A stretch of DNA of 64,000 nucleotides from Clostridia bacterium. Its GTDB lineage: Bacteria > Bacillota > Peptococcia > Peptococcales > BICA1-8. The stretch is from positions 465 through 64,464 of the forward strand of contig JAAXZE010000007.1 of NCBI GenBank assembly GCA_012720075.1, in the 5' to 3' direction. Shown piece after piece: positions 1-64,000 of this stretch; within the stretch, counting starts at the first letter, position 1; each line of letters begins with the position of its first letter. The notes beneath the pieces were generated by a model that did no database searches, had not been told where the DNA came from, and saw nothing but the letters and a program-made list of their open reading frames with translations. The translations under genes were made by a program, and so were the position numbers.

Positions 1-1503
1 GGGCTCCATCAGGCTATTGAGGCTAAGGAAGGGGTAAAAATTGAACGGGAAACCCAAACGTTAGCCCCCATTACTTTCCAGAATTATTTTAGAATGTATA
101 AAAAAATCAGCGGGATGACCGGTACCGCTAAAACAGAAGAAGAAGAATTTATAAAAATTTACGGGATGGATGTTGTTGTTATTCCCACCAATAAGCCTAT
201 GATCCGGGAGGACAAACCTGATGTGGTTTATCGAACGGAAATGGGAAAATTTAATGCTGTTGTCAATGAAATAGAAAGACTATATAAACGAGGACAGCCG
301 GTACTGGTAGGTACCGTTTCTATTGAAAAATCAGAGCTTCTGAGCGGCCTTTTGAAGAGAAAGGGTATTCCCCATCAAGTATTGAATGCCAAGTACCATG
401 AGCAGGAGGCCGAAATAGTAGCCCAAGCAGGACAAAAGGGCATGGTAACAATAGCGACTAACATGGCCGGCCGGGGTACAGATATTGTCCTGGGACCGGG
501 GGTTAAAGAGCTGGGCGGTTTGGCTATTATTGGTACGGAGCGCCATGAAGCCCGGCGGATCGATAACCAGCTCCGGGGTAGAAGCGGCCGGCAGGGAGAT
601 CCGGGAGTCACCCAGTTTTACATCTCACTGGAAGATGACTTAATGCGTCTTTTTGGCTCGGAAAATATTATGGGGCTTATGGATAAATTGGGTATGGATG
701 ATTCCGTGCCCATTGAAAACAGTATTATAACAAAAGGAATTGAAAATGCGCAGAAAAAGGTAGAAGCCCGTAATTTCGATATCAGAAAACATGTTTTGGA
801 ATACGATGATGTTATGAATCAACAGCGGGAAGTTATATATGGTCAGCGCCGTAAAGTTTTGATGGGTGAAAATCTAAAAGAAAGTATTTTGGATATGATT
901 GAAAAGGTTGTCAAGAGGACCATCGACAACTTTGCCGGCGAAATCCCCTATCCAGAAGAATGGGATCTGGCAGGACTTTTACATGCTGCCCGGCAAAGCT
1001 TCTTGCCCAATCATAATTTAACCGTAGAAAAGTTGGCCGCTATGGAGGCCGAGGAAATCAGGGAATTCCTCAAAGAGGAAGCCTTTAAAGCCTATGAAGC
1101 CCGGGAACAACAATTAGGCGAGGATACTTTGCGGGAGTTGGAACGGCTGGTACTTTTGAAAGTGGTGGATGCCAAATGGATGGATCACCTGGATGCCATG
1201 GATCAGCTGAGACAAGGGATTTATTTAAGGGCTTATGGCCAAAGGGATCCTTTAACGGAATATAAGTTTGAAGCATATGATATGTTCAATCAGATGATCG
1301 AAGAAATCCAGAATGAAACCGTTCGCTATATTTATCGGGTCAATGTAGTGGAAAGACCCGAAGAAAGAACCGATATGGTAGAAAATAAATATGCTGAAGA
1401 GAAAGCAAAGACGCCGATTAGGTCTGAAAAAATAGGCCGCAATGACCCCTGTCCCTGTGGCAGCGGCAAAAAGTACAAGAAGTGTTGTGGAAAAGAAGCA
1501 TAA
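1..1503 (+). CDS. secA: Preprotein translocase ATPase SecA, C-terminal ~500 aa (5' end lies outside the window)
   Basis: Frame 1 is open from nt 1 ([27 protein letters not shown]) and continues into listed ORF 94..1503. Ends with the SecA zinc-finger tail [17 protein letters not shown] at 1501-1503. Confidence 0.95.
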
Positions 1504-1507
1504 CATT

Positions 1508-1545
1508 AACGTGACATAGTGTCACAGTGCCATCGTGACATCGAA
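1508..1545 (+). repeat. Repeat module A (AACGTGACATnGTGTCACnGTGCCATCGTGACATCGA), copy 1
   Basis: Near-identical 37-38 nt copy at 11062-11098. Diverged copies at 2888-2923 and, inverted, at 25355-25390. Confidence 0.85.
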
Positions 1546-1550
1546 AGTTT

Positions 1551-1700
1551 TATTGATGCATCCGATGAAAGTTAAGCTTTGAAGATGCATCTGCTTTCAA
1601 GCAAAAAGCATGATGCATCCTTTAAGCTAGCTCAGGTGCAAGTGCGTCAAGACTGTTTCACATGCATGAGATGCAACCTAAACACTGGTTACTAGGTTAC
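1551..1700 (+). repeat. Word array: palindromic GATGCATC x3 at 28-29 nt spacing, then the RBS-proximal module CCTAAACACTGGTTACTAGGTTAC
   Basis: GATGCATC at 1555, 1584 and 1612. CATGCATGAGATGCAACC at 1661-1678. The terminal module aligns with the spacers upstream of cof, uvrA and the hydrogenase operon. Confidence 0.7.
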
Positions 1701-1724
1701 TATAAGATAATTGAGGTGATTGAC

Positions 1725-2829
1725 ATGGATTTTGAAATTAATCGGGAATTGGAAATAGCTGCCAAGCGTGTTAAAGATTTGAGGGATTCACTTTGACCTG
1801 CCTAGTAAATTAAGGCAGATTGAAGAATTGGAGCATAAAGTGGGTCTTCCTGATTTTTGGGATGACCCTGAAAAGGCCCAAAAAACTATGCAGGAGCTTA
1901 CAAAATTAAAGGATAAGGTGGAACAAATCAACAGGTTGGAGCGAAAGCTGGAGGATATAGAAGTTCTTTACCAATTAGGAAGGGAAGAAGGGGAGGAGGT
2001 AGTTGCCTCTGAAATTACTGAGGAACTTGAGGAATTAAACAATCTTTTGGAAAAAATGGAGTTAGAGACTCTCCTTAATGGTAAATATGATCGAAACAAT
2101 GCCATTTTAACTTTACATCCCGGAGCCGGAGGTACAGAGTCCCAGGATTGGACGGAGATGCTATATCGGATGTATACCCGGTGGGCTGAAAGTAAAGGCT
2201 ATCGGGTGGAAGTTTTGGACTATCTTCCGGGTGATGAAGCCGGTATAAAAAGCGTAACCATCTCTATTGAAGGAGAAAATGCTTACGGTTATCTGAAAGC
2301 CGAATAAGGGGTTCATCGATTAGTTAGGATTTCGTCCTTTGATGCTTCAGGTAGGAGACATACGTCTTTTTCGGCTGTGGAAGTTATGCCGGAAGTCAAT
2401 GACGAAACAACTATTGAAATTGACCCCAAGGATTTAAAAGTTGACACCTATCGTTCCAGTGGTGCCGGCGGACAGCATGTCAATAAGACCAGTTCGGCGG
2501 TTCGGATTACCCATATTCCCACAGGAATCGTTGTTCAATGTCAAAACGAACGGTCCCAGATAAGCAATCGGGCTACGGCAATGAAAATTTTGCGTTCCAA
2601 ACTGCTGGAATTACAAATGAAGGAAAAGGAAAAAGAATTGGCCCAACTTAAAGGAGAACAGCAGGAAATAGGCTGGGGCAGCCAGATTCGTTCCTATGTA
2701 TTCCATCCCTACAGTTTGGTTAAAGACCATCGTACCGGAGTGGAAAAGGGCAATGTCCATGCCGTTATGGACGGAGATTTAGATGATTTTATTACCGGAT
2801 ATTTAAAAATGCAGGCCTCTCAACAATGA
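1725..2829 (+). CDS. prfB: Peptide chain release factor 2 with the programmed +1 frameshift, but interrupted by an in-frame TAA (2305-2307). A pipeline would call this a pseudogene.
   Basis: ATG 1725 follows a GAGGTG SD. 22 codons are followed by CTT TGA C (1791-1797). The +1 frame then joins listed ORFs 1828..2307 and 2377..2829, which share one frame. GGQ motif [11 protein letters not shown] is present. TAA replaces the Lys of the conserved YLKAEKGVHRLVR, and ISSFD sits where RF2 has SPFD. Confidence 0.85.
1782..1797 (+). promoter_or_regulatory. prfB autoregulatory +1 frameshift site (SD-like AGGGA, then CTT TGA C)
   Basis: Sequence AGG GAT TCA CTT TGA C. The zero frame stops at TGA 1794-1796, and the +1 frame (GAC from 1795) is open and encodes RF2. 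Confidence 0.9.
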
Positions 2830-2846
2830 GAGATCCTGCTTTTTTT
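2811..2846 (+). terminator. Putative intrinsic terminator after prfB
   Basis: GCAGG..TCTCA / TGAGA..CCTGC imperfect hairpin overlapping the stop codon, followed by TTTTTTT. Confidence 0.55.
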
Positions 2847-2887
2847 ATAATATTGGTCATGTGTCCAATGGTCAGTGATTAATATTT

Positions 2888-2923
2888 AGTGTCATCGTGT
2901 CACCTTGACGCCGTGACATCGAA
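2888..2923 (+). repeat. Repeat module A, diverged copy, forming the first module of the composite element 2888-3043
   Basis: AGTGTCATCGTGTCACCTTGACGCCGTGACATCGAA aligns with the module A copies at 1508-1545 and 11062-11098 and, inverted, at 25355-25390. Confidence 0.75.
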
Positions 2924-3043
2924 AATTTATGAAAAATTGGAATGGTTGGCGTCATGTTAATGTTAACCTTAACTATAACTTCAGCCTCAATCTTTAACCT
3001 AGCAAAGCAAAACCTAAACTTTTTTTAAAACTGTAGCGCCGAC
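2888..3043 (+). repeat. Composite intergenic repeat, module order A-E-B-C
   Basis: Collinear over about 150 nt with the reverse complement of 25240-25392. Shared modules: GTGTCACC..GACGCCGTGACATCGAA, AAATTGGAATGGTTGG, and CTCAA.CTTTAA.CTAGCAA.GC. Confidence 0.85.
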
Positions 3044-3067
3044 ATGGGGAATAACTGAAGAGCAAAA

Positions 3068-3712
3068 TCAGTAAGCCGTTAATGGTATGTTACACAGTTC
3101 CACATGATATCGGCTGACTTTTTTCACGTATTTTTGGGGCAAGGATAAATCCTGGCGCAGTTTATTATCCACATAAGTTTCGCCGGCATTATAAGCGACA
3201 AGGACTTTTTCTAAATGGCCGTCGTAACGGTTGAGCAAACGTTTAAGAATATAGGTTCCCATTTGAATATTGGTATCGATATTAAATAGTTCTTCCCTGT
3301 TTTGGGGAGGATTTATGCCCATAAGCTTGGCCCAGTAGGGGGCATATTTATAGCGAATTTGCATAAGACCTGTATCATCAAGGGTACCTTTGCATAAGGG
3401 TTTAAATTGGCTTTCAGCGGCAATAACCGAAATAATCAGATTTTCCGGTACGTTGTACAAGGCGCTATATTTTTCAATGGCAGCAGCAATCAACTCAAAA
3501 GTTTCATCATCTAATTCGGGGTTTAATCTTTTTACCAAGGTCACAAATTCTTCATCGGACAAAAGTTTTGGTGGCTGCTTTTTGGGTGTCGGCTCGTGTT
3601 TGGGTAAGTGTAAGCTGTCATCGGCAACACCTTGGCTCGAACACCCGATGGAAGTAACCGCCAAAAGCAGCGATACCCCCACTGCCAAGGCCTTGCGTCT
3701 TTTTTTACACAT
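3068..3712 (-). CDS. Lytic transglycosylase (SLT domain) lipoprotein
   Basis: Lipobox LLLAVTSIGCSS. SLT catalytic region AAESQFKP..GLMQI..YNAG. ATG at 3712 lies 8 nt after a GGAGG SD; the listed ORF begins 2 codons earlier at a TTG. Confidence 0.85.
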   Translation of the reverse strand: MCKKRRKALAVGVSLLLAVTSIGCSSQGVADDSLHLPKHEPTPKKQPPKLLSDEEFVTLVKRLNPELDDETFELIAAAIEKYSALYNVPENLIISVIAAESQFKPLCKGTLDDTGLMQIRYKYAPYWAKLMGINPPQNREELFNIDTNIQMGTYILKRLLNRYDGHLEKVLVAYNAGETYVDNKLRQDLSLPQKYVKKVSRYHVELCNIPLTAY

Positions 3713-3888
3713 CCTCAATACCTCCTAATATTGGAGCAAATAGAAATGTTCCCCAAATTATTACTATTCATTATAGTCATAACCAAAATCCACCAAAAAT
3801 ATGCATTAAATGTAGCCTAAAAAAAATGATTTTGGCAAGGGTTGTTAATTCTAAAATTTAGAAATTAAGGAGTTAGAGGACGATTTAT

Positions 3889-4581
3889 ATGAAAATAATG
3901 TCGAAATTTCTCATTTTTGCTTTGATTTTCTCCCTGGTTATTATTGGTTTGGTATCATATTACCTCGAAAAAAGCATTAATAAAGAGGTTGAGAAGGCTA
4001 TTTTGCAAGGATACAGGGGTACGTCCAGCGTTCAGGCTCAATTAAAAATAAACTGGTTTAAAGGAGGCTTAAAGGGAAATATAGAAAGTTTTAAAATAAC
4101 CATAGATGATTGGACCCATAATAACTGGAAGATAAATAATTTTGAAGGCCATTTTAAGAACGTAAAAATTAATTGGGGGCAGCTTTATTCGAAAAAACGG
4201 CTGGTAATTGAGAAAATTGAGCAAGGCAATATTAAGATGGTTATTGATGAAAATAATTTGAATGATGCCCTAAGTCATTACTACCGGGGGTTTACCGTCA
4301 AACTCAATGAAAAAGGTATTTCCATTAATCTTCGAATAAATTTATTGGGATATGAATTTGCAACTTCGGTTCACGGACAATTGAAACCAGGACGAGGAGC
4401 GGAAATATATTTTGTTCCGGAAAAAATAGACATAGCCCAATCCTCCATTCCTGAGAGTTTTAGAAAAGAATTATTACAAAAAGTGAAAATTCCTCTGTCA
4501 TTGGAAAAAACTCCCTTCACTTTTCAAGTAACAACTGTTAAGATAATGCAGGATAAAATAATTATTACCGGGAAAGTGTAA
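3889..4581 (+). CDS. Membrane-anchored hypothetical protein (DUF2993/LmeA-like by recollection)
   Basis: 230-aa ORF with an N-terminal TM helix (FLIFALIFSLVIIGLVSYYL) and an AGAGGA SD. Family assignment is from memory only. Confidence 0.6.
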   Translation: MKIMSKFLIFALIFSLVIIGLVSYYLEKSINKEVEKAILQGYRGTSSVQAQLKINWFKGGLKGNIESFKITIDDWTHNNWKINNFEGHFKNVKINWGQLYSKKRLVIEKIEQGNIKMVIDENNLNDALSHYYRGFTVKLNEKGISINLRINLLGYEFATSVHGQLKPGRGAEIYFVPEKIDIAQSSIPESFRKELLQKVKIPLSLEKTPFTFQVTTVKIMQDKIIITGKV

Positions 4582-4665
4582 ACTAAAGAAAAATGAAGTT
4601 GGGCTGAATATTGATTATAAGCTTACAGGGAAAATAATATCCACTCAGTAAACGGGGGTAGGAAA

Positions 4666-5484
4666 ATGGATGAAAAAACTTTGGCTTTTTTGAAGGATAA
4701 AGCAAAGACAATTAGCAGGCATATTATAGAAATGACAGGGGCTGCCGGCTCCGGACATCCCGGGGGCTCCCTCTCAGCAGCAGATATCATTACTTATTTA
4801 TATTTTAAGGAACTGAAAATTGATCCCAACAACCCCGATTGGCCTGAAAGGGATCGGTTTGTTTTATCCAAAGGACATGCAGCGCCGGTACTTTATGCCG
4901 CTTTGGCCGAAAGGGGATTTTTCCCCGTCGAAGATTTGGTAACATTACGGAAAATTGACTCCTATCTACAGGGGCATCCCGATATGAAAAGGGTAAAAGG
5001 TGTGGAAATGACCACCGGTTCTTTAGGGACAGGCTTTTCTACTGCAGTAGGGATGGCTTTGGCTGCCAGGATGGATAAAAAGGACAATTTCATTTTCGTT
5101 TTGTTAGGCGACGGGGAAATACAGGAAGGACAAGTTTGGGAAGCTGCTATGGCGGCTGCTCATTATAAATTAGATAATATGATAGCCATCTTGGATTATA
5201 ACGGGTTACAAATAGACGGGCCTGTTTCTGAGGTATTATCTCCCGAACCGTTGCCTGATAAATGGCGGGCTTTTGGTTGGGAAGTCTTGGAGATAGACGG
5301 TCACGATTTTGATGCTATTGAAAAAGCCATTAACAAAGCCAAGGAAGTTAAAGGCAAACCGACAATGATAATCGCCAAGACCATAAAAGGAAAAGGTGTT
5401 TCCTTTATGGAGAATGAAGCGGGGTGGCATGGTTCCGCGCCCAACAAGGAACAGGTGGAAAAGGCCTTGGCTGAATTATCCTAA
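4666..5484 (+). CDS. Transketolase, N-terminal (ThDP-binding) subunit
   Basis: [15 protein letters not shown] and [14 protein letters not shown] motifs. 272 aa is typical of split transketolases. Confidence 0.95.
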
Positions 5485-5494
5485 TTACTTACGG

Positions 5495-5765
5495 GTAAAT
5501 TTATTGGGTCTGATAGTACTCAAGAGTTGAGATATTGCGTCTGACATCTCCTCAATGGTTATATTTTTGGTCTGACAATATTAATTGGTTAACATTTTGA
5601 CCTTTAAAATAGAACGATTTGTATATGTGTATAATTAAATTTTATCAGACGCAAAAGATTGCCTTTTAGAACTTTCTAACCCATGAGTTAGACATCCTGG
5701 CAATTGTCAGACGCAAAAGATAGGCTTGTAGACAAATTATCTGACCCGCAAGATAGACCCTTAAG
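5495..5765. repeat. Palindromic word-array element (GTCTGA / TCAGAC words) inserted between the two transketolase subunit genes
   Basis: GTCTGA at 5508, 5539 and 5570 (31-nt period). The inverse TCAGACGCAAAAGAT is at 5645 and 5707 (62 nt apart), around an AT-rich centre. The right end GACCCGCAAGATAGACCC matches the ends of the uvr spacer elements. Confidence 0.8.
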
Positions 5766-5790
5766 ATAAAAGAAACGGAGGTTTTAATAT

Positions 5791-6732
5791 ATGGAAAGTA
5801 TGGCAACCCGGGATGCCTATGGGAAGGCATTGGTGGAATTAGGTAGGATAAATAAAGATGTGGTAGTTTTAGATGCCGATTTATCCAAATCAACTAAAAC
5901 CGACGGCTTTCAAAAAGAGTTTCCGGAGAGGTTTTTTAACATCGGAATAGCTGAACAAAATTTGATAGGCTGTGCTGCAGGTTTTGCAACTTCGGGCAAA
6001 ATCCCCTTTGCCAGTTCCTTTGCTGTCTTTGCCACCGGCAGGGCCTACGACCAGATTAGAAATTCTGTAAGCTATTCCCACTTAAATGTCAAAATTGCCG
6101 CTTCCCATGCCGGTATCACCGTTGGCGAAGACGGCGGTTCCCACCAAATGCTGGAAGATATAGCGTTGATGCGGGCGGTGCCGGGCATGACTGTTATCGT
6201 ACCCGCTGATGGAGTTGAAACAAAAAAAGCCATATTTGCCGCTGCCCAATATGTGGGACCGGTTTATATAAGACTGGGCAGGCCTAAAGTACCTATCATT
6301 TTCGACGAAGATTATATATTTGCCATTGGTAAAGCAGCTGTCATCAAAGAAGGCTCCGATGTGGCCTTAATGGCTACCGGGATAATGGTCAGCGAGGCCC
6401 TAAAAGCGGCGGAGCTGTTACAAAATCAGGGATTTAGCGCCGCTGTGGTGAACATTAGTACTATTAAGCCCATCGATGCGGAAACTATTACCAAGGTAGC
6501 ACAAAAAACCAAGGCTGTAGTTACCTGTGAAGAGCATAATATTTACGGGGGATTAGGCAGCGCTGTGGCAGAGGTTTTAGTTGAAAATTGTCCTGTTCCC
6601 ATGGAAAGAATAGGTGTGAAAGATGTGTTCGGCCGGTCGGGCAAGCCCCAGGAGCTCATGGAGAAATACGGTTTGACAGCTAAGGATATTGTCGATGCCG
6701 CCTGTAAGGCTATGGCCAGGAAAACAAAGTAA
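5791..6732 (+). CDS. Transketolase, C-terminal (pyrimidine-binding) subunit
   Basis: FNIGIAEQN and EDGGSHQ motifs. 313 aa. GGAGG SD. Confidence 0.95.
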   Translation: MESMATRDAYGKALVELGRINKDVVVLDADLSKSTKTDGFQKEFPERFFNIGIAEQNLIGCAAGFATSGKIPFASSFAVFATGRAYDQIRNSVSYSHLNVKIAASHAGITVGEDGGSHQMLEDIALMRAVPGMTVIVPADGVETKKAIFAAAQYVGPVYIRLGRPKVPIIFDEDYIFAIGKAAVIKEGSDVALMATGIMVSEALKAAELLQNQGFSAAVVNISTIKPIDAETITKVAQKTKAVVTCEEHNIYGGLGSAVAEVLVENCPVPMERIGVKDVFGRSGKPQELMEKYGLTAKDIVDAACKAMARKTK

Positions 6733-6747
6733 TTTCATAAAAAAATA

Positions 6748-6775
6748 AGGGGGCCTGGGGCCCCTGTTTTTATTT
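6748..6775. terminator. Bidirectional intrinsic terminator between convergent genes
   Basis: GGGGC-CTGGG-GCCCC hairpin with an A-run upstream and a T-run downstream. Confidence 0.75.
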
Positions 6776-7629
6776 TATTTAATCAATTCTTCGATGGCTA
6801 CCTTAATATTTTCAATTTTTTCAGTTAAAACTTTTAAAGCATCTTTTTGTTCATCAGAGGTCTCATTATTATTTTCGATAATATTGATTAGATCCAAAAA
6901 CCTCTGACTAAATAGATTGCTCAGGTCGGTAATGTTATGGGAATAGGAAGAAGTCTCCTGGGCCAATTTTTTAATTTCGTTAGCCACAACGGCAAAGCTT
7001 CGGCCGTGTTCGCCGGCTCTGGCTGCTTCTATGCTGGCATTGAGAGCGATTAAGTTGGTCTGTTTGGCGATTTTCTCAATCAAACTCAGATTGTTTCTTA
7101 TATTGCTCAAAATAAGGTTGGCTTCGTTAAAGATATCTTTACTTTTGGCATTTATCTCAGAAATGGACTCTGCCGCGGCATAAAGCTCTTGGGAGGTAGC
7201 CGCTAAATCTGTAATGTTGTCGCTAATGTTGGTACTGGTATTTATTATATTTTCCTTTACCTTTAACTCGCCATATACCAATTCCACCATAAGCTTAACC
7301 ATATCGGCATAGGGTTTGGTTAAGGAGGGGTCTCCGGTAATTCCTATTGTGCCGATTCTCTCGTCATTATAAACAATTGGCATATGTACACCGAAGCGTA
7401 TATCTTGTCCTTTTTTTTGGTATTCTTCAGCCATTTCCGCAGAGATTATCAGTTCATCTATTTCACGGTTCAACATCTTTCTGGAAATGTTGTGTATTTT
7501 ACCCACTCGTCCGGAAACACTGGCTTCATAAATTTCTCCGCCTTCACCGCAAATGATAATAGGAAAAGGGATTAAAGTATGAACTTTTTGAAAAATGGTT
7601 TTAGCCAATTCCTTGGTAATCATTTTCAC
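6775..7629 (-). CDS. Soluble protein with an N-terminal sugar-diacid-recognition-like domain fused to a methyl-accepting chemotaxis signalling domain
   Basis: The N-terminus resembles CdaR Diacid_rec ([27 protein letters not shown]). The C-terminus has the MCP hairpin core [34 protein letters not shown]. No TM segments. Confidence 0.7.
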
Positions 7630-7924
7630 TACCCCCTTGGCTTGTACTCATGCCTTTATAATATAATATCATATAAAAAAGTTATATAAACCAGATATTT
7701 TTAAAAATACAAGATAATTTACAAAATGCTAAAATATTATAAAAAATATAAATATAATTATTTTTAAGTATTGTTTTCTTGATATTGTACCTGCAAGAAT
7801 TAAATGGATGAGACGAAATCCTCTAAATAGGGAGGAAATTATTTTTTACTGTCGAAAACTTTAAAAAAGTAATTTTAAACAAACTTAAGTACTAACCAAG
7901 GGTATATCAATATAAACCCATCGC

Positions 7925-7968
7925 TTCATATACTTACACACTTACTAGCTCTTGATTACCAGTACTAA
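7925..7968 (+). repeat. RBS-proximal repeat module upstream of ftsE (CTTACACACTTACTAGCTCTTGATTACCAG)
   Basis: Shares ACTAGCT..TTGATTAC.A with 23175-23194, and CTTACACAC words with 17631-17665 (reverse complement) and 25778-25895. Confidence 0.55.
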
Positions 7969-7984
7969 ATTTGAGGTGAAGTAA

Positions 7985-8674
7985 TTGATACAGTTTTTTA
8001 ATGTTACAAAAAAATACGATAACGGTACATTAGCCTTAGATAATGTCAGTGTTTCCATAGAAAGAGGGGAGTTTGTATTTTTAGTAGGGCCTAGCGGTGC
8101 CGGCAAATCAACTTTTACCCGCCTATTAATTCGGGAAGGGTTACCCACCAAAGGTCAGATAATGATAGAAGGCAAAAGCATTATTCGCATGAAATCCAAG
8201 GAAATTCCTTTGCTCAGGAGGAAAATTGGTTTCATTTTCCAAGACTTTCGCTTATTACAGGACAGAACTGTGTATGAAAATGTGGCCTTTGCTTTGGAAG
8301 CCGTAGGGACTCCTGTCAGTGAAGTAAAAAGAAAAGTTCCTAATGTTTTGAATATGGTAGGCATTGGCGACAAATATGCTTGTTTCCCCGATGAACTTTC
8401 CGGCGGTGAACAGCAGCGGGTTGCAATTGCCAGGGCCATTGTAAATAACCCCAGTATTCTTATTGCCGATGAGCCTACAGGGAATTTGGACCCCGAAAAT
8501 TCATTGGAAATCATGAAAATAATTAACGAGATAAACAAACGGGGAACAACCATAATCATGGCAACCCATGACAGTGAAATTGTTGATCGTATGCGTAAAA
8601 GGGTTATTGTTTTAAATAAAGGAAGAATCGTTAGGGACGATGTAAAAGGAGGGTACGATTATGGCCTTCAGTAG
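7985..8674 (+). CDS. ftsE: Cell division ABC ATPase FtsE
   Basis: Walker A GPSGAGKST, signature LSGGEQQR, Walker B ILIADEP. TTG start after a GAGGTG SD. Overlaps ftsX. Confidence 0.95.
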   Translation: MIQFFNVTKKYDNGTLALDNVSVSIERGEFVFLVGPSGAGKSTFTRLLIREGLPTKGQIMIEGKSIIRMKSKEIPLLRRKIGFIFQDFRLLQDRTVYENVAFALEAVGTPVSEVKRKVPNVLNMVGIGDKYACFPDELSGGEQQRVAIARAIVNNPSILIADEPTGNLDPENSLEIMKIINEINKRGTTIIMATHDSEIVDRMRKRVIVLNKGRIVRDDVKGGYDYGLQ

Positions 8675-9548
8675 TTTTCGCTATACCCTCCGGGATGCAT
8701 TTCGTTCTATACGGCGTCATAAAAGCATGGCTTTTGCCTCGGTGTTTACTATTGCCATTTCTTTATTTGTTTTAGGAAGTACTCTGCTGTTGGTTGTCAA
8801 CAGCCAAAACTTGGTTTCGGAAATGGAATCCCAGGTTGAAATAAGTGTTTTTTTACACTTGGATGTTGACCGTAAAGATGCCTTGGCTTTGCAGAAAGAT
8901 ATTGAAAAGCTTCCCGGCTTTGATTCTCTGGAATTTATTCCTAAAGAAAAAGCTCTGGCAAATATGCAAAATAGATTTGGCCAGGATACTGATTTATTAG
9001 GAGCATTAGGAGGGAATAACCCTTTGCCTGATTCCTACAGAATTAAAGCCCAAAGCTCCGACAAGGTAACCGCCTTGGCCAAAGAATTAGAAAAGTTTCC
9101 TGAAGTGGAAAGTATAAGTTATGGAAAAGAATGGGTTGATAAACTGGTATCTTTTACCGTTATGGTAAAAAACGTAGGACTGGCGGTAATACTGGGTATG
9201 TTGATTGCCGGTTTGTTCTTAATTACAACAACTATTCGCTTGACGGTATTTGCCCGGAAAAAAGAAATCGGCATTATGAAATACGTTGGTGCTACCAACT
9301 GGTTTATTCGTTTCCCCTTTTTTTTGGAAGGCATGCTGATTGGTTTCTTAGGGGCTGTAGCCGCCGGTATAGTAATATATTTTGGTTATGGTGCGGCTAT
9401 TAACTATTGTCTGAAAACCATACCTTTTATCCCGGTGGTTGCCGATTATGACCTGTTGTTCCGTATCGTAGGACTGTTAATTCTGGGAGGAACCGTTATT
9501 GGAGCAATGGGTAGCGTAATTGCGGTCCGCAAGTATTTAAAGGTATAA
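8661..9548 (+). CDS. ftsX: Cell division permease-like protein FtsX
   Basis: 295 aa, one N-terminal TM, an extracellular domain and 3 C-terminal TMs. Translationally coupled to ftsE. Confidence 0.9.
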   Translation: MAFSSFRYTLRDAFRSIRRHKSMAFASVFTIAISLFVLGSTLLLVVNSQNLVSEMESQVEISVFLHLDVDRKDALALQKDIEKLPGFDSLEFIPKEKALANMQNRFGQDTDLLGALGGNNPLPDSYRIKAQSSDKVTALAKELEKFPEVESISYGKEWVDKLVSFTVMVKNVGLAVILGMLIAGLFLITTTIRLTVFARKKEIGIMKYVGATNWFIRFPFFLEGMLIGFLGAVAAGIVIYFGYGAAINYCLKTIPFIPVVADYDLLFRIVGLLILGGTVIGAMGSVIAVRKYLKV

Positions 9549-9556
9549 ACCTATGG

Positions 9557-9584
9557 GACCATAAAAGCTAAAGTAGCTACAGGG
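9557..9584 (+). repeat. Isolated copy of the terminal repeat module (GACCATAAAAGCTAAAGTAGCTACAGGG)
   Basis: Aligns with 20260-20288 (GACCCTAAAAGATGACCCACTAGCTACAGG) and contains the GTAGCTAC palindrome. Confidence 0.55.
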
Positions 9585-9640
9585 CCAAAGTTCTGACTAA
9601 CAGCTTTTAGTTCAACGCTGATGAAACTTTGCCAGGATTA

Positions 9641-9665
9641 AAAAAGGCCGTGGGGCCTTTTTTTA
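9641..9665 (+). terminator. Intrinsic terminator after ftsX
   Basis: AAAAAGGCC-GTGG-GGCCTTTTTTT. Confidence 0.8.
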
Positions 9666-9803
9666 TTCCCATCAATTGGTTGTATTAGACCGGACAATGG
9701 GTTAGTATATATATTATTAAATTAATTATTTTGCTAACAATAGAAGATGGTTAGGGTTCCTGTTTTTCTCTTTTCTGACTTGATTTCTAAAAAGGATGGG
9801 TAG

Positions 9804-10976
9804 GTGGCAGGGTTGGATAATGGAAAAAAAAGAATTTGGCAATTTATTGTTACGGTTTTAATATTGATTAGCTTCACAGTAACCTCTTTAGTTGGATTTT
9901 TATTTATCACCAATTTTAAAAACATTGGTCAGCTTATTCAGGTAGGTGCCTTGATTAAAGCTAATTTTTTATGGCCTGTTTCAATAGATGACCTGATTGA
10001 AGGGGCTATTGAAGGAATGGTCAATTCACTGGGAGACAGCTATTCGGTCTACCTGGATCCCCAGGAATTTAAGCAGTTGCAGTCTCATATTCAAGGGGAA
10101 TTTGGCGGTATCGGCATCTATGTCGGCCTCCGGGACAATAAAATTACGGTGGTTGCTCCAATAGAGGGAACTCCCGGCGCTAAAGCCGGAATAAAATCGG
10201 GAGATATAATTGTAAAGATAAACGATAAACCAACGGAAAACATGGATGTTGATCAGGCCGTAGCCATAATGAAAGGTGAGCCGGGCACGGAAGTCAAATT
10301 GACTGTTTACAGGCCCGGGCAGAATGAATATTTGGACTTTAATATTATCAGAGAAATTATTAATGTTCCCACCGTTGAGGGAGATTTATTGGAGGAAAAT
10401 CCCGATATAGCTTATATTAAGATTTCGATGTTTACAACCAATACCGACGAAGACTTTGCGGAGGAACTGAAAAAACTATGGGATAGAGGCTTTAAGGCAT
10501 TGATTATCGATTTGCGTTACAACCCCGGCGGTGACCTTCAAACCGTTGTGAATGTTGCCGGGCAGCTAATTCCGGAAGGCCCTGTTGTCCATATTGTTTC
10601 CAATGATAATAAAACCCAAACTTTAACTGCTCCCGGAAACAATATTAAAGTACCTATGGTGGTATTAATAAATGAAGGCAGCGCCAGTGCTTCGGAAATT
10701 TTAGCCGGGGCCATCAAGGACACCGGTGTAGGCAAACTGGTAGGCACCACCACTTTTGGGAAGGGCATTGTTCAATCCATCTATTTCTTGAATGAAGGCG
10801 CGGGTTTAAAACTTACCACTGCCAAATATTTGACGCCTAATAAAAATGATATTCACGGTAAGGGCATTGAGCCTGATATAGTTGTTCAATTACCGGAATA
10901 TATTCCCGGCCGTGAGGAAGAATTTCAGGATACCCAATTGTTAAAGGCCATCCAAGTGCTGGAAGAGCAAATCTAA
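9804..10976 (+). CDS. ctpA: Carboxy-terminal processing protease (peptidase S41, PDZ domain)
   Basis: N-terminal TM, PDZ (GIKSGDIIVKIND), catalytic Ser region NEGSASASE and Lys region TFGKG. Confidence 0.9.
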   Translation: MAGLDNGKKRIWQFIVTVLILISFTVTSLVGFLFITNFKNIGQLIQVGALIKANFLWPVSIDDLIEGAIEGMVNSLGDSYSVYLDPQEFKQLQSHIQGEFGGIGIYVGLRDNKITVVAPIEGTPGAKAGIKSGDIIVKINDKPTENMDVDQAVAIMKGEPGTEVKLTVYRPGQNEYLDFNIIREIINVPTVEGDLLEENPDIAYIKISMFTTNTDEDFAEELKKLWDRGFKALIIDLRYNPGGDLQTVVNVAGQLIPEGPVVHIVSNDNKTQTLTAPGNNIKVPMVVLINEGSASASEILAGAIKDTGVGKLVGTTTFGKGIVQSIYFLNEGAGLKLTTAKYLTPNKNDIHGKGIEPDIVVQLPEYIPGREEEFQDTQLLKAIQVLEEQI

Positions 10977-10994
10977 TTTAAAGAGCTTCAAAAT

Positions 10995-11148
10995 CTGTAG
11001 CTACAGTTATTAAGGTTAAGGTTTCGCTGCGCTAGGTTAAAGGTTGAGGTTAGAATACAAAAACGTGACATTGTGTCACCGTGCCATCGTGACATCGATT
11101 TTCAGTTGGGAAAGTTGGAATGTAATTCTCAACTCTCCATTCTCAATT
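10995..11148. repeat. Composite intergenic repeat, module order C-B(rc)-A-E-D(rc)
   Basis: CTGTAGCTACAG palindrome at 10995-11006. B module at 11010-11052. A module at 11062-11098, nearly identical to 1508-1545. D module at 11125-11148 is the reverse complement of 17671-17699. Confidence 0.85.
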
Positions 11149-11193
11149 ATTTCTTCTATAGCCACCAGCCAATCCAGAAGGGGGAGCTCTTTA

Positions 11194-12435
11194 TTGGTTT
11201 TTTTAAAGCTTATCCCTATGATTTTTTATAATCTTATATCCCTTTTTGGCCAGCCTATTTTTTGGCTTGTTGTGTTTATTATTTGGTTTCAGTTTAGGCG
11301 AATGGCTAAAATGAAGAGTGAGTTTTTTAATGTGCCGGAAGAAAGTGTACTCCGCCCTACCATTATTGCCACTGCTTTTGGAATTCTTGGCGGAGTGATT
11401 GGGAGTTTTGTCCTGGTTTTTGTAGGGGTTTCCGTCTTAGAGGTAGGGATTCAGTATCTGTGGGTGTTGGCTATTCTTTTTATGCTTATTGATCAGAGGT
11501 TTATGTGTTTTGCATATGCAGGGGGCATGGCCTCCATAGTAAACTATTTTTTTGGTTATCCCAATATCAGCATTCCCCAGGTTATGGCTTTAGTAGCAGT
11601 TCTTCATTTAGTGGAAGCATTGCTCATATTGTTAAGCGGGCATTTGGGCGCGGTGCCCATTTATGCCAAAAGTAAAGACGGCAGGCTGGTAGGGGGCTTT
11701 AATCTACAAAAATTTTGGCCCTTGCCTATAGTTGCTATGGTGGCTGTAATAGTTCCTGAAACAAATATTTTTTCTGATGTGATTAAAATGCCGGAATGGT
11801 GGCCCTTGATCAAGTCCAATCTGCCTGCCGACAACGACAACCTGCTTTACATGATGGTTCCTGTTATTGCCGGCCTTGGTTATGGAGATATCACCCTGAC
11901 TACCCATCCCCGGGAAAAAAGCCGTTATTCTGCTTTTTTCCTGGCTGTGTTTAGTATTATTCTTTTAGGGCTGGCTGTACTTGCCGCTAATTATCCCCGG
12001 TTGGCCATTTTAGCCGCTCTATTTGGCCCATTAGGTCATGAATTGGTAATTTTTATTGGAAGATATCGAGAATTTTCCCGGGAGCCTAAATTTGTCAGTC
12101 CACCCCAAGGTATTATGGTTCTTGATGTCTTGACTTCTTCTCCCCTTAGTTCGGCCGGTATCGGACCAGGTGATATAATTTTGTCCATTAACGGGATGGA
12201 AGTAAATAACAGTAACGATCTGGAATATGCCCTCCTGTTTGCCGGAAGTACCATTGAAATCCAGTATTTTTCGGAGCAAAAGAAAGTACTAAAAACGAAA
12301 AACATTCAAGGCGTAATGCCCGGAAAACCTTTGGGTTTAATAATTGTTCCGGACAATTATGGTTTTTCTTATCTGGATATTTCCCGAGGAGAAGGATTTT
12401 TCAAAAGATTAATGAAAAAGTTAAAAGGCAAGTAA
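11194..12435 (+). CDS. Polytopic membrane protein with a C-terminal PDZ domain
   Basis: Multiple TM helices, then PDZ (GIGPGDIILSINGMEV). Listed ORF 11044 extends upstream across the repeat element. TTG 11194 lies 7 nt after GGGGGAG; ATG 11218 is an alternative start. Confidence 0.75.
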   Translation: MVFLKLIPMIFYNLISLFGQPIFWLVVFIIWFQFRRMAKMKSEFFNVPEESVLRPTIIATAFGILGGVIGSFVLVFVGVSVLEVGIQYLWVLAILFMLIDQRFMCFAYAGGMASIVNYFFGYPNISIPQVMALVAVLHLVEALLILLSGHLGAVPIYAKSKDGRLVGGFNLQKFWPLPIVAMVAVIVPETNIFSDVIKMPEWWPLIKSNLPADNDNLLYMMVPVIAGLGYGDITLTTHPREKSRYSAFFLAVFSIILLGLAVLAANYPRLAILAALFGPLGHELVIFIGRYREFSREPKFVSPPQGIMVLDVLTSSPLSSAGIGPGDIILSINGMEVNNSNDLEYALLFAGSTIEIQYFSEQKKVLKTKNIQGVMPGKPLGLIIVPDNYGFSYLDISRGEGFFKRLMKKLKGK

Positions 12436-12441
12436 AGCTGC

Positions 12442-12470
12442 AAAAAATCACCGGAAAGGTGATTTTTTTT
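12442..12470 (+). terminator. Intrinsic terminator
   Basis: AAAAAATCACC-GGAAA-GGTGATTTTTTTT. Confidence 0.85.
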
Positions 12471-12586
12471 GCACTTTTCACTTTAGTCCCAAATAGGATA
12501 TAAAGGAAAATTACTCTCAGGAACATGGATAATCCGATATCCTAAGCCAAGTAAAGCCTGAAGCAACGGGCTTGCCTGAAGTTTAG

Positions 12587-13639
12587 TTGACTTATCGGAA
12601 ATTAAAGGAAAAAGGGGTGAAAATATTGGCTTTGCTCGTAGGTCGAAAAATTGAGTATTTTCTTTCCAGCCATTCGGGTGGGGGGCTAGTTACCTTTATA
12701 AATGACATGTGGCGCTTCTGTCAAAAAAAAGTTTTACTCGCCGGTGGTACTGATCAGATTCGTTCCAGAATTATTCGGAATGTTATTATAGAACTTCAAG
12801 ACAGGGGATATGATGTTGAAATAATCCATGGAACCTTAAACCCCGATATCCTGGAGGGAATTATCGTTCCCAAACTGGACTTGGCTTTAATTAGCGACAA
12901 TCCTCATTGGGAAGTAAAACTTAAAGAGGGCATAATAAATCTGGACCAATATCGTGATAATGAGAAATATCAGATTTATAAAAGCAAAATTCATGACCTG
13001 TATGAGCAGATAAACATGAATTTGGAACTGGCTTGGGATCAGTTGCAGCAGTTGCAGCAAAAATTCAGGGAAAAGTGTGACCAAGGTTGGGAACCGGATG
13101 GCAGGCATGCATTATATGTGGCTGAAAAAATTTTAGAAGCCCTTTTTTCGGTGGACGAAGGAAGAATTAATCATCGTTTTGGGCAGATTTTAACCTGTCG
13201 GGGACTAACTTCTTATTATCCCCAACTCTTGGCCAATTGCTCAACCAAATATTACCTTAACGGGGTAAAATATTTTAGTGGCAGCGGAATATTAAAACTG
13301 GTTACCCGGGAAGCGGTTTTAAAGGGATTGACGGTTGATGTTTATCATAATTTTCTGGAACCGGAACTGGTGGAACTTATTATTTTGGCCGATGCCAATT
13401 TAGCCCTGGCCATTAGACCTTTTGAACAGGGTTTTCAGCCCCTTTTGAAATATGAAAATATTCCTACGGTTAGTGAATCTGATTATTATTTGCAAGAAGA
13501 AGATTTTCAAGGTGTGCTTAATTTATTGGCTGAAACAGAAGGACTTTATGATCAATGCGCTGTTTTTTACCACGAAACCCTTGATTTTAAAGAAATAAGT
13601 AATTTGGAGGAGGGGCTCAAAGGGGAAATACTTGCTTGA
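12587..13639 (+). CDS. Hypothetical protein resembling the duplicated-P-loop ATPase family of Firmicutes (PRK06851-like), but with both Walker A motifs degenerate
   Basis: GYDVEIIHGTLNPDILEGIIVPKLDLALISDNPH matches my memory of the family core (GYD.E..HC..DP.SLDG..IPEL). The positions expected to read GxxGxGKS read LAGGTDQIRS and NGVKYFSGSG. Start is uncertain (TTG 12587 or GTG 12617). Confidence 0.55.
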   Translation: MTYRKLKEKGVKILALLVGRKIEYFLSSHSGGGLVTFINDMWRFCQKKVLLAGGTDQIRSRIIRNVIIELQDRGYDVEIIHGTLNPDILEGIIVPKLDLALISDNPHWEVKLKEGIINLDQYRDNEKYQIYKSKIHDLYEQINMNLELAWDQLQQLQQKFREKCDQGWEPDGRHALYVAEKILEALFSVDEGRINHRFGQILTCRGLTSYYPQLLANCSTKYYLNGVKYFSGSGILKLVTREAVLKGLTVDVYHNFLEPELVELIILADANLALAIRPFEQGFQPLLKYENIPTVSESDYYLQEEDFQGVLNLLAETEGLYDQCAVFYHETLDFKEISNLEEGLKGEILA

Positions 13640-13738
13640 AAATAACTATATTTTTGTTATCAGGTTAAACTATAAAAAGCGGAGCTTAAAAAGGAGAAAT
13701 GGGTTTAGTACTTTGGACAAAAGGGATTGATAAGTGAA

Positions 13739-14179
13739 ATGGGAACACTTCTACTGGGTACCGGAAATGAAATATGCGGTGATGATGGAATAGCTGCGGC
13801 AATTATCAGGGAAATAACAAAAAATCCTTTGCCAAGAGATATAAGAATAACATTTATAGGTACCGATCCTTTCTCCGTCTTAAACCAGGAGTTAATGGAT
13901 TTCCGGCGGATAATTGTTATTGATGGCATAAATACCGGGGGATCATGTGGGGATTCATATTTTATCCCCGGTGAGAAACTAATGTTTAGAGAACGGCCTT
14001 ATTCGATCCATGATATAACCTGGTTGGAGGTGCTGGCAATGGCCGGAGTTTTGTCAAAAACCTGGCTGTTTGCTGTTGAAACCGATACTTTAAATTTCGG
14101 TGAAGGGCTGAGCCCTGTTTTGAGGGGAAAACTAAGTCTTTACGCAGCAAAACTACGTAGGCTTATATGCACTTTTTGA
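13739..14179 (+). CDS. [NiFe] hydrogenase maturation endopeptidase (HyaD/HybD family)
   Basis: MGTLLLGTGNEICGDDGIAAAI matches the family N-terminus (GxGNxxxxDDGxG). Listed ORF starts 4 codons earlier at TTG 13727. Confidence 0.8.
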   Translation: MGTLLLGTGNEICGDDGIAAAIIREITKNPLPRDIRITFIGTDPFSVLNQELMDFRRIIVIDGINTGGSCGDSYFIPGEKLMFRERPYSIHDITWLEVLAMAGVLSKTWLFAVETDTLNFGEGLSPVLRGKLSLYAAKLRRLICTF

Positions 14180-14211
14180 ATACCGTTGGCCCGGCCGGTT
14201 AGCCGCTGGAA

Positions 14212-14841
14212 TTATTTTCTGGCGTAACCGGTAAAAATACTCTGCAGTTTGGCGGGGTCTTCGGTAAGGGCAAGATAAACATGGATAGGAATTGAGGCGA
14301 TAAAGAGCCAGGTGATTAGATAATGAACCTGGCGAATTTTATTTAACCCTCCCCAGAGTTTGATTATTGCTCCAAAGGTATCAGGAAAAAACAATAATAA
14401 CCCGGTAAAAATCTGGAGCAGTATTAGTAAAAACCAGGTGGAAAAAACTGCTTTATGTCCGGGATTATATTTGCCATAATACCCGTGGTTTTTCTTCAAG
14501 AAAAAAATATACCTTAAAAAGTCGGGGATAAACCTGAGGTCCCTCCGGCCCAGTATTATTTCACGGTAATGTTCGGTCCTTAAGCTGTAATAAACGTAAA
14601 CCAAAGTGTTGGCTATTAGGAGAAAATTAAAGACACCTTTAATATTTTTTATTGTTGAAAAAGAGTGTTCCAAAAATCTGGGGTAATGGAGATACATTCC
14701 GCAAATAATTAAAATCATGATAATGAAAAACTGGGTCCAATGCAAGATTCTGACCGGTAATGGGTGAAGTTGAACAAGGGCAGTGTCTATTTGTGGACCG
14801 GTGGGCCGGTGAGCAAACATTCTTTTTGTGGTATCAGACAT
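14212..14841 (-). CDS. [NiFe] hydrogenase b-type cytochrome subunit
   Basis: RILHWTQFFIIMILIICGMYLH plus three further TM helices with conserved His residues. ATG 14841 follows GGAGGAG; the listed ORF 14212..14985 upstream extension is not credible. Confidence 0.8.
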   Translation of the reverse strand: MSDTTKRMFAHRPTGPQIDTALVQLHPLPVRILHWTQFFIIMILIICGMYLHYPRFLEHSFSTIKNIKGVFNFLLIANTLVYVYYSLRTEHYREIILGRRDLRFIPDFLRYIFFLKKNHGYYGKYNPGHKAVFSTWFLLILLQIFTGLLLFFPDTFGAIIKLWGGLNKIRQVHYLITWLFIASIPIHVYLALTEDPAKLQSIFTGYARK

Positions 14842-14914
14842 GTATTTCTCCTCCCCAAAAAAATCTGTAGATACTTTAGCACCAGTAGAACTGTAGGAGT
14901 TCTGCGGTAGTCGA

Positions 14915-16320
14915 CTAAATCCTGTATTTACCCAAAGTTCGGTCTCCTTTAACCACATGGACGGCGCAAGAAAAACAAGGGTCAAAGGAGCGAATTACCC
15001 GCCCCACTTCAATCAGGCTGTCCATATTATTTATCGGTGTACCTATTAATGCTTTTTCTACAGGACCAGGGTTATCTTTACCGTCCCTGGGGGAGAAATT
15101 CCAGGCGCTGGGAGTTACTACCTGGTAATGGGCAATCCGGCCGTTTTTTATTTTTACCCAATGGCCTAAAGGCCCCCGCATGGAATCAATTAATCCTGTA
15201 CCTTCGGTCTCAGACAAAGGTTCATATTTTTTTAGTGAACCTTGGTTTATGTTTAGGTCTTCCAGCCAGGTAAACATGCCTTTTACAATTTCCCTTAGCT
15301 CTAGAGCCCGGGCAATGTTCCGGTCATTGACAGATACTCCCCTTCGATATATACCGTTAATCCAGAGACGGGCCAAGGGCCCTCCCTCAAATGGCTTATC
15401 CTGATAACGGGGGGCTTTAATCCAGGAATAAGCTCCCGGTTTTTGGTCGTCGGGGATGGTTTTTTCCTCATATGGATGACGGCCTGTATCCACTTCTTGA
15501 TAAAAGGAATTTGTTACTTCTTCGGTTATAAGTTTTGGCTCAATGCTTTTAGCTTCCTGAGAAAAATTTTCCGCAAAACCCGGTTTAAGCAAAGGTGATT
15601 TGTTATCGGTCAGGGGAAACATGCCATAGGTTATTAGGTTGCCGTAACCTTTGCCGATTTCATAATAATCGGGGTAATATTGGGCTACTGTATAGACGTC
15701 AGGAATATATTTTTCTTCCACAAAGGTTTGGATTTCTTTAAGGATGGAGAAAAACATATTTATTTTTTCAGCATTAGGTTTTTCCGCTATTCCGCCGGGC
15801 AAAATGGTTTGCTGATGGGGGCTTTGGCTCCCCAGATGGCCACCAACTGGTGGGCCTTGGCGCTTAAATGGATGGCAAGCCAGTAATTTTCGAACAGTGT
15901 TTTTTCAATATTGGGAGGAATTCGATAATCACCGGGCATTAACGGACGAAAAGGCGATGTTTCCGGACCCCGGGCATAATCGGGTAAAGTCAAGATATAA
16001 AACTGGCGCAGATGATTCTGGATAAAATCCGCCCCTACTATCAGGTTGCGAAGGAGGTAACCGTTATGGGCCGGGCTTATCCGGTATGCATCTTCTAAAG
16101 CTAAGGTACTGGCAAGGGCATGGGCAGTGGAACAAATACCGCATATTCTCTGAGAATAAAGGGGAGCATCCAAGGGGTGACGGTTTTCAAGCATTAGTTC
16201 AAATCCCCGGAATAAAGGGCTGTTAACCCAGGCATCGGTAATCACACCGTTATATACTTCTACTTCAACTTCCAAAGGTTCGTGGATTCTGGTTAGAGGA
16301 AAAACCTTTTTTTTCACCAC
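14915..16320 (-). pseudogene. [NiFe] hydrogenase large subunit, split by a 1-nt frameshift in a C5 (plus-strand G5) run at 15817-15821
   Basis: ORF 15787..16320 carries the N-terminal ligand motif RICGICSTAH. ORF 14915..15802 carries the C-terminal DPCFSCAVH plus a cleavable tail. The conserved GAKAPHQQTILPGG is recovered only by shifting -1 after GCC CCC. Confidence 0.8.
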
Positions 16321-17604
16321 TTATTTCTCAGTCCTTTTTCTTTTCCAAAATTTCAATTTGTACAACAAGGAATTATTCCTTTTGGCTAATACTTTGTTTA
16401 AATCTTTTTGCAGGGTTTTTTGGGTATGCAGTATCTCCTCCAGTTTATCCATTACTAATTCCTGGCTGACTTCATTTTTTAACTCGGAAGTCTTTGAAGT
16501 TAGAGAATGAAGAATAATTTCTTCTACAGTAACCTTTTCGCCGGGGCCGGGCTCCTGCAATTGGGTGCCTTTAATTAAATTTCTACCCAATCTTCCGGTA
16601 ACAACGGAGCCGATGGCGTGGGCCGTGATACCCAAGGCTGCCATACCTCCAATGGCGGCCCCTACCTTTTCCACATGGGTTTTGCCCCAAGGTAAATAGG
16701 TATCCGGTAAATGTTTGAAATAGGGCATCATACCATCGGGGAAATGAGGACTGGCACAACCAATGCAGGGAACTCCCGCTTCAACGGGCCAGTTAACATG
16801 GTTGTTCCACTGGCGGATGGGGCAATCGGCATAAGTGACCGGTCCTTTGCAGCCGATTTTATAGAAACAGCCTTCATCCCCAGGATATTGGGCAAATTTT
16901 CCATCATTAAAATCGGAACGCCTGTTGCACAGGTCGTGGATGGTTTTGCCGAAAAACATGGTCGGGGAATTATAATCGTTTAATTCAGGCTCACCGTACA
17001 TTATAAGGTGGGCCAGAGTACCGATCATCCAATCGGGATGGGAGGGACAGCCCGGGATGTTAATAACTTTGCGGTCCAGTACTTCGGAAACGGCAACGGC
17101 TTTGGAAGGGTTGGGGTAAGCAGCACCCGGTCCGCCAAAGGCGGCACAATCACCTACGGCCATGACATATTTGGCATGGGGAGCCAGCTCTTTTAAAAGT
17201 TCGATGCCCGGTATCAGACGGCCTTTTCGTTCCATTACCAAGTTGTATCTTCCTTTATCTCGGGTAACTACGGAACCTTCTATTATTAAAATGAACCGGC
17301 CGGAGTCATTTTCCACTGTTCTTTGCAAATTCTCAATGGCCAAGTCCCCTTGGGACTGCATAAATAACCAGTGGTAGCGAAGGTCGATCATTTCTAAAAG
17401 CAGTTTTTTTAAGTCCGGGTCGAAAGTATTATCCAGTGAGATGGTTTCTCCGGTACAAGAGCCCAATTCAAGCCAGATCACCGGTGTTCGGTCTATTTCC
17501 CCTTGGGCTAAGGCCGCAAAAACCGGTGACTTTAAAAGACCGGCCAAACTTATCCCCATAGTGGTTTGCATACATAGTTTTATAAATTCTCTTCTACTTA
17601 GCAC
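16321..17604 (-). CDS. [NiFe] hydrogenase small subunit, Tat-exported, with an unusually long C-terminal tail
   Basis: Twin-arginine signal MLSRREFIK. FeS cysteine clusters (GSCTGE, GDCAAFGG, CPIRQW..CIGC). TM anchor GAAIGGMAALGITAHAIGSVV, then about 85 charged residues. GTG start after GGGGAG. Confidence 0.9.
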   Translation of the reverse strand: MLSRREFIKLCMQTTMGISLAGLLKSPVFAALAQGEIDRTPVIWLELGSCTGETISLDNTFDPDLKKLLLEMIDLRYHWLFMQSQGDLAIENLQRTVENDSGRFILIIEGSVVTRDKGRYNLVMERKGRLIPGIELLKELAPHAKYVMAVGDCAAFGGPGAAYPNPSKAVAVSEVLDRKVINIPGCPSHPDWMIGTLAHLIMYGEPELNDYNSPTMFFGKTIHDLCNRRSDFNDGKFAQYPGDEGCFYKIGCKGPVTYADCPIRQWNNHVNWPVEAGVPCIGCASPHFPDGMMPYFKHLPDTYLPWGKTHVEKVGAAIGGMAALGITAHAIGSVVTGRLGRNLIKGTQLQEPGPGEKVTVEEIILHSLTSKTSELKNEVSQELVMDKLEEILHTQKTLQKDLNKVLAKRNNSLLYKLKFWKRKRTEK

Positions 17605-17630
17605 AATTTATTTCTCCCCGCCTAAAATAT

Positions 17631-17799
17631 TAGTGTTTTAGTGTGTGAGTGTGAAAGTGTGTAAGATTAGTTGAGAATTGAGAATGAGAGTTGAGAATGT
17701 TCCTTTCCACTTCTTCCAACAATCCATTTTTTCAGCTAAATATATTAACCTTAACCTAGTGAAGCGCAACCTTAACCTTAAAAAACTGTAGAACTGCAG
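17631..17799. repeat. Composite intergenic repeat, module order F-D-E-B-C, in the leader of the hydrogenase operon
   Basis: F GTGTGTGAGTGTGAAAGTGTGTAAG. D TTGAGAATTGAGAATGAGAGTTGAGAATG. B TTAACCTTAACCTAGTGAAGCGCAACCTTAACCTTA. C AAAAACTGTAGAACTGCAG. Collinear with the reverse complement of 10995-11148 apart from the missing A module. Confidence 0.85.
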
Positions 17800-17970
17800 C
17801 CTCGGAAAAGCTGTGCTTTGAAAATAATTCAAAGCTAGACTTTTTCTAATTGGTATCTTCTCCAATATTTACATGTAATATTTATTTTTTTCGATTGAGG
17901 TTTCAAAGAAACGGGTAATAAATTATGATATAATCACAACTTAGAAGAAGATAAGCGGTGGTGGAAACTT

Positions 17971-19953
17971 ATGACAGACAAGTTTAAATTGGTATCTGAT
18001 TTCAGGCCCCGGGGCGATCAGCCCAAAGCCATTGCCCAATTGGTGGACGGATTATATAGAGGCTTGCCCAAGCAAACCCTTTTAGGTGTAACAGGTTCGG
18101 GCAAAACTTATACTATGGCCAATGTCATTGCTGAGGTTAACCGGCCTACCCTGGTAATTGCCCATAATAAGACTTTGGCGGCTCAGCTTTGCAGTGAGTT
18201 CAAGGAATTTTTCCCTGAAAACGCCGTGGAGTATTTTGTCAGCTATTATGACTATTACCAGCCGGAGGCATACATTCCCTATACCGATACTTATATTGAA
18301 AAGGATGCGCAAATTAATGAAGAAATTGAAAAGTTGAGACACTCGGCTACCTCGGCTCTTTTTGAAAGACGGGATGTAATTATTGTGGCCAGTGTTTCTT
18401 GCATATATGGTTTAGGTTCCCCCGAGGATTATAAAAACCAAACCTTATCCCTTAGGGTAGGGCAGGAATACGATAGGGATAAGATTTTAAGAAAACTGGT
18501 GGATATTCAATATGAACGGAATGACGTTAACTTTGTGAGGGGTACTTTCCGGGTGAGGGGCGATGTCATCGAGGTATTGCCGGCTTCGCTGACGGAAAAG
18601 GCTTTAAGAATTGAAATGTTTGGCGATGAGATAGAGCGGATTTTGGAGATTGATACAGTTACCGGCGAGATAATAGGTCAGCGCCAACATGTAAGTATTT
18701 TCCCGGCAACCCATTATATTACCGCTCCTGAATATTTAGAAACCGCTATCCAAAATATCGAAAAGGAATTGGAAGAAAGTCTTCAGGAACTGCGCAGCCA
18801 GAATAAGCTCCTGGAGGCCCAAAGGCTGGAACAGAGGACCCGTTATGACCTGGAAATGATCCGAGAGGTAGGTTTTTGTACCGGGATAGAAAACTATTCC
18901 CGCCATTTAACGGGAAGAAAACCGGGGGAACCCCCCTATACTCTTTTGGACTATTTTCCTGAGGATTATTTGATAATGATTGATGAATCCCATGTTACCA
19001 TTCCACAAATAGGCGGGATGTATGAAGGAGACCGGTCCCGCAAAACCAATTTGGTAGAGTACGGTTTTAGGCTGCCCTCGGCCTTGGATAACAGACCTTT
19101 AAAATTCCATGAATTCGAAGAAAAAATCGGGCAGACAATTTTTGTTTCCGCAACTCCCGGTCCTTATGAGCTAAAACACAGCAGCCAGATTGTGGAACAA
19201 ATTATCAGGCCTACCGGTTTGGTTGACCCTGAAGTAGAGGTTAGACCGGTCAAAGGTCAGATTGATGACCTCTTTGACGAAATAAAGAACAGAGTGGAAC
19301 GGGGCGAAAGGGTGCTTATTACTACCCTTACTAAAAAAATGGCTGAGGACCTGACTGATTATTTTAAAGAGGCCGGTCTTAAGGTTCGCTATCTTCACTC
19401 AGAAATAAAAACCATTGAAAGAATGGAAATTTTAAGAGATTTGCGCCTGGGCGTTTTTGATGTTTTAGTAGGAATAAACCTATTGCGGGAAGGGTTGGAT
19501 TTACCGGAGGTCTCCTTGGTGGCTATTTTGGATGCCGATAAAGAAGGCTTTCTCCGCTCGGACCGTTCATTAATCCAGACTATCGGTCGGGCTGCCCGAA
19601 ATGTTAACGGCAAGGTTATCATGTATGCCGATAAAATCACCGGCTCCATGGAGCGAGCCATCAATGAGACTAACCGGAGGCGAGCTTTACAAATAGCTTT
19701 TAATAAGGAGCATAATATTACTCCCCAATCCGTTAAAAAATCGGTGCGGGATATTATCGAAGCCACTAAAGTGGCTGAAAAAGAACCTGAATATAAGCTA
19801 TCCCAGCAAAATGTGGATAAGATGTCTAAGGATCAATTAAAGAAAATGATCAAGGATCTGGAAAAGGAAATGCAGGAAGCGGCCCGGGCTTTGGAATTCG
19901 AACGAGCCGCTTTGATCAGGGATTTGATTATCGAACTCAAAGGGAAACTATAG
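17971..19953 (+). CDS. uvrB: Excinuclease ABC subunit B
   Basis: [12 protein letters not shown], helicase motifs and a C-terminal UVR domain ([11 protein letters not shown]). Confidence 0.97.
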
Positions 19954-19954
19954 G

Positions 19955-20290
19955 CTTTGGGGCTATTTTTGGGGTCGGCATGACGGCGTGACGTCTTTGG
20001 GGTTACAATGCACGTCAGTATGACGTCTTACAGGTTATGTCACAGGTCCGCATGACGGCCTACAGGTTATATTTTAGGTCCGCATAATGGTTTAGGTGAT
20101 AATTTACAGAAAATATTTATATTTTGCTGACCCATGATATTGGCTTGGTAGACGTCATGCTGACCAAAAAGTAGCGGAGGAGCCGTCATGCCGTCCCAAA
20201 ATGTTGCCTGTTAGCCGTCATGCAGACCCTAGAGTTTAACCCGTTAGCTGTAATGCTTGACCCTAAAAGATGACCCACTAGCTACAGGAG
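19955..20290. repeat. Imperfect palindrome of about 335 nt built from four degenerate ~32-nt units per arm (core GCATGACG / CGTCATGC)
   Basis: Left-arm cores at 19978, 20018, 20050 and 20082. Right-arm inverse cores at 20153, 20184, 20216 and 20249. Symmetry centre near 20120. Confidence 0.85.
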
Positions 20291-20299
20291 GGAATAGAC

Positions 20300-23128
20300 A
20301 TGGCCAAAGATAAAATCATAATCAAAGGAGCGAGGGTAAATAACCTTAAAAACATAGATATTGAAATACCCAGGGATAAATTTGTAGTAATAACCGGTCT
20401 CAGCGGCTCGGGAAAGTCTTCTTTAGCTTTTGATACCATTTATGCTGAAGGACAGCGCAGATATGTGGAATCTTTATCTGCCTATGCCCGGCAGTTTTTG
20501 GGCCAGATGGATAAGCCTGACGTTGATTATATCGAGGGCTTATCACCGGCCATATCCATTGACCAGAAAACTACCAACCGTAATCCCCGGTCAACGGTGG
20601 GCACGGTAACGGAAATCTACGATTATCTTCGGTTGTTATTTGCCCGGATTGGAGTACCCCACTGTTATAAATGCGGCACGCCCATAGCCCAGCAAACCGT
20701 CCAGCAGATGGTAGACCAACTGATGAGCTATCCTGAAAGAACCAAATTGCAGATTTTAGCGCCGGTTATCCGGGGACGAAAAGGTGAGCACAGGAAAGTA
20801 CTGGAGGATTTAAAAAAAAGCGGTTATGTGCGGGTTATGGTAAATGGAGAGTTGAGGGAATTAAGTGAAGAAATCATCTTGGATAAAAATAAAAAGCATA
20901 ACATTGAGGTGGTGGTTGACCGGGTAATTATCAAGGAAGGTGTGGAAAGCCGGTTGGCAGATTCGCTGGAAACGGCCTTAAATTTATCGGAAGGCGTAGT
21001 CAATGTGGATATTATTGACGGGGAAAGGCTGGTTTTTAGCCAGAATTTTGCCTGTGTTGACTGCGGTATCAGTTTTCCGGAGATTACCCCTCGAATGTTT
21101 TCCTTTAACAGTCCTTATGGGGCCTGCCCCGAATGTGACGGTTTAGGAACAAAACTGGAAATAGAGCCGGATTTGGTTATACCGGACTGGACTTTGTCCC
21201 TGGCTGAAGGAGCCATAGCCCCCTGGAGTAAAAATACCAACGGTTATTATCAGCAAATTTTGGCGGCGGTGGGTAAGCATTATGGTTTCAGCATGCATAC
21301 TCCTGTCGGCAAATTGCAGCCGGAACATATTCATGTTATTTTATATGGCTCCGGCAATGAAAAAATTAGAATAAAATATACCAATATGTATAATGAAACC
21401 CGGGTTTATGACTCTGTCTTTGAAGGGGTCATCCCCAATCTCTACCGGCGGTATCTGGAGACCCAGTCCGAGTTGTCTAAGGCCGAGACGGAACAGTATA
21501 TGACCAATAAACCCTGTCCCCGATGCAAAGGCGCTCGGCTGAAACCTGAGGTTTTGGCGGTAAAAATCGCCGGAAAAAATATTTCGGAAGTTACGGATAT
21601 GACGGTTTCAGAAATTAAGAATTTCTTTGATAATTTAAAGCTTACGGAGAGAGAGTTACTTATTGGCCGTCAGGTTCTGAAAGAAATTAAGGAAAGGTTG
21701 AACTTTCTGGTCACGGTAGGTTTGGATTATTTGACCTTAAGCAGGACTGCCGCTACATTGTCCGGAGGTGAAGCCCAGCGGATCAGACTGGCGACCCAGA
21801 TAGGGTCAGGGTTGGTCGGTGTTCTTTATATCCTGGACGAGCCCAGCATCGGTTTGCATCAACGGGATAATGACCGTTTGATTGAGGCTTTAAAACATTT
21901 GCGGGATATCGGCAATACTTTAATCGTTGTGGAACATGACGAAGACACTATGCTGGCCGCCGATCATATCATAGATATAGGTCCGGGGGCCGGAGCCCAT
22001 GGCGGGAAGGTAGTAGCCCAGGGTACCATCGAAGAAATCAAGGCGGTTAAAGAATCCATTACCGGCCAATATCTATCCGGTGCCAAGAAAATTCCCGTTC
22101 CGTTAATCAGGCGCCCTCCCAATGGCAAATGGATAAGGGTCAAAGGCGCCACTGAAAACAATCTGAAAAATCTGGATGTCGCTTTTCCTTTAGGGGTTTT
22201 CACCTGTGTCACCGGGGTTTCAGGTTCCGGCAAAAGTACCCTGGTCAATGAAATCCTTTATAAAGGCCTTATAAGGAAACTGTATAAAAACTCCAAAGTG
22301 GAACCCGGTCAACATATTTCCATAGAAGGTGCGGAGCACCTGGATAAAATAATCGACATAGACCAGTCCCCCATCGGCCGGACGCCCCGGTCTAATCCGG
22401 CTACCTATACATCGGTTTTTGATGCCATCAGGGAGATTTTTGCCCAAACTCCTGAGGCCCGGATGCGGGGCTATAAACCCGGTCGCTTTAGTTTTAACGT
22501 AAAAGGGGGCCGCTGTGAGGCATGCCGGGGAGATGGAATAATTAAAATTGAGATGCATTTTCTGCCTGACGTTTATGTGCCTTGTGAAGTATGTAAGGGT
22601 CAGCGCTATAATCGGGAAACCCTGGAGATTAAATATAAAGGGAAAAATATTGCCCAAGTTTTGGATATGACGGTAGATGAGGCTGTTGAATTTTTCCAAA
22701 ACCTGCCTAAAATCTATCGCAAGCTGAAAACTCTACAGGATGTGGGGTTGGGTTATATCCGCCTGGGTCAGCCGGCTACCACTTTATCGGGCGGTGAAGC
22801 CCAAAGGGTTAAGTTGGCTACCGAACTTTCTCGCCGTAGTAATGGTAAAACCCTGTATATTCTGGATGAGCCTACAACGGGCCTGCATATAGCCGATATT
22901 CATAAACTTTTGGGGGTATTGGCCCGTTTAGTTGACGCCGGAGATACGGTAGTAGTTATCGAGCATAATTTGGATGTAATAAAATGTGCCGACTATGTCA
23001 TTGATTTAGGACCGGAAGGTGGCAATAAAGGGGGACAAATCATTGCTATCGGAACACCCGAAGAGATAGCCGGTGTAGAGGAGTCTTATACGGGACAATT
23101 CTTGCGCAAAGTGCTGAGCAAGGGATGA
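20300..23128 (+). CDS. uvrA: Excinuclease ABC subunit A
   Basis: Two ABC modules ([18 protein letters not shown]; two LSGGEAQR signatures) and zinc-finger cysteines. Confidence 0.97.
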
Positions 23129-23365
23129 GCATGACGGCTCTAAAGCTATTCTGCACGTCAGTATTAAAACAATAACTAGCTTGATTACTACAGGCAGCTT
23201 GCGCAAAAAGTATTATAAAAAAACCGACCTAATATTTTACTTGGTAGACGTCACACCGACCCAATGTTTAACTCCGGTGACGTCACTCCGGCCTTATATC
23301 TAAACCCGTGAGCCGTCATGCTGACCCGAAAGATTGCAAAGCAGCCATCATGCCACCCAAGGGAG
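23129..23365. repeat. Second member of the GCATGACG/CGTCATGC element family, in the uvrA-uvrC spacer
   Basis: GCATGACGGC starts immediately after the uvrA stop. CTTGGTAGACGTCA (23240) is shared with 20144. GCCGTCATGCTGACCCGAAAGAT lies at 23302-23324. An internal ACTAGCTTGATTACTACAGG module lies at 23175-23194. Confidence 0.8.
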
Positions 23366-23374
23366 GTGACTTTC

Positions 23375-25234
23375 TTGTTGCAAGACAAAATTAACGCTTT
23401 ACCCGCGAAACCCGGAGTGTATCTAATGAAAAATGCCGAAGGGGAGATCATTTATGTGGGTAAAGCCGTTTCGCTGAAAAACAGGGTTAAATCCTATTTT
23501 CAAAGTAAAAGGCATGATTCGGCCAAAACCAGGGCTTTAGTTAAAAATATCGCCGATTTGGAATACATTATTACCGATAATGAACTGGAAGCCTTAATCT
23601 TGGAATGCAATTTGATTAAGAAACACAGGCCGAAATATAACATTAGCCTTAAAGATGATAAAACTTACCCTTATCTTAAGATAACCGCCGAAGAATTTCC
23701 CCGGGTTATTGTAACCCGTAAGGTTTATAAAGACGGAGCAAAATATTTCGGCCCCTATACCAGTGCCACAAGCCTCAGGGAAACCGTTGAATTATTAAAA
23801 AAGCTGTTTCCTTTCCGCAGTTGCAATCAAAAGGTATTTTCCAATGAGAGGCCTTGTCTGAACGCCTATATCAAAAGATGTCTGGCCCCCTGTCAGGGGG
23901 GTATTACCAGGGAACAGTACGGTGAAATCATTAAACAGGTTGAACTTTTTTTGGAAGGCAAACAAGAGGCTTTGATAATAAAGCTGGAAAATGAAATGGA
24001 ACAGGCGGCATTGAACCTGGAGTTTGAGCGGGCGGCCCAATTAAGGGACCAGATAATTAGTATTAAACAGGTTATAGAAAAACAGAAAATTGTTTCCGCC
24101 GGTGATGAAGACCAGGATGTTATGGCTATGGCCAGAGGTTTTAACGAAGTTTGTGTCCAGGTTTTTTTCATCAGAGGTGGAAAACTGATTGGCCGGGAGA
24201 ATTTCTTTTTAAAAGGGACCGATGATATGGAGCGTTCCGAAGTGCTGGAAGCTTTTATAAAGCAATACTACATTCAGCAGGATTTTGTACCCAAGGAAAT
24301 ACTGGTAGAAACCGAATTACCTGAAGTAAAGGTTCTGGAACAATGGCTTTCAGAAAAGAAGGGACAACGGGTATATATCAAGGTCCCCAAAAAAGGAGAA
24401 AGAAAGGAACTCTTGGAACTGGTAGCCAAAAATGCCTTAGAGGCTATGGAAAAAGCGGACCTGGAAAGAGAGCAGAAGAAAAGTATGACTGAAGGAGCTT
24501 TATTGGAATTGCAAAAAGAACTGGCTTTGCCCAAGCTGCCCCTTCGTATTGAATGTTATGATATATCCAATACCCAAGGAACGGAAACTGTAGCTTCAAT
24601 GGTAGTCTTTGAAGGCGGTAAGCCTAAAAAGGACCAATACCGCAGGTTCAGGATAAAAACGGTGGAAGGCCCTAATGACTTTGCCAGTATGTACGAGGTA
24701 ATAACCCGCAGATTTCGTAACGCCAGGGAAGAAAACAACTCCGGCGACCAAGGGAAATTTTCATCTTTGCCCGATTTGGTCATTATTGACGGTGGTAAAG
24801 GACAATTGCAGTCTGCCAGGAAAGCCATGGAGGAGCAGGGGTATGCTTATATCCCCACCTATGGCCTGGCCAAGCGGGAGGAATGGCTTTTTTTCGAAGA
24901 GGAATCGGAGCCCATTATCCTACCCCGTTCTTCCAAGGCCCTCTTTCTTCTGCAGCGGATCAGAGACGAAGCTCACCGTTTTGCTATAACTTATCACAGA
25001 AGCTTACGGGGTAAAAGGAACTTGGCTTCCATCCTGGATGATATCCATGGTATTGGGGAGAAAAGAAAGAAAAAACTCCTGCAGCATTTCGGCTCTTTTA
25101 AAAAAATTCAATCGGCAAGTATTGAAGAGCTTCAAGAGGTAGAAGGAATTAACCGCAAAGTTGCCGAAGCAGTATACGATTACCTTCGCACTCACCAGGA
25201 TTTATTGCTTAGAACTAGAAATAGTGAGGATTAA
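23375..25234 (+). CDS. uvrC: Excinuclease ABC subunit C
   Basis: GIY-YIG (GVYLMKNAEGEIIYVGKA), UVR domain, endonuclease and HhH2 C-terminus. TTG 23375 lies 8 nt after GGAGG; the listed ORF start 23318 lies inside the repeat. Confidence 0.93.
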   Translation: MLQDKINALPAKPGVYLMKNAEGEIIYVGKAVSLKNRVKSYFQSKRHDSAKTRALVKNIADLEYIITDNELEALILECNLIKKHRPKYNISLKDDKTYPYLKITAEEFPRVIVTRKVYKDGAKYFGPYTSATSLRETVELLKKLFPFRSCNQKVFSNERPCLNAYIKRCLAPCQGGITREQYGEIIKQVELFLEGKQEALIIKLENEMEQAALNLEFERAAQLRDQIISIKQVIEKQKIVSAGDEDQDVMAMARGFNEVCVQVFFIRGGKLIGRENFFLKGTDDMERSEVLEAFIKQYYIQQDFVPKEILVETELPEVKVLEQWLSEKKGQRVYIKVPKKGERKELLELVAKNALEAMEKADLEREQKKSMTEGALLELQKELALPKLPLRIECYDISNTQGTETVASMVVFEGGKPKKDQYRRFRIKTVEGPNDFASMYEVITRRFRNAREENNSGDQGKFSSLPDLVIIDGGKGQLQSARKAMEEQGYAYIPTYGLAKREEWLFFEEESEPIILPRSSKALFLLQRIRDEAHRFAITYHRSLRGKRNLASILDDIHGIGEKRKKKLLQHFGSFKKIQSASIEELQEVEGINRKVAEAVYDYLRTHQDLLLRTRNSED

Positions 25235-25239
25235 ATTAA

Positions 25240-25392
25240 AGATTACGCCAACATTGTTGGCTATCTTACGCCTTGCTAGATTAAAGGTTGAGGTTAAGGT
25301 TAAAGGGTATTAACGTGACATCATGATACCAACCATTTCAATTTTTTTTAAGCTTTCGATGTCACGGCGTCACGGTGACACGATGTCACAAA
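25240..25392. repeat. Composite intergenic repeat, module order B(rc)-E(rc)-A(rc)
   Basis: Reverse complement is collinear with 2888-3043. Contains the palindrome GCCAACATTGTTGGC and a duplicated TTACGCC. Confidence 0.85.
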
Positions 25393-25432
25393 ATCTTTGT
25401 CATCAGTAACTATTTATAAGGGGGTGTGTGGA

Positions 25433-25774
25433 ATGAGAGGGTGGGTTGTTCGTTGGATTCTTAACGGAGTGGCTTTACTGCTTACTTCCGCTCTGATATC
25501 AGGTATCGAAGTCAATGGCATCCTGGCGGCTTTATTTGCAGCCCTGATATTAGGTATTGTAAATGCCGTTATTCGACCCATCATTTTACTTCTTACCTTG
25601 CCAATTAATTTACTTACTTTGGGCTTGTTTACTTTAGCGATTAACGGGTTTATGCTGAAGATTACCAGCATTGTGATAAACGGTTTTGAAGTCGGAGGTT
25701 TTTGGGCTGCTACAATTGGAGCTTTAGTGTTATCCATTATCAGTTCCATTTTGAATGCCCTTGTTATCGACTAA
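25433..25774 (+). CDS. Small 4-TM membrane protein (phage holin family 4 / DUF360-like)
   Basis: MRGWVVRWILNGVALLLTS.. with four hydrophobic helices. ATG 25433 follows GGGGG; the listed ORF begins earlier inside the repeat. Confidence 0.7.
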   Translation: MRGWVVRWILNGVALLLTSALISGIEVNGILAALFAALILGIVNAVIRPIILLLTLPINLLTLGLFTLAINGFMLKITSIVINGFEVGGFWAATIGALVLSIISSILNALVID

Positions 25775-25777
25775 AAA

Positions 25778-25895
25778 TCAGTGTGTAAGTATGACATCTT
25801 AAATTTTATTCTGATTTTCAGTGTGTTTGTGAGTAAGAGATTTTTTAATACTATAGCACTAACCCACTTAAACACTTATGCACTCACTAGCAACT
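25778..25895. repeat. Palindromic word element (GTGTGTAAG/GTGAGTAAG left, CACTTAAACAC/CACTCAC right) ending at the cof RBS
   Basis: Left CAGTGTGTAAG (25780) and CAGTGTGTTTGTGAGTAAG (25820). Right ACCCACTTAAACACTTATGCACTCACTAGCAAC (25862-25894). Confidence 0.7.
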
Positions 25896-25910
25896 TACGA
25901 GGAGGATTAT

Positions 25911-26699
25911 ATGACTTACAAGTTGATTGCCGTTGACTTAGATGATACTCTTTTACGAAATGACTTAACCATTTCCGATAGGGCAAAAAGAGCCATCCAA
26001 GCTGCTATGGACAAAGGGACCCTTGTCACCTTTGCAACCGGCAGGATGTATCGTTCGGCTTTGCCCTATGCTCTTGCTCTTGGTTTGGACTTGCCGCTAA
26101 TAACCTATCAAGGTGCTCTGGTAAAATACGCCGACGGCCGGCAGGTGTACCATCGGCCCATTGACTTATCAATAGCACGAGAGATTATAAATTTAGGTAA
26201 GCAATGGGGTATTCATATTAATGTTTATATCAATGATGAATTATATATGGAGACCGAAACCCAATGGGGGAAGGATTATGCTGCCAAAGTAAGAGTTCCT
26301 GTCAACTTATTGGATTTACCTTTGGGCTTAAACCAAAACCCTACCAAAATACTTTTTCTTGATGAACCGGAAGTATTGGATATGGCAGCTCAAAAGCTGG
26401 CGGAACGATTTAAAGATGCAATTAATTTAACCAAATCCAAGAATACCTATTTAGAAATTTCCCACCCTAAAGCCACCAAGGGCAATGCCTTGAAGGAATT
26501 GGCTCAATCTCTGCAAATAAGGCGGGAAGAAGTTATGGCCATAGGTGATAATTTAAATGATTTAGATATGATTAATTATGCAGGTTGCGGCGTAGCTGTG
26601 GGAAATGCTGTCCAAGCTTTAAAAGAAGCCGCTGATTTTATAACCGGTACTAATGATGATGATGGTGTAGCAGAGGCCATTGAAAAACTGGTATTATAA
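25911..26699 (+). CDS. Cof-type HAD-IIB phosphatase
   Basis: Motif I AVDLDDTLL. C-terminal GDNLNDLDM. GAGGAGG SD upstream of ATG 25911. Confidence 0.85.
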   Translation: MTYKLIAVDLDDTLLRNDLTISDRAKRAIQAAMDKGTLVTFATGRMYRSALPYALALGLDLPLITYQGALVKYADGRQVYHRPIDLSIAREIINLGKQWGIHINVYINDELYMETETQWGKDYAAKVRVPVNLLDLPLGLNQNPTKILFLDEPEVLDMAAQKLAERFKDAINLTKSKNTYLEISHPKATKGNALKELAQSLQIRREEVMAIGDNLNDLDMINYAGCGVAVGNAVQALKEAADFITGTNDDDGVAEAIEKLVL

Positions 26700-26816
26700 T
26701 TGGAGGATTTATACAATTTTACCGAAATTATTAATTTTTTATAATTATATGCAGGAATTGAAAAATATACGTCGAAATATTTATAAAAATGGATATCTGT
26801 GGAGGTAATCAAAATA

Positions 26817-27011
26817 ATGAATAGTGCCTCTGAAAAGCTTTTACAAAGGGAAATGGAAAAAGCAAGGCGCCGCCTGCATGCTTATGTTAATGGTGATATA
26901 AGCCTCTTGTTAAATGAGGAAACCTACCGGCTTAGTACGGAGCTGGACCGGCTTATTGTCAATTTAATGAAAAAAAGCCAAAGAAATAAAATGCAAAAAA
27001 CTCAACTTTAA
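26817..27011 (+). CDS. Spo0E-family aspartyl-phosphate phosphatase-like small protein
   Basis: 64 aa, helical, with STELDRLIVNLMKK matching the Spo0E SxxLDxLI signature. GGAGG SD. Confidence 0.6.
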   Translation: MNSASEKLLQREMEKARRRLHAYVNGDISLLLNEETYRLSTELDRLIVNLMKKSQRNKMQKTQL

Positions 27012-27034
27012 TTAAGTTGGGTTATTTTTTTTCT
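27001..27034 (+). terminator. Intrinsic terminator
   Basis: CTCAACTT-TAATT-AAGTTGGG hairpin followed by TTATTTTTTTT. Confidence 0.7.
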
Positions 27035-27121
27035 AAACTAATACTAAAAAAAAGGGTAAAATAGTATTTAAGAAAATTTATAGTTTATAAGGAATAAGTA
27101 AAGTAAAGATGGAGGAGTAGT

Positions 27122-27868
27122 ATGGAACTGAAGATAGATTTACATACCCATACCATAGCCAGTGGGCATGCCTACAGTACGTTGCTGGAAAATTTACAAG
27201 AAGCTAAGGCCAAGGGCTTGAAAATGTTGGCTCTAACCGATCACGGGCCACAACTAGCCGGTGGGCCCCAGTTATTTTATTTCGGTAACTTAAGAGTTTT
27301 GCCCCGGGAATATTTAGGAATAGAATTATTGCGGGGAGTGGAAGCCAATATTTTAGACTGTGAAGGCACCTTAGACTTGCCTGACAGATACCTGGCAAAA
27401 TTGGATATTGTTTTGGCGGGTTTTCACCCCGGATGTTACGTTAGCAAAGACGTGGAGGAGAATACACGGGCCCTTATTAAAGCCATGCAACATCCCTATG
27501 TTGATGTCATTACCCATCCGGGAAATCCCGAATATCCCATTGACCAGGAAAAACTGGTGGAAGCCTCCAAGGAGTTAGGAGTAGCCCTGGAGATTAACAA
27601 CAGTTCTTTAGTGGGAAGTCGCAAGGGAAGTCTGGAAAATTGTCGGAAGATTGCGGGATTGGCTGCTGAAAAAAGTTCCTTAATTGCCGTTGGCAGTGAT
27701 GCCCATTGGGCACCGGCTGTGGGGGAATTGTCGAAAGCCATAGAATTAATTACTGAGTTCGGCATAAAAGAGGAACAAATATTAAATAGCAGTCCAGACA
27801 AAGTGCGAAATTATTTAGCCAGGAAAAAAGGACCCAATCCTATTCATGTAGCTTCCCCACAGGTTTAG
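27122..27868 (+). CDS. PHP-domain phosphoesterase (YcdX-like)
   Basis: DLHTHTIASGHA, LTDHGP and GSDAH metal-ligand motifs. Confidence 0.8.
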   Translation: MELKIDLHTHTIASGHAYSTLLENLQEAKAKGLKMLALTDHGPQLAGGPQLFYFGNLRVLPREYLGIELLRGVEANILDCEGTLDLPDRYLAKLDIVLAGFHPGCYVSKDVEENTRALIKAMQHPYVDVITHPGNPEYPIDQEKLVEASKELGVALEINNSSLVGSRKGSLENCRKIAGLAAEKSSLIAVGSDAHWAPAVGELSKAIELITEFGIKEEQILNSSPDKVRNYLARKKGPNPIHVASPQV

Positions 27869-27922
27869 AGGCCGGATAAAAGGATACACTATACCAAAGA
27901 ATTTTATAAGGGGTATCCTAAA

Positions 27923-28657
27923 GTGGACTTTTATGGGGATTATCATGTCCATACCCAATACAGCGACGGACGGGCTTCCGTTATTGAAATGGTTGAGGCG
28001 GCCCGTTTAAAAGGGCTGAAGGAAGTTGGTATTGCCGATCATGGGCCTGCCAATATCGGAACCGGAGTAAAAACCGCTGAAACTTATTTAAAGATAAAGG
28101 ATGAGGTTCAAAAATTGTCGGATACTTTTCCCGGGCTCAAAATACTGGTAGGAGCCGAGGCCAACATAGTTGGTTTAGCCGGTGAACTGGATATTAATAA
28201 TAGGGTAATCAAAGAATTGGATTACCTTCTGGTTGGCCTTCACCCTTATGTTAAGCCTGATGATCTAAAAACGGCCTGGAATTATGTCTTGAGAAATCAG
28301 CTGGTAAAAATTTATAAAGGACTCAAAGAAAAAGTAAAGAATATAAATACAAAGACTTTAATAGATAGTTTATATAAGTATAATGTTCTGGCTGTTACCC
28401 ATCCGGGGTTAAAAATGGATGTCGACTATCAGGAATTGACCCGGGCTTGTATTAAGACCAATACTGCCTTAGAAATAAATACCGGTCATTATTTCCCCGG
28501 AATAAGTGAACTATTAGCCATTGCCGACAGCGGAGTTAATTTTATCGTAAATAGTGATGCCCATTTCCCGGAAACGGTAGGGGAATTTGATTATGGAAGT
28601 TATATCTTAACCAAGGTCGGTATACCGGAGGAGAGGGTTCTAAATTCGGTCAGATAG
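27923..28657 (+). CDS. PHP-domain phosphatase (histidinol-phosphatase family)
   Basis: DYHVHTQYSDG, IADHGP and NSDAH motifs. GTG start. Confidence 0.8.
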   Translation: MDFYGDYHVHTQYSDGRASVIEMVEAARLKGLKEVGIADHGPANIGTGVKTAETYLKIKDEVQKLSDTFPGLKILVGAEANIVGLAGELDINNRVIKELDYLLVGLHPYVKPDDLKTAWNYVLRNQLVKIYKGLKEKVKNINTKTLIDSLYKYNVLAVTHPGLKMDVDYQELTRACIKTNTALEINTGHYFPGISELLAIADSGVNFIVNSDAHFPETVGEFDYGSYILTKVGIPEERVLNSVR

Positions 28658-28701
28658 AGGCCCTGGTGAACGGTAGCTCAAAATAGAAAGGTTGTTTTTT
28701 T

Positions 28702-29583
28702 ATGGCGGAGATAAGTTTTCTGATTATAACCGGCATGTCAGGGGCCGGAAAAACTCAAGCGGTGAGGAGTTTAGAAGATTTAGGCTATTTTTGTGTAGAC
28801 AATCTTCCCCCGTCCTTGATTCCCAAATTTGCCGAATTGTGTCTGCAGTCCAAAGGAAAAGTTAATAAAGTTGCCCTGGTGATCGATATCAGGGGAGGTC
28901 AATTTTTTGACAATCTTTTCCAGGCCTTGGAAGATTTGAAAGCCATGGGAATATATTATGAAATTCTCTTTTTGGAAGCTAATAATGAGACTCTGGTAAA
29001 TAGGTTTAAGGAAACCCGAAGGCGCCATCCCCTTTCGGCCGAAAGCGGAGGAGTTATGGAAGGCATTAAGCTGGAACGGGAGCTTTTGCAGGATTTAAGG
29101 GGAAGGGCCAATAAAATAATAGATACGTCCACCTTAAAGCCCAGTCAGTTGAAAGAGGAGATTCAGCAGCTTTGGGGCAAAAACGGCAAAGGAAAAATTT
29201 TGTCCATTACCGTAATGTCCTTTGGATATAAGTACGGAATTCCCTTGGATACTGACCTTTTGATAGACGTAAGATTCTTGCCAAATCCCTATTATGTGCC
29301 CGAATTGCGTGATTTGACCGGCTGTGACCGGGCAGTGCAGGATTATGTATTCAAATCGGCCATCAGTCGGGAATTTGTCGATAAATACTACAGTTTATTA
29401 AACTTTTTAATTCCTCATTATATTACAGAAGGCAAAACCCATCTGGTTATAGCTATCGGCTGTACCGGAGGTCGTCACCGGTCGGTGGCTTTAGCCAATT
29501 GTCTGGGAACCCTTTTGGAAAATGATAAGTATCAGGTTACTATTAAACACAGGGATATTGATAAGCAAGGAGCAAAGGGCTAA
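28702..29583 (+). CDS. rapZ: RNase adapter / nucleotide-binding protein RapZ (YvcJ)
   Basis: Walker A GMSGAGKT and C-terminal [10 protein letters not shown]. Confidence 0.93.
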
Positions 29584-30932
29584 TGGATTTTATAAAATGG
29601 CTTTATCCGGGATTAGGTATTAAGCGTTGGCTGACCCTTGGAGTAATCGGCTTTGTCATGGTCAGTGTGGGAATGACTATTATTAGCGATATGCCTTTAC
29701 TGGGGATAATCGAGCAAAGAATACATGTACTGGTCAGCAATCTTTTGGGTGAGGCCCAAATTTGGGGAGGCGCCTTAATTTTTGTTCTGGGTGTTTTTTT
29801 TCTAATAGTAAGCTTTAGAGAAGTAGTAAGGGCTTTTATTAAGGCGGTATTCCCCGAGTTTGCCAGAAGTCAGGTCCGGCCTATTTATCAGGAAAGGTTT
29901 TTAAAACGGGGACCTAAGATTGTTGTAATAGGTGGAGGCACGGGTCTTTCTGTTCTTTTGCGGGGGCTAAAAAATTTTACCAGCAATATTACGGCAATAG
30001 TTTCGGTGGCCGATGACGGAGGCAGTTCCGGGCGTTTAAGGGATCAACTGGGCATTTTGCCTCCCGGTGATATACGAAACTGTATGATCGCTTTGGCTGA
30101 TAAAGAAGCTATAATGGAGAAAACCCTGAATTATAGATTCAAAAACGGTGACGAGCTGGCCGGCCACAATTTGGGAAATCTTTTTTTGGCGGCCTTGACC
30201 GACATGTACGGTAATTTTGAAGACGCTGTAAGGCAGATGAGCAAGGTTTTGGCCATTAGGGGTAAAGTAATACCATGCACATTAGAGCATGTTATTTTAA
30301 AGGCGGAACTAACAGACGGTACCAGCGTAAAAGGTGAAAGCAATATTGGCAAGGTTCAGGCTCCTATTAGAAAAGTGACCATCGAACCAAGGGAAGCTGA
30401 GCCTTTGGATGAAGCCTTGGAGGCCATAAATGACGCCGACGCCATAATTTTAGGGCCCGGCAGTTTATACACCAGTGTTATCCCCAATTTGCTGGTTTCC
30501 GGTATCCCCGAGGCGATAAAAGCCAGTGAAGCTCTAAAAATATATGTCTGCAATATTATGACTCAGCCCAATGAAACCTTACAATATTCGGCCGCCGATC
30601 ATTTGGAGGCCATCTACCGGCATGGCGGCTATGGTTTGGTGGATTATGTCATTGTTAATGATCAGCCCATTTCTGACAGGAACCTTCTGGAAAAATACCT
30701 TATGGACGGAGCAGAACAGGTGGATATTGATCTGCCTAGATTAAGCGGTCTGGGGGTCCGTGTTTTAACCTATCCTTTGTTAGATGAGACTCAGTGGGTT
30801 AGACATAATTCCAATAGTTTGGCCAGAGTAATCCTGGAACTGATTTTAAACAATAAAAAATCAAAAGTTCAGATGAACTTTTTTGATAGATTAATATTAT
30901 TAGAAAAAATAAAGAATCAAAGCGGGAGATAG
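29583..30932 (+). CDS. yvcK: Gluconeogenesis factor YvcK (CofD-like) with an N-terminal membrane extension
   Basis: VVIGGGTGLS, ADDGGSSG and GPGSLYTS motifs. Two N-terminal TM helices. TAATG overlap with rapZ. Confidence 0.9.
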   Translation: MDFIKWLYPGLGIKRWLTLGVIGFVMVSVGMTIISDMPLLGIIEQRIHVLVSNLLGEAQIWGGALIFVLGVFFLIVSFREVVRAFIKAVFPEFARSQVRPIYQERFLKRGPKIVVIGGGTGLSVLLRGLKNFTSNITAIVSVADDGGSSGRLRDQLGILPPGDIRNCMIALADKEAIMEKTLNYRFKNGDELAGHNLGNLFLAALTDMYGNFEDAVRQMSKVLAIRGKVIPCTLEHVILKAELTDGTSVKGESNIGKVQAPIRKVTIEPREAEPLDEALEAINDADAIILGPGSLYTSVIPNLLVSGIPEAIKASEALKIYVCNIMTQPNETLQYSAADHLEAIYRHGGYGLVDYVIVNDQPISDRNLLEKYLMDGAEQVDIDLPRLSGLGVRVLTYPLLDETQWVRHNSNSLARVILELILNNKKSKVQMNFFDRLILLEKIKNQSGR

Positions 30933-30934
30933 AA

Positions 30935-31885
30935 ATGTCATTTTCAGAAAAAACCAAAAATGAATTGGCCCATGTAATACCCCGGCAGCGCTGTTGTCAG
31001 ATGGCGGAGTTGGCAGGTTTGGTGCGGGTTGACGGAACAATTTTAATAAGTGCCCATAATCAAATAGGCTTAGAACTGGCCACGGAAAATGCGGCGGTAG
31101 CCCGGAAAGGTTTACGGCTGGCTAAACTGGTTTTTAATGTAGATACCGAACTTAGAATTCAGAGGAAAAAACGCCTAAAGAAGAATAATATTTATTTAGT
31201 CAAAATACCGCCTCATAATAACGTTGCGGAGATTTTAAGAACTTTAGGCATTACTAAAGAAGGCTTTTTAATTAATCCCGAGGTCAGCAGCACCGTCACC
31301 AAAAAGAAATGCTGTCGGAGAAGCTATTTGCGGGGAGTTTTTTTAGGAGCAGGTTCCGTAAACGACCCTGAAAGCACTTACCATTTGGAAATAATGGTTA
31401 CTTCGGAGGATTATGCCCGGTCATTAGTGGCGCTTATTAATAAATTTGGTTTGGAGCCTAAAATAAGCAGTAGGAAGAATTCTTATATTGTATATCTCAA
31501 AGAAAGCGAACAGATCGTTACCTTTTTAAATATTATTGAGGCCCACACGGCATTGTTGAATTTTGAAAGCACCAGAATTCAAAAAGAAATGCGCAACCAG
31601 GTCAATCGGCTGGTTAATTGTGAGACCGCCAACTTGAACAAAATAATTGATGCTGCTTTTCGACAAAAGGAAAATATCGAATTAATTGAAAAAACATTGG
31701 GTATTGATAAACTTCCTCCGGCATTAAAACAGGTTGCGGAGCTCCGGTTGGAACATCCCCATATAAGCCTTAAAGAGCTGGGAGAAATGATGGACCCCCC
31801 TTTAGGCAAATCAGGTATAAATCATCGAATGAGAAAACTGGAGAAAATTGCCGAAAATATTCGCAATCAGAACATAAAAAAGTAA
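30935..31885 (+). CDS. whiA: Sporulation/cell-division regulator WhiA
   Basis: LAGLVRVDG, degenerate LAGLIDADG-type repeats and a C-terminal HTH (GKSGINHRMRKL). Confidence 0.93.
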   Translation: MSFSEKTKNELAHVIPRQRCCQMAELAGLVRVDGTILISAHNQIGLELATENAAVARKGLRLAKLVFNVDTELRIQRKKRLKKNNIYLVKIPPHNNVAEILRTLGITKEGFLINPEVSSTVTKKKCCRRSYLRGVFLGAGSVNDPESTYHLEIMVTSEDYARSLVALINKFGLEPKISSRKNSYIVYLKESEQIVTFLNIIEAHTALLNFESTRIQKEMRNQVNRLVNCETANLNKIIDAAFRQKENIELIEKTLGIDKLPPALKQVAELRLEHPHISLKELGEMMDPPLGKSGINHRMRKLEKIAENIRNQNIKK

Positions 31886-31955
31886 ATCAATTTAAAAGGA
31901 GTTTTTCTATCGGTGTAGAAATACTTACCATCTAAAATTTTGGGGAGGTGTCAAA

Positions 31956-32123
31956 ATGGCTCATAGAATAACGGATGAGTGTTTAGCCTGTGGAACATGT
32001 ATTGATGAATGCCCTGTAGGTGCAATCAGTGAAGGTGATATTTATGAAATAGATCCCGAACTTTGCACAGATTGCGGTGCCTGTGCTGAAGCTTGCCCAA
32101 CAGGAGCAATTGTTGAAGAATAA
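31956..32123 (+). CDS. 2x[4Fe-4S] ferredoxin (55 aa; below the ORF-track cutoff)
   Basis: My translation is [43 protein letters not shown], with two CxxCxxCxxxCP motifs. GGGGAGG SD. Confidence 0.9.
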
Positions 32124-32133
32124 AACCAATAGT

Positions 32134-32167
32134 AAATGCCACGCCTATTAGCGTGGCATTTATTTTC
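32134..32167 (+). terminator. Intrinsic terminator after the ferredoxin gene
   Basis: AAATGCCACGC-CTATTA-GCGTGGCATTT followed by ATTTTCT. Confidence 0.85.
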
Positions 32168-32341
32168 TGGTGCAATAGCTAATAAACCATTGTCGGCAGA
32201 GATGTTGGGCCAGTAAAAAATTCCTTTAAATACCATGGAATGGGGACTGGTAATATCAGAATAGAATTGTATCAGGAGGAGTTAAATAAAAAGCAGCGAA
32301 TTTAACCAATAGAGATGGTAACTGGTTTTAGGGGGGATAAC

Positions 32342-33715
32342 GTGAAAATAGGTTATCAGTTAAACATGCTGCAAACCCAAAAGTTAATAATGACTCCCGA
32401 ACTACGTCAAGCCATCAACATTTTGCAATTAACAGCTTTGGAATTGAATAATTATATTCAGGAGCAGCTGTTAGAGAATCCGCTTTTAGAGATAGTAGAT
32501 GGGAATTTTGCAGCCGGTAGTGAACCCCTGGAAGAAGGAGAAAAAATGGAGCCTGAATGGAAGGAGTATTTCAGTGATGCCAGTGATTTGGGTTATCCGT
32601 GGGAAAAGAGGGAATACCTGCCTTTTGAGCAATTTATTTCCCGAACACCAAGCCTAGAGGACTTTCTGGAAGAACAACTGCGTTTTTTTAAGCTCAGTGA
32701 AGAAGAATTGACTTTGGCCCGTTTTGTCATTGGCAATTTGGACAATTGTGGTTATTTTCCCTTTTCTATCGAGGAAACGGCTTTAGTCTTGGAAGTAAGT
32801 CCTGATAAATTGAGAAGGATAGTAGAATTTATTCAAACTTTGGAACCCGATGGAATTGGAGCCAAGGATCTGCCTGAATGTCTTATTATTCAATTGAGAA
32901 AGAAAAATTTATTAACGCCTTTGTTAGAAGAACTCATTACTAAATATTTGAAGGATATTGGACAAGGCAAATTATCGAAAATTGCCAACAGTCTAAATGT
33001 TTCAATTGAAGAAATTCAAAAAAACGTTGATATTTTAAAAACTTTAAATCCTAAACCGGCTTCCGGCTTTGGCTCAAATCAGGAAACCCGATTTATAGTA
33101 CCGGATTTATTGATTGAAAAGATTGATAATGAATATATAGTTTTAGTTAACGACAACTATATTCCTCGGCTGACTGTCAGCAATGCTTATAAAGAATTAA
33201 TCAATAATTCTCAATCCGATGAGCTTACCAGGGCTTTTATTGAACGAAAGCTGCACAGTGCCCATTGGATCATTAAAAGTATCGAACAGCGAAGAATTAC
33301 CCTCTACAAAATTGCCAATGTTTTGGTTGAGCTGCAGCGGGATTTTCTGGATAAAGGCAAGGCTTATCTTTTACCTCTCAATTTAAAGGATGTAGCTCAA
33401 AAGCTGGAGGTTCATGAATCAACGGTAAGCAGAGCCATTGCCAATAAGTATATTCAAACTCCCAGAGGACTTTTTCCGTTAAAATATTTCTTTTCCAGCG
33501 GCATTAACAATAAAGCAGGTCAGAAAGTGTCCTCTGAAGTTGTAAAAAAAGCGATTAAAGATATAATTGCCGCCGAAGACCCTAAAGAGCCCTATTCCGA
33601 TCAAATGTTATGTAACCTTTTACAACAAAAGGGCTTAAAAATAGCCCGACGTACAGTAAGTAAATATCGGGAGAAAATGGGTATTCTGTCCTCTTCTCAG
33701 CGAAAAAGATATTAA
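32342..33715 (+). CDS. rpoN: RNA polymerase sigma-54
   Basis: N-terminal LQTQKLIMTPELRQAINILQL, HTH ESTVSRA and RpoN box ARRTVSKYRE. GTG 32342 follows GGGGGG. Confidence 0.93.
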   Translation: MKIGYQLNMLQTQKLIMTPELRQAINILQLTALELNNYIQEQLLENPLLEIVDGNFAAGSEPLEEGEKMEPEWKEYFSDASDLGYPWEKREYLPFEQFISRTPSLEDFLEEQLRFFKLSEEELTLARFVIGNLDNCGYFPFSIEETALVLEVSPDKLRRIVEFIQTLEPDGIGAKDLPECLIIQLRKKNLLTPLLEELITKYLKDIGQGKLSKIANSLNVSIEEIQKNVDILKTLNPKPASGFGSNQETRFIVPDLLIEKIDNEYIVLVNDNYIPRLTVSNAYKELINNSQSDELTRAFIERKLHSAHWIIKSIEQRRITLYKIANVLVELQRDFLDKGKAYLLPLNLKDVAQKLEVHESTVSRAIANKYIQTPRGLFPLKYFFSSGINNKAGQKVSSEVVKKAIKDIIAAEDPKEPYSDQMLCNLLQQKGLKIARRTVSKYREKMGILSSSQRKRY

Positions 33716-33741
33716 ATCCGGCTGTGCCGGATTTAGTTTTT
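33714..33741 (+). terminator. Intrinsic terminator after rpoN
   Basis: AAATCCGG-CTGTG-CCGGATTT followed by AGTTTTT. Confidence 0.8.
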
Positions 33742-33805
33742 ATGTATTGGGTTGAAAGGGCAGACCTGTGGGGCTATTTTAGAAAAAATTTATTTTCCGG
33801 GTTAC

Positions 33806-33834
33806 TTGAAACAGTTTACTGGCAGTGCTATAAT
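33806..33834 (+). promoter_or_regulatory. Sigma-A-type promoter of the cggR-gap operon
   Basis: TTGAAA (33806-33811), a 17-nt spacer, then TATAAT (33829-33834). Confidence 0.75.
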
Positions 33835-33842
33835 GTCTTTAG

Positions 33843-33877
33843 TGGGACCAATATTGCCACGGCGGGACAAAAACGTC
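33843..33877 (+). promoter_or_regulatory. Candidate CggR operator (tandem GGGAC-N6-TGnC half sites, 20-nt period)
   Basis: TGGGACcaatatTGCCacggCGGGACaaaaacGTC fits the B. subtilis CggR operator pattern CGGGAC-N6-TGTC-N4-CGGGAC-N6-TGTC. It lies just downstream of the -10 box. Confidence 0.7.
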
Positions 33878-33891
33878 AAAGGAGGTAGGAA

Positions 33892-34935
33892 ATGGCAGAG
33901 AAAGCATTTTTTCTGGGTAAATTGGCGCCGGAACTGATTGATGTGGTTCAAAGGAGATATAATATCCTGCGAACCATTGGTTATATGCAGCCCGTTGGAC
34001 GGAGAATCTTGGCGGAAAGGTTGGAATTGCCCGAAAGGACTGTCCGCAATGATGTGGAGACTCTTCGTCAACAGGAGTTAATTGCCGCCGAATCTAAAGG
34101 AATGAGTATTACTCCTTTAGGGGAAAGGCTTTTGGAAGAATTAAGCGTTTTAGTCCATGGCTTAAAGGGCTTGGATAGCTTAGAAAAAATATTGAGCGCA
34201 AAGCTGGGGGTTCGAAAAGTAATCATCGTACCCGGTGATATTGATTCCGAATCTTTAGCTAAAAAGGAACTGGGAAGAGTAGCGGCTTTTTACTTTAATG
34301 AAGTAATTAAAAAGGCGCGAACCATTGCCGTTGCCGGTGGTACCACCTTGGCTGAGATGGCTAAGCATATTATTCCTCAAAATCGAGAAGATTTATTAGT
34401 GCTTCCTGCTCGGGGCGGATTGGGCGAACAAGTGGAAATGCAGGCCAATACCATTGCAGCCAAAATCGCTACCAGTTTAGGAGCCGGTTATCGCTTGCTT
34501 CACGTCCCGGATTACATGAGCAAAACCTCTGCCGAGCAATTGGTTAATGACCCCTACATAGCACCCATATTACAAATGATGCGTTCTGTGGATGTATTGG
34601 TTCATGGTATTGGGGACGCTTTGGAAATGGCAAAAAGACGGGGGTTAAGCTGGGAAGAAGTGGAGATTCTTAAAAAAACCCAAGCTAAAGGTGAAGCTTT
34701 TGGTTATTATTTTGATGAGCATGGTTCCATTGTTTATTCTACACCCAGTATAGGTTTGAAACTGGATGACTTGGGTAAAATAGAAACAGTTTTAGCCATA
34801 GCCGGCGGTAAAGGTAAAGCTTCCGCTATTCAGGCGGTAACCAAAGCAGGTTACATTGATTGGCTGATAACTGATGAAGGCGCGGCTTGGCAGATAGCCA
34901 AGGATTTGAAATTGGAAAACAGGGTACTGGGATAG
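33892..34935 (+). CDS. cggR: Central glycolytic genes regulator (SorC family)
   Basis: N-terminal wHTH plus a SorC sugar-binding domain. Sits immediately upstream of gap-pgk-tpiA-gpmI-eno. Confidence 0.88.
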   Translation: MAEKAFFLGKLAPELIDVVQRRYNILRTIGYMQPVGRRILAERLELPERTVRNDVETLRQQELIAAESKGMSITPLGERLLEELSVLVHGLKGLDSLEKILSAKLGVRKVIIVPGDIDSESLAKKELGRVAAFYFNEVIKKARTIAVAGGTTLAEMAKHIIPQNREDLLVLPARGGLGEQVEMQANTIAAKIATSLGAGYRLLHVPDYMSKTSAEQLVNDPYIAPILQMMRSVDVLVHGIGDALEMAKRRGLSWEEVEILKKTQAKGEAFGYYFDEHGSIVYSTPSIGLKLDDLGKIETVLAIAGGKGKASAIQAVTKAGYIDWLITDEGAAWQIAKDLKLENRVLG

Positions 34936-35087
34936 AAAATAAGTTGGAAAATTGTAATGTTGACATTAAGGAATTTGCAATGTGTAACATGATAATTTTT
35001 TCTGGGCACTGTTCGCTGGATACAGGTTCCGTGTCCCGGAAAAATTATTTATTAATAGAATAAAACCTGTTATTAGTTACAAGATAA

Positions 35088-36110
<1,023 letters not shown>

Positions 36111-36194
36111 ATCCAATTTAATTCAGCGGGAAAGGTGTATTTTTTTCCATGGAATTTGAATTCCATCGGAAGTACATTTCCTTTATAATATTAA

Positions 36195-36222
36195 GTAAGC
36201 CATCGGGTATCCGATGGCTTAC
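36195..36222 (+). other. 12-bp stem-loop in the gap-pgk spacer
   Basis: GTAAGCCATCGG-GTA-TCCGATGGCTTAC. No U-run follows, so a processing or stability element is more likely than a terminator. Confidence 0.5.
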
Positions 36223-36302
36223 AAAAAGTTATTGGGCCGTAAGTTTTTATATAATGTTTTTTATCTAGCGGAGAAGGAACTATAAAAAGGGGGGCTTTTT
36301 CA

Positions 36303-37484
36303 ATGAACAAAAAAACTATTAGAGATGTTGAGTTGGAGAACAAAAGGGTTTTGGTTCGGGTAGATTTCAATGTACCCAGGGATAAAGAAGGCAATGTTAC
36401 CGATGATACCAGAATTAGAGCTGCTTTGCCAACTATCAAATACCTTTTGGACCATAAAGCAAAAGTCATTTTAACTTCCCATCTTGGTCGACCCAAAGGA
36501 GAAGTGGATAATAAATACCGTCTTGACCAGGTGGCCCAAAAGCTTTCGGAGCTGTTGGGTCAAAGGGTTATTAAAACCGATACTACCGTTGGCCCCGATG
36601 CCCAAGAAGCGGTAGAAGGTTTAAAATCCGGAGATGTTTTGCTTTTGGAAAATGTCCGCTTTAATCCCGGAGAGACTAAAAATGACCCTGAATTTGCAAA
36701 AAAATTGGCGTCTTTTGCCGATTTGTATGTCAATGATGCCTTTGGGGCAGCCCATAGAGCCCACGCGTCAACGACAGGGGTAGCCCAATATCTGCCGGCG
36801 GTAGCGGGATTTTTGATGGAAAAAGAGTTAAAGGCTTTAAGCGGTGCCTTAAATAATCCTGAAAGACCCTTTGTAGCCATTATCGGCGGTGCAAAAGTAT
36901 CGGACAAGATAGGTGTTATTGAAAACCTCTTACATAAAGTTGATGCTTTGATAATCGGCGGTGGTATGGCCAATACTTTCTTAAAGGCCAAAGGTTATGA
37001 AATGGGCAAGTCTTTGGTTGAAGAAGATAAAATAGAAGTGGCGAAAAATTTAATGGATACTGCCCGCTGTAAAGGGGTTAAACTTTTGTTGCCTGTTGAT
37101 TTGGTTGTAGCCGATTCCATAGAAAACCCCGGAGAAATCAAAACAGTAGAGGCAGATGCCGTTCCTCAGGATAAAATGGCTTTAGATATTGGCCCATCTT
37201 CTGTACAATTATTCCGGGATACTATTAAGGACGCCAAAACCATTGTCTGGAACGGGCCAATGGGTGTCTTTGAAGTAGATGCTTTTAGTACGGGAACCAA
37301 TCAAATAGCCCAAGCGGTGGCCCAGTCAAATGCCAACTCCATTGTTGGCGGTGGTGATTCGGTGGCTGCCATTGAAAAAGCCGGCTTGGCGGATAAAATC
37401 AGTCATATTTCCACCGGCGGCGGGGCATCCCTGGAGTTCTTAGAAGGAAAAGAATTGCCGGGTGTAGTTGCTTTAAATGATTGA
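36303..37484 (+). CDS. pgk: Phosphoglycerate kinase
   Basis: 393 aa with [15 protein letters not shown] and GGGDS motifs. Confidence 0.97.
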
Positions 37485-37502
37485 AAATTGGAGGTAAAGA
37501 TT

Positions 37503-38258
37503 TTGCGAAAACCAATAATTGCTGCTAACTGGAAGATGCATAAAACCGTTAAGGAAGCCAATGATTTTCTGCAGGAATTTATACCTTTGGTAGAAGGGAA
37601 TAATGATGTTGACATAGTTTTGTGTGTGCCCTTTACAGTTTTAGATGCAGTTAGTAAAAAAATAGCGGACACTAATATAACTTTGGGCGCCCAAAACGTG
37701 TATTGCCAGGACAAAGGTGCCTTTACCGGAGAAGTGGCTCCTCAAATGCTTTTAGAATTTGGCACCAAGTATGTTATTATCGGCCATTCCGAAAGACGGG
37801 CTGTTTTTGGTGAAACCGATGAGCTGATTAAGGAAAAGGTTAATAAAGCCTTACAATCAGGTCTAATTCCCATCCTGTGTGTAGGTGAAACCTTGGAGGA
37901 AAGGGAGAAAGGTTTTACCGAAGCCAAATGCCGCAAACAGATCGAAGCGGTTTTTCATGGTTTGACTAAAGACCAAGCTGCCCAAATTGTTATAGCCTAT
38001 GAACCTATTTGGGCTATTGGAACAGGCAAAACCGCTTCCAGCAGTGATGCCGAACAGACCATTTCCTATATCCGCAGCCTTTTGTCCGGTATCTTTGACG
38101 AAGATACCGCTCTGAAAGTGCGAATTCAATATGGCGGAAGTGTAAAGCCGGAAAATGTGCAAGACCTTATGGCTCAACCTAATATTGACGGCGCTTTGGT
38201 GGGCGGAGCCAGCTTGGATCCGCAGTCTTTCGCAAAAATTGTAAACTACAAGGAGTAA
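37503..38258 (+). CDS. tpiA: Triosephosphate isomerase
   Basis: [12 protein letters not shown] and [14 protein letters not shown] 37503 lies 8 nt after GGAGG; the listed ORF starts 5 codons earlier. Confidence 0.95.
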
Positions 38259-38263
38259 GAAAA

Positions 38264-39799
38264 ATGGCAAATCCGACAGTTTTAGTAATTTTAGATGGCT
38301 GGGGTTTGGGACAGCCGGTTAAAAGCAATGCTATTTATGCTGCCCACAAACCAAATTATGATTATTTTTTAGCCAATTATCCCTGGACAACTCTCCAAAC
38401 CTCCGGTGAAGATGTTGGTTTACCGGAAGGACAGATGGGAAATTCGGAGGTAGGACATTTAAATATAGGCTCCGGCCGTATTGTTTATCAGGAATTGACC
38501 AGAATAAATAAAGCTATAAGGGAAGGAACCATTAAAAGCAATCCTGCCCTCTTGGAAGCTATGGAGTATGCCAGGGAGCACAATAAATCCCTGCATCTTA
38601 TGGGACTGTTATCCGATGGCGGTGTTCACAGCCACATAACCCATTTGGAGGCCTTGGTGGAAATGGCCAAGGAACTGGGTTTGGACAAGGTTTATATTCA
38701 TGCTTTTCTGGACGGCCGCGATGTACCGCCTCAAAGTGCCTTGGATTACATACTGGCTTTGGAAAAGAAACTGGAAGAATTACAGCTGGGTAAAATTGCT
38801 ACCGTCAGCGGCCGTTATTATGCCATGGATAGAGATAAGCGGTGGGAGAGGACTGCACTGGCTTATAAGGCCATGGTGGACGGAGAAGGGGTTAAGGCTA
38901 CTATGGCCAGGGTGGCCGTTGAACAGTCTTATGACCTGAGGGTGACCGATGAGTTTGTAGAGCCCACCGTTATTGTTGACAAATCGGGTAATCCTGTAGG
39001 TAAGATTGAGCCCGGAGATGCGATTATTTTTTACAACTTCCGTGCCGACAGGGCAAGGCAGATTACCCGGGCCTTTGTCGATGAAGATTTTCCGGGTTTT
39101 GTACGGGAAAAAGGGTATCTTAAGGTGCGTTTTGTCTGCATGACCCAATATGATGCTGAAATCCAGGCACCGGTAGCTTTTCCGCCCCAGAACCTTGAAA
39201 ATACCTTGGGCGAGGTCTTAAGCAATGCCGGCAAAAAACAGCTGCGCATAGCTGAAACGGAAAAATATGCCCATGTTACCTTTTTCTTTAACGGTGGTGT
39301 GGAAGAAGCCAATGAGGGAGAAGAGAGGATCCTTATACCCTCGCCTAAAGTGGCTACATATAACCTGAAGCCGGAAATGAGCGCTTACGAGGTTACGGAA
39401 ACGGTAGTTGAAAAGATATTAAGCAAAAAATATGATTTTGTTCTCATTAACTATGCTAACCCCGATATGATTGGCCATACCGGCTTTTTGGATGCAGCGG
39501 TCAAAGCTGTAGAAGTAGTTGATGAATGTCTGGGCAAAGTTTATCATGCTGTTAGAGAGGTGGGAGGCAGTTTGATAATTACCGCTGACCATGGCAACGC
39601 CGAAATCATGGAAGATGATGAGGGTAAACCTCATACTGCCCATTCCTGTAACTTGGTACCTTTGATCTTGATTGATGATAATTTAAAAACCGCTCAATTA
39701 AAGTCAAAGGGTTCCTTAAGAGACATTGCTCCCACAGTTTTGGCCCTGCTAGGCATGGAAAAGCCGGAAGAAATGACAGGAGATAACCTTATCCTGTAG
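38264..39799 (+). CDS. gpmI: 2,3-bisphosphoglycerate-independent phosphoglycerate mutase
   Basis: 511 aa with [14 protein letters not shown] and ADHGNAE motifs. Confidence 0.97.
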
Positions 39800-39807
39800 G
39801 ATGATGA

Positions 39808-39867
39808 GGTTAAGGTTAAGGCTAAGGTTAAGGCTAAGGTTAAGGTTAAGGCTAAGGTTAAGGTTAA
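39808..39867 (+). repeat. Hexanucleotide tandem repeat GG(T/C)TAA x10
   Basis: Ten contiguous units starting 9 nt after the gpmI stop. The unit is the reverse-complement word of repeat module B (AACCTTAACC). Confidence 0.95.
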
Positions 39868-39959
39868 GGTTTTACTTAGGTATAAAAGATATATTTTCAT
39901 TAGGTTTAGCTTTTTTGGATTATAGGTAAGCAAACATAGGGGTATAGTAAGCTAATAAA

Positions 39960-41382
<1,423 letters not shown>

Positions 41383-41389
41383 TTTTTAC

Positions 41390-41431
41390 GGTTTAGGATA
41401 GATACTATCCTAAACCTTTGTTTTGTTTTTT
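41390..41431 (+). terminator. Intrinsic terminator after eno
   Basis: GGTTTAGGATAG-ATA-CTATCCTAAACC followed by TTTGTTTTGTTTTTT. Confidence 0.9.
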
Positions 41432-41504
41432 GATTAATTATTTGATACACCAGGCTAAGTTTTCATCTTGTTTACCACTGGATATTTTGTTAAAATACTT
41501 ATTA

Positions 41505-41600
41505 TGGACATTAGGCATTAGTATCTGTGGTCATTTGTGATTAGATTAATTTAAAATTAATACTAGTCACCATTTACCAGTCACTAAAGACGAGGGAGGT
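41505..41600. repeat. Imperfect palindrome ending at the secG RBS
   Basis: GTGATTAGATTAATT (41537-41551) versus the reverse complement of AATTAATACTAGTCAC (41555-41570). The arms extend with GTGGTCATTTG / CATTTACCAGTCAC. Confidence 0.65.
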
Positions 41601-41607
41601 GTAATGC

Positions 41608-41829
41608 TTGAAAATTCTCTTGATTATTCTTCAAATTATTGCGTCCATAGGCGTTATTGCTACAGTTTTACTGCAGTCTGGGAAAAGTGCCGGTTTATCC
41701 GGAACAATAGCTGGCGGTGCAGAGACTTTTTTTGGTAAAAAGAAAGGTATGGATAGCTTTCTAGGAAGATTATCCACTATTTTTGCAATTGCTTTTATGC
41801 TTTTAACTTTGCTTCTTTCTTTGCTTTAA
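41608..41829 (+). CDS. secG: Preprotein translocase subunit SecG
   Basis: 73 aa, two TM helices, LLQSGKSAGLSG signature. TTG start after GGGAGG. Confidence 0.9.
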   Translation: MKILLIILQIIASIGVIATVLLQSGKSAGLSGTIAGGAETFFGKKKGMDSFLGRLSTIFAIAFMLLTLLLSLL

Positions 41830-41883
41830 TTTGGTTATAATATGGGGAGATTTGAAAAGGGTTGAAGGAGGATGAATTAAATA

Positions 41884-43893
41884 ATGAATTTTACAGTTTG
41901 GGCACCTCTTGCAGGAATTTTAGCGTTATTATTTGCCTTTTATTTAATTACAAAAATCAACAGGGTGAGTCCAGGAAATAAAACAATGCAAGAAATTGCT
42001 GCGGCCATCCATGAAGGTGCCATGGCCTTTTTGTTTAGAGAATACAAAACCCTGGTAGTTTTTGTCGTTGTTTTAGCTGCAATAATTTTCGCCGCGGGCG
42101 CAATGACAGAAGGCCAAGACAGTTTGCAACCGGAAACCGCTATTGCCTTTATTATCGGAGCTATATGTTCTACACTGGCCGGTTATATAGGAATGACCAG
42201 TGCCACCAAGGCTAATGTCCGGACTGCCAATGCGGCCCAAACCAGTGCCAACAGTGCTTTAAGCGTTGCTTTTTCCGGTGGAGCGGTAATGGGTATGTCC
42301 GTTGTTGGTTTAGGATTATTAGGTTTAGGGATAGTTACGTTTTTATTTGATAATCCCAGTACAATTAACGGTTTTGCCTTGGGTGCCAGTTCAATTGCCT
42401 TATTTGCTCGGGTAGGCGGTGGTATTTATACAAAAGCTGCCGACGTAGGGGCTGACCTGGTCGGTAAGGTAGAAGCCGGTATTCCTGAGGATGACCCCCG
42501 TCACCCGGCTGTTATTGCTGATAACGTAGGTGATAATGTCGGTGACGTGGCCGGTATGGGTGCTGACTTGTTTGAATCTTATGTTGGTTCAATAATTTCC
42601 GGGATGGCTCTGGCTGTAGCTTTAAATTTAGGAGTAGGAGCTGTCCAGTTGCCTTTGCTGATTGCCGCTGCAGGTATAGTTTGTTCCATAATTGGTTCTT
42701 TCTTTGTAAGAACGGGTGAAGGAGCCAATGCTGCCAAAGCATTAAATATGGGTGAATTTGTTTCCATGATTCTGACCTTGGTAGCCACTTACTTTTTGTG
42801 TACAAGCTTGTTGCCTTCAGAAGGGAATGTAACCGGCATGGGCGTATTTATTTCTTCTATTGCCGGATTATTGGCCGGTTTCCTTATCGGTAAGGTGACA
42901 GAGTACTATACTTCAGGAGATTATCAGCCTGTTAAAGATATTGCCAAGGCGTCCCAAACAGGTTCAGCAACAAATATTATTGCCGGTATTGGCGTCGGAA
43001 TGTTAAGTACCATGATCCCCATAATTATTATTGTTGTTGCAATATTATTGGCATATAAATTTTCCGGGCTGTATGGAATAGCTTTAGCCGCTGTCGGTAT
43101 GCTTTCCACTACCGGAATGGTAGTAGCCGTTGATGCTTACGGACCCATTTCCGACAATGCCGGAGGGATTGCGGAAATGTCCCATTTGGATCCAAAGGTT
43201 CGGAAAATCACCGATAGCTTGGATGCAGTCGGTAATACTACAGCAGCTATCGGCAAAGGTTTTGCTATTGGTTCCGCTGCTTTGACTGCCCTAGCTTTGT
43301 TCAGTTCATATACGCAAGCTGCCAATGTTGCTTCGATAGATATCATGAATCCTAAAGTTGTTGTAGGATTGTTTATAGGTGGTATGTTGCCGTTCTTATT
43401 CTCTGCTTTGACCATGAATGCGGTGGGCAGAGCTGCTGGGGATATGATCGAGGAAGTAAGACGTCAGTTCAGAGAAATTCCCGGCCTTATGGAAGGCAAA
43501 GCTAAGCCCGAATATGCTAGGTGTGTTAGTATTAGTACAGCCGCTGCCTTAAGGGAAATGATTGTACCTGGTCTTTTGGCTGTTGTGGTACCTATTGCAG
43601 TTGGTCTACTCCCTGGTTTGGGTAAAGAGGCATTGGGCGGATTGTTAGCTGGTTCTTTGGTTACCGGTTTCTTGTTGGCCATTATGATGGCTAATGCCGG
43701 TGGTGCCTGGGATAATGCTAAAAAATATATCGAAGGTGGAGAATACGGTGGCAAAGGCTCGGACGCTCACGCCGCAGCTGTAACCGGTGATACCGTAGGT
43801 GATCCCTTTAAAGATACCTCCGGTCCTTCTCTCAACATTTTAATCAAGTTAATGACCATCGTATCATTGGTCTTTGCGCCACTGTTTATGTAA
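41884..43893 (+). CDS. hppA: Membrane-bound ion-translocating pyrophosphatase (K+-dependent type by the A/K signature)
   Basis: [34 protein letters not shown] and [16 protein letters not shown] (Ala rather than Lys after GNTT). Confidence 0.93.
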
Positions 43894-43905
43894 TTAAACA
43901 TATTG

Positions 43906-43943
43906 AAAAAGCAGCTGTCTTTATCAGTCAGCTGCTTTTTTTG
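43906..43943. terminator. Bidirectional intrinsic terminator (hppA, and the convergent gntR-family gene)
   Basis: AAAAAGCAGCTG-loop-CAGCTGCTTTTTTT. Confidence 0.85.
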
Positions 43944-43991
43944 TTTGTATTTGAGGTTTAGTAGAATTAACTAGAAGGAATTAAAAGCACT

Positions 43992-44714
43992 TCATACGAT
44001 TTTTCGTGTTGAATTAATTCGAAAGGCGTACATATCAGAACGAAAAATACTTTTTTCATATTCTATGGGATTATCATTAATATCGGAAATAAATTTTTCT
44101 GTAGTTAAAACACACATTTGTCCGGGCAACTGCAATATTTCTGTTTCTTCGGGAGTTGCCATTGAGCAAGTAATAATTTCCTGGCATTTCCAGAGATTAA
44201 TCCCTAAAGATTTTTCAAGAATATCATAGATAGCGGCATTATTCAAATCAAATTTAGCAAGTTCGTAACCAATCTCCAAGGGATAATATTGTTTTTCTAT
44301 TGCTATAGGAATATCATCGGCATAGCGAATTCTTTCAAAAAAATAGAGCTCATTAAGTCCCAGAGTTGTAGTAGCATCTTCAGGAGTATCGGTTATCCCT
44401 TGATTTATAATTTTTGTGCTGGGTTTCATACCCATTTCCCTGACAATATCATTGAAACTAGTAATATTACCCAACCATTCTTCTATTGGACGAAAAGAAA
44501 TAAATGTGCCCCTTCCGTGAATCTTTTCTAATACTCCTTCGTGGACTAAAGCAAGGACAGCCTGTCTTACCGTAGACCTGCTCACGGAGAATTTCTCCAT
44601 CAATTCTCTTTCACTAGGGATTTTTTCTTCATAGCAGCCTGATAGTATCTCTTCCTTAAGGATTTGTTTCAACTGTTCATGGAGAGGAAGAGGGTTTTTG
44701 CTATCGAGACCCAA
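43992..44714 (-). CDS. GntR-family (HutC subfamily, UTRA domain) transcriptional regulator
   Basis: wHTH SERELMEKFSVSRSTVRQAV plus a C-terminal UTRA-like domain. TTG start after an AAAGGAGGAG SD. Divergent from the ABC/taurine genes. Confidence 0.85.
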   Translation of the reverse strand: MGLDSKNPLPLHEQLKQILKEEILSGCYEEKIPSERELMEKFSVSRSTVRQAVLALVHEGVLEKIHGRGTFISFRPIEEWLGNITSFNDIVREMGMKPSTKIINQGITDTPEDATTTLGLNELYFFERIRYADDIPIAIEKQYYPLEIGYELAKFDLNNAAIYDILEKSLGINLWKCQEIITCSMATPEETEILQLPGQMCVLTTEKFISDINDNPIEYEKSIFRSDMYAFRINSTRKIV

Positions 44715-44750
44715 CTCAAACTCCTCCTTTATTTTTATTGCAAAATTATA

Positions 44751-44766
44751 ACGTCTGTACCAGTTC
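44751..44766 (-). promoter_or_regulatory. Candidate operator copy 1 (reverse complement GAACTGGTACAGACGT)
   Basis: One of three copies of ACTGGTAC(A/G)(G/A)ACGT, all in promoter regions of this gene cluster. Confidence 0.5.
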
Positions 44767-44912
44767 TATTATAAGCATATATACAAATTTTAGCAAATAT
44801 AAAAACAAAAACAATTAAAACAAAACTGAATATAACGAAAAATTATAATATTTATAAATTATTAACAAATATAAATAATAAAAATTTTTTTAAAAAAAGG
44901 AGGAAATTTGCA

Positions 44913-45032
44913 TTGAGCGTCAAATATTTAAATCAAAAGAACTGGTACGAACGTGGTGATGTCATACCCTTTTTTGACAAATTATATTATTTTTGTCGAA
45001 AAAACAAGAAAGGGATTGGCACAATCTTGTAA
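44913..45032 (+). CDS. Possible 39-codon upstream ORF (MSVKYLNQKNWYERGDVIPFFDKLYYFCRKNKKGIGTIL)
   Basis: TTG 44913 lies 9 nt after a strong AAAGGAGGAAA SD, and TAA 45030-45032 lies 6 nt before the ABC ATPase start. No homology recognised, so it may be non-coding leader. Confidence 0.25.
   Translation: MSVKYLNQKNWYERGDVIPFFDKLYYFCRKNKKGIGTIL
44939..44954 (+). promoter_or_regulatory. Candidate operator copy 2 (GAACTGGTACGAACGT)
   Basis: Lies in the leader of the ABC transporter operon, about 85 nt upstream of its start. Confidence 0.5.
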
Positions 45033-45038
45033 AGCGAG

Positions 45039-45803
45039 GTGTTGATTTTGCAGGCATGTATCCAAAAAGAACCCAAAGTTACGGTAAATAATTTAACAAA
45101 AAGATTTGGTAATTTACTGGTATTAGACAATATTAATTTTCACGTCGGTAACGGAGAGTTTTTATGTATTGTTGGCCCTACCGGATGTGGAAAAACAACT
45201 TTCTTAAATTTGCTGTCAAAACTAATACCGCCGACCAAAGGCAATATTTGTATTGATAATGTAGAAGCAGATCCTAAAAAACATAATATTTCATTTGTAT
45301 TCCAGGAACCATCCTGTCTGCCTTTTAGAACAGTAAAAGAAAATATCGCTTATGGGATGCAAGTGAAGAAATTCCCAAAACAACTTATGGAAGAACGTTT
45401 ACAAAAAACTATGGAATTGGTTGGGTTAACCGACTGCGCCGATTTATACCCCAGTCAAATTTCTTCCAGTATGGAACAAAGAGTAGCCATAGCCCGTGCT
45501 TTTGCTGTTAATCCCGATTTGCTTTTAATGGATGAACCTTATGGACAATTGGATGTTAAACTTCGTTATTATTTAGAAGATGAACTTATACGTATTTGGG
45601 AAGAATTTAAAACCACCGTAATTTTTGTAACTCATAATATCGAAGAAGCTGTTTACCTTGCTGAAAGAATTTTAGTTTTAAGTAATAAACCTACTACTAT
45701 AAAAGCAGAAGTTAAAGTTGATTTGCCTCGGCCCCGTAAATTTACAGACCCGAAGTTTATAGAAATTAGAAAACATGTAACGGAATTAATTAAATGGTGG
45801 TAG
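45039..45803 (+). CDS. ABC transporter ATP-binding protein (NitT/TauT family), copy 1
   Basis: Walker A GPTGCGKTT, Walker B LLLMDEP, degenerate signature SSSMEQR. Start ambiguous (GTG 45039, TTG 45042 or TTG 45048). Confidence 0.88.
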   Translation: MLILQACIQKEPKVTVNNLTKRFGNLLVLDNINFHVGNGEFLCIVGPTGCGKTTFLNLLSKLIPPTKGNICIDNVEADPKKHNISFVFQEPSCLPFRTVKENIAYGMQVKKFPKQLMEERLQKTMELVGLTDCADLYPSQISSSMEQRVAIARAFAVNPDLLLMDEPYGQLDVKLRYYLEDELIRIWEEFKTTVIFVTHNIEEAVYLAERILVLSNKPTTIKAEVKVDLPRPRKFTDPKFIEIRKHVTELIKWW

Positions 45804-45890
45804 GTATTAGAAACAAGAAGAAAAAGGGGGGAAGGAAATTTTATTTTTTTAAAGTTTAAGCCTAATTATAAGATAAAGGGGGTTAGTTAA

Positions 45891-47021
45891 ATGAAAAAGA
45901 GTAGTAAGATTTTTGCAATTACAACATTACTATTATTCTTAATTTCTATATTAGCGGGGTGTGGTGGCTCGGCAACTTCACCGGGATCCCAATCAGAAGG
46001 AAAAAGCCAGGGTGCTCAGGAAAAATTGACGAAAATAAGAGTAAGCCATCAGCCGGAATTTGAAACTTTTTTAACCTATAGAGCTATGCAGGAAGGCCTG
46101 GATAAAGCAAATGGAGTGGAATTTGAATTAGTATTCTTTGACTCCGGGATGCCCCAAATTGAAGCCCTTCCAGCTAATCAATGGGATGTAGGCGGAACAG
46201 GTGGGGTGCCTGCACTAATGGCAGCACTGCGGTACAATGCATATGTTATCGGAATCTGTGATGATGAGTCTTTTGCCAATGTTGTCATGGCTAGAGCCGA
46301 TGACCCCATTATGTCAGTCAAAGGGGCAATTCCGCAATATCCCGATATCTACGGCTCTCCTGAACAACTTAAAGGAAAAAATATTCTCTGCACAACAGTA
46401 TCCAGCGGACATTATGGTTTATCCAACTATTTGCAGGCTTTAGGTTTAAGCGATTCTGATGTGAAAATAATGAACTTAGAACAAGCTCAAGCAGTTGCCG
46501 CCTTTGATTCCGGGCAAGGTGACTTAGTAGCTTTGTGGGCACCGTTTTATTACACAGGATTACAAAAAGGTTGGAAGGTTGTGGCTGACGGGGATGCCGT
46601 TAATGCCAAGATACCGTTAGTTTTAATTGCAAATAAAAAGTTTGCCGATGAAAACCCTGAATTAGTGGTTAAATTTTTAGACGTTTATTTCCAGAAAATA
46701 GATGAAATTAAAGAAAAAGGCACTGCTTTGGCTGGAGATTATAAAAAGTTCTTAATGGATTGGGCAGCAATGGATATTAGCTTGGAAGACGCAGTTTTAG
46801 ATATCGAAAAACACCCTGTATATGATTTGAAAGAACAACTGGCTTTGATGGATAATTCCAATGGCCCAAGCGAAGTAGAAAAATGGATGCAAGGAATCGC
46901 AGATTTCTTTACCGCTCAGGGTACATTTACCAAAGAAGAACGAGATAAGGTTTTAAACAGCGGTTTCGTTACCGATAAGTTTTTGAAAATGCTGGCCAAA
47001 GAAAAAGGTTTAATCCCGTAA
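45891..47021 (+). CDS. ABC transporter substrate-binding lipoprotein (NMT1/TauA-like)
   Basis: Lipobox LAGCGG. The periplasmic binding fold resembles aliphatic sulfonate/taurine/nitrate binding proteins. Confidence 0.8.
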   Translation: MKKSSKIFAITTLLLFLISILAGCGGSATSPGSQSEGKSQGAQEKLTKIRVSHQPEFETFLTYRAMQEGLDKANGVEFELVFFDSGMPQIEALPANQWDVGGTGGVPALMAALRYNAYVIGICDDESFANVVMARADDPIMSVKGAIPQYPDIYGSPEQLKGKNILCTTVSSGHYGLSNYLQALGLSDSDVKIMNLEQAQAVAAFDSGQGDLVALWAPFYYTGLQKGWKVVADGDAVNAKIPLVLIANKKFADENPELVVKFLDVYFQKIDEIKEKGTALAGDYKKFLMDWAAMDISLEDAVLDIEKHPVYDLKEQLALMDNSNGPSEVEKWMQGIADFFTAQGTFTKEERDKVLNSGFVTDKFLKMLAKEKGLIP

Positions 47022-47031
47022 TAATTTCCTT

Positions 47032-47066
47032 GGTGGGTGGGGATGGGGTATCTTCCCCTCCCCCAC
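47032..47066 (+). other. GC-rich intercistronic stem-loop after the binding-protein gene
   Basis: GTGGGGATGGGG-TATCTT-CCCCTCCCCCAC. No U-run follows. This is a typical position for a differential mRNA-stability hairpin in ABC operons. Confidence 0.55.
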
Positions 47067-47104
47067 AACTAGGAAGCCTGTGCAGTAAAGAAAGGAGATA
47101 AACT

Positions 47105-47887
47105 ATGGGGGAAAATAAAAAAAATATGTTCTTAAAAGTTTTGTCGGTCGTAAGTATAGTGGCTCTATTTTTAGGCTGGCAGTTAGTTGTTGACTTCGGA
47201 ATTGTGCCCAATACCCTACTGGCTTCCCCTAAGCAAGTAATAGAGATGTTTATCTATAAAATATCTAATGCTAATCCTGATGGAGCTGTGTTATGGGTTC
47301 ATGTCATGACCAGTTTGCAGGAGGCTCTGACCGGTTATTTATTGGCTTTAGTAATAGGTATACCGCTAGGTTTAGCTATGGGATGGTTCGTAGTAGTAGA
47401 GGGTTTGGCACGGCCAATTTTTGAAATGATTAGACCTATTCCTCCTGTTGCCTGGATCCCCTTAGCAATTTTTTGGTTCGGCATTGGCCTGGCGGGGAAA
47501 GTCTTTATAATTTGGGCTTCAGGGCTGGTTCCTTGTGTTATAAACTCTTTTGTGGGTGTAAAAATGACCAATCCTGTATTTATAAAAATGGCCAAAACTT
47601 ATGGGGCAACGGACTGGGAAATTTTCAAAGATATCTGTATTCCTTCAGCCCTTCCTATGGTATTTGGGGGTCTCCAGGTAGCTTTGGCAGCATCTTGGAC
47701 AGCACTGGTAGCAGCAGAACTAATTGCCGCTGATACAGGTTTAGGTTTTTTGATTACGATGGGGAGAAGGTTATTGAAACCGGATATGATTATTCTGGGT
47801 ATGATGATGGTAGGATTAACCGGTGTTATCATTGGAATTATCATTGATAAAATTGAAAAACGCTTGGTCGCGGGGGTGAACAAATGA
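47105..47887 (+). CDS. ABC transporter permease 1 (BPD_transp_1, TauC-like)
   Basis: 6 TM helices with EAA-loop region TYGATDWEIFKDICIPSALP. Confidence 0.88.
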   Translation: MGENKKNMFLKVLSVVSIVALFLGWQLVVDFGIVPNTLLASPKQVIEMFIYKISNANPDGAVLWVHVMTSLQEALTGYLLALVIGIPLGLAMGWFVVVEGLARPIFEMIRPIPPVAWIPLAIFWFGIGLAGKVFIIWASGLVPCVINSFVGVKMTNPVFIKMAKTYGATDWEIFKDICIPSALPMVFGGLQVALAASWTALVAAELIAADTGLGFLITMGRRLLKPDMIILGMMMVGLTGVIIGIIIDKIEKRLVAGVNK

Positions 47888-48735
47888 GTAAAATACTGGA
47901 GGCAAATCCCAATACCGAGGTATTAGAGGGAGCTAGGTCTTCATTTTCAATCAAAAAAATATTATATAACAAATATGTCTTGTATGTAATCTCTATTTGC
48001 TTATTTTTGATAGTTTTGGATTTATTTGCTGTTTTGCAGGTTTTCGGAAATTTCATGCCCCGACCAATTGAGGTTTTAACCACACTAATAAATATGACGG
48101 TTACTCCTTTAGCCGGGAAAACATTGCCAATGCATTTATGGGCAAGCTTAAGAAGAGTATTGATTGCCTTTGCAATAGCAGTATTTATCGGTGTGCCTGT
48201 TGGCGTATTGATGGGCTTCAGTTCTGTTGCTAATGCTATCATCAGTCCTATTTTTCATTTATTCAAGCCTATGCCGCCCATTGCCTGGATTTCTTTGGCG
48301 ATTTTATGGCTGGGGATTGGTGAAGCTTCTAAGGTTTTTATAATTGTCATAGGTGCTATAGTACCTTGTATTTTAAACTCTTATAACGGTATAAGGCTTG
48401 TAGATGAATCCTTGAAAGACGCCTTGCGTATGTTGGGTGGAAATCGCCGCCAGGAAATTATTGAGGTCATTTTTCCTGCATCTTTTCCTGCCATTTTTGC
48501 CGGATTGCAAATTTCCTTAAGTATGGCGTGGACCACAGTGCTGGCTGCCGAATTAGTAGGGGCAAGGGAAGGCATGGGGTTTATAATTGTCATGGGGATG
48601 AACCTTTCTAAGCCGTCAATGATTATTGCAGGCATGATTGTTATTGCTTTAACGGCATTTATGATCTCCATGGCTGTAAATTATCTGGAAAGGTGGGTCT
48701 GCCCTTGGAAAACAGAATTGGAAACGACGGAATAA
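47884..48735 (+). CDS. ABC transporter permease 2
   Basis: Paralogous to permease 1 (MLGGNRRQEIIEVIFPASFP EAA loop). ATGA overlap with the upstream gene. Confidence 0.88.
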   Translation: MSKILEANPNTEVLEGARSSFSIKKILYNKYVLYVISICLFLIVLDLFAVLQVFGNFMPRPIEVLTTLINMTVTPLAGKTLPMHLWASLRRVLIAFAIAVFIGVPVGVLMGFSSVANAIISPIFHLFKPMPPIAWISLAILWLGIGEASKVFIIVIGAIVPCILNSYNGIRLVDESLKDALRMLGGNRRQEIIEVIFPASFPAIFAGLQISLSMAWTTVLAAELVGAREGMGFIIVMGMNLSKPSMIIAGMIVIALTAFMISMAVNYLERWVCPWKTELETTE

Positions 48736-49487
48736 AAAACGTAATTGAATGTAAAGGGATAAGTAAATACTTTGGAGAGGGCGCAAATAAAAAGGAAGTA
48801 CTTTCTACCATGGACCTTAGTGTAAAGGAGAATGAATTTGTAGTTATCCTAGGACCGGGGCAATCGGGCAAATCTACTTTATTTAGAATGATTGCCGGTT
48901 TGGAAAAACCCAGTACAGGGCACATCTATGTTAATGGTAAAGAAGTTACCGGACCAAATCCGGTCATTGGTTATGTCTTTCAGAGATATACTCTGTTTCC
49001 ATGGAAAACGGTTATGGAAAATGTTGAGATGGGACCAAAATTGAAGGGAGTAGGGAAAAAGGAAAGAAGGGAAAAGGCCCAATATTTTATTAATTTAGTA
49101 GGTCTGAATGGTTTCGAAGATGCTTATCCTCATCAACTGAGCGGCGGTATGAAACAAAGGGTAGGTATTGCCAGAGCTTATGCCAATGATCCTGAGATAA
49201 TGCTTTTAGATGAACCTTTTGGTCAATTGGATGCACAAACCAGGATTTTAATGGAACAGGAAATACTGAGAATCTGGGAAAAAGAAAAAAGAACGGTGTG
49301 CTTTGTTACCAATAATATTGATGAGGCAATATTTCTGGGGGACCGGATAGTAATGCTGGAAGGTAAATTGCCCAGTAAAATGAAGAAAATTTATAACGTT
49401 GATCTCCCAAGACCTAGGGATTTTACAGATTTAGCATTCCTTGAGCTACGGGAAGAAATAACAGGCGAAACAGAGTTAGCTCTATAA
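48693..49487 (+). CDS. ABC transporter ATP-binding protein, copy 2
   Basis: Walker A GPGQSGKST, signature LSGGMKQR, Walker B MLLDEP. Start uncertain; it overlaps the end of permease 2. Confidence 0.88.
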   Translation: MGLPLENRIGNDGIKNVIECKGISKYFGEGANKKEVLSTMDLSVKENEFVVILGPGQSGKSTLFRMIAGLEKPSTGHIYVNGKEVTGPNPVIGYVFQRYTLFPWKTVMENVEMGPKLKGVGKKERREKAQYFINLVGLNGFEDAYPHQLSGGMKQRVGIARAYANDPEIMLLDEPFGQLDAQTRILMEQEILRIWEKEKRTVCFVTNNIDEAIFLGDRIVMLEGKLPSKMKKIYNVDLPRPRDFTDLAFLELREEITGETELAL

Positions 49488-49790
49488 ATTTTTTTGGATA
49501 ATGAAGGTACGGATGTCTGTACCTAAATAATAAATATAACTATAAAAATATATGTGGGAGGTAATTTTTATGTAGGAAAAATAATTAACTACTGCAGGTC
49601 CGAAAACATTTTATATTCCTACTTAATAATCACCTGTTTTTAGGTAATACGGTTGATTGTCAAGGTTTGGCACTGGAGGGCTTTAAAACAGTAATACTAA
49701 CGGAATAATGGGATTTACTTGCAGAATTAAATAAAACTGCAAATTTGTATCTGCAAAGGCTTATAATGAATAAGCCTAAAAAAATAGAAG

Positions 49791-49805
49791 CACTGGTACG
49801 AACGT
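49791..49805 (+). promoter_or_regulatory. Candidate operator copy 3 (CACTGGTACGAACGT)
   Basis: Lies about 50 nt upstream of the aminotransferase start and about 25 nt downstream of a TATAAT at 49762-49767. Confidence 0.5.
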
Positions 49806-49854
49806 CATAATAAGAGATTGGAATTTAAAAATTAAAAATTAAGGGGGTATAAAA

Positions 49855-51264
49855 ATGGCACTTAATCTGAGGAATGACAATGAGGATTTATTATGCAGCT
49901 ATGGACCTGCTGAAATGATTAAAATGGACAAAGAAAATTTATGGCATCATTTAACACAGCATAAAGTTTTTGAAACAGCAGACCCGCTTATTGTTGTGGA
50001 AGGAGAAGGCTTACGGATCAAAGATATTAAAGGCCGGGAATATATTGACGCTGTTTCCGGGGGAGTCTGGTGTGTCAATGTCGGCTATGGCAGAGAAAGC
50101 ATTGCTGAGGAGGTTTATAACCAATTAAGGGTAATGCCTTATTATGCAGGCAGTGCCGGTAATATTCCTGCTATAAAATTTGCCAAAAAGCTGACATCCT
50201 TATTGCCGCGCCTCCAAAAAGTGTATTATTCCAATAGTGGCTCTGAAGCCAATGAAAAAGCCTTTAAGATGGTCAGACAGTCTTTTAGACTTAAATATCC
50301 AGATAAAGAAAAAATTAAAATTCTTTATCGCAATAGGGATTATCATGGCACGACCATAGGGGCACTAAGCGCGACAGGGCAAGAGGAAAGAAAAGAAGAG
50401 TATGGACCTTTTGTCCCGGGATTTGTTGAATTTCCTCATGCTTGTTGCTATAGGTGTCATTTTGGTAAGACCTACCCCGCTTGTGATATAGATTGTGCCC
50501 GAGTAGTGGAAGATATCATCCTTAAGGAAGGACCCGACACCGTTGGAGCAATAATAGTAGAACCCATTACAGCCGGAGGCGGTATAATTCCTCCTGTTAA
50601 AGAATACTACCCAATTCTACAGGAAATTTGTAAAAAGTACGAAGTTCTAATGATTATGGATGAAGTTGTATGCGGTTTTGGCAGGACAGGTAAGATGTTT
50701 GGTCATGAACATTATGATGTTGATCCTGATATAGTTACTATGGCCAAAGGTACGGCAAGCTCCTATATGCCTCTTTCGGTTACTATGGCCAAAGCGGAAC
50801 TCTTTGATGTTTTCAAAAGCAATCCGGAAGATAAACTGGCTTATTTCAGGGATATCAGTACATTTGGCGGTTGTGCGGGTGCTTTTGCTGCCGGGTTAGA
50901 AAACATAAGGATAATTGAAGAAGAAAAGCTTTTTGAAAACAGTGCCAATATGGGGCGTTATATGCTGGAAGGTTTAAAAGAATTTACATCTTTCCCAATT
51001 GTCGGAGATGTAAGGGGGATAGGCTTATTTGCGGGAATAGAACTTGTTGAGGATAAAGAAACAAAGGTTCCTGTTAGTGAAGAATTTATTGGAAAGATAA
51101 TTGCGGATATTTCGGCTCAAGGAGTTCTGGTCGGCAGAACCAATAGAAGCTTCAAAAATCAGAATAACATTATTAATTTAGCCCCGGCTCTTATTGCTAC
51201 AAAGGATGATATTGATCAAATACTTCAGGCAATTAAGAATTCCTTAGAAAAGTTTAGCAAATAA
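49855..51264 (+). CDS. tpa: Class-III (omega) aminotransferase, probable taurine:pyruvate aminotransferase
   Basis: PLP fold-type I class III motifs (DEVVCGFGRTGKMFG; Schiff-base Lys in VTMAKG). The specific function is inferred from its position immediately upstream of an Xsc-like gene and in the same cluster as ald. Confidence 0.7.
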   Translation: MALNLRNDNEDLLCSYGPAEMIKMDKENLWHHLTQHKVFETADPLIVVEGEGLRIKDIKGREYIDAVSGGVWCVNVGYGRESIAEEVYNQLRVMPYYAGSAGNIPAIKFAKKLTSLLPRLQKVYYSNSGSEANEKAFKMVRQSFRLKYPDKEKIKILYRNRDYHGTTIGALSATGQEERKEEYGPFVPGFVEFPHACCYRCHFGKTYPACDIDCARVVEDIILKEGPDTVGAIIVEPITAGGGIIPPVKEYYPILQEICKKYEVLMIMDEVVCGFGRTGKMFGHEHYDVDPDIVTMAKGTASSYMPLSVTMAKAELFDVFKSNPEDKLAYFRDISTFGGCAGAFAAGLENIRIIEEEKLFENSANMGRYMLEGLKEFTSFPIVGDVRGIGLFAGIELVEDKETKVPVSEEFIGKIIADISAQGVLVGRTNRSFKNQNNIINLAPALIATKDDIDQILQAIKNSLEKFSK

Positions 51265-51294
51265 AACAGATATAAAATTAAGGAGGTTTTAAAA

Positions 51295-53040
51295 ATGGCA
51301 AAAGTAAAAATGACACCCAGTGAGGCTATGACCGAAGTATTATTACAGGAAGGAGTGGATCATGTAACAGGGATAGTAGGTTCTGCATTTATGGATATGC
51401 TGGATTTATGGCCCACAGCAGGTATAAAATTCATTCCTGTTCGTCATGAACAAACTGCAGCCCATATGGAAGATGCTTATGGACGGATTACCGGCAAAGC
51501 AGGGGTCTGTATTGGGCAAAACGGTCCAGGTATGACCAACATGGTAACCAGCGTGGCAGCAGCCAATATGGCTCATACTCCTATGGTTGTTATCGGTCCT
51601 TCAGCGGGAACTCCAACTGTTGGCTGGGACGGTTTCCAGGAAGCTGACCAGGTATCTATCTTTAGACCCATTACCAAAGCTGCTTTAAGGGTACCCCATC
51701 CCAGCCGGGCCGGTGATGTATTAAGGACTGCATTCCGTATTGCCTATGCCGAAAGAGGACCGGTCTATGTGGACGTACCCCGGGATTATTTCTACGGGGA
51801 AGTAAATGAAGAAATATTGCCGCCTTATAGATACCGGGCTATAAATAACCGTGTAGCGGGAGATCCGGAGGAATTAAAAAGAGCTGCCGAACTATTGGCT
51901 CAAGCCAAAAATCCCGTTATTATTTCCGGCAGAGGTGTAGTTGATGCCGATGCTTATGATGAAGTCAAAGAAATTGCCGAGCTGTTAACGGCACCGGTTG
52001 CCATGTCATATTTGCACAATGATGCTTTCCCGGCGAATCATGAGTTATGGATTGGCCCCATAGGTTATATGGGTTCCAGGCAAGCCATGTTAACCTTAAA
52101 AGATGCCGATGTCATTTTGGCTATTGGTTCGAGGCTATCAGTATTTGGTACAACACCTCAGTATGACATAAATTATTTCCCCGAAAATGCCAAAATAATT
52201 CAAATAGATGTCAATCCCAAACAAATTGGCCGCAAACACCCGGTAGAAGTTGCGATTATTGGCGATGCCAAGTTGGCTACAGCAGAGCTGATTAAATTAT
52301 TAAAAGCAAAAGGCGGTTTCCAACCCAATGAAGCCCGTTTAGCTGAAATCAAAGAGCGAAGGGCTGCCTGGGAAAAAGAAATCAGGGAATTGGCAATGGT
52401 CGAAGGCAATCCCATTAATCCTCGGAGGGTATTACTGGAATTAAGTGAAATGATGCCGGAAAATGCCATTGTCTGCACCGATATCGGGAATGTATCTTCG
52501 ACAGCCAATAGTTATTTGAAATTCACCAAACCTCGTCGCCATATCGCGGCGTTAACCTTTGGCAATACCGGTTTTGCTTACCCCGCCGGATTAGGTGCCC
52601 AATTGGCAGAACCGGAAAGCCCGGTAGTATGTATTATCGGTGATGGTGCTTGGGGTATGAGTGTCCATGAGGTTAGCACAGCCGTAGAACATAACCTGCC
52701 GGTAATAGCTTGTGTATTCAGGAATATGGCTTGGTGCGCTGAAAAGAAAAACCAGGTAGATTTTTATAACAGTCGTTTTGTCGGTGTAGATATTCCTAAT
52801 CCCATAAGCTTTGTTCCCGTTGCCGAAGCCTTTGGTGCAAAAGGTATCAGGGTTGAAAAGGCCAGTGACATTAAAGCTGCTTTCCAAGAAGCTTTAGAAG
52901 CCAGAAAACCAACGGTCTTAGAGTTCTGTGTGGACGGCACCCAGTTGGCACCGCCATTCCGAAAAGATGCTTTGGCTTTACCTACCCGTTATCTGTCCAA
53001 GTATGAACATTTAGACTACAGAAGATGGTTTGAAGATTAA
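51295..53040 (+). CDS. xsc: ThDP-dependent sulfoacetaldehyde acetyltransferase-like enzyme
   Basis: 581 aa. The N-terminus [36 protein letters not shown] resembles Xsc as I recall it rather than acetolactate synthase. ThDP motif GDGAWGM..N. Confidence 0.7.
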
Positions 53041-53074
53041 AAATATACTGCCTTTACAGGACAAAGGATTGTTC

Positions 53075-53110
53075 AATCAAGAGGATGTCATTATTGACAT
53101 CCTCTTGATT
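53075..53110 (+). other. Perfect 16-bp stem-loop between xsc and the MFS gene
   Basis: AATCAAGAGGATGTCA-TTAT-TGACATCCTCTTGATT followed by an A-run (no U-run on either strand). Confidence 0.7.
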
Positions 53111-53128
53111 AAAAAAACGAGGAATAAA

Positions 53129-54361
53129 ATGGAAAATAAACAATTAGTAGTAATAAAAGACCAAACTGTAGTTTTGATTTCGATAATAACAGCAGTTTGT
53201 TTATTGGGTAATTCTATGCTTTATGTTACTTTACCCATTTATTTTCAGGAAGTGGGTTTAAAATCATTATGGGAAGTAGGACTGCTGTTATCAGTAAATC
53301 GTTTTGTAAGACTGCCTCTTAATGCTATAATTGGCTGGTTATATAGTAAAACTACCATACGCTTTGGTTTTATTTTGGCGGTATCTTTTGCGGCAATTGC
53401 TACTTTGGGTTATGGGATATTTACTGGTTTTTGGATGTGGTTATTGCTCAGAATTTTTTGGGGAGCGGCATGGTCATTATTAAAATTAGGAGGATTTCTT
53501 ACGGTTTTAGTGGAGGCAGAGAAAGACCAGAGAGGTCACCTGATGGGAAAATATAACGGGTTACATCGTTTAGGCGACTTTTTTGGTATGTTAATGGGGG
53601 GTATTCTAGCAGGTTTATTAGGCTTTAGACAAACTTTATTTATTTTTGGATTAATTATAGCTTTGACAATACCTATCGCAATTATTTTTGTTCCTAATTA
53701 TTCTGCATCCCACCATGCTAAAACTGAATCTCAAGAACTCAAAAATATACACTTTTCTTTTTCCATTACACGGGTAATATTAGGCGGTCTGGTTATTTCA
53801 ATGCTTTTTGAGGGCGTAATGGCCTCCACTCTTAGTTTATTATTAAATGAAAGGTATCAGGAAGGAATCTGGATTTTTAATTTTACTATAACCGTTGCAG
53901 CTATGTCCGGCTTTCTTCAAGGAATTAGATGGTTATGGGAACCCTTTCTGGCACCTTTTATAGGGCGCCGCTCGGATAAAATGGCAAGCAGACAGATGCT
54001 CTTTATTCCGTTTTTAATTCTTGGAGCATTAGGTTTCTTTATTGTTCCTTTAAAGCTTCCTTTATTTCTATTGATAGTAGTGATACTTATCCTTATGCTT
54101 ACCGCAACAGCTTTGGTCACATTAAGCGATTCTTTGGCTTCCGATATAGCCAGACAATCTTCGTCGGTTAGGATCATGACAATATACACTATTGCTTTAG
54201 ACTTTGGTGCTGCCTTAGGCCCGGTCATCGGATATCAATTGGTAATTTTGTCATCCGGCTTATTATATACTTATCTGTTAGGTTCCATTCTATTATTTAT
54301 AGTGTTGCTGTTATGGGCAGTACCATTAATAAATAAAAAAAGTCTTCCGTTTAATGTGTAA
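53129..54361 (+). CDS. MFS transporter (12 TM)
   Basis: Hydrophobic profile. ATG 53129 follows GAGGA; the listed ORF 53030 start reads through the hairpin and overlaps xsc. Confidence 0.8.
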   Translation: MENKQLVVIKDQTVVLISIITAVCLLGNSMLYVTLPIYFQEVGLKSLWEVGLLLSVNRFVRLPLNAIIGWLYSKTTIRFGFILAVSFAAIATLGYGIFTGFWMWLLLRIFWGAAWSLLKLGGFLTVLVEAEKDQRGHLMGKYNGLHRLGDFFGMLMGGILAGLLGFRQTLFIFGLIIALTIPIAIIFVPNYSASHHAKTESQELKNIHFSFSITRVILGGLVISMLFEGVMASTLSLLLNERYQEGIWIFNFTITVAAMSGFLQGIRWLWEPFLAPFIGRRSDKMASRQMLFIPFLILGALGFFIVPLKLPLFLLIVVILILMLTATALVTLSDSLASDIARQSSSVRIMTIYTIALDFGAALGPVIGYQLVILSSGLLYTYLLGSILLFIVLLLWAVPLINKKSLPFNV

Positions 54362-54477
54362 AAATATTCTAGGGTTTAGCGAAAATCAGCCATTGGGTAC
54401 ATTACTGATGCAATAAATCCTATAACCTTGCAAAATGTAGAAAAGTGATAACAAGAAATTTATAAGGAGGTTTTTTC

Positions 54478-55593
54478 ATGATTATAGGTGTACCTAAAGA
54501 AATAAAAAATAATGAAAATCGCGTAGCAATTACACCTGCCGGGGTGAAAAGTTTTGTCAAAGCCGGTCACAAGGTAGTTATAGAAAAATCGGCGGGATTA
54601 GGAAGTGGTATTAGTGACGATGCTTATCGGGAGGCAGGAGCGGAAATATTAGCTGATGCCCAAACGGTTTATGCCCAAGCTGATATGATAATTAAGGTCA
54701 AAGAACCCCTGCCTGCTGAATATCCTTTATTTAAAGAAGGGCAGATTTTATTTACCTATCTTCATTTAGCTGCCGAGCCGGAATTAACCAAGTTATTAAT
54801 GGAAAAAAAGATTGTATCTATAGCCTATGAAACGGTACAACTAAATAACGGCAGTCTACCTCTGTTGACACCGATGAGCGAAGTAGCCGGAAGAATGTCA
54901 GTCCAGATTGGTGCCCAATTTTTAGAAAAACATTATGGAGGAAAAGGAGTACTTATCGGTGGAGTTCCCGGAGTTTTACCGGCAAAGGTAGTAATTCTCG
55001 GCGGAGGAACAGTGGGAATTAACGCCGCAAAGATGGCGTGTGGTTTAGGGGCCGATGTAACCATAATTGAAAAAAGCAGTGAGAGAATGAGATATTTGGA
55101 TGATGTATTTGCCAATAAAATCAAAACTTTAATGTCTAATCCTTTTAATATAGCCGAACAGGTAAAGGATGCCGATTTAGTGATCGGTGCCGTTTTAATT
55201 CCGGGAGCAAAAGCGCCTTGTTTAGTCACCGAAGAAATGGTTAAAACTATGCAACCTGGTTCTGTCATTGTCGATGTAGCCATTGACCAAGGCGGTAGTG
55301 TTGAAACCATAGACAGAGTTACCACCCATAGTGACCCGGTCTTTGAAAAATATGGAGTGCTTCACTATGCAGTAGCAAATATTCCTGGTGCGGTTGCTCG
55401 TACCTCTACCTTTGCTTTGACAAATGTAACCCTTCCTTATGCTTTGGATATTGCTAACAAAGGTTGGGAAAAGGCCGTAAGAGAAGACCAAGCATTAGCT
55501 AAAGGTGTGAATGTCGTAAATGGGTATATTACCTGCCAAGGTGTGGCAGAAGCCCATGGTTTGGAATATATTCCTTTGGAAGAAGTTTTATAG
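54478..55593 (+). CDS. ald: Alanine dehydrogenase
   Basis: [23 protein letters not shown] and NAD fold [14 protein letters not shown]. 371 aa. Confidence 0.95.
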
Positions 55594-55617
55594 GGCGCCA
55601 AATGGTGCCCCTTTTTT
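55593..55617 (+). terminator. Intrinsic terminator after ald
   Basis: GGGCGCC-AAAT-GGTGCCC followed by CTTTTTT. Confidence 0.85.
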
Positions 55618-55813
55618 ATATGAGGGAGTTGCCTGTATATTCTCCGATTATCAGTTTTCCTTCGGCTCTAATATCCTACTAGGTTCTAACTGTTGTTCTA
55701 CTTTTTATATCCTGTGAATGAACTTTCTAAAATATCCAACGCTGAATATGTAAAAATATCCAAGTTTTTATGGTAGAATAAATATTAGTAAAAAAGGAAA
55801 TGGAGGTAATGCC

Positions 55814-56692
55814 ATGTCTTTATCAAAAGAAAATATTATTATCGGTTTTATTGGAACCGGGGTAATGGGCCGAGGGATGGTCAATAATTTACTGAAAGCA
55901 GGTTATAAGGTAAATGTATTTAATCGGACAAAGGCCAAGGAGGAAGAGTTAATTAATAACGGTGCCCAGTGGATGGATACCGTAGCCGACATAGCCAAAA
56001 ACTCCAATGTTATTATTACAATCGTAGGTTATCCTAAAGATGTGGAAGAAGTATACTTGGGCGAGAACGGAATATTAAATAATGCAGCCAAAGGTACATA
56101 TGTAATCGATATGACCACTTCATCACCCATGTTGGCGAAAAGAATCTACCAAGAAGCTTTGGAAAAAGGCATTTTTGCTCTGGATGCCCCTGTTTCTGGC
56201 GGGGATATCGGTGCCAGGGAAGGTCGGCTGTCTATAATGGTTGGCGGGGACAGCCAGGCTTTTGAAGAAGTTAAACCCATCTTTGAAGCAATGGGCAAGA
56301 ATATAGTTTTACAGGGGGGAGCCGGTGCCGGTCAACATACCAAGATGTGCAACCAGATTGCCATTGCTTCCAACATGATAGGGGTCTGTGAAGCCATAGC
56401 TTATGCGAAAAAAGCCGGACTTGACCCTACTACTGTTCTTAAAAGCATTGAGACAGGAGCCGCCGGCAGTTGGTCATTAAGTAATTTAGCCCCCAGGATG
56501 ATTGCCGGAAACTTTGCGCCAGGTTTTTATGTCAAGCATTTTATTAAAGATATGAATATAGCGTTAGAATCGGCCAAGGAAATGGGCTTATGGACACCGG
56601 GGTTAGAACTGGCCAAATCCCTTTATGAAAAATTAGCCGCTTTAGGTGAGGAGGACAGCGGAACACAGGCATTGTATAAGTTATTTGTTTAA
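55814..56692 (+). CDS. NAD(P)-dependent beta-hydroxyacid dehydrogenase (3-hydroxyisobutyrate dehydrogenase family)
   Basis: GFIGTGVMGRGM Rossmann motif, DAPVSGG and a catalytic Lys region. Substrate unknown. Confidence 0.85.
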   Translation: MSLSKENIIIGFIGTGVMGRGMVNNLLKAGYKVNVFNRTKAKEEELINNGAQWMDTVADIAKNSNVIITIVGYPKDVEEVYLGENGILNNAAKGTYVIDMTTSSPMLAKRIYQEALEKGIFALDAPVSGGDIGAREGRLSIMVGGDSQAFEEVKPIFEAMGKNIVLQGGAGAGQHTKMCNQIAIASNMIGVCEAIAYAKKAGLDPTTVLKSIETGAAGSWSLSNLAPRMIAGNFAPGFYVKHFIKDMNIALESAKEMGLWTPGLELAKSLYEKLAALGEEDSGTQALYKLFV

Positions 56693-56907
56693 TAATCTGC
56701 AGCCATTAGCATATTTGCTAATGGTTGCTAATTTTAATTTATAGAATAGGAAAGGGTAATAAATTATTATTTCCAATTAGTCCATTAATTGAAATAATTG
56801 GAGTGCCTTAAGAAATAATTATGAAGCTTGGCAAAGAGGTTAAACTTTTTTAACCCTGATCAGCATAATAAAGCTGGAAAAAAACTTGGTAAGAAGTGGT
56901 GCATAAG

Positions 56908-57663
56908 ATGCAATTTCGTCAGCGAGAAAAAGAGCCTTTTGATTATCCTGGCAACAAAACCGGTTGTTTATTGATCCATGGTTTTACCGGTTCACCGGGA
57001 GAAATGCGGCCTTTAGGCGATTATTTACGGGAAAAAGGATATACGGTAAAAGGAGTGCTTTTGCCTGGTCATGGGACAAGGGTTGAAGACTTGGCCGAGA
57101 CCGGTTGGGAAAATTGGTATAATGAAGTTGTCAAAGCTTACCGTGATTTGGAAACCAGATGTGATAAAATTTTTGTCATAGGATTGTCCATGGGAGGTGC
57201 TTTAGCTTTACATTTAGCGGCTAATGAAAATATTTCAGGGGGCATTGTTTCCATCTGCTCCCCCATATTTTTGACAAATAAAAAGGCTTACTTGGCTCCA
57301 TTAATCCGGTATTTTGTAAAGTATTCCAAAAAGAAAAAAACCAAAAGCAATTTCCACTCCTTTTGGTATGACCGCTATCCAACCGGGGCTGTTGCCCAAT
57401 TGGTCAAGGGCATTACGGTTATTAAACGGGAGTTAAAAAACATTAAAAATCCTGCCCTCATTATCCAATCAACCTTGGACAAAACAGTGAACCCTGCAAG
57501 TGCTCAATATATTTATGACCATATAAGCAGTACCAAAAAGAAATTATTTTGGCTGCACAAATCAGGCCATATCGCTACTTTGGACATAGAAAGAGGACAG
57601 GTTTTCCTTTGGGTTGAAGAGTTTATTGAAGAGGTTTTAAAAGAAAAAACCGTTGATATTTGA
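56908..57663 (+). CDS. est: Carboxylesterase (alpha/beta hydrolase, Est/YvaK-like)
   Basis: HGFTGSP and nucleophile elbow GLSMGG. Occupies the position of B. subtilis yvaK upstream of rnr. Confidence 0.85.
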   Translation: MQFRQREKEPFDYPGNKTGCLLIHGFTGSPGEMRPLGDYLREKGYTVKGVLLPGHGTRVEDLAETGWENWYNEVVKAYRDLETRCDKIFVIGLSMGGALALHLAANENISGGIVSICSPIFLTNKKAYLAPLIRYFVKYSKKKKTKSNFHSFWYDRYPTGAVAQLVKGITVIKRELKNIKNPALIIQSTLDKTVNPASAQYIYDHISSTKKKLFWLHKSGHIATLDIERGQVFLWVEEFIEEVLKEKTVDI

Positions 57664-57732
57664 AATTGTAATTAGGAATGGAAAGCTGGAATAATTTATT
57701 ATTGTTTTACTATTTTTGGGGAGGTTATGGTC

Positions 57733-58158
57733 ATGGAGTTCTATTATGATCATATGTGTTTTGCCTGCGGAGAGAGAAATGCCAAGGGATTGCATTTAAA
57801 ATTTGATATTGACGGTGACAAAGTTCGTACAGTCTTTATACCTCAGAAAGAGCACGAAGGTTATCCCGGTCTGATGCATGGCGGACTGATTACGACCATA
57901 TTAGATGAAGTTATGGCTAGAAGCGTAAATCTATTAGGACTGCATGGCGTAACTGCCCGTTTGGAGGTTAGATTTAGAGAACCGGTACCTATCGGAAAGG
58001 AAATTACTTTCGAATCTATTATTGTTAATTCCAGGCACAAGGTTGTTGATTTAGAAAGCAAAGCCTTTTTGCCCGACGGAAAGCTAGCGGCCCAGGCCCA
58101 GGCCAGATTTATGGTAATAGGGGAAATGAAAGAGGGTAAAAGGATTCATGAGGAATAA
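57733..58158 (+). CDS. Hotdog-fold thioesterase (PaaI family)
   Basis: CFACGERN..GLHL N-terminus and GYPGLMHGGLITTILDEVM core. Confidence 0.75.
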   Translation: MEFYYDHMCFACGERNAKGLHLKFDIDGDKVRTVFIPQKEHEGYPGLMHGGLITTILDEVMARSVNLLGLHGVTARLEVRFREPVPIGKEITFESIIVNSRHKVVDLESKAFLPDGKLAAQAQARFMVIGEMKEGKRIHEE

Positions 58159-58166
58159 GAAATTCT

Positions 58167-58279
58167 GAGGTTTAGGCTAAGGTTAAGGTTATATTGTATT
58201 TAATATAATAGCTTTATTCCTTTCTCAACCTTAACCTAGCGTAGCGAAACCTTGATCTTAATTTGTTTTAAACTGTCAC
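58167..58279. repeat. Repeat family copy (hairpin of B-module words, then modules B and C)
   Basis: TAGGCTAAGGTTAAGGTT (58173-58190) is inverted relative to AACCTTAACCTAGCGTA (58227-58243). CTCAACCTTAACCTAGCGTAGCGAAACCTTGATCTTA matches 17746-17780. Confidence 0.8.
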
Positions 58280-58348
58280 ATTAACGGGTAGACTAATGAT
58301 TAGATTGGTCTGCCCTTTTAAAGTTTTTAAAAGTATTGGAGGAATAAC

Positions 58349-60481
58349 ATGGACAAGCGCCAAATGATTTTAGATTTTATGGCTACCAAAGCCTATCGGC
58401 CTTTAACTTTAGAGGAACTGATTGCCCATTTTGAGATAAAAGAAGTTGAAGAAATAAAAGAGTTTACCCAATTATTAAGGGATATGGAAGAAAAGGGTCA
58501 GGTTATTCTAACCAGGAAAAATCGTTATGGTTTGCCCCAACAGATGAATTTAGTTGTAGGCCGGGTTCAAAGGCATGCCAAAGGCTTTGCCTTTTTAATT
58601 CCCGATGACCCAACCGTCCGGGATGTTTATATTAAAAGCGATGACCTAAATGGGGCCATGCATAATGACCGGGTGGTTGTTAGGCTGCACAAACCTTTAG
58701 ACATTAAGAAAAAGCAAGAAGGGGAAGTAATCCGAATTCTAGTCAGGGCCAATCAAACCGTTGTGGGCACCTTTGAAGGAAGCCGCAATTTCGGCTTTGT
58801 TATCCCTGATGATTCCAGGATTGGTCAGGACTTTTTTATAAGCAAAGAAGATTTTAACGGAGCCAAAACCGGGGAAAAAGTTGTAATCCAAGTGACCCGC
58901 TGGCCGGAGAAAAGGCGCAGTCCTGAAGGCAAGGTTATTGAGGTGCTTGGCAAAAAGGGCGATCCGGGAGTAGATGTGGTTTCTATTGTGCGAAAATATC
59001 AGCTGCCTGAAGATTTCCCCAGGGAAGTTTTGGCTGCTGCTGAGAAAATCCCGTTAACCATTTCGCCGGAAGAAATTAAAGGAAGAAGGGATTTGCGGTC
59101 CCTGCCCATGGTCACTATTGACGGCGAAGACGCCAAGGATTTGGATGATGCCGTTTCTCTGGAAATTTTGGATAATGGCCTGTACAGGTTAGGGGTACAC
59201 ATTGCCGATGTTGGTCATTATGTTCCCGAAGGTTCCATCTTGGACCAGGAAGCATTTAAACGGGCAACCAGTGTTTATTTGGTAGACAGGGTAATACCCA
59301 TGCTTCCCCAGCGGCTTTCTAACGGAATATGCAGTTTGAATGCCGGTGAGGACAGGCTTGCCCTGACCTGTTTTATGGATATTAATAGTAAAGGCATAGT
59401 GGAGAATCATGAAATCTGTGAATCAATTATTCATGTCAACGAGCGGATGACTTATAAAAATGTTACTAAAATATTAGTGGAAGAAGATAAGGAGCTTATT
59501 GAAAGGTATCGAGACTATGTAGAAATGTTTAAATATATGAGTGACTTATGTTTTATCCTGAAAAACAAAAGACTCCAAAGAGGTGCCATAGATTTTGATT
59601 TTCCTGAAAGTAAAGTCATCCTGGATGAACAGGGTAAACCTGTTGAAATAGCTTGGCGGGAGAGAACTTTGGCCGACCAGATAATTGAGGAATTTATGAT
59701 TTGTGCCAACGAAACTGTGGCCGAGCATTTCTATTGGCTGGACATTCCCTTTTTATACCGGGTCCATGAGGAACCTGATTTGGAAGACGTTGAAGAACTA
59801 AATAATTTTTTAAGTATTTTTGGCTTATATATCAAAGGAATCGGTGACCAGGTTCACCCTAAAGCCTATCAAACGGTAGTGGAAAAGGTCTTGGGCCGGC
59901 CGGAGGAAAGGGCCATTACTACAGTAATGCTCAGGTCCATGAAGCATGCCCGGTATGCCCCTGAAGCTTTGGGCCACTTTGGGCTGGCTTCTAAATATTA
60001 CTCCCATTTCACTTCACCTATAAGACGTTATCCCGACCTGGTCATTCATAGGATAATAAAAGAGGTGCTAAAAAAGGGTGGAAAATTAAATAGTGAAAGA
60101 TTAGAAAAACTAAGATTAAAAATGGCGGAGTATGCCGAACAATCCTCTCTGCAGGAAAGAATTGCCGAAGATGCTGAGCGGGAAAGCGTTGATTTGAAAA
60201 AGGTTGAATACATGAAACAGTTTGAAGGGCAGGTCTTTGACGGCGTAATCAGCAGTGTTACCTCCTTTGGGCTCTTTGTGGAATTAGAAAATTCGGCGGA
60301 AGGCTTGGTCCATGTCTCAACCATGACCGATGATTTTTATCACTTTGTCGAAAAAAACTTGACCCTTTTAGGAGAGCATACCAAAAAAGCATATCAATTA
60401 GGACAGAGGGTAAAGGTATTAATAACCAGGGTAAATATTGAAGACCGACAGATTGACATGGAATTGGTTGAGGAAGACTAA
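58349..60481 (+). CDS. rnr: Ribonuclease R
   Basis: 710 aa with cold-shock-like domains, an RNB domain (DGEDAKDLDDAV, YRVHE) and a C-terminal S1 domain. Confidence 0.95.
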   Translation: MDKRQMILDFMATKAYRPLTLEELIAHFEIKEVEEIKEFTQLLRDMEEKGQVILTRKNRYGLPQQMNLVVGRVQRHAKGFAFLIPDDPTVRDVYIKSDDLNGAMHNDRVVVRLHKPLDIKKKQEGEVIRILVRANQTVVGTFEGSRNFGFVIPDDSRIGQDFFISKEDFNGAKTGEKVVIQVTRWPEKRRSPEGKVIEVLGKKGDPGVDVVSIVRKYQLPEDFPREVLAAAEKIPLTISPEEIKGRRDLRSLPMVTIDGEDAKDLDDAVSLEILDNGLYRLGVHIADVGHYVPEGSILDQEAFKRATSVYLVDRVIPMLPQRLSNGICSLNAGEDRLALTCFMDINSKGIVENHEICESIIHVNERMTYKNVTKILVEEDKELIERYRDYVEMFKYMSDLCFILKNKRLQRGAIDFDFPESKVILDEQGKPVEIAWRERTLADQIIEEFMICANETVAEHFYWLDIPFLYRVHEEPDLEDVEELNNFLSIFGLYIKGIGDQVHPKAYQTVVEKVLGRPEERAITTVMLRSMKHARYAPEALGHFGLASKYYSHFTSPIRRYPDLVIHRIIKEVLKKGGKLNSERLEKLRLKMAEYAEQSSLQERIAEDAERESVDLKKVEYMKQFEGQVFDGVISSVTSFGLFVELENSAEGLVHVSTMTDDFYHFVEKNLTLLGEHTKKAYQLGQRVKVLITRVNIEDRQIDMELVEED

Positions 60482-60513
60482 ATACGTCGGCATGCCCAGT
60501 GCCGCCTTTAGCC

Positions 60514-60541
60514 TTGACTTATATAATAATTCTGTTATAAT
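60514..60541 (+). promoter_or_regulatory. Sigma-A-type promoter in the rnr-smpB spacer
   Basis: TTGACT (60514-60519), a 16-nt spacer, then TATAAT (60536-60541). Confidence 0.6.
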
Positions 60542-60669
60542 TGATATACACATAAAATTACTTGCAATATCTAGGTGTTTTGTGTTACAATTATACCCTG
60601 ACTTTTTTAAGACCCAGGGTTTTGTTTTGCCCTGTTTGGCCTTAAGCATGTTAAAGTGTGGTGTCGCAG

Positions 60670-61131
60670 ATGGAGAATGTCAAAGTTGTCACAGAAAACC
60701 GAAAAGCTAGGCATGATTATCATATCCTTGAAACCTTTGAAGCCGGGATGGAACTAAAAGGTACGGAGGTTAAATCTCTCCGCTCCGGTAAAGCCAACTT
60801 AAAGGATAGTTATGCCCAGGTGGAAAATGGAGAAATTTTTATCTTTAACATGCACATTAGCCCCTATGAACAGGGAAACCGCTTTAATGTTGACCCATTA
60901 AGGCCCCGCAAGCTCTTAATGCATAAGAAGGAGATTTTGCGCCTCTGGGGTAAAACCAGGGAAAAAGGGCTTACTTTGATTCCGTTAAAGGTGTATTTTG
61001 TCCGGGGCAAAGCCAAAGTTGAGTAGGCACTGGCCCAGGGTAAGAAACTTTATGACAAACGGGAGGCTGCCGCAGAAAAATCAGCCAAACGGGACATCGA
61101 AAAAGCCATGAAAGAAAAAATGCGTTTTTAA
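60670..61131 (+). CDS. smpB: SsrA-binding protein SmpB, interrupted by an in-frame TAG (61024-61026)
   Basis: [29 protein letters not shown] core. After [11 protein letters not shown] the same frame continues [37 protein letters not shown], which is the conserved SmpB C-terminal tail. An alternative start is GTG 60658. Confidence 0.85.
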
Positions 61132-61195
61132 AAAAGAGATAAATTAATAAATAAATATCTGACTTCCGACTTCTGATTTCAGACATCTATTTCAT

Positions 61196-61550
61196 GGGGG
61201 TGTAATGGTTTCGACGGGGGAATTCGGTGGCTTGAGAAGCGAGTCGAGGTCGCACTGGCTCGTTAAACGTTGCACAAAAAATAAACGCTAAAAACAATAA
61301 CTTAGCTTTAGCTGCTTAATTGCAGTCTAACCTCCTACTTGCCTTTGCCTGTGGGGCGAGCAAGGGGGTCACATTAGCAGGCTACTCTTAAGTAACCGCC
61401 TTGTAGCTTAAGGGGAAACTTACAGGGCTGGCCGATGGAAATCCTGTTTGTGGGAGTTCCTGAGGCGAGATGCCAAAACACAAACTACGCTCGTAGATGC
61501 TCAGGTGGTCGATCTTCCGGACAGGGGTTCGACTCCCCTCACCTCCACCA
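61196..61550 (+). ncRNA. ssrA: tmRNA (SsrA), predicted tag reading frame GCT AAA AAC AAT AAC TTA GCT TTA GCT GCT TAA (AKNNNLALAA)
   Basis: The 5' GGGGGTG pairs with the 3' CACCTCCACCA acceptor stem, including G3:U. T-arm GGGGTTCGACTCCCC. The tag ORF ends ..LALAA-TAA. Located directly after smpB. Confidence 0.93.
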
Positions 61551-63022
61551 GCAAAGGTCACAATCGTGTCTATGTCGATTGTGTTTTCATAGACGATTAC
61601 TTTTTTAACATAAGCTTGGATGATGCGTTTTTGCTCTTCCGGGCTTTTATTTTTTATATCAGCGTCTTTTTGAAGATACTTCCGTATCATATCTTCTGTA
61701 GGTGCATGCATTTGAGCCTGTAGTTTTGCTTCCTCAAGTTTTATTGTGAGATTGGCCTTTTTAGTTTCCAACTCGTCCATTTTCTCTTTCATGGACTGAT
61801 GGAACATCCCAGCAGCTATAGCGTTCACAATATTGTTGATCTCCGTTTGCACTCCGGCCAATTGATCGGTAAACAACTTTATATCCCGATTAATCTCCTT
61901 GCTTTGAGAGGCGGCATATTCAGATATTTTCACCACCAGTCTTTCTATAGCTTCCGGGGAAAAAACATTTTCTTCAAGGTGTTTAATAACAATATTTTCC
62001 ACATAGTTTTTGTTTATCGCTTTCATATCGCAAGCCTTAGTTCTTTTCCTAGTGGAGCACTCATAACTCACATACAGGTCCTTATTTCTGCCAGCGAACT
62101 TCCTTGTCCCTGTCATGACACCACCGCATTTACCGCAGAAAATTAATCCAGATAAAAGATATATTTCTTTTGCTGAATTTGCACCCTTCTTATTCTTTTC
62201 CATACGTTTTTGCACCGCCTCCCATATTTCATCTGATATTATTCTGGGTATACCGCCCTCAATTCTGATGATTTCATCCTCGTTTTTGCTCTTGTGGTGA
62301 TTGCGCTTACCGTTAATCTTGCTGGCTGAACGATTAAATATATAAACCCCCCGGTATTTTTCGTTCTTAAGTATGTCGTGAATGCTATTTTTACCGAATG
62401 GTCTGCCGGTTTGGGTTTTATATCCTTGGCTATTTAGGACATGAATTATTTCACTGTAACCTTTTCCAGCAGCATACATTTCAAATATAGTCCGTACAAT
62501 ACGAGCTTCATGCTCATTGATTATGTACGTTTTGTCATTGGCAACATCGTATCCCAGCGGTGGCCTTCCACCAGTATGTTTGCATTGTAGGGCTGTTTCC
62601 TTCATGCCTTTCATGACTTCCCGCGCAAGGTTGCGGCTGTAATATTCGGCCATACCTTCCAAGACAGATTCCAGAATGATGCTTTCTGGACTGTCATCAA
62701 GGTGTTCAAGAACCGATATGAGACGCACGCTATTCTTTTTGAGCTGCCTTTTGTAGAAGGCTGAATCATATCTATCCCGAGAAAACCGATCTAGTTTATG
62801 CACAATCACAACGTCAAACAGGCCCAATGCGCTGTCTCGTATCATTTGAAGAAAACCAGGCCTGTCATCCGTTGTGGCTGATTTGGCTTCATCGGTATAT
62901 ATTTTTACTATTTGCATATTATTTCGATTACAATACTCTTTTATAGCCCGAAGCTGGGCTTCAATACTTTCCTCTCGCTGATTGTCACTAGAATATCTTG
63001 CGTATGCTGCAGCTTTAAACAT
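61388..63022 (-). CDS. Large serine recombinase; its last ~55 codons are antisense to the 3' part of ssrA
   Basis: Catalytic region AAAYARYSSDNQ, resolvase domain, recombinase domain, zinc ribbon CGKCGG..YECSTRKRTKAC and a coiled-coil. ATG 63022 follows GGGAGGGG. The ORF has no stop until 61388, 163 nt into the tmRNA gene. Confidence 0.85.
   Translation of the reverse strand: MFKAAAYARYSSDNQREESIEAQLRAIKEYCNRNNMQIVKIYTDEAKSATTDDRPGFLQMIRDSALGLFDVVIVHKLDRFSRDRYDSAFYKRQLKKNSVRLISVLEHLDDSPESIILESVLEGMAEYYSRNLAREVMKGMKETALQCKHTGGRPPLGYDVANDKTYIINEHEARIVRTIFEMYAAGKGYSEIIHVLNSQGYKTQTGRPFGKNSIHDILKNEKYRGVYIFNRSASKINGKRNHHKSKNEDEIIRIEGGIPRIISDEIWEAVQKRMEKNKKGANSAKEIYLLSGLIFCGKCGGVMTGTRKFAGRNKDLYVSYECSTRKRTKACDMKAINKNYVENIVIKHLEENVFSPEAIERLVVKISEYAASQSKEINRDIKLFTDQLAGVQTEINNIVNAIAAGMFHQSMKEKMDELETKKANLTIKLEEAKLQAQMHAPTEDMIRKYLQKDADIKNKSPEEQKRIIQAYVKKVIVYENTIDIDTIVTFAGGGEGSRTPVRKIDHLSIYERSLCFGISPQELPQTGFPSASPVSFPLSYKAVT
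61559..61588 (+). terminator. Probable ssrA terminator hairpin (also a candidate recombination-site dyad)
   Basis: CACAATCG-TGTCTATGT-CGATTGTG followed by TTTTC, 8 nt after the CCA end. It lies inside the antisense recombinase ORF. Confidence 0.6.
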
Positions 63023-63065
63023 GATTTTCCCCTCCCAAAACCAGAACTGATGTTCGTATACATGG

Positions 63066-63533
63066 TTAAAAAAAATTATCAATGTTTTCTATAATTCCTA
63101 ATGGATCAAAACAAATCCAGTATTCTCCCACACGGCAGTAGATGCCGTATTTTTCTTTGTAATATTTCACAGCATCACATAGAAACCTTTCTGTTACACC
63201 TAGGTACTCTGCTAGTTCGTGTTTAGTTCTGATGCCGGCTTTGTATGCTTCCACTAGCTTGTCCAAAGGAACAAGTTTCTGGTAGGCCAAGGTTCTTGCT
63301 CTACGCTCCTGCTTACGATTCTCTATTTTTGATTGGTCTAGGATATTGCCAGCAGTAGTGTAATAATGGCCGAGTTCTTCGGCGAGAACACAGCATTTCT
63401 CTGCAGTGGTCTCTAAGTTTTTGTTTAGACCAATCACCTTATCATAATACAAACCCTTTATCTTTCCTTTCAATGGAAGGTAAACAACTTCTATGCATTC
63501 CTTTTCTGCTTCAATGAGTAAGGTTTCATGCAT
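63066..63533 (-). CDS. ImmA/IrrE-like (DUF955) protein with variant EELGH motif and a C-terminal HTH-like segment
   Basis: CCVLAEELGHYYT sits where the family normally has HExxH. TKHELAEYLGVTERFL resembles an HTH. Family assignment is from memory of similar clostridial mobile-element proteins. Confidence 0.5.
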   Translation of the reverse strand: MHETLLIEAEKECIEVVYLPLKGKIKGLYYDKVIGLNKNLETTAEKCCVLAEELGHYYTTAGNILDQSKIENRKQERRARTLAYQKLVPLDKLVEAYKAGIRTKHELAEYLGVTERFLCDAVKYYKEKYGIYCRVGEYWICFDPLGIIENIDNFF

Positions 63534-63652
63534 TTTGCGTCCTCACCAATCTGAAAATTTTATTAGGCACAAAAAAATGAACTATCCACAAGGTAAAGTT
63601 TTGACTATTATAGAATTAGAAGTATATGAATTTAACAAAGGCGGTGTGATTA

Positions 63653-64000
63653 ATGTTTAGATTAGCTAGAATATTGAATAGAAAAACTGTACTTATATTT
63701 GTGGTAATTATTGTGGCATTAATCACAACAATCGTTATAAAGTATTGGGATTGGGCACTGGCTAATTTAGGAATAATAAGTTATATTTTCACTGGTTTTA
63801 TAATACTAGCTACTTTATGCGTTAAGTATCCTAACGTTTATATGTATGGGGTATATCTTAAAGCAATTTTATTCGGAGTAGAAACGCTCTGGAATTTATC
63901 TGCCCGTTATATTGGAACCATTTCCCAATTAGAATTCAAACAATTGTGTAATGAATTAGAAAAAATGAGCGAAAGGGTTTCTGTCCATATTCAAAATGAC
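63653..64000 (+). CDS. Partial ORF (116 codons, open to the window edge) encoding a small membrane protein
   Basis: My translation is MFRLARILNRKTVLIFVVIIVALITTIVIKYWDWALANLGIISYIFTGFIILATLC.. with no stop before nt 64000. Weak SD. Absent from the ORF track, presumably because it is unterminated. Confidence 0.4.
   Translation, partial: MFRLARILNRKTVLIFVVIIVALITTIVIKYWDWALANLGIISYIFTGFIILATLCVKYPNVYMYGVYLKAILFGVETLWNLSARYIGTISQLEFKQLCNELEKMSERVSVHIQND

Follow-up and report, generated by a model that had tools for sequence, protein, structure and literature searches.

The secA-prfB spacer of an uncultured Peptococcales bacterium is probably a mosaic of lineage-specific interspersed repeat modules

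We found that the 221-nt spacer between secA and prfB in a clostridial genome consists of repeat modules throughout, and we consider it probable that it is a mosaic intergenic repeat, pieced together from interspersed modules peculiar to the lineage and resembling STAR, BIME or BOX elements, which would be structured and probably co-transcribed with the genes on either side. Most likely, it is not a dedicated regulatory device of prfB. The analysis covered a stretch of 64,000 nt (hereafter the window), and the matches of its prfB protein place the organism among uncultured Peptococcales/Peptococcaceae. The spacer begins after the stop codon of secA (TAA, 1501-1503), the 3' part of which occupies 94-1503 on the plus strand and was recognized by the Pfam domains P-loop_SecA, SecA_SW and SEC-C together with the sequence. 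It ends at prfB on the same strand, where the Shine-Dalgarno sequence (SD) GAGGTGA lies at 1713-1719 and the ATG at 1725-1727 (1713-1727 together), followed by the +1 programmed frameshift site CTT TGA C of prfB at 1791-1797 (plus strand). The sequence context of the SD, AAGATAAT.GAGGTGA, is kept in relatives. A preliminary description of this DNA had read the spacer as a composite of repeat modules, and when we re-read its coordinates in the sequence, all of them agreed.

The central part of the spacer is a phased array of the palindromic 8-nt word GATGCATC, which is real and statistically solid. Three exact copies lie at 1555-1562 (followed by C), 1584-1591 (followed by T), and 1612-1619 (followed by C), so that the positions and the 28-29-nt phasing first proposed (29 and 28 nt, in this order) are correct. 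Past the third word, the phase continues in degenerate form, with a decayed word AGTGCGTC at 1641-1648, 29 nt further on, and with a segment (1661-1677) in which CATGCATG precedes a second decayed in-phase word, GATGCAAC (1670-1677, 58 nt past word 3); CATGCATGAGATGCAACC spans 1661-1678. The whole is a decayed tandem array with a unit of about 29 nt or, alternatively, a dimer unit 'GAyGCATC-T...GATGCATC-C' of about 57-60 nt, which is implied by the alternation of '...C-T' and '...C-C' word types. In the window, GATGCATC occurs three times, always in this spacer, while shuffles predict 0.58 occurrences. When the window was simulated 200 times with an order-3 Markov model, no palindromic 8-mer arose three times within 70 nt, and clusters of any 8-mer came up at a mean of 0.02 per simulation, which places the clustering beyond the Markov background. 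The number of exact words is small (three), and chance clustering or an assembly artefact might be suspected for this reason, but both are refuted and can be practically dismissed, given the simulations (0/200), the phased arrays in other species described below, and two contigs from independent assemblies (L001 and L002; 99% prfB identity, 5 and 3 SNPs over the common DNA) that carry an identical spacer, which shows that the sequence is not an assembly artefact. A coding tandem repeat is ruled out as well, since no open reading frame spans the array and its periods of 28-29 nt are not multiples of 3. Three GATGCATC words also occur together in viral contigs (7 matches), mostly in near-perfect 30-nt tandem repeats. 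These look unrelated to the spacer array: in one of them (L181), the only one whose array was confirmed to lie in an open reading frame, the spacings of 24-30 nt are all multiples of 3 and the frame encodes repeats of the type DASGN.... A blastn search of plasmid sequences with the spacer gave no match. Finally, a reading of the NsiI-type core ATGCAT in terms of restriction avoidance is left without support, as this hexamer is not depleted in the window (19 observed versus 14-20 expected).

Upstream of the array lies module A, described earlier at 1508-1545 and present on the plus strand at about 1505-1547, where Tandem Repeats Finder (TRF) and the sequence reveal about four tandem 8-nt words (CGTGACAT / AGTGTCAC / AGTGCCAT / CGTGACAT) followed by CGAAAG. 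TRF itself reports CGTGACAT with period 8 and 4.2 copies at 1510-1543, and a palindrome GTGACA-TAG-TGTCAC is contained in the module at 1511-1525. Module A recurs at dispersed sites of the window, in four copies (1505-1547, 2884-2949, 11062-11098, and 25329-25394 on the minus strand) that share 86-95% identity. It is present in the 99%-identical L001 and L002 and absent from every relative below 99% identity, and its exact pattern has no match in 185,579 species genomes, a collection that includes neither the organism nor relatives of its genus and in which the closest prfB is 71% identical. The spacer array also belongs to a wider phenomenon in the window, and its interest lies in genome natural history. 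When every intergenic region longer than 90 nt was scanned for words with a phasing of 26-35 nt, only three gave convincing arrays, and each of these three separates operon partners: secA-prfB, tktN-tktC, and uvrB-uvrA. The tktN-tktC array (5504-5760) has (G)GTCTGAC words 31 nt apart on its left arm and reverse-complement GTCAGACGC words on its right arm; the uvrB-uvrA array (19970-20262) has four units of about 32 nt (TTTTGGGGTC.GCATGACGG...), which carry CATGACGG, and then four reverse-complement units. The general layout that the preliminary description had seen in all three spacers is thus borne out, with each having its own 7-8-nt word, repeated at about 31-33 nt in the tkt and uvr spacers; the resemblance it had claimed next to the ribosome-binding site is not, as detailed below. 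A terminal motif GACCC(T/A)AAA / TTTTGGGGTC as a common end of such elements was not found dispersed in the window. Short-period word arrays abound in the intergenic DNA of this genome, built from CGTGACAT, TTGAGAA / AATTCTC, TTAGTGTG, AGGTTA (up to 10.8 copies, at 39807-39871), or CACAAGT, and intergenic DNA of the window also holds mosaic combinations of such short-period words.

We compared the spacer with those of relatives, that is, metagenome-assembly contigs with close relatives of this prfB; a separate search of metagenome contigs with the prfB N-terminus yielded no close relative among the matches listed, which were unrelated gut Clostridia at 42-50% identity. In three sister contigs (L174, L175, and L176; prfB 84-86% identical), the secA-prfB spacer measures only about 26 nt and the tktN-tktC spacers 8-44 nt, and in other Clostridia with adjacent secA and prfB, 12-100 nt separate the genes. 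The 221 nt of the window are therefore an expansion particular to this lineage, and secA-prfB expression can dispense with the structure they form, given that sister lineages manage with about 26 nt. Where the spacer is expanded, its length ranges from 139 to 422 nt and its module content differs, with CTACAG, GAGAAT, GGCGAG, GACTAT, or AGGTTA words in place of module A. The GATGCATC-like words take part in this turnover. They are phased at 28-31 nt in the secA-prfB spacers of L003 (four words; prfB 92% identical) and L010 (six words; 89%), are reduced to two words 24 nt apart in L008 (85%), and are missing from the secA-prfB spacer of L006, which has instead five words at 29-30 nt in the spacer between prfB and the SLT-domain gene. 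A single dimer unit is found in the tktN-tktC spacer of L003. Four dimer units were combined into an nhmmer profile, which recovered the L006 copy independently (E=8e-7) and had no further match in the window. The occurrence of the unit in prfB-SLT (L006) and tktN-tktC (L003) spacers identifies it as a dispersed module. It follows that the remark in the preliminary description that the word is 'different again' from those of the tkt and uvr spacers is right as far as the window goes, where each word is specific to its spacer, and wrong if taken to mean that a word is bound to its locus. The window's tkt array, for its part, recurs in L008, where word and period are unchanged (4+4 words), and L003 has different content there. 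We found no literature on such repeats in Peptococcaceae, Desulfotomaculum, or Desulfosporosinus.

These comparisons show that interspersed repeat modules were inserted into an ancestral secA-prfB spacer of about 26 nt and that the GATGCATC unit is a low-copy dispersed element of the clade. The number of units changes between close relatives, and so do the modules on either side of the array, among them module A and the CACTAG-type heptads beside the SD. The arrays would lengthen and shorten in place as units are duplicated or deleted, possibly through slipped-strand events or unequal recombination. With a single GATGCATC array in 64 kb, the copy number may be low for a 'dispersed repeat'. An alternative would be a non-autonomous, MITE-like element whose words are subterminal transposase-binding sites, as in the ends of Tn7-, Mu-, or Tn402-type elements. 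The inverted arms of the tkt and uvr arrays, with three to four direct copies of the word on one side and its reverse complement on the other, would give the clearest picture of this, and the presence or absence of modules between close relatives fits it too; a large serine recombinase was also recognized by Pfam in the window, though at a position unrelated to the arrays. Still, we regard the MITE-like reading as very improbable. An own word for each array would need an own transposase for each, the tkt array is orthologous in the window and in the distant relative L008 and is thus not recently mobile, and GATGCATC, being palindromic, leaves its array without defined ends. Neither TGT...ACA-type termini nor target duplications were recognized, target-site duplications or empty-site junctions that would mark an insertion were not identified either, and no cognate transposase was found, the 64-kb window showing no candidate transposase or RAYT.

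The last module of the spacer lies directly upstream of the SD. This segment, CCTAAACACTGGTTACTAGGTTACTA (1677-1702, plus strand; from TRF and the relatives), contains GGTTACTA twice at 1687-1702. The preliminary description was right that CCTAAACACTGGTTACTAGGTTAC (1677-1700) ends 24 nt before the prfB ATG, but its proposal of an RBS-proximal module common to prfB, uvrA, and tktC does not rise above background. When the 48 nt that precede the SD were aligned locally between these three genes, the scores were 13-16, which ranks at 0.15-0.40 among 1378 pairs of gene-upstream segments in the window. The three leaders thus resemble each other no more than leaders paired at random, and a common module within the window is not supported. 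Among the relatives, a heptad array (A/T)GTCAC(T/C)AG stands directly upstream of the prfB SD in five contigs (L003, L006, L013, L184, and L185), and the same CACTAG heptad array stands upstream of the tktC SD in three of them (L003, L006, and L184). The window's ACTGGTTACTAGGTTACTA, with its two GGTTACTA copies, is probably a decayed relative of this CACTAG/CACTAA heptad array. The RBS-proximal heptad module is thus real at the level of the clade and weak in the window. Two further features of the heptads may be mentioned: TAG recurs every 7 nt, so that each of the three reading frames would meet a stop codon shortly ahead of the SD, and the TCACC inside them resembles an anti-SD.

Conservation within the GATGCATC arrays is concentrated in the words. 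Over 24 units, the information content is 1.3-1.8 bits per position in the 8-mer and about 0-0.6 in the flanks; the words of these units were picked by similarity, and it is the phasing that constitutes independent evidence. Between orthologous spacers, the identity was higher in words than elsewhere for the prfB spacer of the window and L010 (88% versus 47%, P=4e-5), for the tkt spacer of the window and L008 (91% versus 58%, P=1e-5), and for the prfB spacer of the window and L003 (70% versus 51%, P=0.05), a contrast that is partly inflated because aligners anchor on words. Words conserved across species with drifting intervals hint at selection acting on the words, and a purely selfish or neutral model would then be insufficient. 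This pattern is what one would expect if the 8-bp palindromes were binding sites of a dimeric protein (a regulator, a nucleoid-associated or a partition-like protein) arranged for cooperative binding at a spacing of about 29 bp, with the tkt and uvr arrays representing other word specificities. Conservation is limited to the short palindrome and the 21-nt intervals drift, as such an array would have it; the spacing of 28-31 nt is regular across species and loci; the folding scores given below are symmetric between strands; and the inter-word segments of about 21 nt have no excess hairpin potential over random intergenic 21-mers (P=0.15). Nevertheless, we think a protein-binding array unlikely. 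A spacing of 29 bp corresponds to about 2.75 helical turns, which does not bring successive sites onto one face of the helix, and since each of the three housekeeping operon spacers has a word of its own, a separate protein would be required for every one of them. Furthermore, the sister lineages have no array at all, degenerate words lose their palindromy without compensation, and we know of no candidate binding protein.

The words also give the spacer considerable folding potential. Its minimum free energy (MFE) structure is a long hairpin of -65 kcal/mol, with z-scores against dinucleotide shuffles of -2.9 to -3.3 on the plus strand and -4.3 on the minus strand; the corresponding values for both strands are -4.1/-4.5 for tktN-tktC and -5.7/-6.7 for uvrB-uvrA. 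Since these scores are equal or better on the minus strand, nothing in them points to RNA over DNA. At the center of the structure, words 2 and 3 are predicted to form a hairpin (1575-1628, plus strand, from the repeat search and folding) with arms at 1575-1591 and 1612-1628 (17 nt, 82% complementary), whose inner stem GATGCATCTGCTTT / AAAGCAtGATGCATC is the innermost helix of the whole-spacer MFE structure. The segment 1578-1625 folds at -18.6 kcal/mol, and 1584-1619 has a 14-bp stem. Any two adjacent words can pair in this way (-7 to -19 kcal/mol), the strongest such hairpin being 1584-1619 of the window. In the spacers of relatives, the z-scores are weaker (-1.6 in L010, -1.7 in L008, -0.8 in L006, and +0.3 in L013), and the predicted global hairpin potential is thus not conserved in all relatives. 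Moreover, degenerate words are not accompanied by compensatory changes in their partner words, except for one pair in L010 (GACGCATC / GATGCGTC).

Most likely, secA, the spacer, and prfB are transcribed together, because neither a terminator nor a promoter is detectable: between 1300 and 3100 on the plus strand, there is no sigma-70-like promoter and no intrinsic terminator, and the central hairpin is followed by CTTTAAGC, which does not give the hallmark combination of a GC-rich hairpin with a U-run. The secA-prfB operon of B. subtilis offers a precedent for such co-transcription. A candidate antisense small RNA, delimited by a promoter-like site (1726-1699) and a terminator-like hairpin (1526-1510) on the minus strand, was rejected, as promoter-like matches are at the frequency expected from shuffles. 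Within the secA-prfB mRNA, the palindromic words would pair into a long stable stem-loop, which would act in the manner of REP/BIME, BOX, or STAR elements within operons and could protect the 3' end of secA or stabilize the upstream message, modulate prfB, uncouple the two cistrons, or be inconsequential. REP hairpins, for comparison, could stabilize upstream mRNA. One may go further and regard the spacer as a cis-regulatory RNA, either a leader of prfB or an element of the secA 3' UTR, that acts as an RNase III site, sequesters the SD through the GGTTACTA/CACTAG segment, or stabilizes the 3' end of secA. Its position within an operon directly upstream of a strong SD, its stable predicted structure, and the whole-spacer MFE structure, in which the SD region is partly paired with the GGTTACTA segment, all speak in favor of this, as do the recurrence of CACTAG heptads by the SD in many relatives and the orthologous retention of the array in three other species. 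We nonetheless find a cis-regulatory RNA improbable, given that sister lineages dispense with it in a spacer of about 26 nt and that in L006 the unit is found past the prfB terminator, where two genes converge. In addition, the global fold is not conserved and no compensatory changes were detected in the words. There is also no match to a known RNA family: at the Rfam gathering threshold, tmRNA is the sole match in the whole window, and at a relaxed threshold, 1450-1800 gave only chance-level matches (E of 4 or more).

Overall, our findings support the interpretation of the secA-prfB spacer as a mosaic of interspersed repeat modules. If this is true, these uncultured subsurface Firmicutes possess, as a clade, a rich modular intergenic repeat system of their own, whose modules can inflate an operon spacer of about 26 nt to 140-420 nt. 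For prfB, it means that the conserved frameshift mechanism of autoregulation does not include the array. In genome annotation, such arrays are at risk of being mistaken for CRISPR-like repeats or regulatory leaders, and in practice, they could be used as strain-typing loci. As a tentative and rather doubtful extension, we speculate that subsurface Peptococcales may possess an undescribed class of word arrays (a 7-8-nt word every 28-33 nt, often in inverted arms) in the spacers of housekeeping operons (secA-prfB, tktN-tktC, and uvrB-uvrA). Here, the words would be kept by selection as the intervals drift, and each word family would be a platform for protein or RNA-RNA recognition that has a role in operon expression or chromosome biology and is more than a junk repeat.

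Several known systems share features with the spacer. CRISPR arrays are likewise regularly interspaced short palindromic repeats with variable intervening sequence, but their repeats of about 23-47 nt and spacers of about 26-72 nt differ from the 8 nt and about 21 nt seen here. The present array also has only 3-6 units, lies in an operon spacer at the same locus across species, and has no adjacent cas genes, its neighbors by Pfam being secA, prfB, and the SLT-domain gene; we therefore reject a CRISPR array. BOX elements of Streptococcus pneumoniae are composed of boxA, a variable number of boxB, and boxC, with modules of 45-59 nt that are conserved over their full length. By description, the spacer can be likened to them, as it has tandem internal units, variable in number, flanked by one module on the left and another on the right, and as BOX elements are intergenic, often co-transcribed, and have strong predicted secondary structure. 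They differ in that only 8 nt per unit are conserved here and that the flanking modules are not constant partners, L003 having the array without module A.

The REP/BIME elements of enterobacteria and the REPINs of Pseudomonas consist of imperfect palindromes of about 35 nt, to which word, 20 nt, and word correspond here with 36 nt, and they too form arrays in transcribed operon spacers, in mosaic with linker modules (PMC3116915, PMC3686654). A hairpin-forming imperfect palindrome of the REP type (about 20-40 nt) is found at 1584-1619. The GTAG/CTAC tetranucleotide of REP sequences is absent from the consensus of the GATGCATC unit, and CTACAG words occur only in other modules of the relatives. 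Further differences are the copy number, which may be lower (one array in the 64-kb window, with copies at other loci in relatives, against tens to hundreds of REP/BIME copies per genome), the lack of a RAYT gene in the 64-kb window, and the tandem order of the units, which do not strictly alternate in orientation.

The closest described analogue of the GATGCATC array is the STAR element of Staphylococcus aureus (Cramton et al., 2000; Purves et al., 2012, PMC3532100; Mediati et al., 2023, bioRxiv 10.1101/2023.05.16.541063). STAR elements repeat a 14-nt direct-repeat motif, T(G/A/T)TGTTG(G/T)GGCCC(C/A), with spacers of about 40 nt, and they are located in the UTRs of housekeeping genes (hprK, gapR) as structured RNA of unknown function and mode of propagation (PMC3532100; bioRxiv 10.1101/2023.05.16.541063). 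Like the spacer array, they present a short conserved motif at regular intervals with poorly conserved, locus-specific intervening sequence, are positioned in intergenic regions or UTRs at housekeeping genes, and have a lineage-specific distribution. A 'start signature' upstream of the STAR array is comparable to module A, the copy number expands and contracts at a locus, and the elements are transcribed and structured in some contexts. The array is nevertheless not a true STAR element: it belongs to another host clade, its word is a perfect 8-nt palindrome at intervals of 20-23 nt rather than a 14-nt direct repeat with spacers of about 40 nt, and its inter-word segments are without excess hairpin potential, whereas STAR spacers contain a covarying stem-loop. 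Consistent with this, the 14-nt STAR motif has no match in the window with one mismatch allowed. If our interpretation is correct, the spacer would represent a second independent case, after STAR, of a very short motif that is kept while the intervals around it drift, and it sharpens the question of what maintains and spreads such elements.

Within the window's prfB, we found an in-frame TAA at 2305-2307, and the stop-codon-recognition tripeptide of RF2, SPF, is altered to SSF by a change at 2335, 30 nt past the TAA. Two metagenome contigs that are 99.9% identical to the window (L001 and L002) read AAA (Lys) at the TAA position and CCT (Pro) at the SSF position. These two changes are among the five differences from L001 in shared DNA, and among the three from L002. 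From this comparison of sequences, it follows that the window's prfB either is inactivated or carries sequence errors.

Across the array of phased words in the secA-prfB spacer, the minus strand carries a promoter-like site (ATGTCA-16-TATAGT, 1699-1726) and a hairpin resembling a terminator, whose T tail is weak (1510-1526). Together, these sites would delimit an antisense RNA about 185 nt long over the array; such signals are probably due to chance, since promoter-like matches were no commoner than expected from shuffled sequences.

Phased words were also observed in the tktN-tktC spacer (5485-5790), where (G)GTCTGAC words recur at 31-nt steps and the other arm carries GTCAGACGC. Among related Peptococcales, the contig L008 (prfB 85% identical) has the same array as the window, with 4+4 words, in its own spacer (13873-14201). 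The spacer of L003 differs from that of the window, containing a GATGCATC dimer and CACTAG heptads, and in three further contigs (L174-L176) the spacer is only 8-44 nt long. The 346-nt uvrB-uvrA spacer (19954-20299) constitutes a large inverted repeat, in which units of about 32 nt (TTTTGGGGTC.GCATGACGG.CTACAGG...) occur four times, followed by four reverse-complement units. Its predicted fold reaches -127 kcal/mol (z relative to dinucleotide shuffles of -5.7 on the plus strand and -6.7 on the minus strand). The spacer past uvrA (23129-23317) contains a repeat with a 32-nt period at 23223-23290, and words of 13-14 nt (TGCACGTCAGTAT and CTTGGTAGACGTCA) are common to this spacer and the one between uvrB and uvrA.

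Another repeat, an array of AGGTTA hexamers with up to 10.8 copies, is dispersed over seven sites in the window (11009-11040, 25284-25303, 39807-39871, and 58168-58191, and on the minus strand 2960-3000, 17745-17781, and 58231-58262). These arrays are often linked with a TTTCGCTGCGCTAGGTTAA segment and CTGTAG/CTACAG words, and these same modules were also found in the relatives L006, L008, L013, and L174. The ORF at 11044-12435, which has a TTG start in a mechanical ORF listing, opens within a repeat mosaic (11044-11100) consisting of an AGGTTA module followed by the dispersed repeat module A (11062-11098), and its true start probably lies farther downstream.

Towards the end of the window, a tmRNA (61196-61550, 225 bits) comes ahead of two minus-strand genes. 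The first (61388-63082) encodes a large serine recombinase with Resolvase, Recombinase, and Zn_ribbon_recom domains, and the second (63066-63533) encodes a peptidase of the ImmA/IrrE type. This gene neighborhood suggests an integrated element at ssrA. Because the listed recombinase ORF overlaps the 3' end of the tmRNA, its actual start is probably internal.

In several related genomes, we observed arrays of (A/T)GTCAC(T/C)AG heptads immediately 5' of the Shine-Dalgarno sequences of prfB and tktC (L003, 2150-2190 and 6275-6315; L006, 9770-9800; L184, 1-30 and 3750-3775; L185, about 5760-5800). With a TAG every 7 nt, such arrays would place stops in all three reading frames. The omega repressor of inc18 plasmids binds WATCACW heptads, and the heptad of these relatives may be similar to them.

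Follow-up and report, generated by a model that had tools for sequence, protein, structure and literature searches.

An in-frame stop codon and an altered SPF motif in prfB of a Clostridia bacterium assembly, and their probable origin as consensus errors

Results

The prfB locus

The window analyzed here, a stretch of 64,000 nucleotides from a Clostridia bacterium contig, carries a prfB gene on the forward strand (positions 1725-2829), directly after secA. Direct reading of the sequence revealed a frame-0 leader (1725-1796) that begins with an ATG at 1725 and runs to an in-frame TGA at 1794-1796. This TGA lies inside the sequence CTT TGA C (1791-1797, forward strand), the programmed +1 frameshift site that is a normal autoregulatory feature of RF2 genes. 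The +1 frame (1795-2829) was recognized from its translation and its match to TIGR00020 as the RF2 body, and ends with a TGA at 2827-2829. The initial annotation of this DNA had described the frameshift site as normal, and so it proved: three other assemblies of the species (contigs L081-L083, described below) are identical to the window at this site, and the same early split of the reading frame is present in a close relative, L001. The N-terminus of prfB aligns with RF2 proteins from relatives whose gene lacks a frameshift, for example L005 (MDYETHKAFEEAKETLKDLSESLD...). In several gut Peptococcaceae MAGs (L005-L010, L015, and L019), RF2 is encoded in one continuous frame and the programmed frameshift is absent; these RF2 proteins have GVHRMVR, not GVHRLVR, before SPF.

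Two anomalies were found in the +1 frame, both on the forward strand. An A-to-T change at position 2305 creates an in-frame TAA (2305-2307), and a C-to-T change at 2335 leads to SSF (TCG TCC TTT, 2332-2340) in place of SPF, the stop-codon recognition motif. Both features had been reported earlier, and direct reading confirmed them, except that a check list had, by a minor slip, given 2326 as the altered base of the SSF motif. As had also been stated, the downstream half of the gene is intact and in frame, and includes the GGQ peptidyl-tRNA hydrolysis motif (GGC GGA CAG, 2467-2475, forward strand; GAGGQHVNK).

When a lysine was substituted at the stop, the resulting protein scored 550.7 bits against the TIGR00020 prfB HMM (cut-off 370), and RF1 models applied to the same Lys-repaired protein fell below their own cut-offs. 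Three hallmarks of RF2 are present, namely the HMM score, the CTT TGA C site after a short leader, and GGQ; the SPF tripeptide and a frame uninterrupted apart from the programmed shift are missing. Judged by its sequence, prfB of the window is a member of the RF2 family, yet is defective as written.

The gene is flanked by two copies of an intergenic repeat of ~36 bases, built of GTGACA/TGTCAC units (consensus GTGACATCGTGTCACCGTGACGCCGTGACATCGAAA). The window contains three copies in total (1511-1546, 2889-2924, and, on the minus strand, 25354-25389), and the 13-base core of the repeat was never encountered in shuffled sequence. The repeat could be a candidate operator or a REP-like element.

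prfB in related genomes

A scan with one genome per species yielded 80 related loci with 58-85% amino-acid identity. The loci came mostly from Peptococcales and Peptococcaceae MAGs, and the window's own genome is absent from the set. The position occupied by the TAA is a sense codon in all 80 loci, nearly always one for Lys, in line with the earlier claim that the TAA replaces a Lys of other RF2 proteins. The claim that SPF is conserved was likewise borne out, since the motif is SPF in 79 of the 80 loci and SPY in the remaining one. The SPY was observed near position 6185 of L069, in RF2 of a related Bacillota MAG (RUI589), and reflects either natural variation or an error in that assembly as well.

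prfB in other assemblies of the same species

Two RF2 proteins, P0001 (Logan) and P0020 (JGI), are the same as the RF2 of the window except for a K at the stop and a P in the motif. The contigs behind these proteins, L081 (SRR31940690, 4.8 kb), L082 (SRR25434704, 2.6 kb), and L083 (JGI 3300012949, 1.8 kb), align with the window without gaps and with 99.7-99.9% DNA identity. All three independent assemblies have AAA (Lys) at 2305-2307 and CCC (Pro) at 2335-2337. The initial annotation had listed a base-call or assembly error among the possible explanations, and had pointed out that AAA and CCN in sister genomes would indicate one; the AAA and CCC found in assemblies this close to the window support that option. 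Both the TAA and the SSF are private to the window assembly, and the independent assemblies agree among themselves against it (three of them at 2305 and 2335, and four at position 61025 in smpB). At position 3287, in the neighbouring lytic transglycosylase gene, L081-L083 have an A and the window has a synonymous T.

The possibility that the window itself had been altered relative to the public record was rejected, as each of the 16 full-length ORFs with a usable start that were looked up was exactly identical to an NCBI protein. The matching entries (NLT940xx, locus tags GXW85) belong to a metagenome-assembled genome (MAG) named 'Clostridia bacterium', on a contig of 66,381 bases, and the proteins of this MAG include the odd SecA, UvrA, and UvrB variants described below. 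A protein search found no NCBI protein for RF2 at this identity, which fits a gene annotated as a pseudogene. Truncated RF2 and SmpB fragments, with the start sites that were tried, were absent from a collection of 15 billion proteins in which the intact versions are present. A search of metagenome_contigs with the exact DNA pattern of positions 2291-2346 (N at the two variable sites) gave no match; this collection evidently does not hold the short contig L083, and the empty result therefore says nothing on allele frequencies.

Other lesions in the same contig

Inspection of the in-frame sequence beyond each stop codon in the window revealed further lesions. An in-frame TAG is present at 61024-61026 of smpB (60670-61131, forward strand) and removes the C-terminal tail. 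The codon is TTG (Leu) in four other assemblies, in four contigs from four samples, and an intact 153-amino acid SmpB with Leu at the TAG site is present in both JGI and Logan data. The gene for the large subunit of [NiFe] hydrogenase (14915-16320, minus strand) contains a putative frameshift at a run of five C residues (15817-15821), which breaks it into fragments of 177 and 295 amino acids. Addition of one C at 15817-15821 produces a 468-amino acid protein that matches PF00374. Neither the repaired large subunit nor the hydrogenase small subunit nor the transketolase N-terminal subunit had an exact match in protein look-up.

Private missense changes were found in several other genes, all on the forward strand. 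The SecA codon at 67-69 is CCC (Pro) as a result of an A-to-C change, which gives LAPITFQN instead of LATITFQN; the codon is ACC (Thr) in L081, the only other assembly that covers it. The position belongs to a motif (LA[T]ITFQNYFR) that is strongly conserved in SecA, with Thr or Ser as the residue there. UvrB carries R270S (AGT at 18778-18780, a G-to-T change) and M386I (ATC at 19126-19128, a G-to-C change), and the corresponding residues are Arg and Met in contig L090 and in three sister-species proteins. The UvrB cluster mates, like those of pyrophosphatase and CggR, belong to a sister species with about 91-93% amino-acid identity and were used as an outgroup only. UvrA carries K127T (ACG at 20678-20680); L090 has Lys at this position and the closest solved UvrA has Arg. 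Comparison of the uvrB-uvrA region, which was picked regardless of lesions, with L090 (5.66 kb) revealed three differences, and all of them are non-synonymous transversions.

Downstream of smpB, a tmRNA gene (61196-61550) encodes the tag AKNNNLALAA. Next come a large serine recombinase ORF (61388-63082, minus strand), which as delimited overlaps the 3' end of the tmRNA gene, and a gene for an ImmA/IrrE-type M78 peptidase (63066-63533, minus strand). Beyond the tmRNA 3' end, contig L086 has a different sequence with pyruvate formate-lyase genes. This arrangement suggests that an element has integrated at ssrA in some strains but not in others.

One of the other assemblies, JGI 3300012949, has private lesions of its own. 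In L083, a GAA to TAA change is present in prfB at position 491 (window 2050), and in L086 the stop of the tmRNA tag is changed from TAA to TCA (window 61318). These lesions could be taken for repeated damage to the termination and rescue machinery, but noise like that of the window assembly is the simpler and probable explanation. Among the private coding changes of JGI 3300012949, as seen at the loci to which this inspection was confined, one of six is nonsense once the ascertained stops are set aside, which is unremarkable.

Spectrum, rate, and clustering of differences

One or more independent assemblies cover about 26 kb of the window. Contigs L081-L084 and L090-L092 come from essentially the same strain as the window, and L085, L089, and L093 come from more diverged strains, 0.2-0.3% from the window. 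The differences from the latter three comprise 1 non-synonymous change to 18 synonymous ones, and 11 transitions to 10 transversions. By these ratios, the between-strain differences look like normal polymorphism. An intergenic stretch upstream of the enolase gene (39862-39955) is heavily diverged, including indels, relative to the Logan contig L089, and the enolase protein is identical. This stretch may be a boundary of recombination or replacement.

A second set of differences was compiled on the side of the window, from its differences with same-strain contigs and from the sites where several assemblies agree against it. This set consists of 12 differences, of which 8 are non-synonymous or stop changes, 2 are synonymous, and 2 are non-coding; three of the 12 (20679, 25045, and 25047) rest on one comparator and could be errors of the other assembly. 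Transversions outnumber transitions 11 to 1. The ratio of non-synonymous to synonymous changes is different in the window-side and the between-strain sets (Fisher p = 8.6e-5), and remains so when the three sites that had prompted the search are removed (p = 1.8e-3); the prfB and smpB regions were picked for their stops, and statistics that include them are biased. The ratio of transitions to transversions is also different (Fisher p = 0.022). If substitutions hit the genes of the window at random, about 73% of them would be missense, 22% synonymous, and 4.6% nonsense (6.1% for transversions alone). Given their 8:2 non-synonymous bias and their blindness to codon position, the window-side differences behave like unselected noise.

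The rate of such differences was estimated from regions that had not been chosen for a lesion, where 7 were found in 15,694 bases. This corresponds to 0.045%, or about 29 per 64 kb, a rate at which one or two nonsense codons would be predicted for the whole window; two, in prfB and smpB, were seen. The differences are also clustered. Gaps of 2, 30, 89, 156, and 348 bases separate some of them, and five of the eight gaps are 350 bases or less (p about 0.012). Clustering on the scale of a sequencing fragment is what one would see if stretches of the consensus derived from a single poor or duplicated molecule.

Two mutational sources were considered and rejected. A single mutator signature of the MutT or MutY type does not match the data, which include transversions of every class. 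The clustered changes in prfB are not adenine-specific and therefore do not fit targeted adenine mutagenesis by a diversity-generating retroelement.

Stop codon usage in the window

A simple census of ORFs of at least 90 amino acids in the window gave 53 ORFs, 31 of which end with TAA, 13 with TAG, and 9 with TGA. The statement of the initial annotation that TGA is a genuine stop holds, as the nine include uvrA, pgk, an esterase gene, and prfB. Beyond the TGA of pgk, the frame stays open into tpiA (37482-37510), and readthrough would give a PGK-TIM fusion. A natural PGK-TIM fusion is known in Thermotoga.

Discussion

The in-frame TAA and the SSF motif of prfB are real in the deposited sequence and, judging from the comparison of assemblies, almost certainly not a property of the species. 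Both changes are private, changes of the same class are present elsewhere on the contig, and this class, as seen in the aligned sequences, is blind to codon position and consists almost entirely of transversions. From this pattern we infer, with a probability of about 85%, that the TAA and the SSF are selection-blind consensus errors of a noisy MAG. The prfB gene of the organism would then be ordinary, i.e., a single RF2 gene with a CTT TGA C +1 frameshift site, SPF, and GGQ. About thirty single-base consensus errors would be present in the 64 kb, among them the TAA at 2305 and the Pro-to-Ser change at 2335, each a product of unselected single-molecule noise that reached the consensus. That the TAA and the Pro-to-Ser change fell 30 bases apart in an essential gene would be a matter of chance, and they would have no effect in the cell, where the codons would be AAA and CCC. 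The errors presumably go back to sequencing, library preparation, or the assembly step, with patches of low coverage or duplicated fragments as possible sources.

Two observations run counter to this reading. Contigs of 66 kb usually come with decent coverage, and a rate of 0.045% would then be unusually high for a short-read assembler. The nonsense codon that L083 has in its own prfB can, in turn, be read as a sign of recurrent prfB inactivation.

The strongest competing explanation is that the strain truly has a broken prfB, either because it belongs to a recent dead-end or mutator lineage or because the gene is a pseudogene backed by a second RF2 gene. Two damaging changes only 30 bases apart in prfB, and a different prfB nonsense codon in another assembly of the species (L083), would be in keeping with such a null allele. 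Nevertheless, we consider it unlikely. With TGA at the end of 17% of ORFs (9 of 53), RF2 is needed, and outside the two sites the RF2 protein matches the intact allele (P0001 and P0020) at 100% of residues, with no sign of decay. A null allele would, moreover, require that the smpB, secA, uvrA, and uvrB lesions on the same contig be real too, which is implausible for a viable cell, and the changes span every transversion class with no single mutator signature. As private changes in smpB, secA, uvrB, and uvrA are equally damaging, the decaying copy that the initial annotation had proposed is not needed to account for prfB. An NCBI protein annotated as RF2 of 'Clostridia bacterium' (P0017, 85% identity) was considered as a second copy and rejected; it is the orthologue from a different MAG, L013, in which prfB is flanked by secA and transketolase genes, as in the window.

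An extended form of this explanation takes the prfB (TAA and SSF) and smpB (TAG) null alleles as real and, together with the lesions of JGI 3300012949, as a sign that populations repeatedly tolerate or select the loss of RF2 and of trans-translation. This appears very improbable. If it were true, a Peptococcales-like anaerobe would need some unknown way of terminating at UGA.

Programmed recoding, in which the TAA would be read through or suppressed to yield full-length RF2 and the SSF would alter stop specificity as an extra regulatory layer, has even less to recommend it. In its favour, recoding at the TGA already controls RF2 synthesis, and the downstream half of prfB is intact and in frame. 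Against this, the stop is absent from all three same-species assemblies and all 80 related genomes, TAA serves as a genuine stop in more ORFs of the window than any other codon (31 of 53), and there is no tRNA gene within the window. Published work describes SPF as indispensable to RF2 for the recognition of stop codons and reports that termination is lost in an SPT variant (PMC6881298). The context of the stop, TAA-G, is not leaky, and the folding of the 105 bases at 2296-2400 is no stronger than that of shuffled sequence (z = -0.43). Stop-codon readthrough had been one of the options raised at the outset; with a stop that is unconserved even within the species, in such a context and with no unusual structure downstream, it is unsupported. 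The least credible proposal, that RF2 is being lost en route to a changed code in which TGA is no longer a stop, draws on the broken prfB typical of UGA-reassigning lineages, and is dismissed in view of the intact prfB in same-species assemblies, the intact frameshift cassette, which depends on TGA as a stop, and the TGA codons that end uvrA, pgk, and prfB, with the alignment of uvrA to a solved UvrA reaching within two residues of its stop. A changed code would also leave in-frame TGA codons at conserved Trp or Gly positions, and none came to light in a general survey of the window.

If the changes are indeed consensus errors, the case is mainly a cautionary one. A broken RF2 in a genome that uses TGA would be remarkable, and the combination invites ideas of readthrough or of a change in the genetic code, but it vanishes when independent assemblies of the same species are consulted. 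The contrast used here, between private differences dominated by non-synonymous changes and by transversions and natural polymorphism that is synonymous, provides a reusable test for consensus noise in MAGs. Any pseudogene, stop-codon, or motif-variant call from the GXW85 assembly is suspect, including the smpB stop and the hydrogenase frameshift.

Lineages that reassigned UGA, the Mycoplasmatales and the SR1 and Gracilibacteria, show broken or lost prfB. The prfB of the window resembles theirs in being non-functional as written, and differs in that TGA is a regular stop in the window and the species has an intact prfB. Canonical prfB (RF2, TIGR00020) is a much fuller match, as the HMM score, the frameshift cassette, GGQ, the domain order, and the secA-prfB neighbourhood are as in relatives; the TAA break and the SSF are found in the window assembly only, and elsewhere the same species is fully canonical. 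The third known system is that of error-made pseudogenes in draft and MAG genomes. The case presented here departs from it in that its cause is read from the pattern and in that substitutions outnumber indels (the same-strain contigs align without gaps, and there is one putative homopolymer frameshift elsewhere). It shares with such pseudogenes private, single-base, selection-blind, and transversion-rich changes that affect several essential genes and lie in fragment-scale clusters.

Follow-up and report, generated by a model that had tools for sequence, protein, structure and literature searches.

The intergenic regions of this Clostridia genome accommodate interspersed mosaic repeats that are small, non-coding and organized in the manner of REP/BIME, BOX and STRR/LSSR elements, and that probably represent a new sequence family. 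The repeats are genuine. Two core units, A(-E) and B-C, assembled from reiterated words of 8 and 6 bases, respectively, lie between genes, and six intergenic loci of the 64-kb window (the whole stretch of 64,000 nucleotides that was analysed) carry A and/or B-C. They are a known sort of bacterial repeat with new sequences, and they are neither a switch nor an RNA gene. What sets them apart is that, in a Firmicute clade, certain imperfect arrays behave like fixed units dispersed in multiple copies. The best reading is that A and B-C are the multi-copy tip of a set of word arrays found throughout a lineage, an uncultured Peptococcales clade. The copy counts cover the 64 kb of the source genome and ~150 kb from its relatives. 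The gene content of the window (secA, prfB, ftsEX, ctpA, [NiFe] hydrogenase, uvrBAC, gap-pgk-tpi-gpmI-eno, rnr, smpB and tmRNA) is that of a Clostridia-class Firmicute; its prfB shows an apparent in-frame TAA around position 2305.

Module A is 37 nt long and is formed by the octamer CGTGACAT repeated in tandem with a period of 8 (4.2 copies; found twice by TRF). Its core GTGTCACNNTGNCNNCGTGACATCGA is present at 1519(+), 2897(+), 11073(+) and 25356(-), for an expectation of 0 in 100 dinucleotide-preserving shuffles. The full 37-mers, at 1508-1544, 2886-2922, 11062-11098 and 25356-25392(-), have 0-8 mismatches; the agreement of about 31 of 35 positions given in the preliminary description is about right (88% of 34). 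In all copies the second unit is GTGTC and the array ends in ATCGA, while two subfamilies can be distinguished, 1508/11062 (95% identical) versus 2886/25356. The shared variant units, the subfamilies and the common non-array sequence show that the A copies derive from one another and not from independent expansion. The palindrome of A is just 6-3-6, GTGACA-N3-TGTCAC. The array words are strongly concentrated in intergenic DNA; GTGACAT, for instance, has a density of 0.98 per kb in intergenic regions versus 0.02 per kb in coding sequence (P = 2e-7). Copy 1 (1508..1544, + strand), the CGTGACAT x4.2 array, begins 5 nt past the secA stop codon and is followed by G (1549..1620, +), which features three GATGCATC words with hairpins. 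The A-G composite is found also in the relative L002, at a non-orthologous site.

The A(-E) unit measures 40-75 nt. Copy 2 (2884..2956, +) comprises A at 2886-2922, E at 2937-2945 and a partial inverted A word, GGCGTCA, at 2948-2954. Copy 3 (11062..11123, +) has an A (11062-11098) that is 95% identical to copy 1 and is devoid of a closing inverted word. In copy 4 (25309..25394, -), A is located at 25356-25392 and the inverted word CGTGACATC closes the unit at 25312-25320, giving a predicted hairpin of -25.7 kcal/mol; the bracket GTGACAT...ATGTCAC reported previously for this copy is present at 25313-25389. Such an inverted 9-bp word is found in this A-E copy and is missing from the others. The segments 2884-2956 and 25394-25322 match over 73 nt with 86% identity, E included, and the match extends into B; an A-E-B composite of ~130 nt is thus present at two loci in opposite orientations. 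E (a 9-mer) and C (a 10-mer), proposed initially as modules, are insignificant when taken alone (at one mismatch the window has 17 and 19 matches to them, respectively), but E is supported by its inclusion in the 73-nt match. The E assigned to the 17631-17799 copy is weak.

The B-C unit reads CTCAACCTTTAACCTAGCGNAGCGAAACCTTAACCTTAA..AAACTGTAG. AACCTT hexamers with a period of 6 are positioned on either side of the unique core TAGCGNAGCGAAA and the unit terminates sharply at AAACTGTAG. B and C had been described as separate modules; both are present, but an nhmmer profile joins them as one unit of ~60 nt with four copies and a degenerate one. The B core TTAACCTAGNNNAGCNNAACCT occurs at 2994(+), 11019(-), 17751(+) and 58231(+), while 0.02 occurrences are expected by chance. 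Copy 1 (2976..3039, +), together with 2884-2956, makes up the A-E-B-C composite of the spacer in which prfB and the SLT gene converge. Copy 2 (10999..11058, -) is inverted, with a C that is the palindrome CTGTAGCTACAG at 10995-11006, and lies 19-23 nt past the stop codon of a ctpA-like gene. Copy 3 (17734..17793, +) occupies the divergent hydrogenase/uvrB spacer and has an ortholog in the relative L089 (998-1052). Copy 4 (58216..58278, +) is found 3' of a thioesterase gene, shows 1 nt difference in the independent metagenome contig L083, and has the hexamer array (AGGTTA)4 at 58168..58191 (+) as inverted partner. The degenerate B (25257..25302, -) includes (AAGGTT)3.3 at 25284-25303. The word of B builds also the (AGGTTA)10.8 array at 39807..39871 (+), between gpmI and eno; by TRF the hexamer arrays have 10.8, 4.0 and 3.3 copies. 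A separate array, (NAGTCAC)4, is located at 40046-40076, just 5' of the eno ribosome-binding site.

The modules are all short, imperfect tandem arrays in their own right, with periods of 8, 6, 7 and 8 by TRF. This architecture and the filling of a whole clade's spacers by the same vocabulary had not been remarked in the preliminary description. D (17671..17699, +) is a TTGAGAA heptamer array (period 7, x4.1) and D' (11124..11148, -) its reverse complement, an AATTCTC array (x3.6). The reversed recurrence claimed for D is confirmed, with 96% identity over 24 nt between 11125-11148 and 17676-17698. F (17630..17665, +) is an octamer array of TTAGTGTG (period 8, x4.1) and the relative L084 has (AGTGTGTA)5.5 at 12007-12050. 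F is single-copy in the window, the only other trace being an F-like stretch at 25780-25835.

The module orders A-E-B-C, C'-B'-A-E-D', F-D-E-B-C and A-G follow no fixed grammar. In 3 spacers A lies beside B-C, in both relative orientations, which is more than expected by chance (hypergeometric P = 0.006). The initial claim of a modular mosaic family at six loci, with one block in both orientations, stands: the modules are found where they had been placed, at frequencies for which chance predicts 0 (A) and 0.02 (B) occurrences, and the relation of A-E to B-C at 10995-11148 differs from that at the two other composite loci. The orientation of A-E was also said to be inverted at 25240-25392 compared to 10995-11148. 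Orientation does vary, but the 25240-25392 locus merely repeats the A-E-B grammar of 2888-3043 on the opposite strand and is no new arrangement. Of the six loci, five have their start 5-58 nt past a stop codon and the sixth is in a divergent promoter region. Neither A nor B-C keeps a fixed orientation to its neighbours, and their spacers include convergent, co-directional and divergent ones.

A search with the UvrB of the window (NLT94036.1) led to an uncultured Peptococcales clade at 83-90% identity, followed by Desulfonispora thiosulfatigenes at 78-79%. The nearest UvrA proteins in the GTDB-species collection (74-76%) are from uncultured MAGs labelled Thermoanaerobacteraceae, HGW-Firmicutes-14 and Peptococcia. 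Syntenic loci of 12-22 kb from nine relatives were compared. The scan of metagenomes for the A core gave one match, in L002 (FZPS01000062.1), the sole A outside the window; this contig has also the closest UvrB of all, a fragment with 93% amino-acid and 86% nucleotide identity. An inverted A plus G is positioned in L002 directly 5' of the conserved uvrB promoter, where the window has F-D-E-B-C. Compared to the A-G found 3' of secA in the window, A is 92% and G 85% identical, with an 18-nt indel between them. Beyond the window, L089 and L091 are the sole loci with B-C, and L084 gives a weak match. The C upstream of uvrB has four CTGTAGNN units in L089 versus 2 at the orthologous site of the window, a B-like unit adjoins the ftsX terminator in L091, and L084 has B and other words upstream of uvrB. 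The words F, D, G, C, the hexamer and the NAGTCAC heptamer recur at non-orthologous sites in L084, L085 and L088. The adjoining uvrB promoter/leader of ~130 nt hardly changes from one clade member to another, showing that turnover is specific to the repeat zone. L083, which originates from the same organism, is collinear with the window with one mismatch in 300 nt. The short-read contigs L001 and L002 end within arrays, as expected of multi-copy repeats.

The density of arrays (period 5-9, at least 2.8 copies) is 0.22-0.68 per kb in the window, L084, L085, L088 and L089, 0.09-0.15 in L090 and L091, and 0 in L092 and L093, compared to 0.058 per kb in 80 uvrA loci of other Bacillota (1.53 Mb). 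An array-rich subclade is thereby set apart. In the source organism and its relatives with UvrB 86-93% identical, the spacers are filled with arrays whose 6-8-nt words are drawn from a limited set. The uvrB-uvrA, uvrA-uvrC and uvrC-next gene spacers are 346/189/162 nt long in the window. The corresponding values are 241/484/82 nt for L084 and 400/398/59 nt for L085, but 23/18/13 nt for Desulfonispora. Gene order is strictly shared between relatives with and without arrays (spacers of 160-480 nt versus 13-23 nt), which provides a clean comparative system for the origin and maintenance of arrays. The clade-wide vocabulary of word arrays and its contrast with the compact Desulfonispora spacers is the more interesting lead. 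Desulfotruncus alcoholivorax (L008) carries TTCTGAC-type heptamer arrays as inverted pairs, showing that the architecture is not confined to one genus.

It appears from sequence comparison that copying between spacers occurs. The same arrays, with their idiosyncratic variants and adjoining non-repetitive sequence, reach non-orthologous sites in either orientation, both within the genome and between sister species. Arrays would gain and lose units by slipped-strand mispairing, as suggested by one orthologous case (C, where the window has 2 units and L089 has 4) and by the same words present at differing copy numbers elsewhere. New copies might settle preferentially beside existing repeats (each other as well as the short-word arrays D, F and G) and just past stop codons, generating mosaics like the BIMEs of E. 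coli. Recombination or template switching between word arrays is favoured as copying route over a dedicated transposase because there are no inverted termini and no duplications, and the spacing of modules is variable. Most copies would be near-neutral spacer DNA, while some may fold into hairpins within transcripts, in 3' untranslated or intercistronic segments. The conservation of array words across non-alignable spacers and the strict sense orientation of the (NAGTCAC)n arrays near Shine-Dalgarno sequences hint that at least some arrays are under selection, a feature that pure neutrality does not explain.

The long simple sequence repeats (SSR/STRR) are a close parallel to this architecture: tandem units of 5-11 nt that are nearly all intergenic, lineage-specific and variable between close relatives, with some inverted pairs. 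The repeats described here fit the generic definition of long SSRs, namely a 5-11-nt unit in at least 3 copies, in non-coding DNA, at many loci. They differ in that many word types coexist, that A and B-C are dispersed as fixed multi-copy units with subfamilies, and that the host is a Firmicute. The cyanobacterial STRR1-3 are the heptamers CCCCAGT, TTGGTCA and CAACAGT of heterocystous cyanobacteria. None of these words is among the TRF consensus units of this Peptococcales-like Firmicute. The long simple sequence repeats of Mrazek (2007) are considered here as summarized in another study (PMC4679880). In Xanthomonas and Nostoc, heptameric intergenic repeats (GGGAATC and GGGGA(C/T)T) are reported to lie nearer to the upstream ORF (PMC4692102), a placement comparable to that of the present loci past stop codons.

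Displacement of the units in trans, as MITE- or REP-like elements, by a transposase (e.g. of the IS200/IS605 type or a RAYT Y1) that recognizes hairpins or the CTGTAG end is rather unlikely. It would account for units that are dispersed, clustered and in both orientations, and for their non-orthologous placement in close relatives. Many arrays are also hairpin-forming inverted pairs, as seen at 58168/58223 and 25312/25358, in families H and S, for (GTGGGCGA) in L084 at 2712-2943 and for the heptamers of L008. REPs carry a conserved GTAG, which the sharp end of B-C at AAACTGTAG resembles. However, B-C is devoid of terminal inverted repeats and folding predicts no structure for it (z +0.8 to +1.2), A by itself has a 6-bp palindrome only, the 18-nt indel between A and G in L002 versus the window shows that module spacing varies, and screening of the genes flanking the elements revealed no transposase. 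Inspection of the aligned copy ends uncovered neither terminal inverted repeats nor target-site duplications, the features expected of a MITE, at any copy. The preliminary description had considered a mobile or invertible element. Its mobile part agrees with the finding of the A-G composite 3' of secA in the window and 5' of uvrB in L002, but the invertible part is unsupported.

The likeness to BIME/REP elements lies in the organization of the repeats, which are short and extragenic, mostly just 3' of genes or intercistronic, in either orientation, and mosaics of motifs. As in the REP/BIME mosaic clusters, they are extragenic clusters of varying orientation. In contrast to REP units, which are imperfect palindromes of 20-40 nt with a GTAG head, the units here do not have the form of imperfect palindromes, no structure is predicted for B-C, the modules are arrays of 6-8-nt words and the sequences are unrelated. 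At most, B-C has a suggestive CTGTAG end.

The word arrays could alternatively be multi-site recognition arrays for DNA- or RNA-binding proteins acting in post-transcriptional control, insulation or nucleoid organization, with A and B-C as two of the cassettes, a proposal we regard as improbable. AAGGTT, NAGTCAC, GTGTGTAA, TTGAGAA, CTGTAG and GATGCATC do recur in genomes whose UvrB is 86-90% identical and whose spacers are non-alignable. In 170 kb the clade has 5 arrays of (NAGTCAC)n with at least 3 units, every one in the sense orientation, and 1.53 Mb of controls has none; 4/5 sit 6-51 nt 5' of a detectable Shine-Dalgarno sequence. A parallel is provided by the TAACTGA direct repeats of marine Beggiatoaceae, Cyanobacteria and Bacteroidetes, present in 2-6 or more copies a few nt 5' of start codons, whose spread is unexplained and which in Beggiatoaceae were proposed to be binding sites of a translational regulator (PMC4679880). 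Like these, the (NAGTCAC)n arrays are heptamers 5' of Shine-Dalgarno sequences, although the word is different. A and B-C do not share this likeness: most of their copies come after a stop codon, in variable orientation. Both units are found in either orientation to the flanking genes, in convergent, co-directional and divergent spacers alike, and they are missing or replaced at orthologous sites of close relatives with unchanged gene order. Periods of 6-8 bp, moreover, do not hold sites on one helix face.

A more elaborate proposal, which we consider doubtful, is a lineage-wide recognition code in which each word (CGTGACAT, AACCTT, NAGTCAC, TTGAGAA, GTGTGTAA, CTGTAG, GATGCATC) would have its own reader, a dedicated nucleic-acid-binding protein, or its own writer, a dedicated machinery for copying; A and B-C would be mobile cassettes of this system. 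If true, it would be the Firmicute counterpart of the unexplained STRR/TAACTGA arrays, in a clade amenable to enrichment cultures. By eye, A has no convincing match to the operator consensuses of CRP/FNR and CtsR, the Spo0A box or the Cheo box. The supply of stop codons in all frames by the arrays was also considered and left as speculation; several words have no stop codon.

It is very improbable that the composites are genes of small regulatory RNAs or structured RNA elements acting in cis. Two of them fold well, the A-G composite at 1505-1625 (z -4.4) and the hairpin at 25305-25395 (z -2.9), but these two differ in structure and most units have z-scores of -0.75, -1.5, +1.2, -0.4 and +0.8. 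Folding of ten units or composites identified no structure common to the copies, with B-C predicted unstructured and the A-E copies differing in their folds, and a small RNA or riboswitch role was rejected. Orientation is not linked to the neighbouring genes, and promoter or terminator signals do not bracket the units consistently. A terminator role was likewise discarded, the scans giving weak antisense terminator-like matches on the palindrome of A and nothing consistent. In Rfam, the only match in the window, and the only covariance-model match near a gathering score, is the tmRNA; short slices of the units searched at E <= 10 gave chance-level scores of 10-16 bits. A TCTGACTT-type array abuts the tmRNA gene.

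The resemblance to the BOX elements of Streptococcus pneumoniae noted initially holds for their organization: both are modular, intergenic and multi-copy, with variable number and composition of modules. It does not amount to membership. BOX has a fixed boxA-boxB(n)-boxC order, while there is none here, no stable RNA structure is shared by the copies, and sequences and host are unrelated to BOX; this distinction is based on module order, fold and host. The repeats thus do not belong to BOX, REP or MITE on the defining features tested.

An A-E block flipped by a site-specific recombinase, as in an invertible promoter-type switch, is hardly credible: A-E is found in both orientations relative to B-C, and the 25309-25392 copy is bracketed by the 9-bp inverted word CGTGACATC/GATGTCACG, but the opposite orientations are at different loci and never at the same one, just ~37 nt separate the inverted words, the 11062 copy has no closing word, no recombinase adjoins any copy (the neighbours are uvrC and a PF04020 membrane protein for 25309-25392, and prfB and an SLT domain protein elsewhere), and the L083 sampling of the organism has the same orientation, with no rearrangement, at the one locus that it covers.

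The preferred reading of a new family of interspersed mosaic repeats agrees with the outcome of database searches. The sequences had not been recognized in the preliminary description and have no catalogued match in Rfam, plasmids, phages, viral contigs or literature strings. The modules were absent from the 80 uvrA loci of other Bacillota. An exact-pattern scan for the A core in 185,579 species genomes, a collection that does not include the source species, gave 0 matches. Blastn of the composite against plasmids and phages, and a scan of viral contigs for the A and B cores, were equally negative, leaving a phage or plasmid origin unsupported. Literature searches found no earlier description of the word strings, of Peptococcaceae repeat families, or of repeats of this type in Firmicutes, while the DCMF genome paper gives repeats solely as total periodic-repeat content (PMC6778437).

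These results add an undescribed repeat family and an array-rich Firmicute clade to the short list of bacteria with intergenic arrays of 6-8 nt, at present cyanobacteria, Xanthomonas and Beggiatoaceae, for which origin and function are unexplained. In practice, the repeats break short-read assemblies, evolve fast and can serve as strain markers, and are at risk of being mistaken for regulatory RNAs or switches during annotation. Two further families were observed in the window. One consists of 32-nt units that contain GCATGACGGC words, a set of direct units coming first and a set of inverted ones next (19954-20299, 23129-23317), and the other, the GCGTCTGACA family, is located in the spacer 5485-5790.

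The gene order of the uvr region from 19954 to 25396 is identical to that of the Desulfonispora thiosulfatigenes locus L093 (11980-16724). The spacers measure 23, 18 and 13 nt in the latter versus 346, 189 and 162 nt in the window. Short spacers at unchanged gene order mean that the array-rich state is derived and arose inside a subclade.

Two repeat families are found in the window and in loci of relatives. The family of GCGTCTGACA words is present at 5485-5790 of the window, at 15054-15537 of L084 and at 19624-20010 of L091, reaching up to about 480 nt in the relatives. Its layout features several direct units, an AT-rich centre and several inverted units (TGTCAGACGC). A larger family is composed of 32-nt units with GCATGACGGC/ATGACGTC words, and here too the units of a direct set come first and those of an inverted set second. 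The family occupies the uvrB/uvrA and uvrA/uvrC spacers, both in the window (19954-20299 and 23129-23317) and in the relative L085 (11984-12383 and 15213-15610), and could form a very long hairpin within the putative uvrBAC operon.

Arrays of the heptamer (NAGTCAC)n are positioned in the window at 40046-40076 (and 41560-41590), in L084 at 17490-17517 and 20977-21004, in L085 at 9952-9979 and in a further relative, L088, at 17958-17992. All are in the sense orientation, and a detectable Shine-Dalgarno sequence lies 6-51 nt downstream of four of the five arrays counted in 170 kb of clade sequence. The 80 uvrA loci from other Bacillota, 1.53 Mb in total, contained none. The (NAGTCAC)n arrays are similar to the TAACTGA repeats described for Beggiatoaceae (PMC4679880).

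A 65-nt hexamer array, (AGGTTA)10.8, separates gpmI from eno (39807-39871). The Logan short-read contig L001, from a 98%-identical strain, begins within this array (L001 1-10), and the 80 nt that follow are diverged. An array of TCTGACTT/CCGACTT type (61157-61194) is found directly 5' of the tmRNA gene (61196-61550); inverted pairs of similar heptamer arrays, with the word TTCTGAC, are present in Desulfotruncus alcoholivorax (L008 3917-4035). The relative L089 carries a different small element, with at least three copies within 12 kb (870-990, 3220-3420 and 8825-8935). This element ends in TTAAACCACGGGCCC / GGGCCCGTGGTTTAA and contains inverted word arrays of ACACGGAT type.

The uvrB promoter/leader, about 130 nt long (17839-17970), is nearly unchanged across the clade. 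It contains a TATGATATAAT -10 region and the near-palindrome TCCAATA(A/T)TTACATG(T/G)AATATT, a candidate operator that is possibly the target of an SOS-type repressor. The upstream regions of the two operons starting at 45039 and 49855 have in common an 18-nt motif with ACTGGTACGAACGT (44937-44954 and 49788-49805), which may be the site of a shared regulator.

The prfB gene (1726-2829) has near position 1790 the programmed +1 frameshift site CTTTGAC that is usual for this gene. A TAA codon in the prfB frame (2305-2307) lies within a conserved 14-residue motif and splits the PCRF and RF-1 domains; it could be a nonsense mutation, the mark of a pseudogene or a sequencing error.

Follow-up and report, generated by a model that had tools for sequence, protein, structure and literature searches.

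REP elements are transcribed with their neighbours and can stabilise the upstream mRNA, and some bacterial miniature inverted-repeat elements are cut by RNase III or alter mRNA stability. In mycobacterial operons, MIRUs occupy the intercistronic gaps as tandem units of tens of nucleotides, the copy number of which varies between strains. The units of the Drosophila Foldback (FB) transposons include a 31-bp class. The inverted repeats of Galileo are internally repetitive as well (PMC3573991).

Between the two transketolase subunit genes of the window (the whole stretch of 64,000 nucleotides analysed here) lies a 306-nt spacer (5485-5790) that holds one core word in seven recognisable copies and one degenerate copy, three or four of them on the left on the minus strand and four on the right on the plus strand. 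The units follow each other at steps of 31 and 31 nt in the left arm and of 30, 32 and 33 nt in the right arm. With oriented TGTCAGACGC units at 30-33-nt steps within an intergenic gap, the spacer is a member of the repeat family described below. Its parts and the flanking genes are as follows.

4666-5484, plus strand: tktN, gene of the N-terminal (thiamine diphosphate-binding) transketolase subunit (Pfam Transketolase_N, E 5e-68), TAA stop at 5482-5484
5485-5775: whole repeat element; its units are reverse-oriented in the left arm and forward in the right, and the centre between them is AT-rich
5506-5515, minus strand: core of left unit 1, GGGTCTGATA on the plus strand (reverse complement TATCAGACCC), 8/10 against the family core TGTCAGACGC
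5537-5546, minus strand: core of left unit 2, GCGTCTGACA (reverse complement TGTCAGACGC), 10/10
5568-5577, minus strand: core of left unit 3, TGGTCTGACA, 8/10
5578-5642: centre, an AT-rich loop with a degenerate fourth left unit (about 5592-5606)
5643-5652, plus strand: core of right unit 4 (innermost), TATCAGACGC, 9/10
5673-5692, plus strand: right unit 3, degenerate core TTTCTAACCC, 5/10, weak site at 5673-5682
5705-5714, plus strand: core of right unit 2, TGTCAGACGC, 10/10, best profile match (13.3 bits)
5738-5769, plus strand: right unit 1 (outermost), TATCTGACCC GCAAGATAGACCCTTAAGATAA, the terminal unit, ending just 5' of the ribosome-binding site
5777-5781, plus strand: Shine-Dalgarno GGAGG of tktC, outside the long hairpin
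5791-6732, plus strand: tktC, gene of the C-terminal transketolase subunit (pyrimidine-binding and C-terminal domain)
6749-6765: terminator-like hairpin 3' of tktC

The original prediction had described a discrete palindromic word-array element between the two subunit genes, and this description stands; the closest array-free genomes (L003 and L123) have about 52 nt at this position. The words lie where they had been placed, with GTCTGA at 5508, 5539 and 5570 in an exact 31-nt period, the inverse word TCAGACGCAAAAGAT at 5645 and 5707 without mismatch, TAGAC copies at 5689, 5730 and 5755, and the right end CTGACCCGCAAGATAGACCC (5740-5759) 17 nt before the GGAGG of the second subunit gene. A common centre of the outer and inner pairs near 5610 applies to left unit 1 with right unit 2 and to left unit 3 with right unit 4, but not to the fully mirrored register, which is centred at 5625.5. 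Left unit 2 is perfectly complementary to 5705-5716 over 12 bp. The element has two centres because the third right unit forms a small hairpin of its own (TCTAACCCA/TGAGTTAGA, 5675-5692).

Both the direct and the inverted repeat families of the spacer were recovered by repeat search. Allowing for up to three mismatches, a 15-mer matched six times in the 64-kb window (1.55 expected for the whole window); five of the six matches fall inside the 306-nt spacer, three of these on the minus strand at 31-nt steps. A unit profile built from a related genome only (L007, see below) found seven units in the spacer, on the minus strand in the left arm and on the plus strand in the right arm, with a total of 64.5 bits against 4.3 for the best of 300 shuffles. 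The periodicity had also been expected to be reproduced by a formal tandem-repeat finder. Tandem Repeats Finder was silent on the window array even at score 30 but reported a period of 31/32 at the tkt junction of L007. Since an independent assembly (L006, Logan SRR31940690) contains an identical 306-nt spacer, the tkt element is not an assembly artefact.

In the metagenome-assembled genome BRH_c20a (locus L007), the TktN of which is 87% identical, the tkt junction holds a well-kept copy of 329 nt with 5+4 units. The two tkt copies align collinearly at 73%, and right unit 1 of the window resembles, on direct reading, the last right unit of L007 and is gapped in the MAFFT alignment. The uvrA-uvrC spacer of the same genome carries the same core in 7+6 units. 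Scanning metagenomes with a core-specific pattern yielded at least 80 loci; among those listed, metagenome Ga0209643 accounts for more than 50, and the organism of L007 is part of it, with loci L073 and L100 repeating the L007 tkt and uvrA-uvrC elements. At least 43 arrays are unique and nearly all of them are intergenic (an open reading frame overlap was flagged in 2/43). Their length is 218-644 nt and each arm has 2-11 units, left-type units always preceding right-type ones. The family is thus far known only from uncultured subsurface Clostridia. A scan of viral contigs for three GTCAGAC words at steps of about 32 nt returned only unrelated tandem repeats of 11 or 33 nt, the pattern being too generic.

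Each element of the family consists of two inverted arms, within which units of 31-32 nt with a near-invariant core, TGTCAGACGC, follow one another head to tail. Among 212 units the spacing was 32 nt in 58 cases, 31 nt in 27 and 30 nt in 12. Smaller conserved blocks lie beyond the core (A14, CC21-22 and AGTA27-30), the AGTA being 80-94% conserved. Both arms contain two alternating subtypes of unit (GGGTGAAnAT and GGGTCTAGCT), and calls of element orientation are therefore meaningless; an attempt to assign a strand to each element with separate left and right unit models failed. The arrays typically extend from near the upstream stop codon, which can be supplied by the first unit of the array, to the downstream ribosome-binding site, and in several full elements examined the right end adjoins GGAGG and ATG. 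Junctions with arrays inside operons include tktN/tktC, uvrB/uvrA/uvrC and glmM. The same gaps contain other small motifs, namely (AAGGTT)n, TTCGCTTCGCTAGATTAAG and CCAGTGNCCAGTGCCC. Beyond the core, the similarity between units is 64% within an arm (70% at lag 3) and 57% between elements, and one array contains a 96-nt block of three units that is repeated three times; the arms grow by tandem duplication in place.

The window contains two further elements and one possible remnant.

19954-20285: element in the uvrB-uvrA spacer, units of about 32 nt in the same layout, core variant (CCGTCATGC)nGACCC, Tandem Repeats Finder period 32, fold z -5.1
23129-23361: element in the uvrA-uvrC spacer, same core variant, four right units and one or two left units
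28658-28701: 44-nt spacer resembling a collapsed copy (CTGGTGAAC ... GCTCAAAATAGAAAGG)

At the junction that matches the last of these, a BRH_c20a-type genome (L091) has a 261-nt array. As had been claimed, the architecture is common to the tkt element and the two uvr spacers. The further suggestion, that structure rather than sequence is conserved because the repeated word differs, is not supported. The uvr and tkt units align in register (nGAC(C/G)C, an A-rich stretch, ACCC, then GTAG or TTAG), the 10-nt core is near-invariant over the 212 units, and the two arms of one element are 58% alike against 57% for arms of different elements. Furthermore, in 33 hairpin-paired word pairs of the related genome, none of the 27 variant positions was compensated in the partner. 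Judged by these comparisons, what is conserved in the family is sequence and not pairing. The best non-self matches of a tkt profile were the uvrB-uvrA units, weak (E 0.3 and 0.9) and above shuffles, and a BRH-derived model gave 10.6 bits (reached by 0/300 shuffles) and 4.0 bits (3/300) on the two uvr spacers of the window. Given the in-register alignment and these weak matches above shuffles, the uvr units look like diverged family members and not like an unrelated word; the uvr elements are probably diverged relatives of the family of the tkt element, at weak profile scores. Core variants comprise GTCATGC-nGACCC in the window uvr spacers, a GATGCATC-type in the uvrB-uvrA spacer of L007 and TGTCAGT in L008.

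Among relatives, the spacer at the tkt junction measures between 52 and 329 nt. Genomes with only 80-87% TktN identity carry arrays at the same gene junctions, which amounts to long residence; 31-nt units are found at the tkt junction even in L124, at 80% TktN identity. The closer relatives L001, L121 and L122 (89-92%) carry different 8-nt arrays there. The turnover is fast and the term "orthologous" is not certain. Many related genomes have no arrays at the same junctions.

The RNA of the tkt spacer is predicted to form one hairpin over about 95% of the spacer (z -3.6, and -4.1 in a second run), with the tktC ribosome-binding site unpaired and outside it, and the L007 elements fold at -134 and -150 kcal/mol. 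Scanning the tkt spacer revealed neither a promoter nor a terminator match. In the AT-rich centre, TGTGTATAAT at 5626-5635 resembles an extended -10 box, and it was rejected as a promoter candidate, having no properly spaced -35, no scan match and no counterpart in the centre of L007.

We consider it reasonably probable that the tkt spacer represents a non-coding, lineage-specific interspersed repeat, in an old copy that has partly decayed. The element would be co-transcribed with tktN-tktC, and its transcript would fold into one long imperfect hairpin. About 290 nt would thereby be looped out and the tktN stop would come to lie near the tktC ribosome-binding site, itself still free, and this would account for the tolerance of the element inside a two-subunit operon. 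The effects most likely to be expected of such a transcript would be RNase III cutting or a change in mRNA stability. As the core is kept as sequence and not as base pairing, it would most likely be the recognition site of a putative sequence-specific factor, which could be a host protein binding DNA or RNA or a protein responsible for spreading or homogenising the repeat. In the single comparable orthologous outermost unit, the core has diverged at 3/10 positions and the rest at 7/20, that is, about as much, and in-place selection of the core is therefore not demonstrated for the window copy. Spread between loci would date from long ago or have proceeded through ectopic gene conversion, and not through recent cut-and-paste insertion.

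The last point separates this reading from that of a classical non-autonomous DNA transposon of the miniature or foldback type, which would have been cut and pasted between tktN and tktC and the arms of which would be terminal inverted repeats made of multiple transposase-binding sites. Such an origin would fit the inverted arms of oriented, repeated and sequence-conserved sites with their head-to-head polarity in 43/43 arrays, the dozens of intergenic copies, a core conserved as sequence, as expected of a transposase site, and the range of spacer lengths at one junction. We nevertheless regard it as unlikely. An empty site and a target-site duplication had been proposed as its marks; no duplication is visible at the 18 boundaries listed, which are blurred by degenerate outer units, and a clean empty site was not found, the short orthologous sites retaining remnants of terminal units (in the L003 tkt spacer "ACACCCAAAAGAATAGGAGG", in the L008 uvrB-uvrA spacer and at window 28658-28701 compared with L091). 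Copies at different loci share only 65-75% identity, with no near-identical pair, an arm can have anything between 2 and 11 units, and unequal (11 vs 5, 9 vs 2) or solitary arms are frequent. Moreover, no gene was found between a left and a right arm, as in an autonomous copy, in about 600 kb of sampled contigs.

A similarly unlikely reading places the function on the chromosome and not in the mRNA. The array would bind a host protein, for example a nucleoid-associated or regulatory factor, at phased sites that recur every three helical turns along mirror-image arms. The 10-nt core stays near-invariant while the rest of the unit drifts and is conserved without pairing compensation, the spacing is tight at 31-32 bp, about 3 x 10.5, and the outward polarity is strict in both arms. 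The spacing may, however, be merely the inherited unit length, there is no candidate protein and no adjacent gene common to the loci, core variants differ between junctions and genomes, and the array-free junctions of many related genomes also argue against it. It is likewise improbable, in our estimate, that the arrays represent an undescribed bacterial "foldback" repeat class, in which phased sites for a dedicated putative sequence-specific protein colonise junctions and are kept as intercistronic modules acting as DNA or mRNA. If so, the arrays might insulate, process or re-couple neighbouring cistrons, and both the 10-nt word and the three-helical-turn spacing would be functional, not just inherited.

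Selection for an RNA structure in the operon mRNA, in which the intercistronic hairpin would be processed by RNase III, act as a stability barrier or couple the translation of tktC to that of tktN, appears more doubtful still. Whole-spacer folds beat shuffles at the tkt and uvrB-uvrA junctions (z -3.6 and -5.1), the L007 elements reach their low energies, the element spans from stop codon to an unpaired ribosome-binding site, and two genomes have elements at the tkt, uvrB-uvrA and uvrA-uvrC junctions. In the window copy, left unit 1 and right unit 1 even share two rare core variants (TATC..ACCC) in a compensatory-looking manner, contrary to the lack of covariation in the related genome. Against selected pairing stand precisely that lack (0/27 positions in 33 paired words), opposite arms that are no more alike than those of unrelated elements, and arms that are very unequal or solitary. 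Arrays also lie between convergent and divergent genes, and close relatives manage with a 52-nt spacer. Comparing sense with antisense folding as a test of RNA selection was promising in L007, where the sense strand folded better in 5/8 elements, and was abandoned since the difference was inconsistent over 21 elements and followed G content. Finally, chance similarity in an AT-rich spacer without any real feature is already refuted and retains practically no probability, for although Tandem Repeats Finder made no call at score 30 and the sequence between the words is poorly conserved, all but one of the six near-matches that the 15-mer has in 64 kb sit in this spacer at regular steps, the independent profile far exceeds its shuffles and a well-preserved homologue occupies the same junction in L007.

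Whether as an old interspersed repeat, as we favour, or otherwise, arrays inside multi-subunit or pathway operons may shift the expression of adjacent genes relative to each other, and they are a natural test case for the spacer length tolerated at operon junctions. The near-invariant 10-mer without pairing compensation points to a candidate sequence-specific factor. In addition, short-read assemblies can break at such arrays, and gene prediction can suffer from spurious small reading frames and from displaced start and stop codons; a false uvrC start at 23318 is an example of a gene-end prediction shifted by an array.

The repeat family is apparently undescribed. At gathering scores, Rfam 15 gave nothing in the tkt spacer or in L007, the spacer matches being at chance level (E 0.16-3.7 in a search to E 5), and the only Rfam match in the window is tmRNA (61196-61550). 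No CRISPR repeat was matched at gathering score in the window or in L007 (a chance-level E of 0.94 only). Searches of the literature by keyword and by the repeat words returned no description of such arrays, and the genome paper of Thermanaerosceptrum, a related subsurface organism, discusses only CRISPR repeats (PMC7988955). CRISPR arrays combine identical direct repeats of 23-50 nt with unique spacers of similar length and nearby cas genes, whereas the arrays described here have a period of only 31-32 nt, their "spacer" is diverged repeat with conserved blocks, and they form two inverted arms.

One of the closest likenesses is to the REP/BIME elements of Enterobacteria and Pseudomonas (including the RAYT-mobilised REPINs), which are likewise high-copy, lineage-specific, extragenic palindromic DNA, often lie in operons between a stop codon and the next gene, and form clusters that vary in copy number and include other small motifs. 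Their units, however, are imperfect palindromes of 20-40 nt that alternate in orientation, whereas the units here are asymmetric and run head to tail within an arm, a left block followed by a right block, so that a palindrome exists only between whole arms; a weak ATTG...CAAT flank surrounds some family cores only. The GTAG conserved at the 5' end of REP units also differs from the AGTA kept here, as the next position (31) is G in only 12% of the 212 units. RAYT genes are flanked by the repeats that they mobilise, and none was noticed between arms of the family in the sampled contigs of about 600 kb. MIRUs form direct arrays only, and their small reading frames overlap the stop and start codons of the adjacent genes, in contrast to inverted arms that no reading frame runs through. 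The Correia/NEMIS elements of Neisseria and the ERIC, RUP and BOX elements are similarly intergenic, 100-400 nt long and form long hairpins in operon transcripts, but they have a fixed length and defined ends, often with target duplications, and no phased 32-nt units. MITEs are uniform in length and highly identical to each other, unlike elements of 218-644 nt with 2-11 units per arm and 65-75% identity.

Oriented, conserved sites of 10-20 bp in mirror image are also a feature of the phased transposase-site ends of Mu, Tn7 and IS21 and of iteron and centromere arrays. There, two to four fixed sites per end lie beside transposition, replication or partition genes, whereas the family described here has up to 11 sites per arm, in variable number, and only housekeeping genes around it. 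In overall layout the Drosophila FB and Galileo transposons come near, with long inverted arms of tandem short units that differ greatly in length through gain and loss of units. They are found in eukaryotes, reach kilobase size and have known transposases and target-site duplications, whereas the present elements are bacterial, 0.2-0.6 kb long and show no visible duplication. Bacterial intergenic repeats can thus take the form of two mirror-image minisatellites, as opposed to single hairpins or fixed-length miniature transposons.

The tkt element of the window is the spacer between the N- and C-terminal genes of a split transketolase, and consists of two mirror-image arms of 31-32-nt units. 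The uvr spacers of the same window have a similar layout with a different core variant.

4666-5484: tktN-side gene, N-terminal half of the split transketolase (Pfam Transketolase_N)
5485-5790: tktN-tktC gap, 306 nt
5791-6732: tktC-side gene, C-terminal half of the split transketolase (Pfam Transket_pyr and Transketolase_C)
19954-20299: uvrB-uvrA spacer, ~32-nt units
23129 to about 23361: uvrA-uvrC spacer, ~32-nt units

On re-reading the window sequence, all coordinates of the original prediction for the tkt gap proved correct. GTCTGA starts at 5508, 5539 and 5570, TCAGACGCAAAAGAT is located at 5645 and 5707 with weaker TAGAC copies between these right-hand words, and 17 nt separate the right end CTGACCCGCAAGATAGACCC (5740-5759) from GGAGG (5777-5781). 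The repeat is non-coding and sits between the stop codon and the ribosome-binding site; a promoter and terminator scan of it gave no match. Written in 31-nt rows, with the right half reverse-complemented, the halves display the common unit AT.TTTTGCGTCTGA(C/T)A; the left half has three good copies and a degenerate fourth, the right half four (cores beginning at 5643, 5673, 5705 and 5738). A 15-mer search of the 64 kb window allowing up to three mismatches yielded six matches, with 1.55 expected window-wide; the tkt gap contains five of the six. The proposed periodicity was recovered by repeat search and by a profile from another genome; the formal finder, Tandem Repeats Finder, did not call the tkt array in the window, so that on this point the check set by the original prediction formally failed.

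The relatives compared are uncultured Clostridia or Peptococcaceae-like MAGs, among which the length of the tktN-tktC gap varies widely.

The tktN-tktC junction in related genomes (TktN identity to the window; spacer; content).
L006, independent assembly: 99%; 306 nt; identical to the window spacer
L001: 92%; 104 nt; arrays of 8-nt words
L121: 90%; 176 nt; arrays of 8-nt words
L122: 89%; 172 nt; arrays of 8-nt words
L007, MAG "Clostridiaceae bacterium BRH_c20a": 87%; 329 nt; 5+4 units of the same family
L003 and L123: 85%; 52 nt; without array
L124: 80%; 238 nt; four right-hand units in 31-nt steps

The decisive comparison for the tkt element is L007, whose gap carries the same word far better kept, in five left (..GGGTGAAGATTGAGCGTCTGACAAT..) and four right units (TGTCAGACGCAAGAGTATGTCCGCAAAGTAGC) called by Tandem Repeats Finder as arrays of period 31 and 32. 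The window and L007 spacers align collinearly with 73% column identity, and the L007 uvrA-uvrC gap has the same core as its tkt gap in 7+6 units. The core in the L007 uvrB-uvrA gap (4391-4820, minus strand, 430 nt) is a third variant, CATGATGACAC / GATGCATC, its right units reading ..CACACTGACCTTTAAGCTAGACCC; at the uvrB-uvrA junction L008 retains just the final one or two units of the right arm. The 8-nt arrays of L001 (10820-10923), L121 (1914-2089) and L122 (2532-2703) are mirror images as well, with GTGAAAnn as the left and TAGTCACn as the right word, and at the tkt junction of these closer relatives end immediately upstream of the ribosome-binding site. Arrays of 8-nt words (CGTGACAT, TTAGTGTG) also lie in other window gaps (1510-1543, 11064-11097, 17630-17662 and 25775-25877), and such mirror arrays might be relatives of the 32-nt family with shorter units.

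A metagenome scan for the pattern TGTCAGACGCAA, 20-22 nt, GTCNGAC yielded at least 80 loci, and more than 50 of those listed are large contigs of one metagenome, Ga0209643. Since the tkt and uvrA-uvrC elements of L007 recur at two of its loci (L073 and L100), Ga0209643 includes the same organism as L007. Using L007-derived unit profiles and counting unique arrays with at least three units, we identified at least 43 arrays of the 32-nt unit family among the listed loci. The arrays listed are nearly all intergenic (two of the 43 carry an ORF-overlap flag), positioned within co-directional (24), convergent (4) or divergent (4) gene pairs or at locus edges (11), and in every one left-type units precede right-type units, never the reverse. 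Full elements among them range from 218 to 644 nt and have arms of 2 to 11 units; solitary arms are also present. In several full elements examined the right end directly abuts the ribosome-binding site (...CTAGACCCnTAAGTAA-GGAGG-ATG), and the stop codon of the upstream gene can come from the first left unit (GGGTGA). At two sites of the BRH_c20a-type genome (L091 170-185 and L112 1755-1770), the last codons and TGA of the upstream gene lie inside the first unit (..CTGGGTGAAC..), thus the array remodelled the C-terminus of the protein.

In a profile of 212 units, to which no window sequence contributed, TGTCAGACGC is nearly invariant (1.2-2.0 bits per position); shorter blocks are conserved at A14, CC21-22 and AGTA27-30, and the remaining positions hardly at all. 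Units are spaced by 32 nt (58 cases), 31 nt (27) or 30 nt (12). In the window tkt gap this model found seven units in the right orientations; their summed score is 64.5 bits, whereas none of 300 shuffles exceeded 4.3, and membership of the tkt element in the 31-32-nt unit family is therefore secure. Array centres and flanks are mosaics with other small repeats (GTGGGCGAGTGGGCGCG and its complement, CCAGTGNCCAGTGCCC, CACCGGTCACCGG, GGTCCCTGGTCCC, TTCGCTTCGCTAGATTAAG; L055 7440-7760, L104 8130-8215 and 8395-8425, L112 3490-3640). Several intergenic gaps of the lineage also contain hexamer arrays, (AGGTTA/AAGGTT)n, with as many as ~18 copies (window 39807-39871 and 58168-58191, L007 14202-14307 and 6995-7020, L089 770-795), often adjoining 32-nt unit arrays and with the reverse complement close by.

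The uvr units of the window, left reversed and right forward, read nGACCC, an A-rich stretch, ACCC, GTTAG and then CCGTCATGC. They align in register with the tkt units, and the two best non-self matches of the tkt-unit profile in the window are uvrB-uvrA units (E 0.3 and 0.9); the reverse search, uvr against tkt units, remained at noise level. As support for a common origin is limited, we grade the uvr elements as probable, unproven, diverged relatives of the tkt family. The mechanically called uvrC frame (23318-23375 region) begins at an ATG within a repeat unit (GTCATGC), the true start probably being TTG at 23376 or 23379, downstream of GGGAGGTG; false start codons can arise from repeat units. 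UvrC (23376-25234) is only ~45% identical to its L007 (5-1123) and L008 (2-1201) counterparts, whereas the neighbouring UvrA and UvrB are 84-88% identical, which suggests that uvrC was replaced or evolves faster. Elsewhere in the window, a TAA at a conserved position (2305-2307) interrupts prfB (1828-2829) in frame and splits the release factor 2 gene into two frames, for which gene decay to a pseudogene, an assembly error and recoding are all conceivable; L001 prfB is a single uninterrupted gene. The NiFe(Se) hydrogenase large-subunit gene (14915-16320, minus strand) is frameshifted near 15790-15802, and in L007 forms one 469-aa frame. Both lesions hint at assembly errors or gene decay in the window genome.

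As RNA, the tkt gap is predicted to form one hairpin over ~95% of its length (z -3.6; -4.1 against mononucleotide shuffles) with GGAGG outside the long stem; the predicted fold of the uvrB-uvrA gap reaches z -5.1, and the L007 copies would form nearly continuous stems of -134 and -150 kcal/mol. End-to-end hairpins (pair span 87-95%) are also predicted for the window gaps 26700-27121, 31886-32314 and 56693-56895 (z -3.2, -2.9 and -5.4, mononucleotide shuffles), which could be further foldback-type elements built of other words. Three results speak against pairing as the object of selection: among 33 hairpin-paired core pairs none of the 27 variant positions was common to the partner, the two arms of an element do not co-evolve, and folding energy shows no consistent difference between strands; the family thus conserves sequence and not pairing, the opposite of the original prediction. 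An exception in the window tkt copy is L1, the outermost left unit (reverse complement TATCAGACCC), and R1, the outermost right unit (TATCTGACCC), which have two rare variants in common. The invariant core may be the recognition site of some factor. Less probable rival readings are a classical miniature transposon, an RNA hairpin selected for processing or stability, and an array that binds protein at the DNA level; the latter two could hold alongside our main reading of a dispersed family growing in place. The element would be transcribed together with tktN-tktC and fold back, looping out the insert and leaving the stop codon near the next ribosome-binding site and this site free, which would account for the tolerance of such arrays between subunit genes.

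Likeness outside the core is 64% between units of the same arm and 57% between units of different elements, and it rises at lags 2 and 3, which shows tandem amplification in place; one family array has a 96-nt three-unit block three times over. The tkt repeat is thus a member of a dispersed family that grows in place. The two opposite arms of an element are 58% alike, no more than unrelated arms, and since identity between copies from different loci is only 65-75%, there was no recent burst. The L091 junction of the BRH_c20a-type genome contains a 261-nt array and its window counterpart 44 nt, CTGGTGAAC...GCTCAAAATAGAAAGG, matching that array at its outer ends, left and right; end-of-unit sequence is likewise still present in the short spacers of L003 (tkt) and L008 (uvrB-uvrA). 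The originally proposed search for an empty site and a target-site duplication did not give the result expected of a simple mobile insertion: short sites keep unit remnants, and no duplication was seen at the element boundaries examined. A classical miniature transposon has inverted arms in common with the family, but copies of the latter are not uniform, and neither a target duplication nor a clean empty site was seen among the boundaries and short spacers compared. Altogether the arrays look like long-standing residents that grow, collapse and give way to others, not like fresh insertions.

No Rfam family matches the repeat (the sole match at gathering score in the window is the tmRNA gene, 61196-61550, tag peptide AKNNNLALAA), and no description of the family was found in the literature searched. 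The family is real and abundant, and seems to be an undescribed variety of bacterial interspersed palindromic repeats. Its members resemble REP/BIME elements in being extragenic, palindromic, clustered, mosaic and inside operons, but lack their defining hairpin units, GTAG and alternating orientation. In architecture they come nearest to the eukaryotic foldback element, the arms of which are tandem arrays of short units.

Follow-up and report, generated by a model that had tools for sequence, protein, structure and literature searches.

The window, by which we mean the whole stretch of 64,000 nt of DNA that was analysed, comes from a Peptococcaceae-like uncultured Firmicute. One of its genes encodes a NiFe hydrogenase small subunit with a twin-arginine N-terminus (hereafter hyd); genes for a large subunit and a cytochrome b follow, and a maturation protease is encoded on the opposite strand. 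Gene calls in L114, L117 and L244 yield the same 427-aa small-subunit product (numbers with the prefix L denote the contigs and loci with which the window was compared). Identity of 100% to this protein was found in a Logan contig only (one, 4.9 kb), and the closest named relatives by small subunit are Peptococcaceae, Peptococcales and Clostridia MAGs with 69-82% identity. A search with the enolase led to a single Logan contig of 1.7 kb, and a 21-base pattern from the dispersed GTGACAT element had no match in GTDB species genomes and was found in one 1.5-kb metagenome contig. Gene order is kept in relatives, with ftsEX, a ctpB-like gene, the PDZ gene and the hyd operon followed by the divergent uvrB, uvrA, uvrC, holin and cof.

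The spacer upstream of hyd carries the following features, given from the start codon outwards:

17602-17622, minus strand: SD (GGGGAG), spacer and GTG of the hydrogenase small subunit, located from the sequence and the gene identification
17623-17701, minus strand: 79-nt G-free tract directly 5′ of the small-subunit SD (minus-strand letters AACATTCTCAACTCTCATTCTCAATTCTCAACTAATCTTACACACTTTCACACTCACACACTAAAACACTAATATTTTA)
17627-17655, minus strand: promoter-like TTCACA-17-TAATAT within the tract (consensus scan, 9/12 matches)
17630-17662, minus strand: octamer array, about four copies of TTACACAC / TTTCACAC / TCACACAC / TAAAACAC in sense (TRF period 8, 4.1 copies)
17671-17698, minus strand: heptamer array, about four copies of ATTCTCA/ACTCTCA in sense (TRF period 7, 4.1 copies)
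17700-17734, minus strand: 35-nt purine-rich tract without C that adjoins the G-free tract on its 5′ side (a plus-strand G-free run)
17747-17784, minus strand: AAGGTT-type hexamer module TTAAGGTTAAGGTTGCGCTTCACTAGGTTAAGGTT in the distal part of the hyd spacer (repeat families D5, I5 and I6)

The minus strand contains no G in the 79 nt between 17623 and 17701 (plus-strand base count: A 26, T 29, G 24, C 0), which corresponds to a sense composition of 24 C and 0 G, and the tract ends 18 nt ahead of the GTG at 17604. L244, an independent Logan assembly from a different sequencing run, is 100% identical to the window over 431 shared positions of the leader alignment, and the tract is therefore not an assembly artefact. 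The preliminary description of a 79-nt G-free leader lying 18 nt before a GTG is thus borne out by base counts, by coordinates and by this identity.

As the mere absence of one base, the 79-nt run is unremarkable. It ranks second among the plus-strand C-free runs of the window, the longest being an 83-nt run at 27045-27127. Furthermore, G- or C-free runs of at least 79 nt arise in 21% of resamplings under a region-wise first-order Markov null that uses each spacer's own composition, and run length alone is a weak statistic because several other leaders are almost C-free. The run is accounted for by its tandem-repeat structure. Specifically, the tract is without G because its repeated units are without G, and these are, in the sense direction, heptamers followed by octamers of the CACACTNA type.

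Comparable leaders and arrays occur elsewhere in the window:

1677-1702, plus strand: prfB leader, TAAACACT followed by two copies of GGTTACTA (TRF 1687-1702, period 8)
7933-7953, plus strand: ftsE leader CTTACACACTTACTAGCTC (coordinates verified; true start 7933, not 7935)
11124-11148, plus strand: second ATTCTCA heptamer array, in sense, about 45 nt upstream of the likely PDZ-gene start (TRF period 7, 3.6 copies)
20260-20288, plus strand: uvrA leader ACCCTAAAAGATGACCCACTAGCTACAGG (true start 20260)
25853-25894, plus strand: leader of the Cof-type hydrolase gene, a degenerate CACTNNNN octamer run (CACTAACC CACTTAAA CACTTATG CACTCACT), read from the sequence
39807-39871, plus strand: AAGGTT hexamer array of 10.8 copies that begins 7 nt past the gpmI stop codon (G-rich, post-stop class; TRF)
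40046-40075, plus strand: CACAAGT/CACTAGT heptamer array that ends 20 nt before the eno ATG and adjoins the SD (TRF period 7, 4.3 copies)
41562-41584, plus strand: secG leader, heptamer-type run ACTAGTC-ACCATTT-ACCAGTC-ACT (sequence and coordinates verified)
58168-58261, plus strand: AAGGTT array with a downstream AACCTT partner arm, 9 nt past a stop codon (TRF)
61161-61184, plus strand: GACTTCY heptamer array with C in excess of G, located 11 nt ahead of the gene for tmRNA, which encodes an RNA and has no RBS (TRF)

All of the arrays listed sit between called genes. The cof octamer run has 3 G and 14 C in 42 nt, the ftsE leader has 3 G and 11 C at positions -60 to -16, and the uvrA leader is where a large inverted word array (19954-20299; repeat families D3, D4 and I12) terminates on its 3′ side. 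A hairpin is predicted for the AAGGTT/AACCTT pair at 58168-58261 (z=-2.9). A scan of the window with Rfam 15 at gathering score returned the tmRNA only (61196-61550) and assigned no known RNA family to the arrays. The G-poor tracts that had been reported ahead of seven other genes were recovered at their coordinates, five of the seven strings exactly and those of uvrA and ftsE with offsets of 1 nt and 2 nt. As a separate observation, the arrays inflate ORF calls, as with a TTG ORF that is called from 11044.

The leaders have a class in common, namely short tandem or near-tandem words, and this class comprises several families and not one sequence. CACT/CACAC octamers are found ahead of both hyd and cof, for example, and similar CACACTTAC words precede ftsE. 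When eight window leaders and two leaders from L114 were aligned, mean column identity was 36% and two columns were invariant. The shared TAAACACT..ACTAG module that had been proposed for these leaders is therefore not a homologous element. The combination AACACT..ACTAG occurs twice in the window against 0.19 expected, and the motif CACTAGY is not enriched (4 found, 6.35 expected). ACTAG is the core of the ACNAGTC heptamer arrays, and CTAG is 4.4-fold denser in spacers than in genes because it is contained in several of the repeat words.

Depletion of G is likewise no general property of leaders in the window. We examined positions -60 to -16 (45 nt) of the 42 window leaders that have a spacer of at least 60 nt, and these contain on average 8.2 G and 7.1 C. 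Only four of the 42 leaders have three or fewer G (ftsE, PDZ, hyd and cof), as compared with nine that have three or fewer C, and the mean longest C-free run (25.8 nt) exceeds the mean longest G-free run (17.7 nt). Among these 42 leaders, C-poor ones are the commoner kind.

Comparison with relatives reveals that the arrays are replaced at corresponding positions. The orthologous hyd leader has a different array in each of the window, L114, L117, L238 and L243 (the relatives are at 72-85% protein identity). The leader in L114 (85%) has three copies of ACTAGTC; L117 (74%) has about 8.4 copies of ACTAGCC/ACTAGTC/ACCAGTC adjoining the SD; L243 (72%) has about 5.5 copies of AACCTT with the AAGGTT complement ahead; and L238 (82%) has other words. 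An additional ORF of 161-165 aa lies ahead of hyd in L118, L239 and L242, and in L239 this ORF is preceded by a GAAGCAA/TGCTTCT repeat hairpin. Upstream of uvrB, the related contig L113 and the window carry different words. The same units recur at other leaders. ATTCTCA heptamers lie ahead of both hyd and the PDZ gene in the window, and CACACTTA lies ahead of hyd in the window and ahead of the PDZ gene in L114 (6388-6423), in sense orientation at both. ACTAGTC/ACCAGTC units are found in the hyd leaders of L114 and L117, in the cof and PDZ leaders of L118 (ACTAGTC, 8.6 and 5.6 copies, respectively) and in the eno and secG leaders of the window, such that ACTAGTC-type arrays are present in the window, L114, L117, L118 and L126. 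GACTTCT lies 23 nt upstream of a ctpB-like gene in L117 and also ahead of the tmRNA gene in the window. Different arrays at orthologous leaders, together with units that recur elsewhere, indicate that the arrays turn over between species and spread between leaders.

Between near-identical strains, the arrays are stable. In the few genomes compared, array length did not vary: L239, L240 and L241, with 99.98% identity over 21 kb, have no indel in an array, and the leaders of the window and L244 are identical. The three Logan contigs of L114 all stop 64 nt upstream of the hyd gene, within an array, and such arrays disrupt short-read assemblies. In GTDB species genomes, (ACNAGTC)3 is present at no fewer than 119 loci. 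The matches listed are from Firmicutes (many from Dialister, and Peptococcaceae BICA1-8), Cyanobacteria, Acidobacteriota, Gemmatimonadota, Planctomycetota, Bacteroidota, Proteobacteria, Actinomycetota and others. In viral sequences, AAGGTT arrays gave only scattered single matches, and a search of the published literature for the exact units ACTAGTC/ACCAGTC and related strings found none.

The preliminary description also held that the elements are polar with respect to the downstream gene, and this claim is supported by the data. We collected arrays of period 6-9 from the window, with curated starts, and from eight related loci with called genes. Among arrays within 70 nt upstream of a start codon, the sense strand has more C than G in 13, more G than C in two and equal numbers in one (binomial p=0.007), in a small sample of 16 arrays whose independence is limited because some lie at orthologous positions. 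Within 50 nt of the start, C exceeds G in 12 of 12. The arrays within 60 nt past a stop codon have the opposite composition (G in excess in six, C in one) and are mostly AAGGTT hexamers. A similar bias is found across phyla for ACNAGTC. Among the matches listed, an SD-led ORF follows within 45 nt in 10 cases for the C-rich orientation versus one for the G-rich (9:0 within 35 nt), and the G-rich orientation follows a long open frame in 49 cases versus 12, although this last count is inflated because the G-rich GACTNGT has stop codons in every frame.

Two candidate counter-examples were considered and rejected. In L126, the array and the stop codon of a 78-aa ferredoxin-like ORF upstream overlap, which places this array in the G-rich post-stop class. 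GTGTG words near 25780 and 25820 are antisense upstream of cof, but they lie more than 70 nt from its start.

Heptamer repeats are known to be over-represented in bacterial spacers, and the STRRs of cyanobacteria are well established (PMC4692102). The present arrays likewise have at least three head-to-tail copies of 6-9 nt, are located in spacers, form dispersed families and differ between genomes. We therefore file them with the known STRR/heptamer class, with which they share orientation, here in a Firmicute lineage. They differ in the large number of families and in the retention of the SD, and also in a hyd leader that forms no hairpin and in array lengths that do not vary between strains. 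Like cyanobacterial STRRs, they comprise several heptamer families that are dispersed intergenically, often within 30-100 nt of starts or -10 boxes. The classic STRR units CCCCAGT and CAACAGT have an AGTC core in common with ACNAGTC when rotated, and the cyanobacteria with ACNAGTC arrays among the matches listed are Capilliphycus, Moorena, Lyngbya and Oscillatoria. STRRs differ in being from another phylum and in including some G-rich families (GGGGAYT) that have been studied as quadruplexes. In Nostoc, heptamer repeats lie near start codons and promoters (bioRxiv 10.1101/2022.06.06.494920). In the STRR and Nostoc heptamer literature cited here, we found no rule that links strand composition to the adjacent gene.

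A related system is TAACTGA, a set of intergenic heptamer direct repeats in marine Beggiatoaceae that is also found in cyanobacteria and Bacteroidetes (MacGregor 2015, PMC4679880). Its arrays lie overwhelmingly in intergenic DNA, have two to six copies in forward orientation just upstream of starts and are without predicted structure of their own, and a translational role has been proposed for them (PMC4679880). Both systems consist of tandem heptamers that are intergenic, oriented toward the start and present in unrelated phyla. TAACTGA, however, is a single unit that ends a few nucleotides from the start and usually replaces a recognisable RBS (PMC4679880), whereas the present arrays belong to many families (period 6-8), end 11-50 nt upstream and occur in a Firmicute host. 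A GGAGG-type SD is retained between array and start, and the arrays thus do not replace the RBS as TAACTGA does. Their units are not TAACTGA but ATTCTCA, CACACTNA, ACNAGTC, GACTTCY and others. Unlike TAACTGA, the present arrays also include a complementary G-rich class past stop codons.

The (ATCTTTC)n repeats of hmw1A/hmw2A in Haemophilus influenzae are likewise G-free heptamers that lie in sense in the 5′ UTR with a G-rich tract adjacent (PMC12721329). They have at least 11 copies, vary in length between cells (phase variation) and form a long hairpin that is cut by RNase III (PMC12721329). In contrast, the present arrays have 3-9 copies, no length variation among near-identical strains and no significant hairpin at hyd. 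Classification as phase-variable repeats of the hmw type was accordingly rejected, since neither repeat-number variation among the few near-identical genomes nor a hairpin in the hyd leader (z=+0.55) was found.

G-poor, CA-rich unstructured leaders such as TMV omega and CA multimers are translational enhancers. Like the present arrays, these leaders and the rut sites for Rho are rich in C, unstructured and almost devoid of G for tens of nucleotides ahead of a start. These elements are defined by function, however, whereas the present arrays are known from sequence, and modelled RBS accessibility is not improved by them.

The best explanation, to which we assign a probability of about 0.5, is that the tracts are STRR- or TAACTGA-like arrays that have been filtered by orientation and are initiation-silent next to the RBS, and that they do not constitute a dedicated sequence-specific regulatory module. 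The hyd stretch consists of two adjoining arrays (ATTCTCA heptamer, four copies; CACACTNA octamer, four copies), which would belong to a large and rapidly turning-over STRR-like population that fills the longer spacers of the host and its relatives. Arrays that persist beside an RBS are those whose mRNA-sense strand is rich in C, A and T and nearly free of G. In this G-poor orientation an array contains essentially no ATG, GTG or TTG, no SD-like motifs and no G-C or G-U self-pairing. With neither initiation signals nor self-pairing, it would be silent in translation and would serve to space the genuine RBS from the promoter or from the gene upstream. The reverse orientation, rich in G, would be tolerated just past stop codons and far from starts, and polarity would reflect mainly a selective filter on where and in which orientation repeats are placed.

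Counts of initiation signals fit such a filter. The pre-start arrays, 465 nt in all, contain three start codons and no SD-like tetramers in sense, and their antisense strands would have 48 and 11, which fits the survival of arrays beside a real RBS only in the orientation that is free of false initiation signals. In several cases the array stops 11-27 nt short of the start codon and borders directly on the SD, and such arrays must be transcribed if the SD is used; we infer that arrays form part of 5′ UTRs or of intercistronic RNA. Selection against spurious initiation would be the cause of the polarity. The filter cannot act through translation initiation alone, because the tmRNA gene, although it lacks an RBS, also has a C-rich array ahead of it.

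Other explanations would assign the arrays a more active part. In one, they form a cis-regulatory leader that pairs with the initiation region or with a purine-rich arm and thereby sets translation or mRNA processing, much as the (ATCTTTC)n hairpin in the H. influenzae hmw1A 5′ UTR works through RNase III (PMC12721329). We consider this unlikely, although modelling of hyd argues for it. The predicted cost of opening the hyd RBS (-18 to +12) is 16.9 kcal/mol with the native array, 6.4 with its reverse complement and 7.7 +/- 2.3 with 80 random replacements. In the MFE structure, AAUUCUC and CUUACACA of the repeat pair with GAGAAUU and UUGUGCUAAG around the start codon and the Tat-motif codons (in DNA letters, AATTCTC and CTTACACA on the repeat side, GAGAATT and TTGTGCTAAG on the start side). 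With the start sequestered as predicted, the tract resembles an element in active regulatory contact more than it resembles a neutral spacer. Moreover, the ftsE opening energy is at the 97th percentile of replacements, and the L239 leader has a strong predicted repeat/anti-repeat hairpin beside the SD (z=-3.5). Across 10 leaders, however, opening energies with the native array span the whole distribution obtained with random replacements (0th to 100th percentile, 0.00-1.00) and exhibit no trend. For the hyd leader as a whole, predicted folding is no stronger than for shuffled sequences (z=-0.61), its purine/pyrimidine pair is not a hairpin (17664-17740: MFE -10.4 kcal/mol, z=+0.55 against shuffles), and no significant structure is predicted for the L117 and eno arrays. 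Furthermore, the start-region pairing of hyd is not conserved, as L114 has other repeats and other Arg codons, and repeat number does not vary between near-identical strains. The earlier suggestion that the elements serve as translation or stability modules gains nothing from this modelling, in which RBS opening is not consistently affected across the 10 leaders. We also discarded the idea that a G-free leader frees the RBS, since there was no consistent effect across leaders and the opposite effect at hyd.

Another explanation, which seems to us rather improbable, is that the arrays are RNA platforms for protein loading, either as a rut-like Rho site or as an array for a single-strand RNA binder that covers about 7 nt (a cold-shock protein or S1), and would couple transcription or mRNA fate to downstream translation. 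A rut site comprises about 70-80 nt of unstructured RNA that is rich in C and poor in G, and the hyd tract, though only this one, matches that composition with 24 C and 0 G over 79 nt; its leader is without significant predicted structure (z=-0.61), and the periodicity of 7-8 nt is also in keeping with a loading array. Binders of the S1, Csp and CsrA types have been proposed for TAACTGA repeats (PMC4679880). A sequence-specific binder is made less likely, however, by the wide differences among the units (ATTCTCA, CACACTTA, ACTAGTC, GACTTCT, TATCGAC, AACCTT); most arrays, at 23-60 nt, are below a full Rho footprint, and the housekeeping genes eno, secG and ftsE would be odd targets of attenuation. 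The arrays might instead act as DNA, providing -35-like hexamers and promoter spacing, with the tract mostly upstream of the transcript. The TTCACA-17-TAATAT site within the hyd tract ends about 23 nt before the GTG, and the transcription start could accordingly lie downstream of most of the tract. Reading by eye, outside the consensus scan, gives TAGTCA-17-TATATT at the equivalent place in L114 and an AT-rich box AATAT(A)TTTAG that is kept between the window and L114 while the arrays differ. The tmRNA gene, too, has a C-rich array 11 nt ahead of it, at a position expected to hold a promoter. Nevertheless, this role is doubtful at best: the promoter matches are weak (9/12), with five such sites in this 500-nt region against 1.9 expected, and transcription that began from TTCACA-17-TAATAT would give an mRNA with the SD at its very 5′ terminus. 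The arrays of L117, eno, L239 and L238 adjoin the SD and leave no space for a -10 box and start site, and eno probably shares a transcript with gpmI. An origin by chance, or by mere heterogeneity of composition without biological regularity, is largely refuted and has very little probability left. The 21% frequency in the Markov null and the 83-nt C-free run speak for it, but the tract is periodic by TRF, its units recur at other leaders and in relatives, and the orientation bias is significant in two independent samples.

The analysis adds a Firmicute lineage that is dense in heptamer-class arrays, and it reveals a simple regularity, namely a G-poor strand toward the start that comes next and a G-rich strand after the stop that came before, with the same bias in the cross-phylum sample. 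We did not find this positional rule (C-rich before starts, G-rich after stops) explicitly stated in the heptamer-repeat literature cited. If the arrays are subject only to a filter against spurious starts and SD-like motifs, as in the orientation-filter explanation that we favour, then the rule explains where such repeats can survive. If they are functional, the bias points to a composition-based element at gene boundaries. A cross-phylum composition code at gene ends, in which interchangeable repeat families (ACNAGTC and relatives) move between leaders and serve as sequence-independent punctuation of the transcript, strikes us as a long shot. Under such a code, functional arrays would handle ribosomes, Rho or RNA chaperones at gene boundaries, and the hyd tract would be an extreme example that, as modelled, may also mask its own start region.

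The divergent spacer between uvrB and the NiFe hydrogenase small-subunit gene contains the palindrome AATATTTACATGTAATATTTA (positions 17864-17884). This palindrome is kept in syntenic loci from relatives (L117, L118, L238, L239 and L243), where the surrounding repeats vary, and it is a candidate operator. Large inverted arrays of repeat words, resembled by a further stretch of inverted words, are found in other parts of the window.

Inverted word arrays in the window
19954-20299: large array before uvrA
23129-23317: large array before uvrC
5485-5790: GTCTGAC/GTCAGAC words, resembling the uvrA and uvrC spacer arrays

In the uvrA and uvrC spacers the left side carries GCATGACGGC/GTGACGTC and the right side GCCGTCATGC/GACGTCA; the two spacers have the repeat-word families D3, D4 and D14 in common.

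Arrays of AAGGTT-type hexamers have their onset 0-50 nt 3′ of stop codons both in the window and in two of the related loci. The sense strand of the listed arrays is G-rich in every case.

AAGGTT-type arrays after stop codons
39807-39871, window
58168-58191, window
25284-25303, window
11012-11050, window
11507-11568, L117
1476-1498, L118

At 58160-58265, the array and an AACCTT arm located further 3′ form a significant predicted hairpin (z=-2.9). Among the matches listed from GTDB species genomes, ACNAGTC heptamer arrays are spread across many phyla, turning up especially often in Dialister genomes, where they are interspersed with CCTAATC and CCTAGCT heptamers; some of these listed loci (e.g. 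L143, L144, L166 and L225) exhibit array/anti-array hairpins.

Three independent Logan assemblies of an 85%-identical relative (L114, L115 and L116) all stop, at their position 1, inside an ACTAGTC array 64 nt upstream of the hydrogenase small-subunit start, and the arrays are therefore assembly breakpoints. Repeats also inflate the ORF call for the PDZ protein gene, whose longest ORF opens at TTG 11044 and crosses a repeat region (11044-11193); the start is likely TTG 11194, 3′ of GGGGGAG. The hydrogenase large subunit is encoded in the window by two ORFs (15787-16320 and 14915-15802), because a C-run at 15817-15821 (G5 on the plus strand, C5 on the gene strand) is 1 nt shorter than in L244, an otherwise near-identical independent assembly wherein the gene is intact (468 aa). 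The split is probably a homopolymer sequencing error and not a pseudogene.

Other coding features were also observed. The prfB gene has the classic programmed +1 frameshift site CTTTGAC (1791-1797), with an internal SD-like GAGGGA ahead of it. Stretches counted as intergenic by the ORF filter used contain two small ORFs.

Small ORFs in the window
31956-32123
26818-26990

One encodes a 55 aa 2x[4Fe-4S] ferredoxin-like protein. The other (57 aa) is syntenic with a gene called in L118, L238 and L239, whose product is a weak match to Pfam SpoOE-like.

Finally, a dispersed element of ~40-80 nt consists of GTGACAT/GTGTCAC octamers with CGAAA at its end.

Copies of the GTGACAT/GTGTCAC element
2876-2956 and 25322-25402, window: inverted pair, 84%
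1511-1550, window
11065-11098, window
91-123, L113 (related contig FZPS01000062.1)

In this related contig, the element resides upstream of uvrB, at another site than in the window. This difference in location suggests that the element is mobile (REP/MITE-like).
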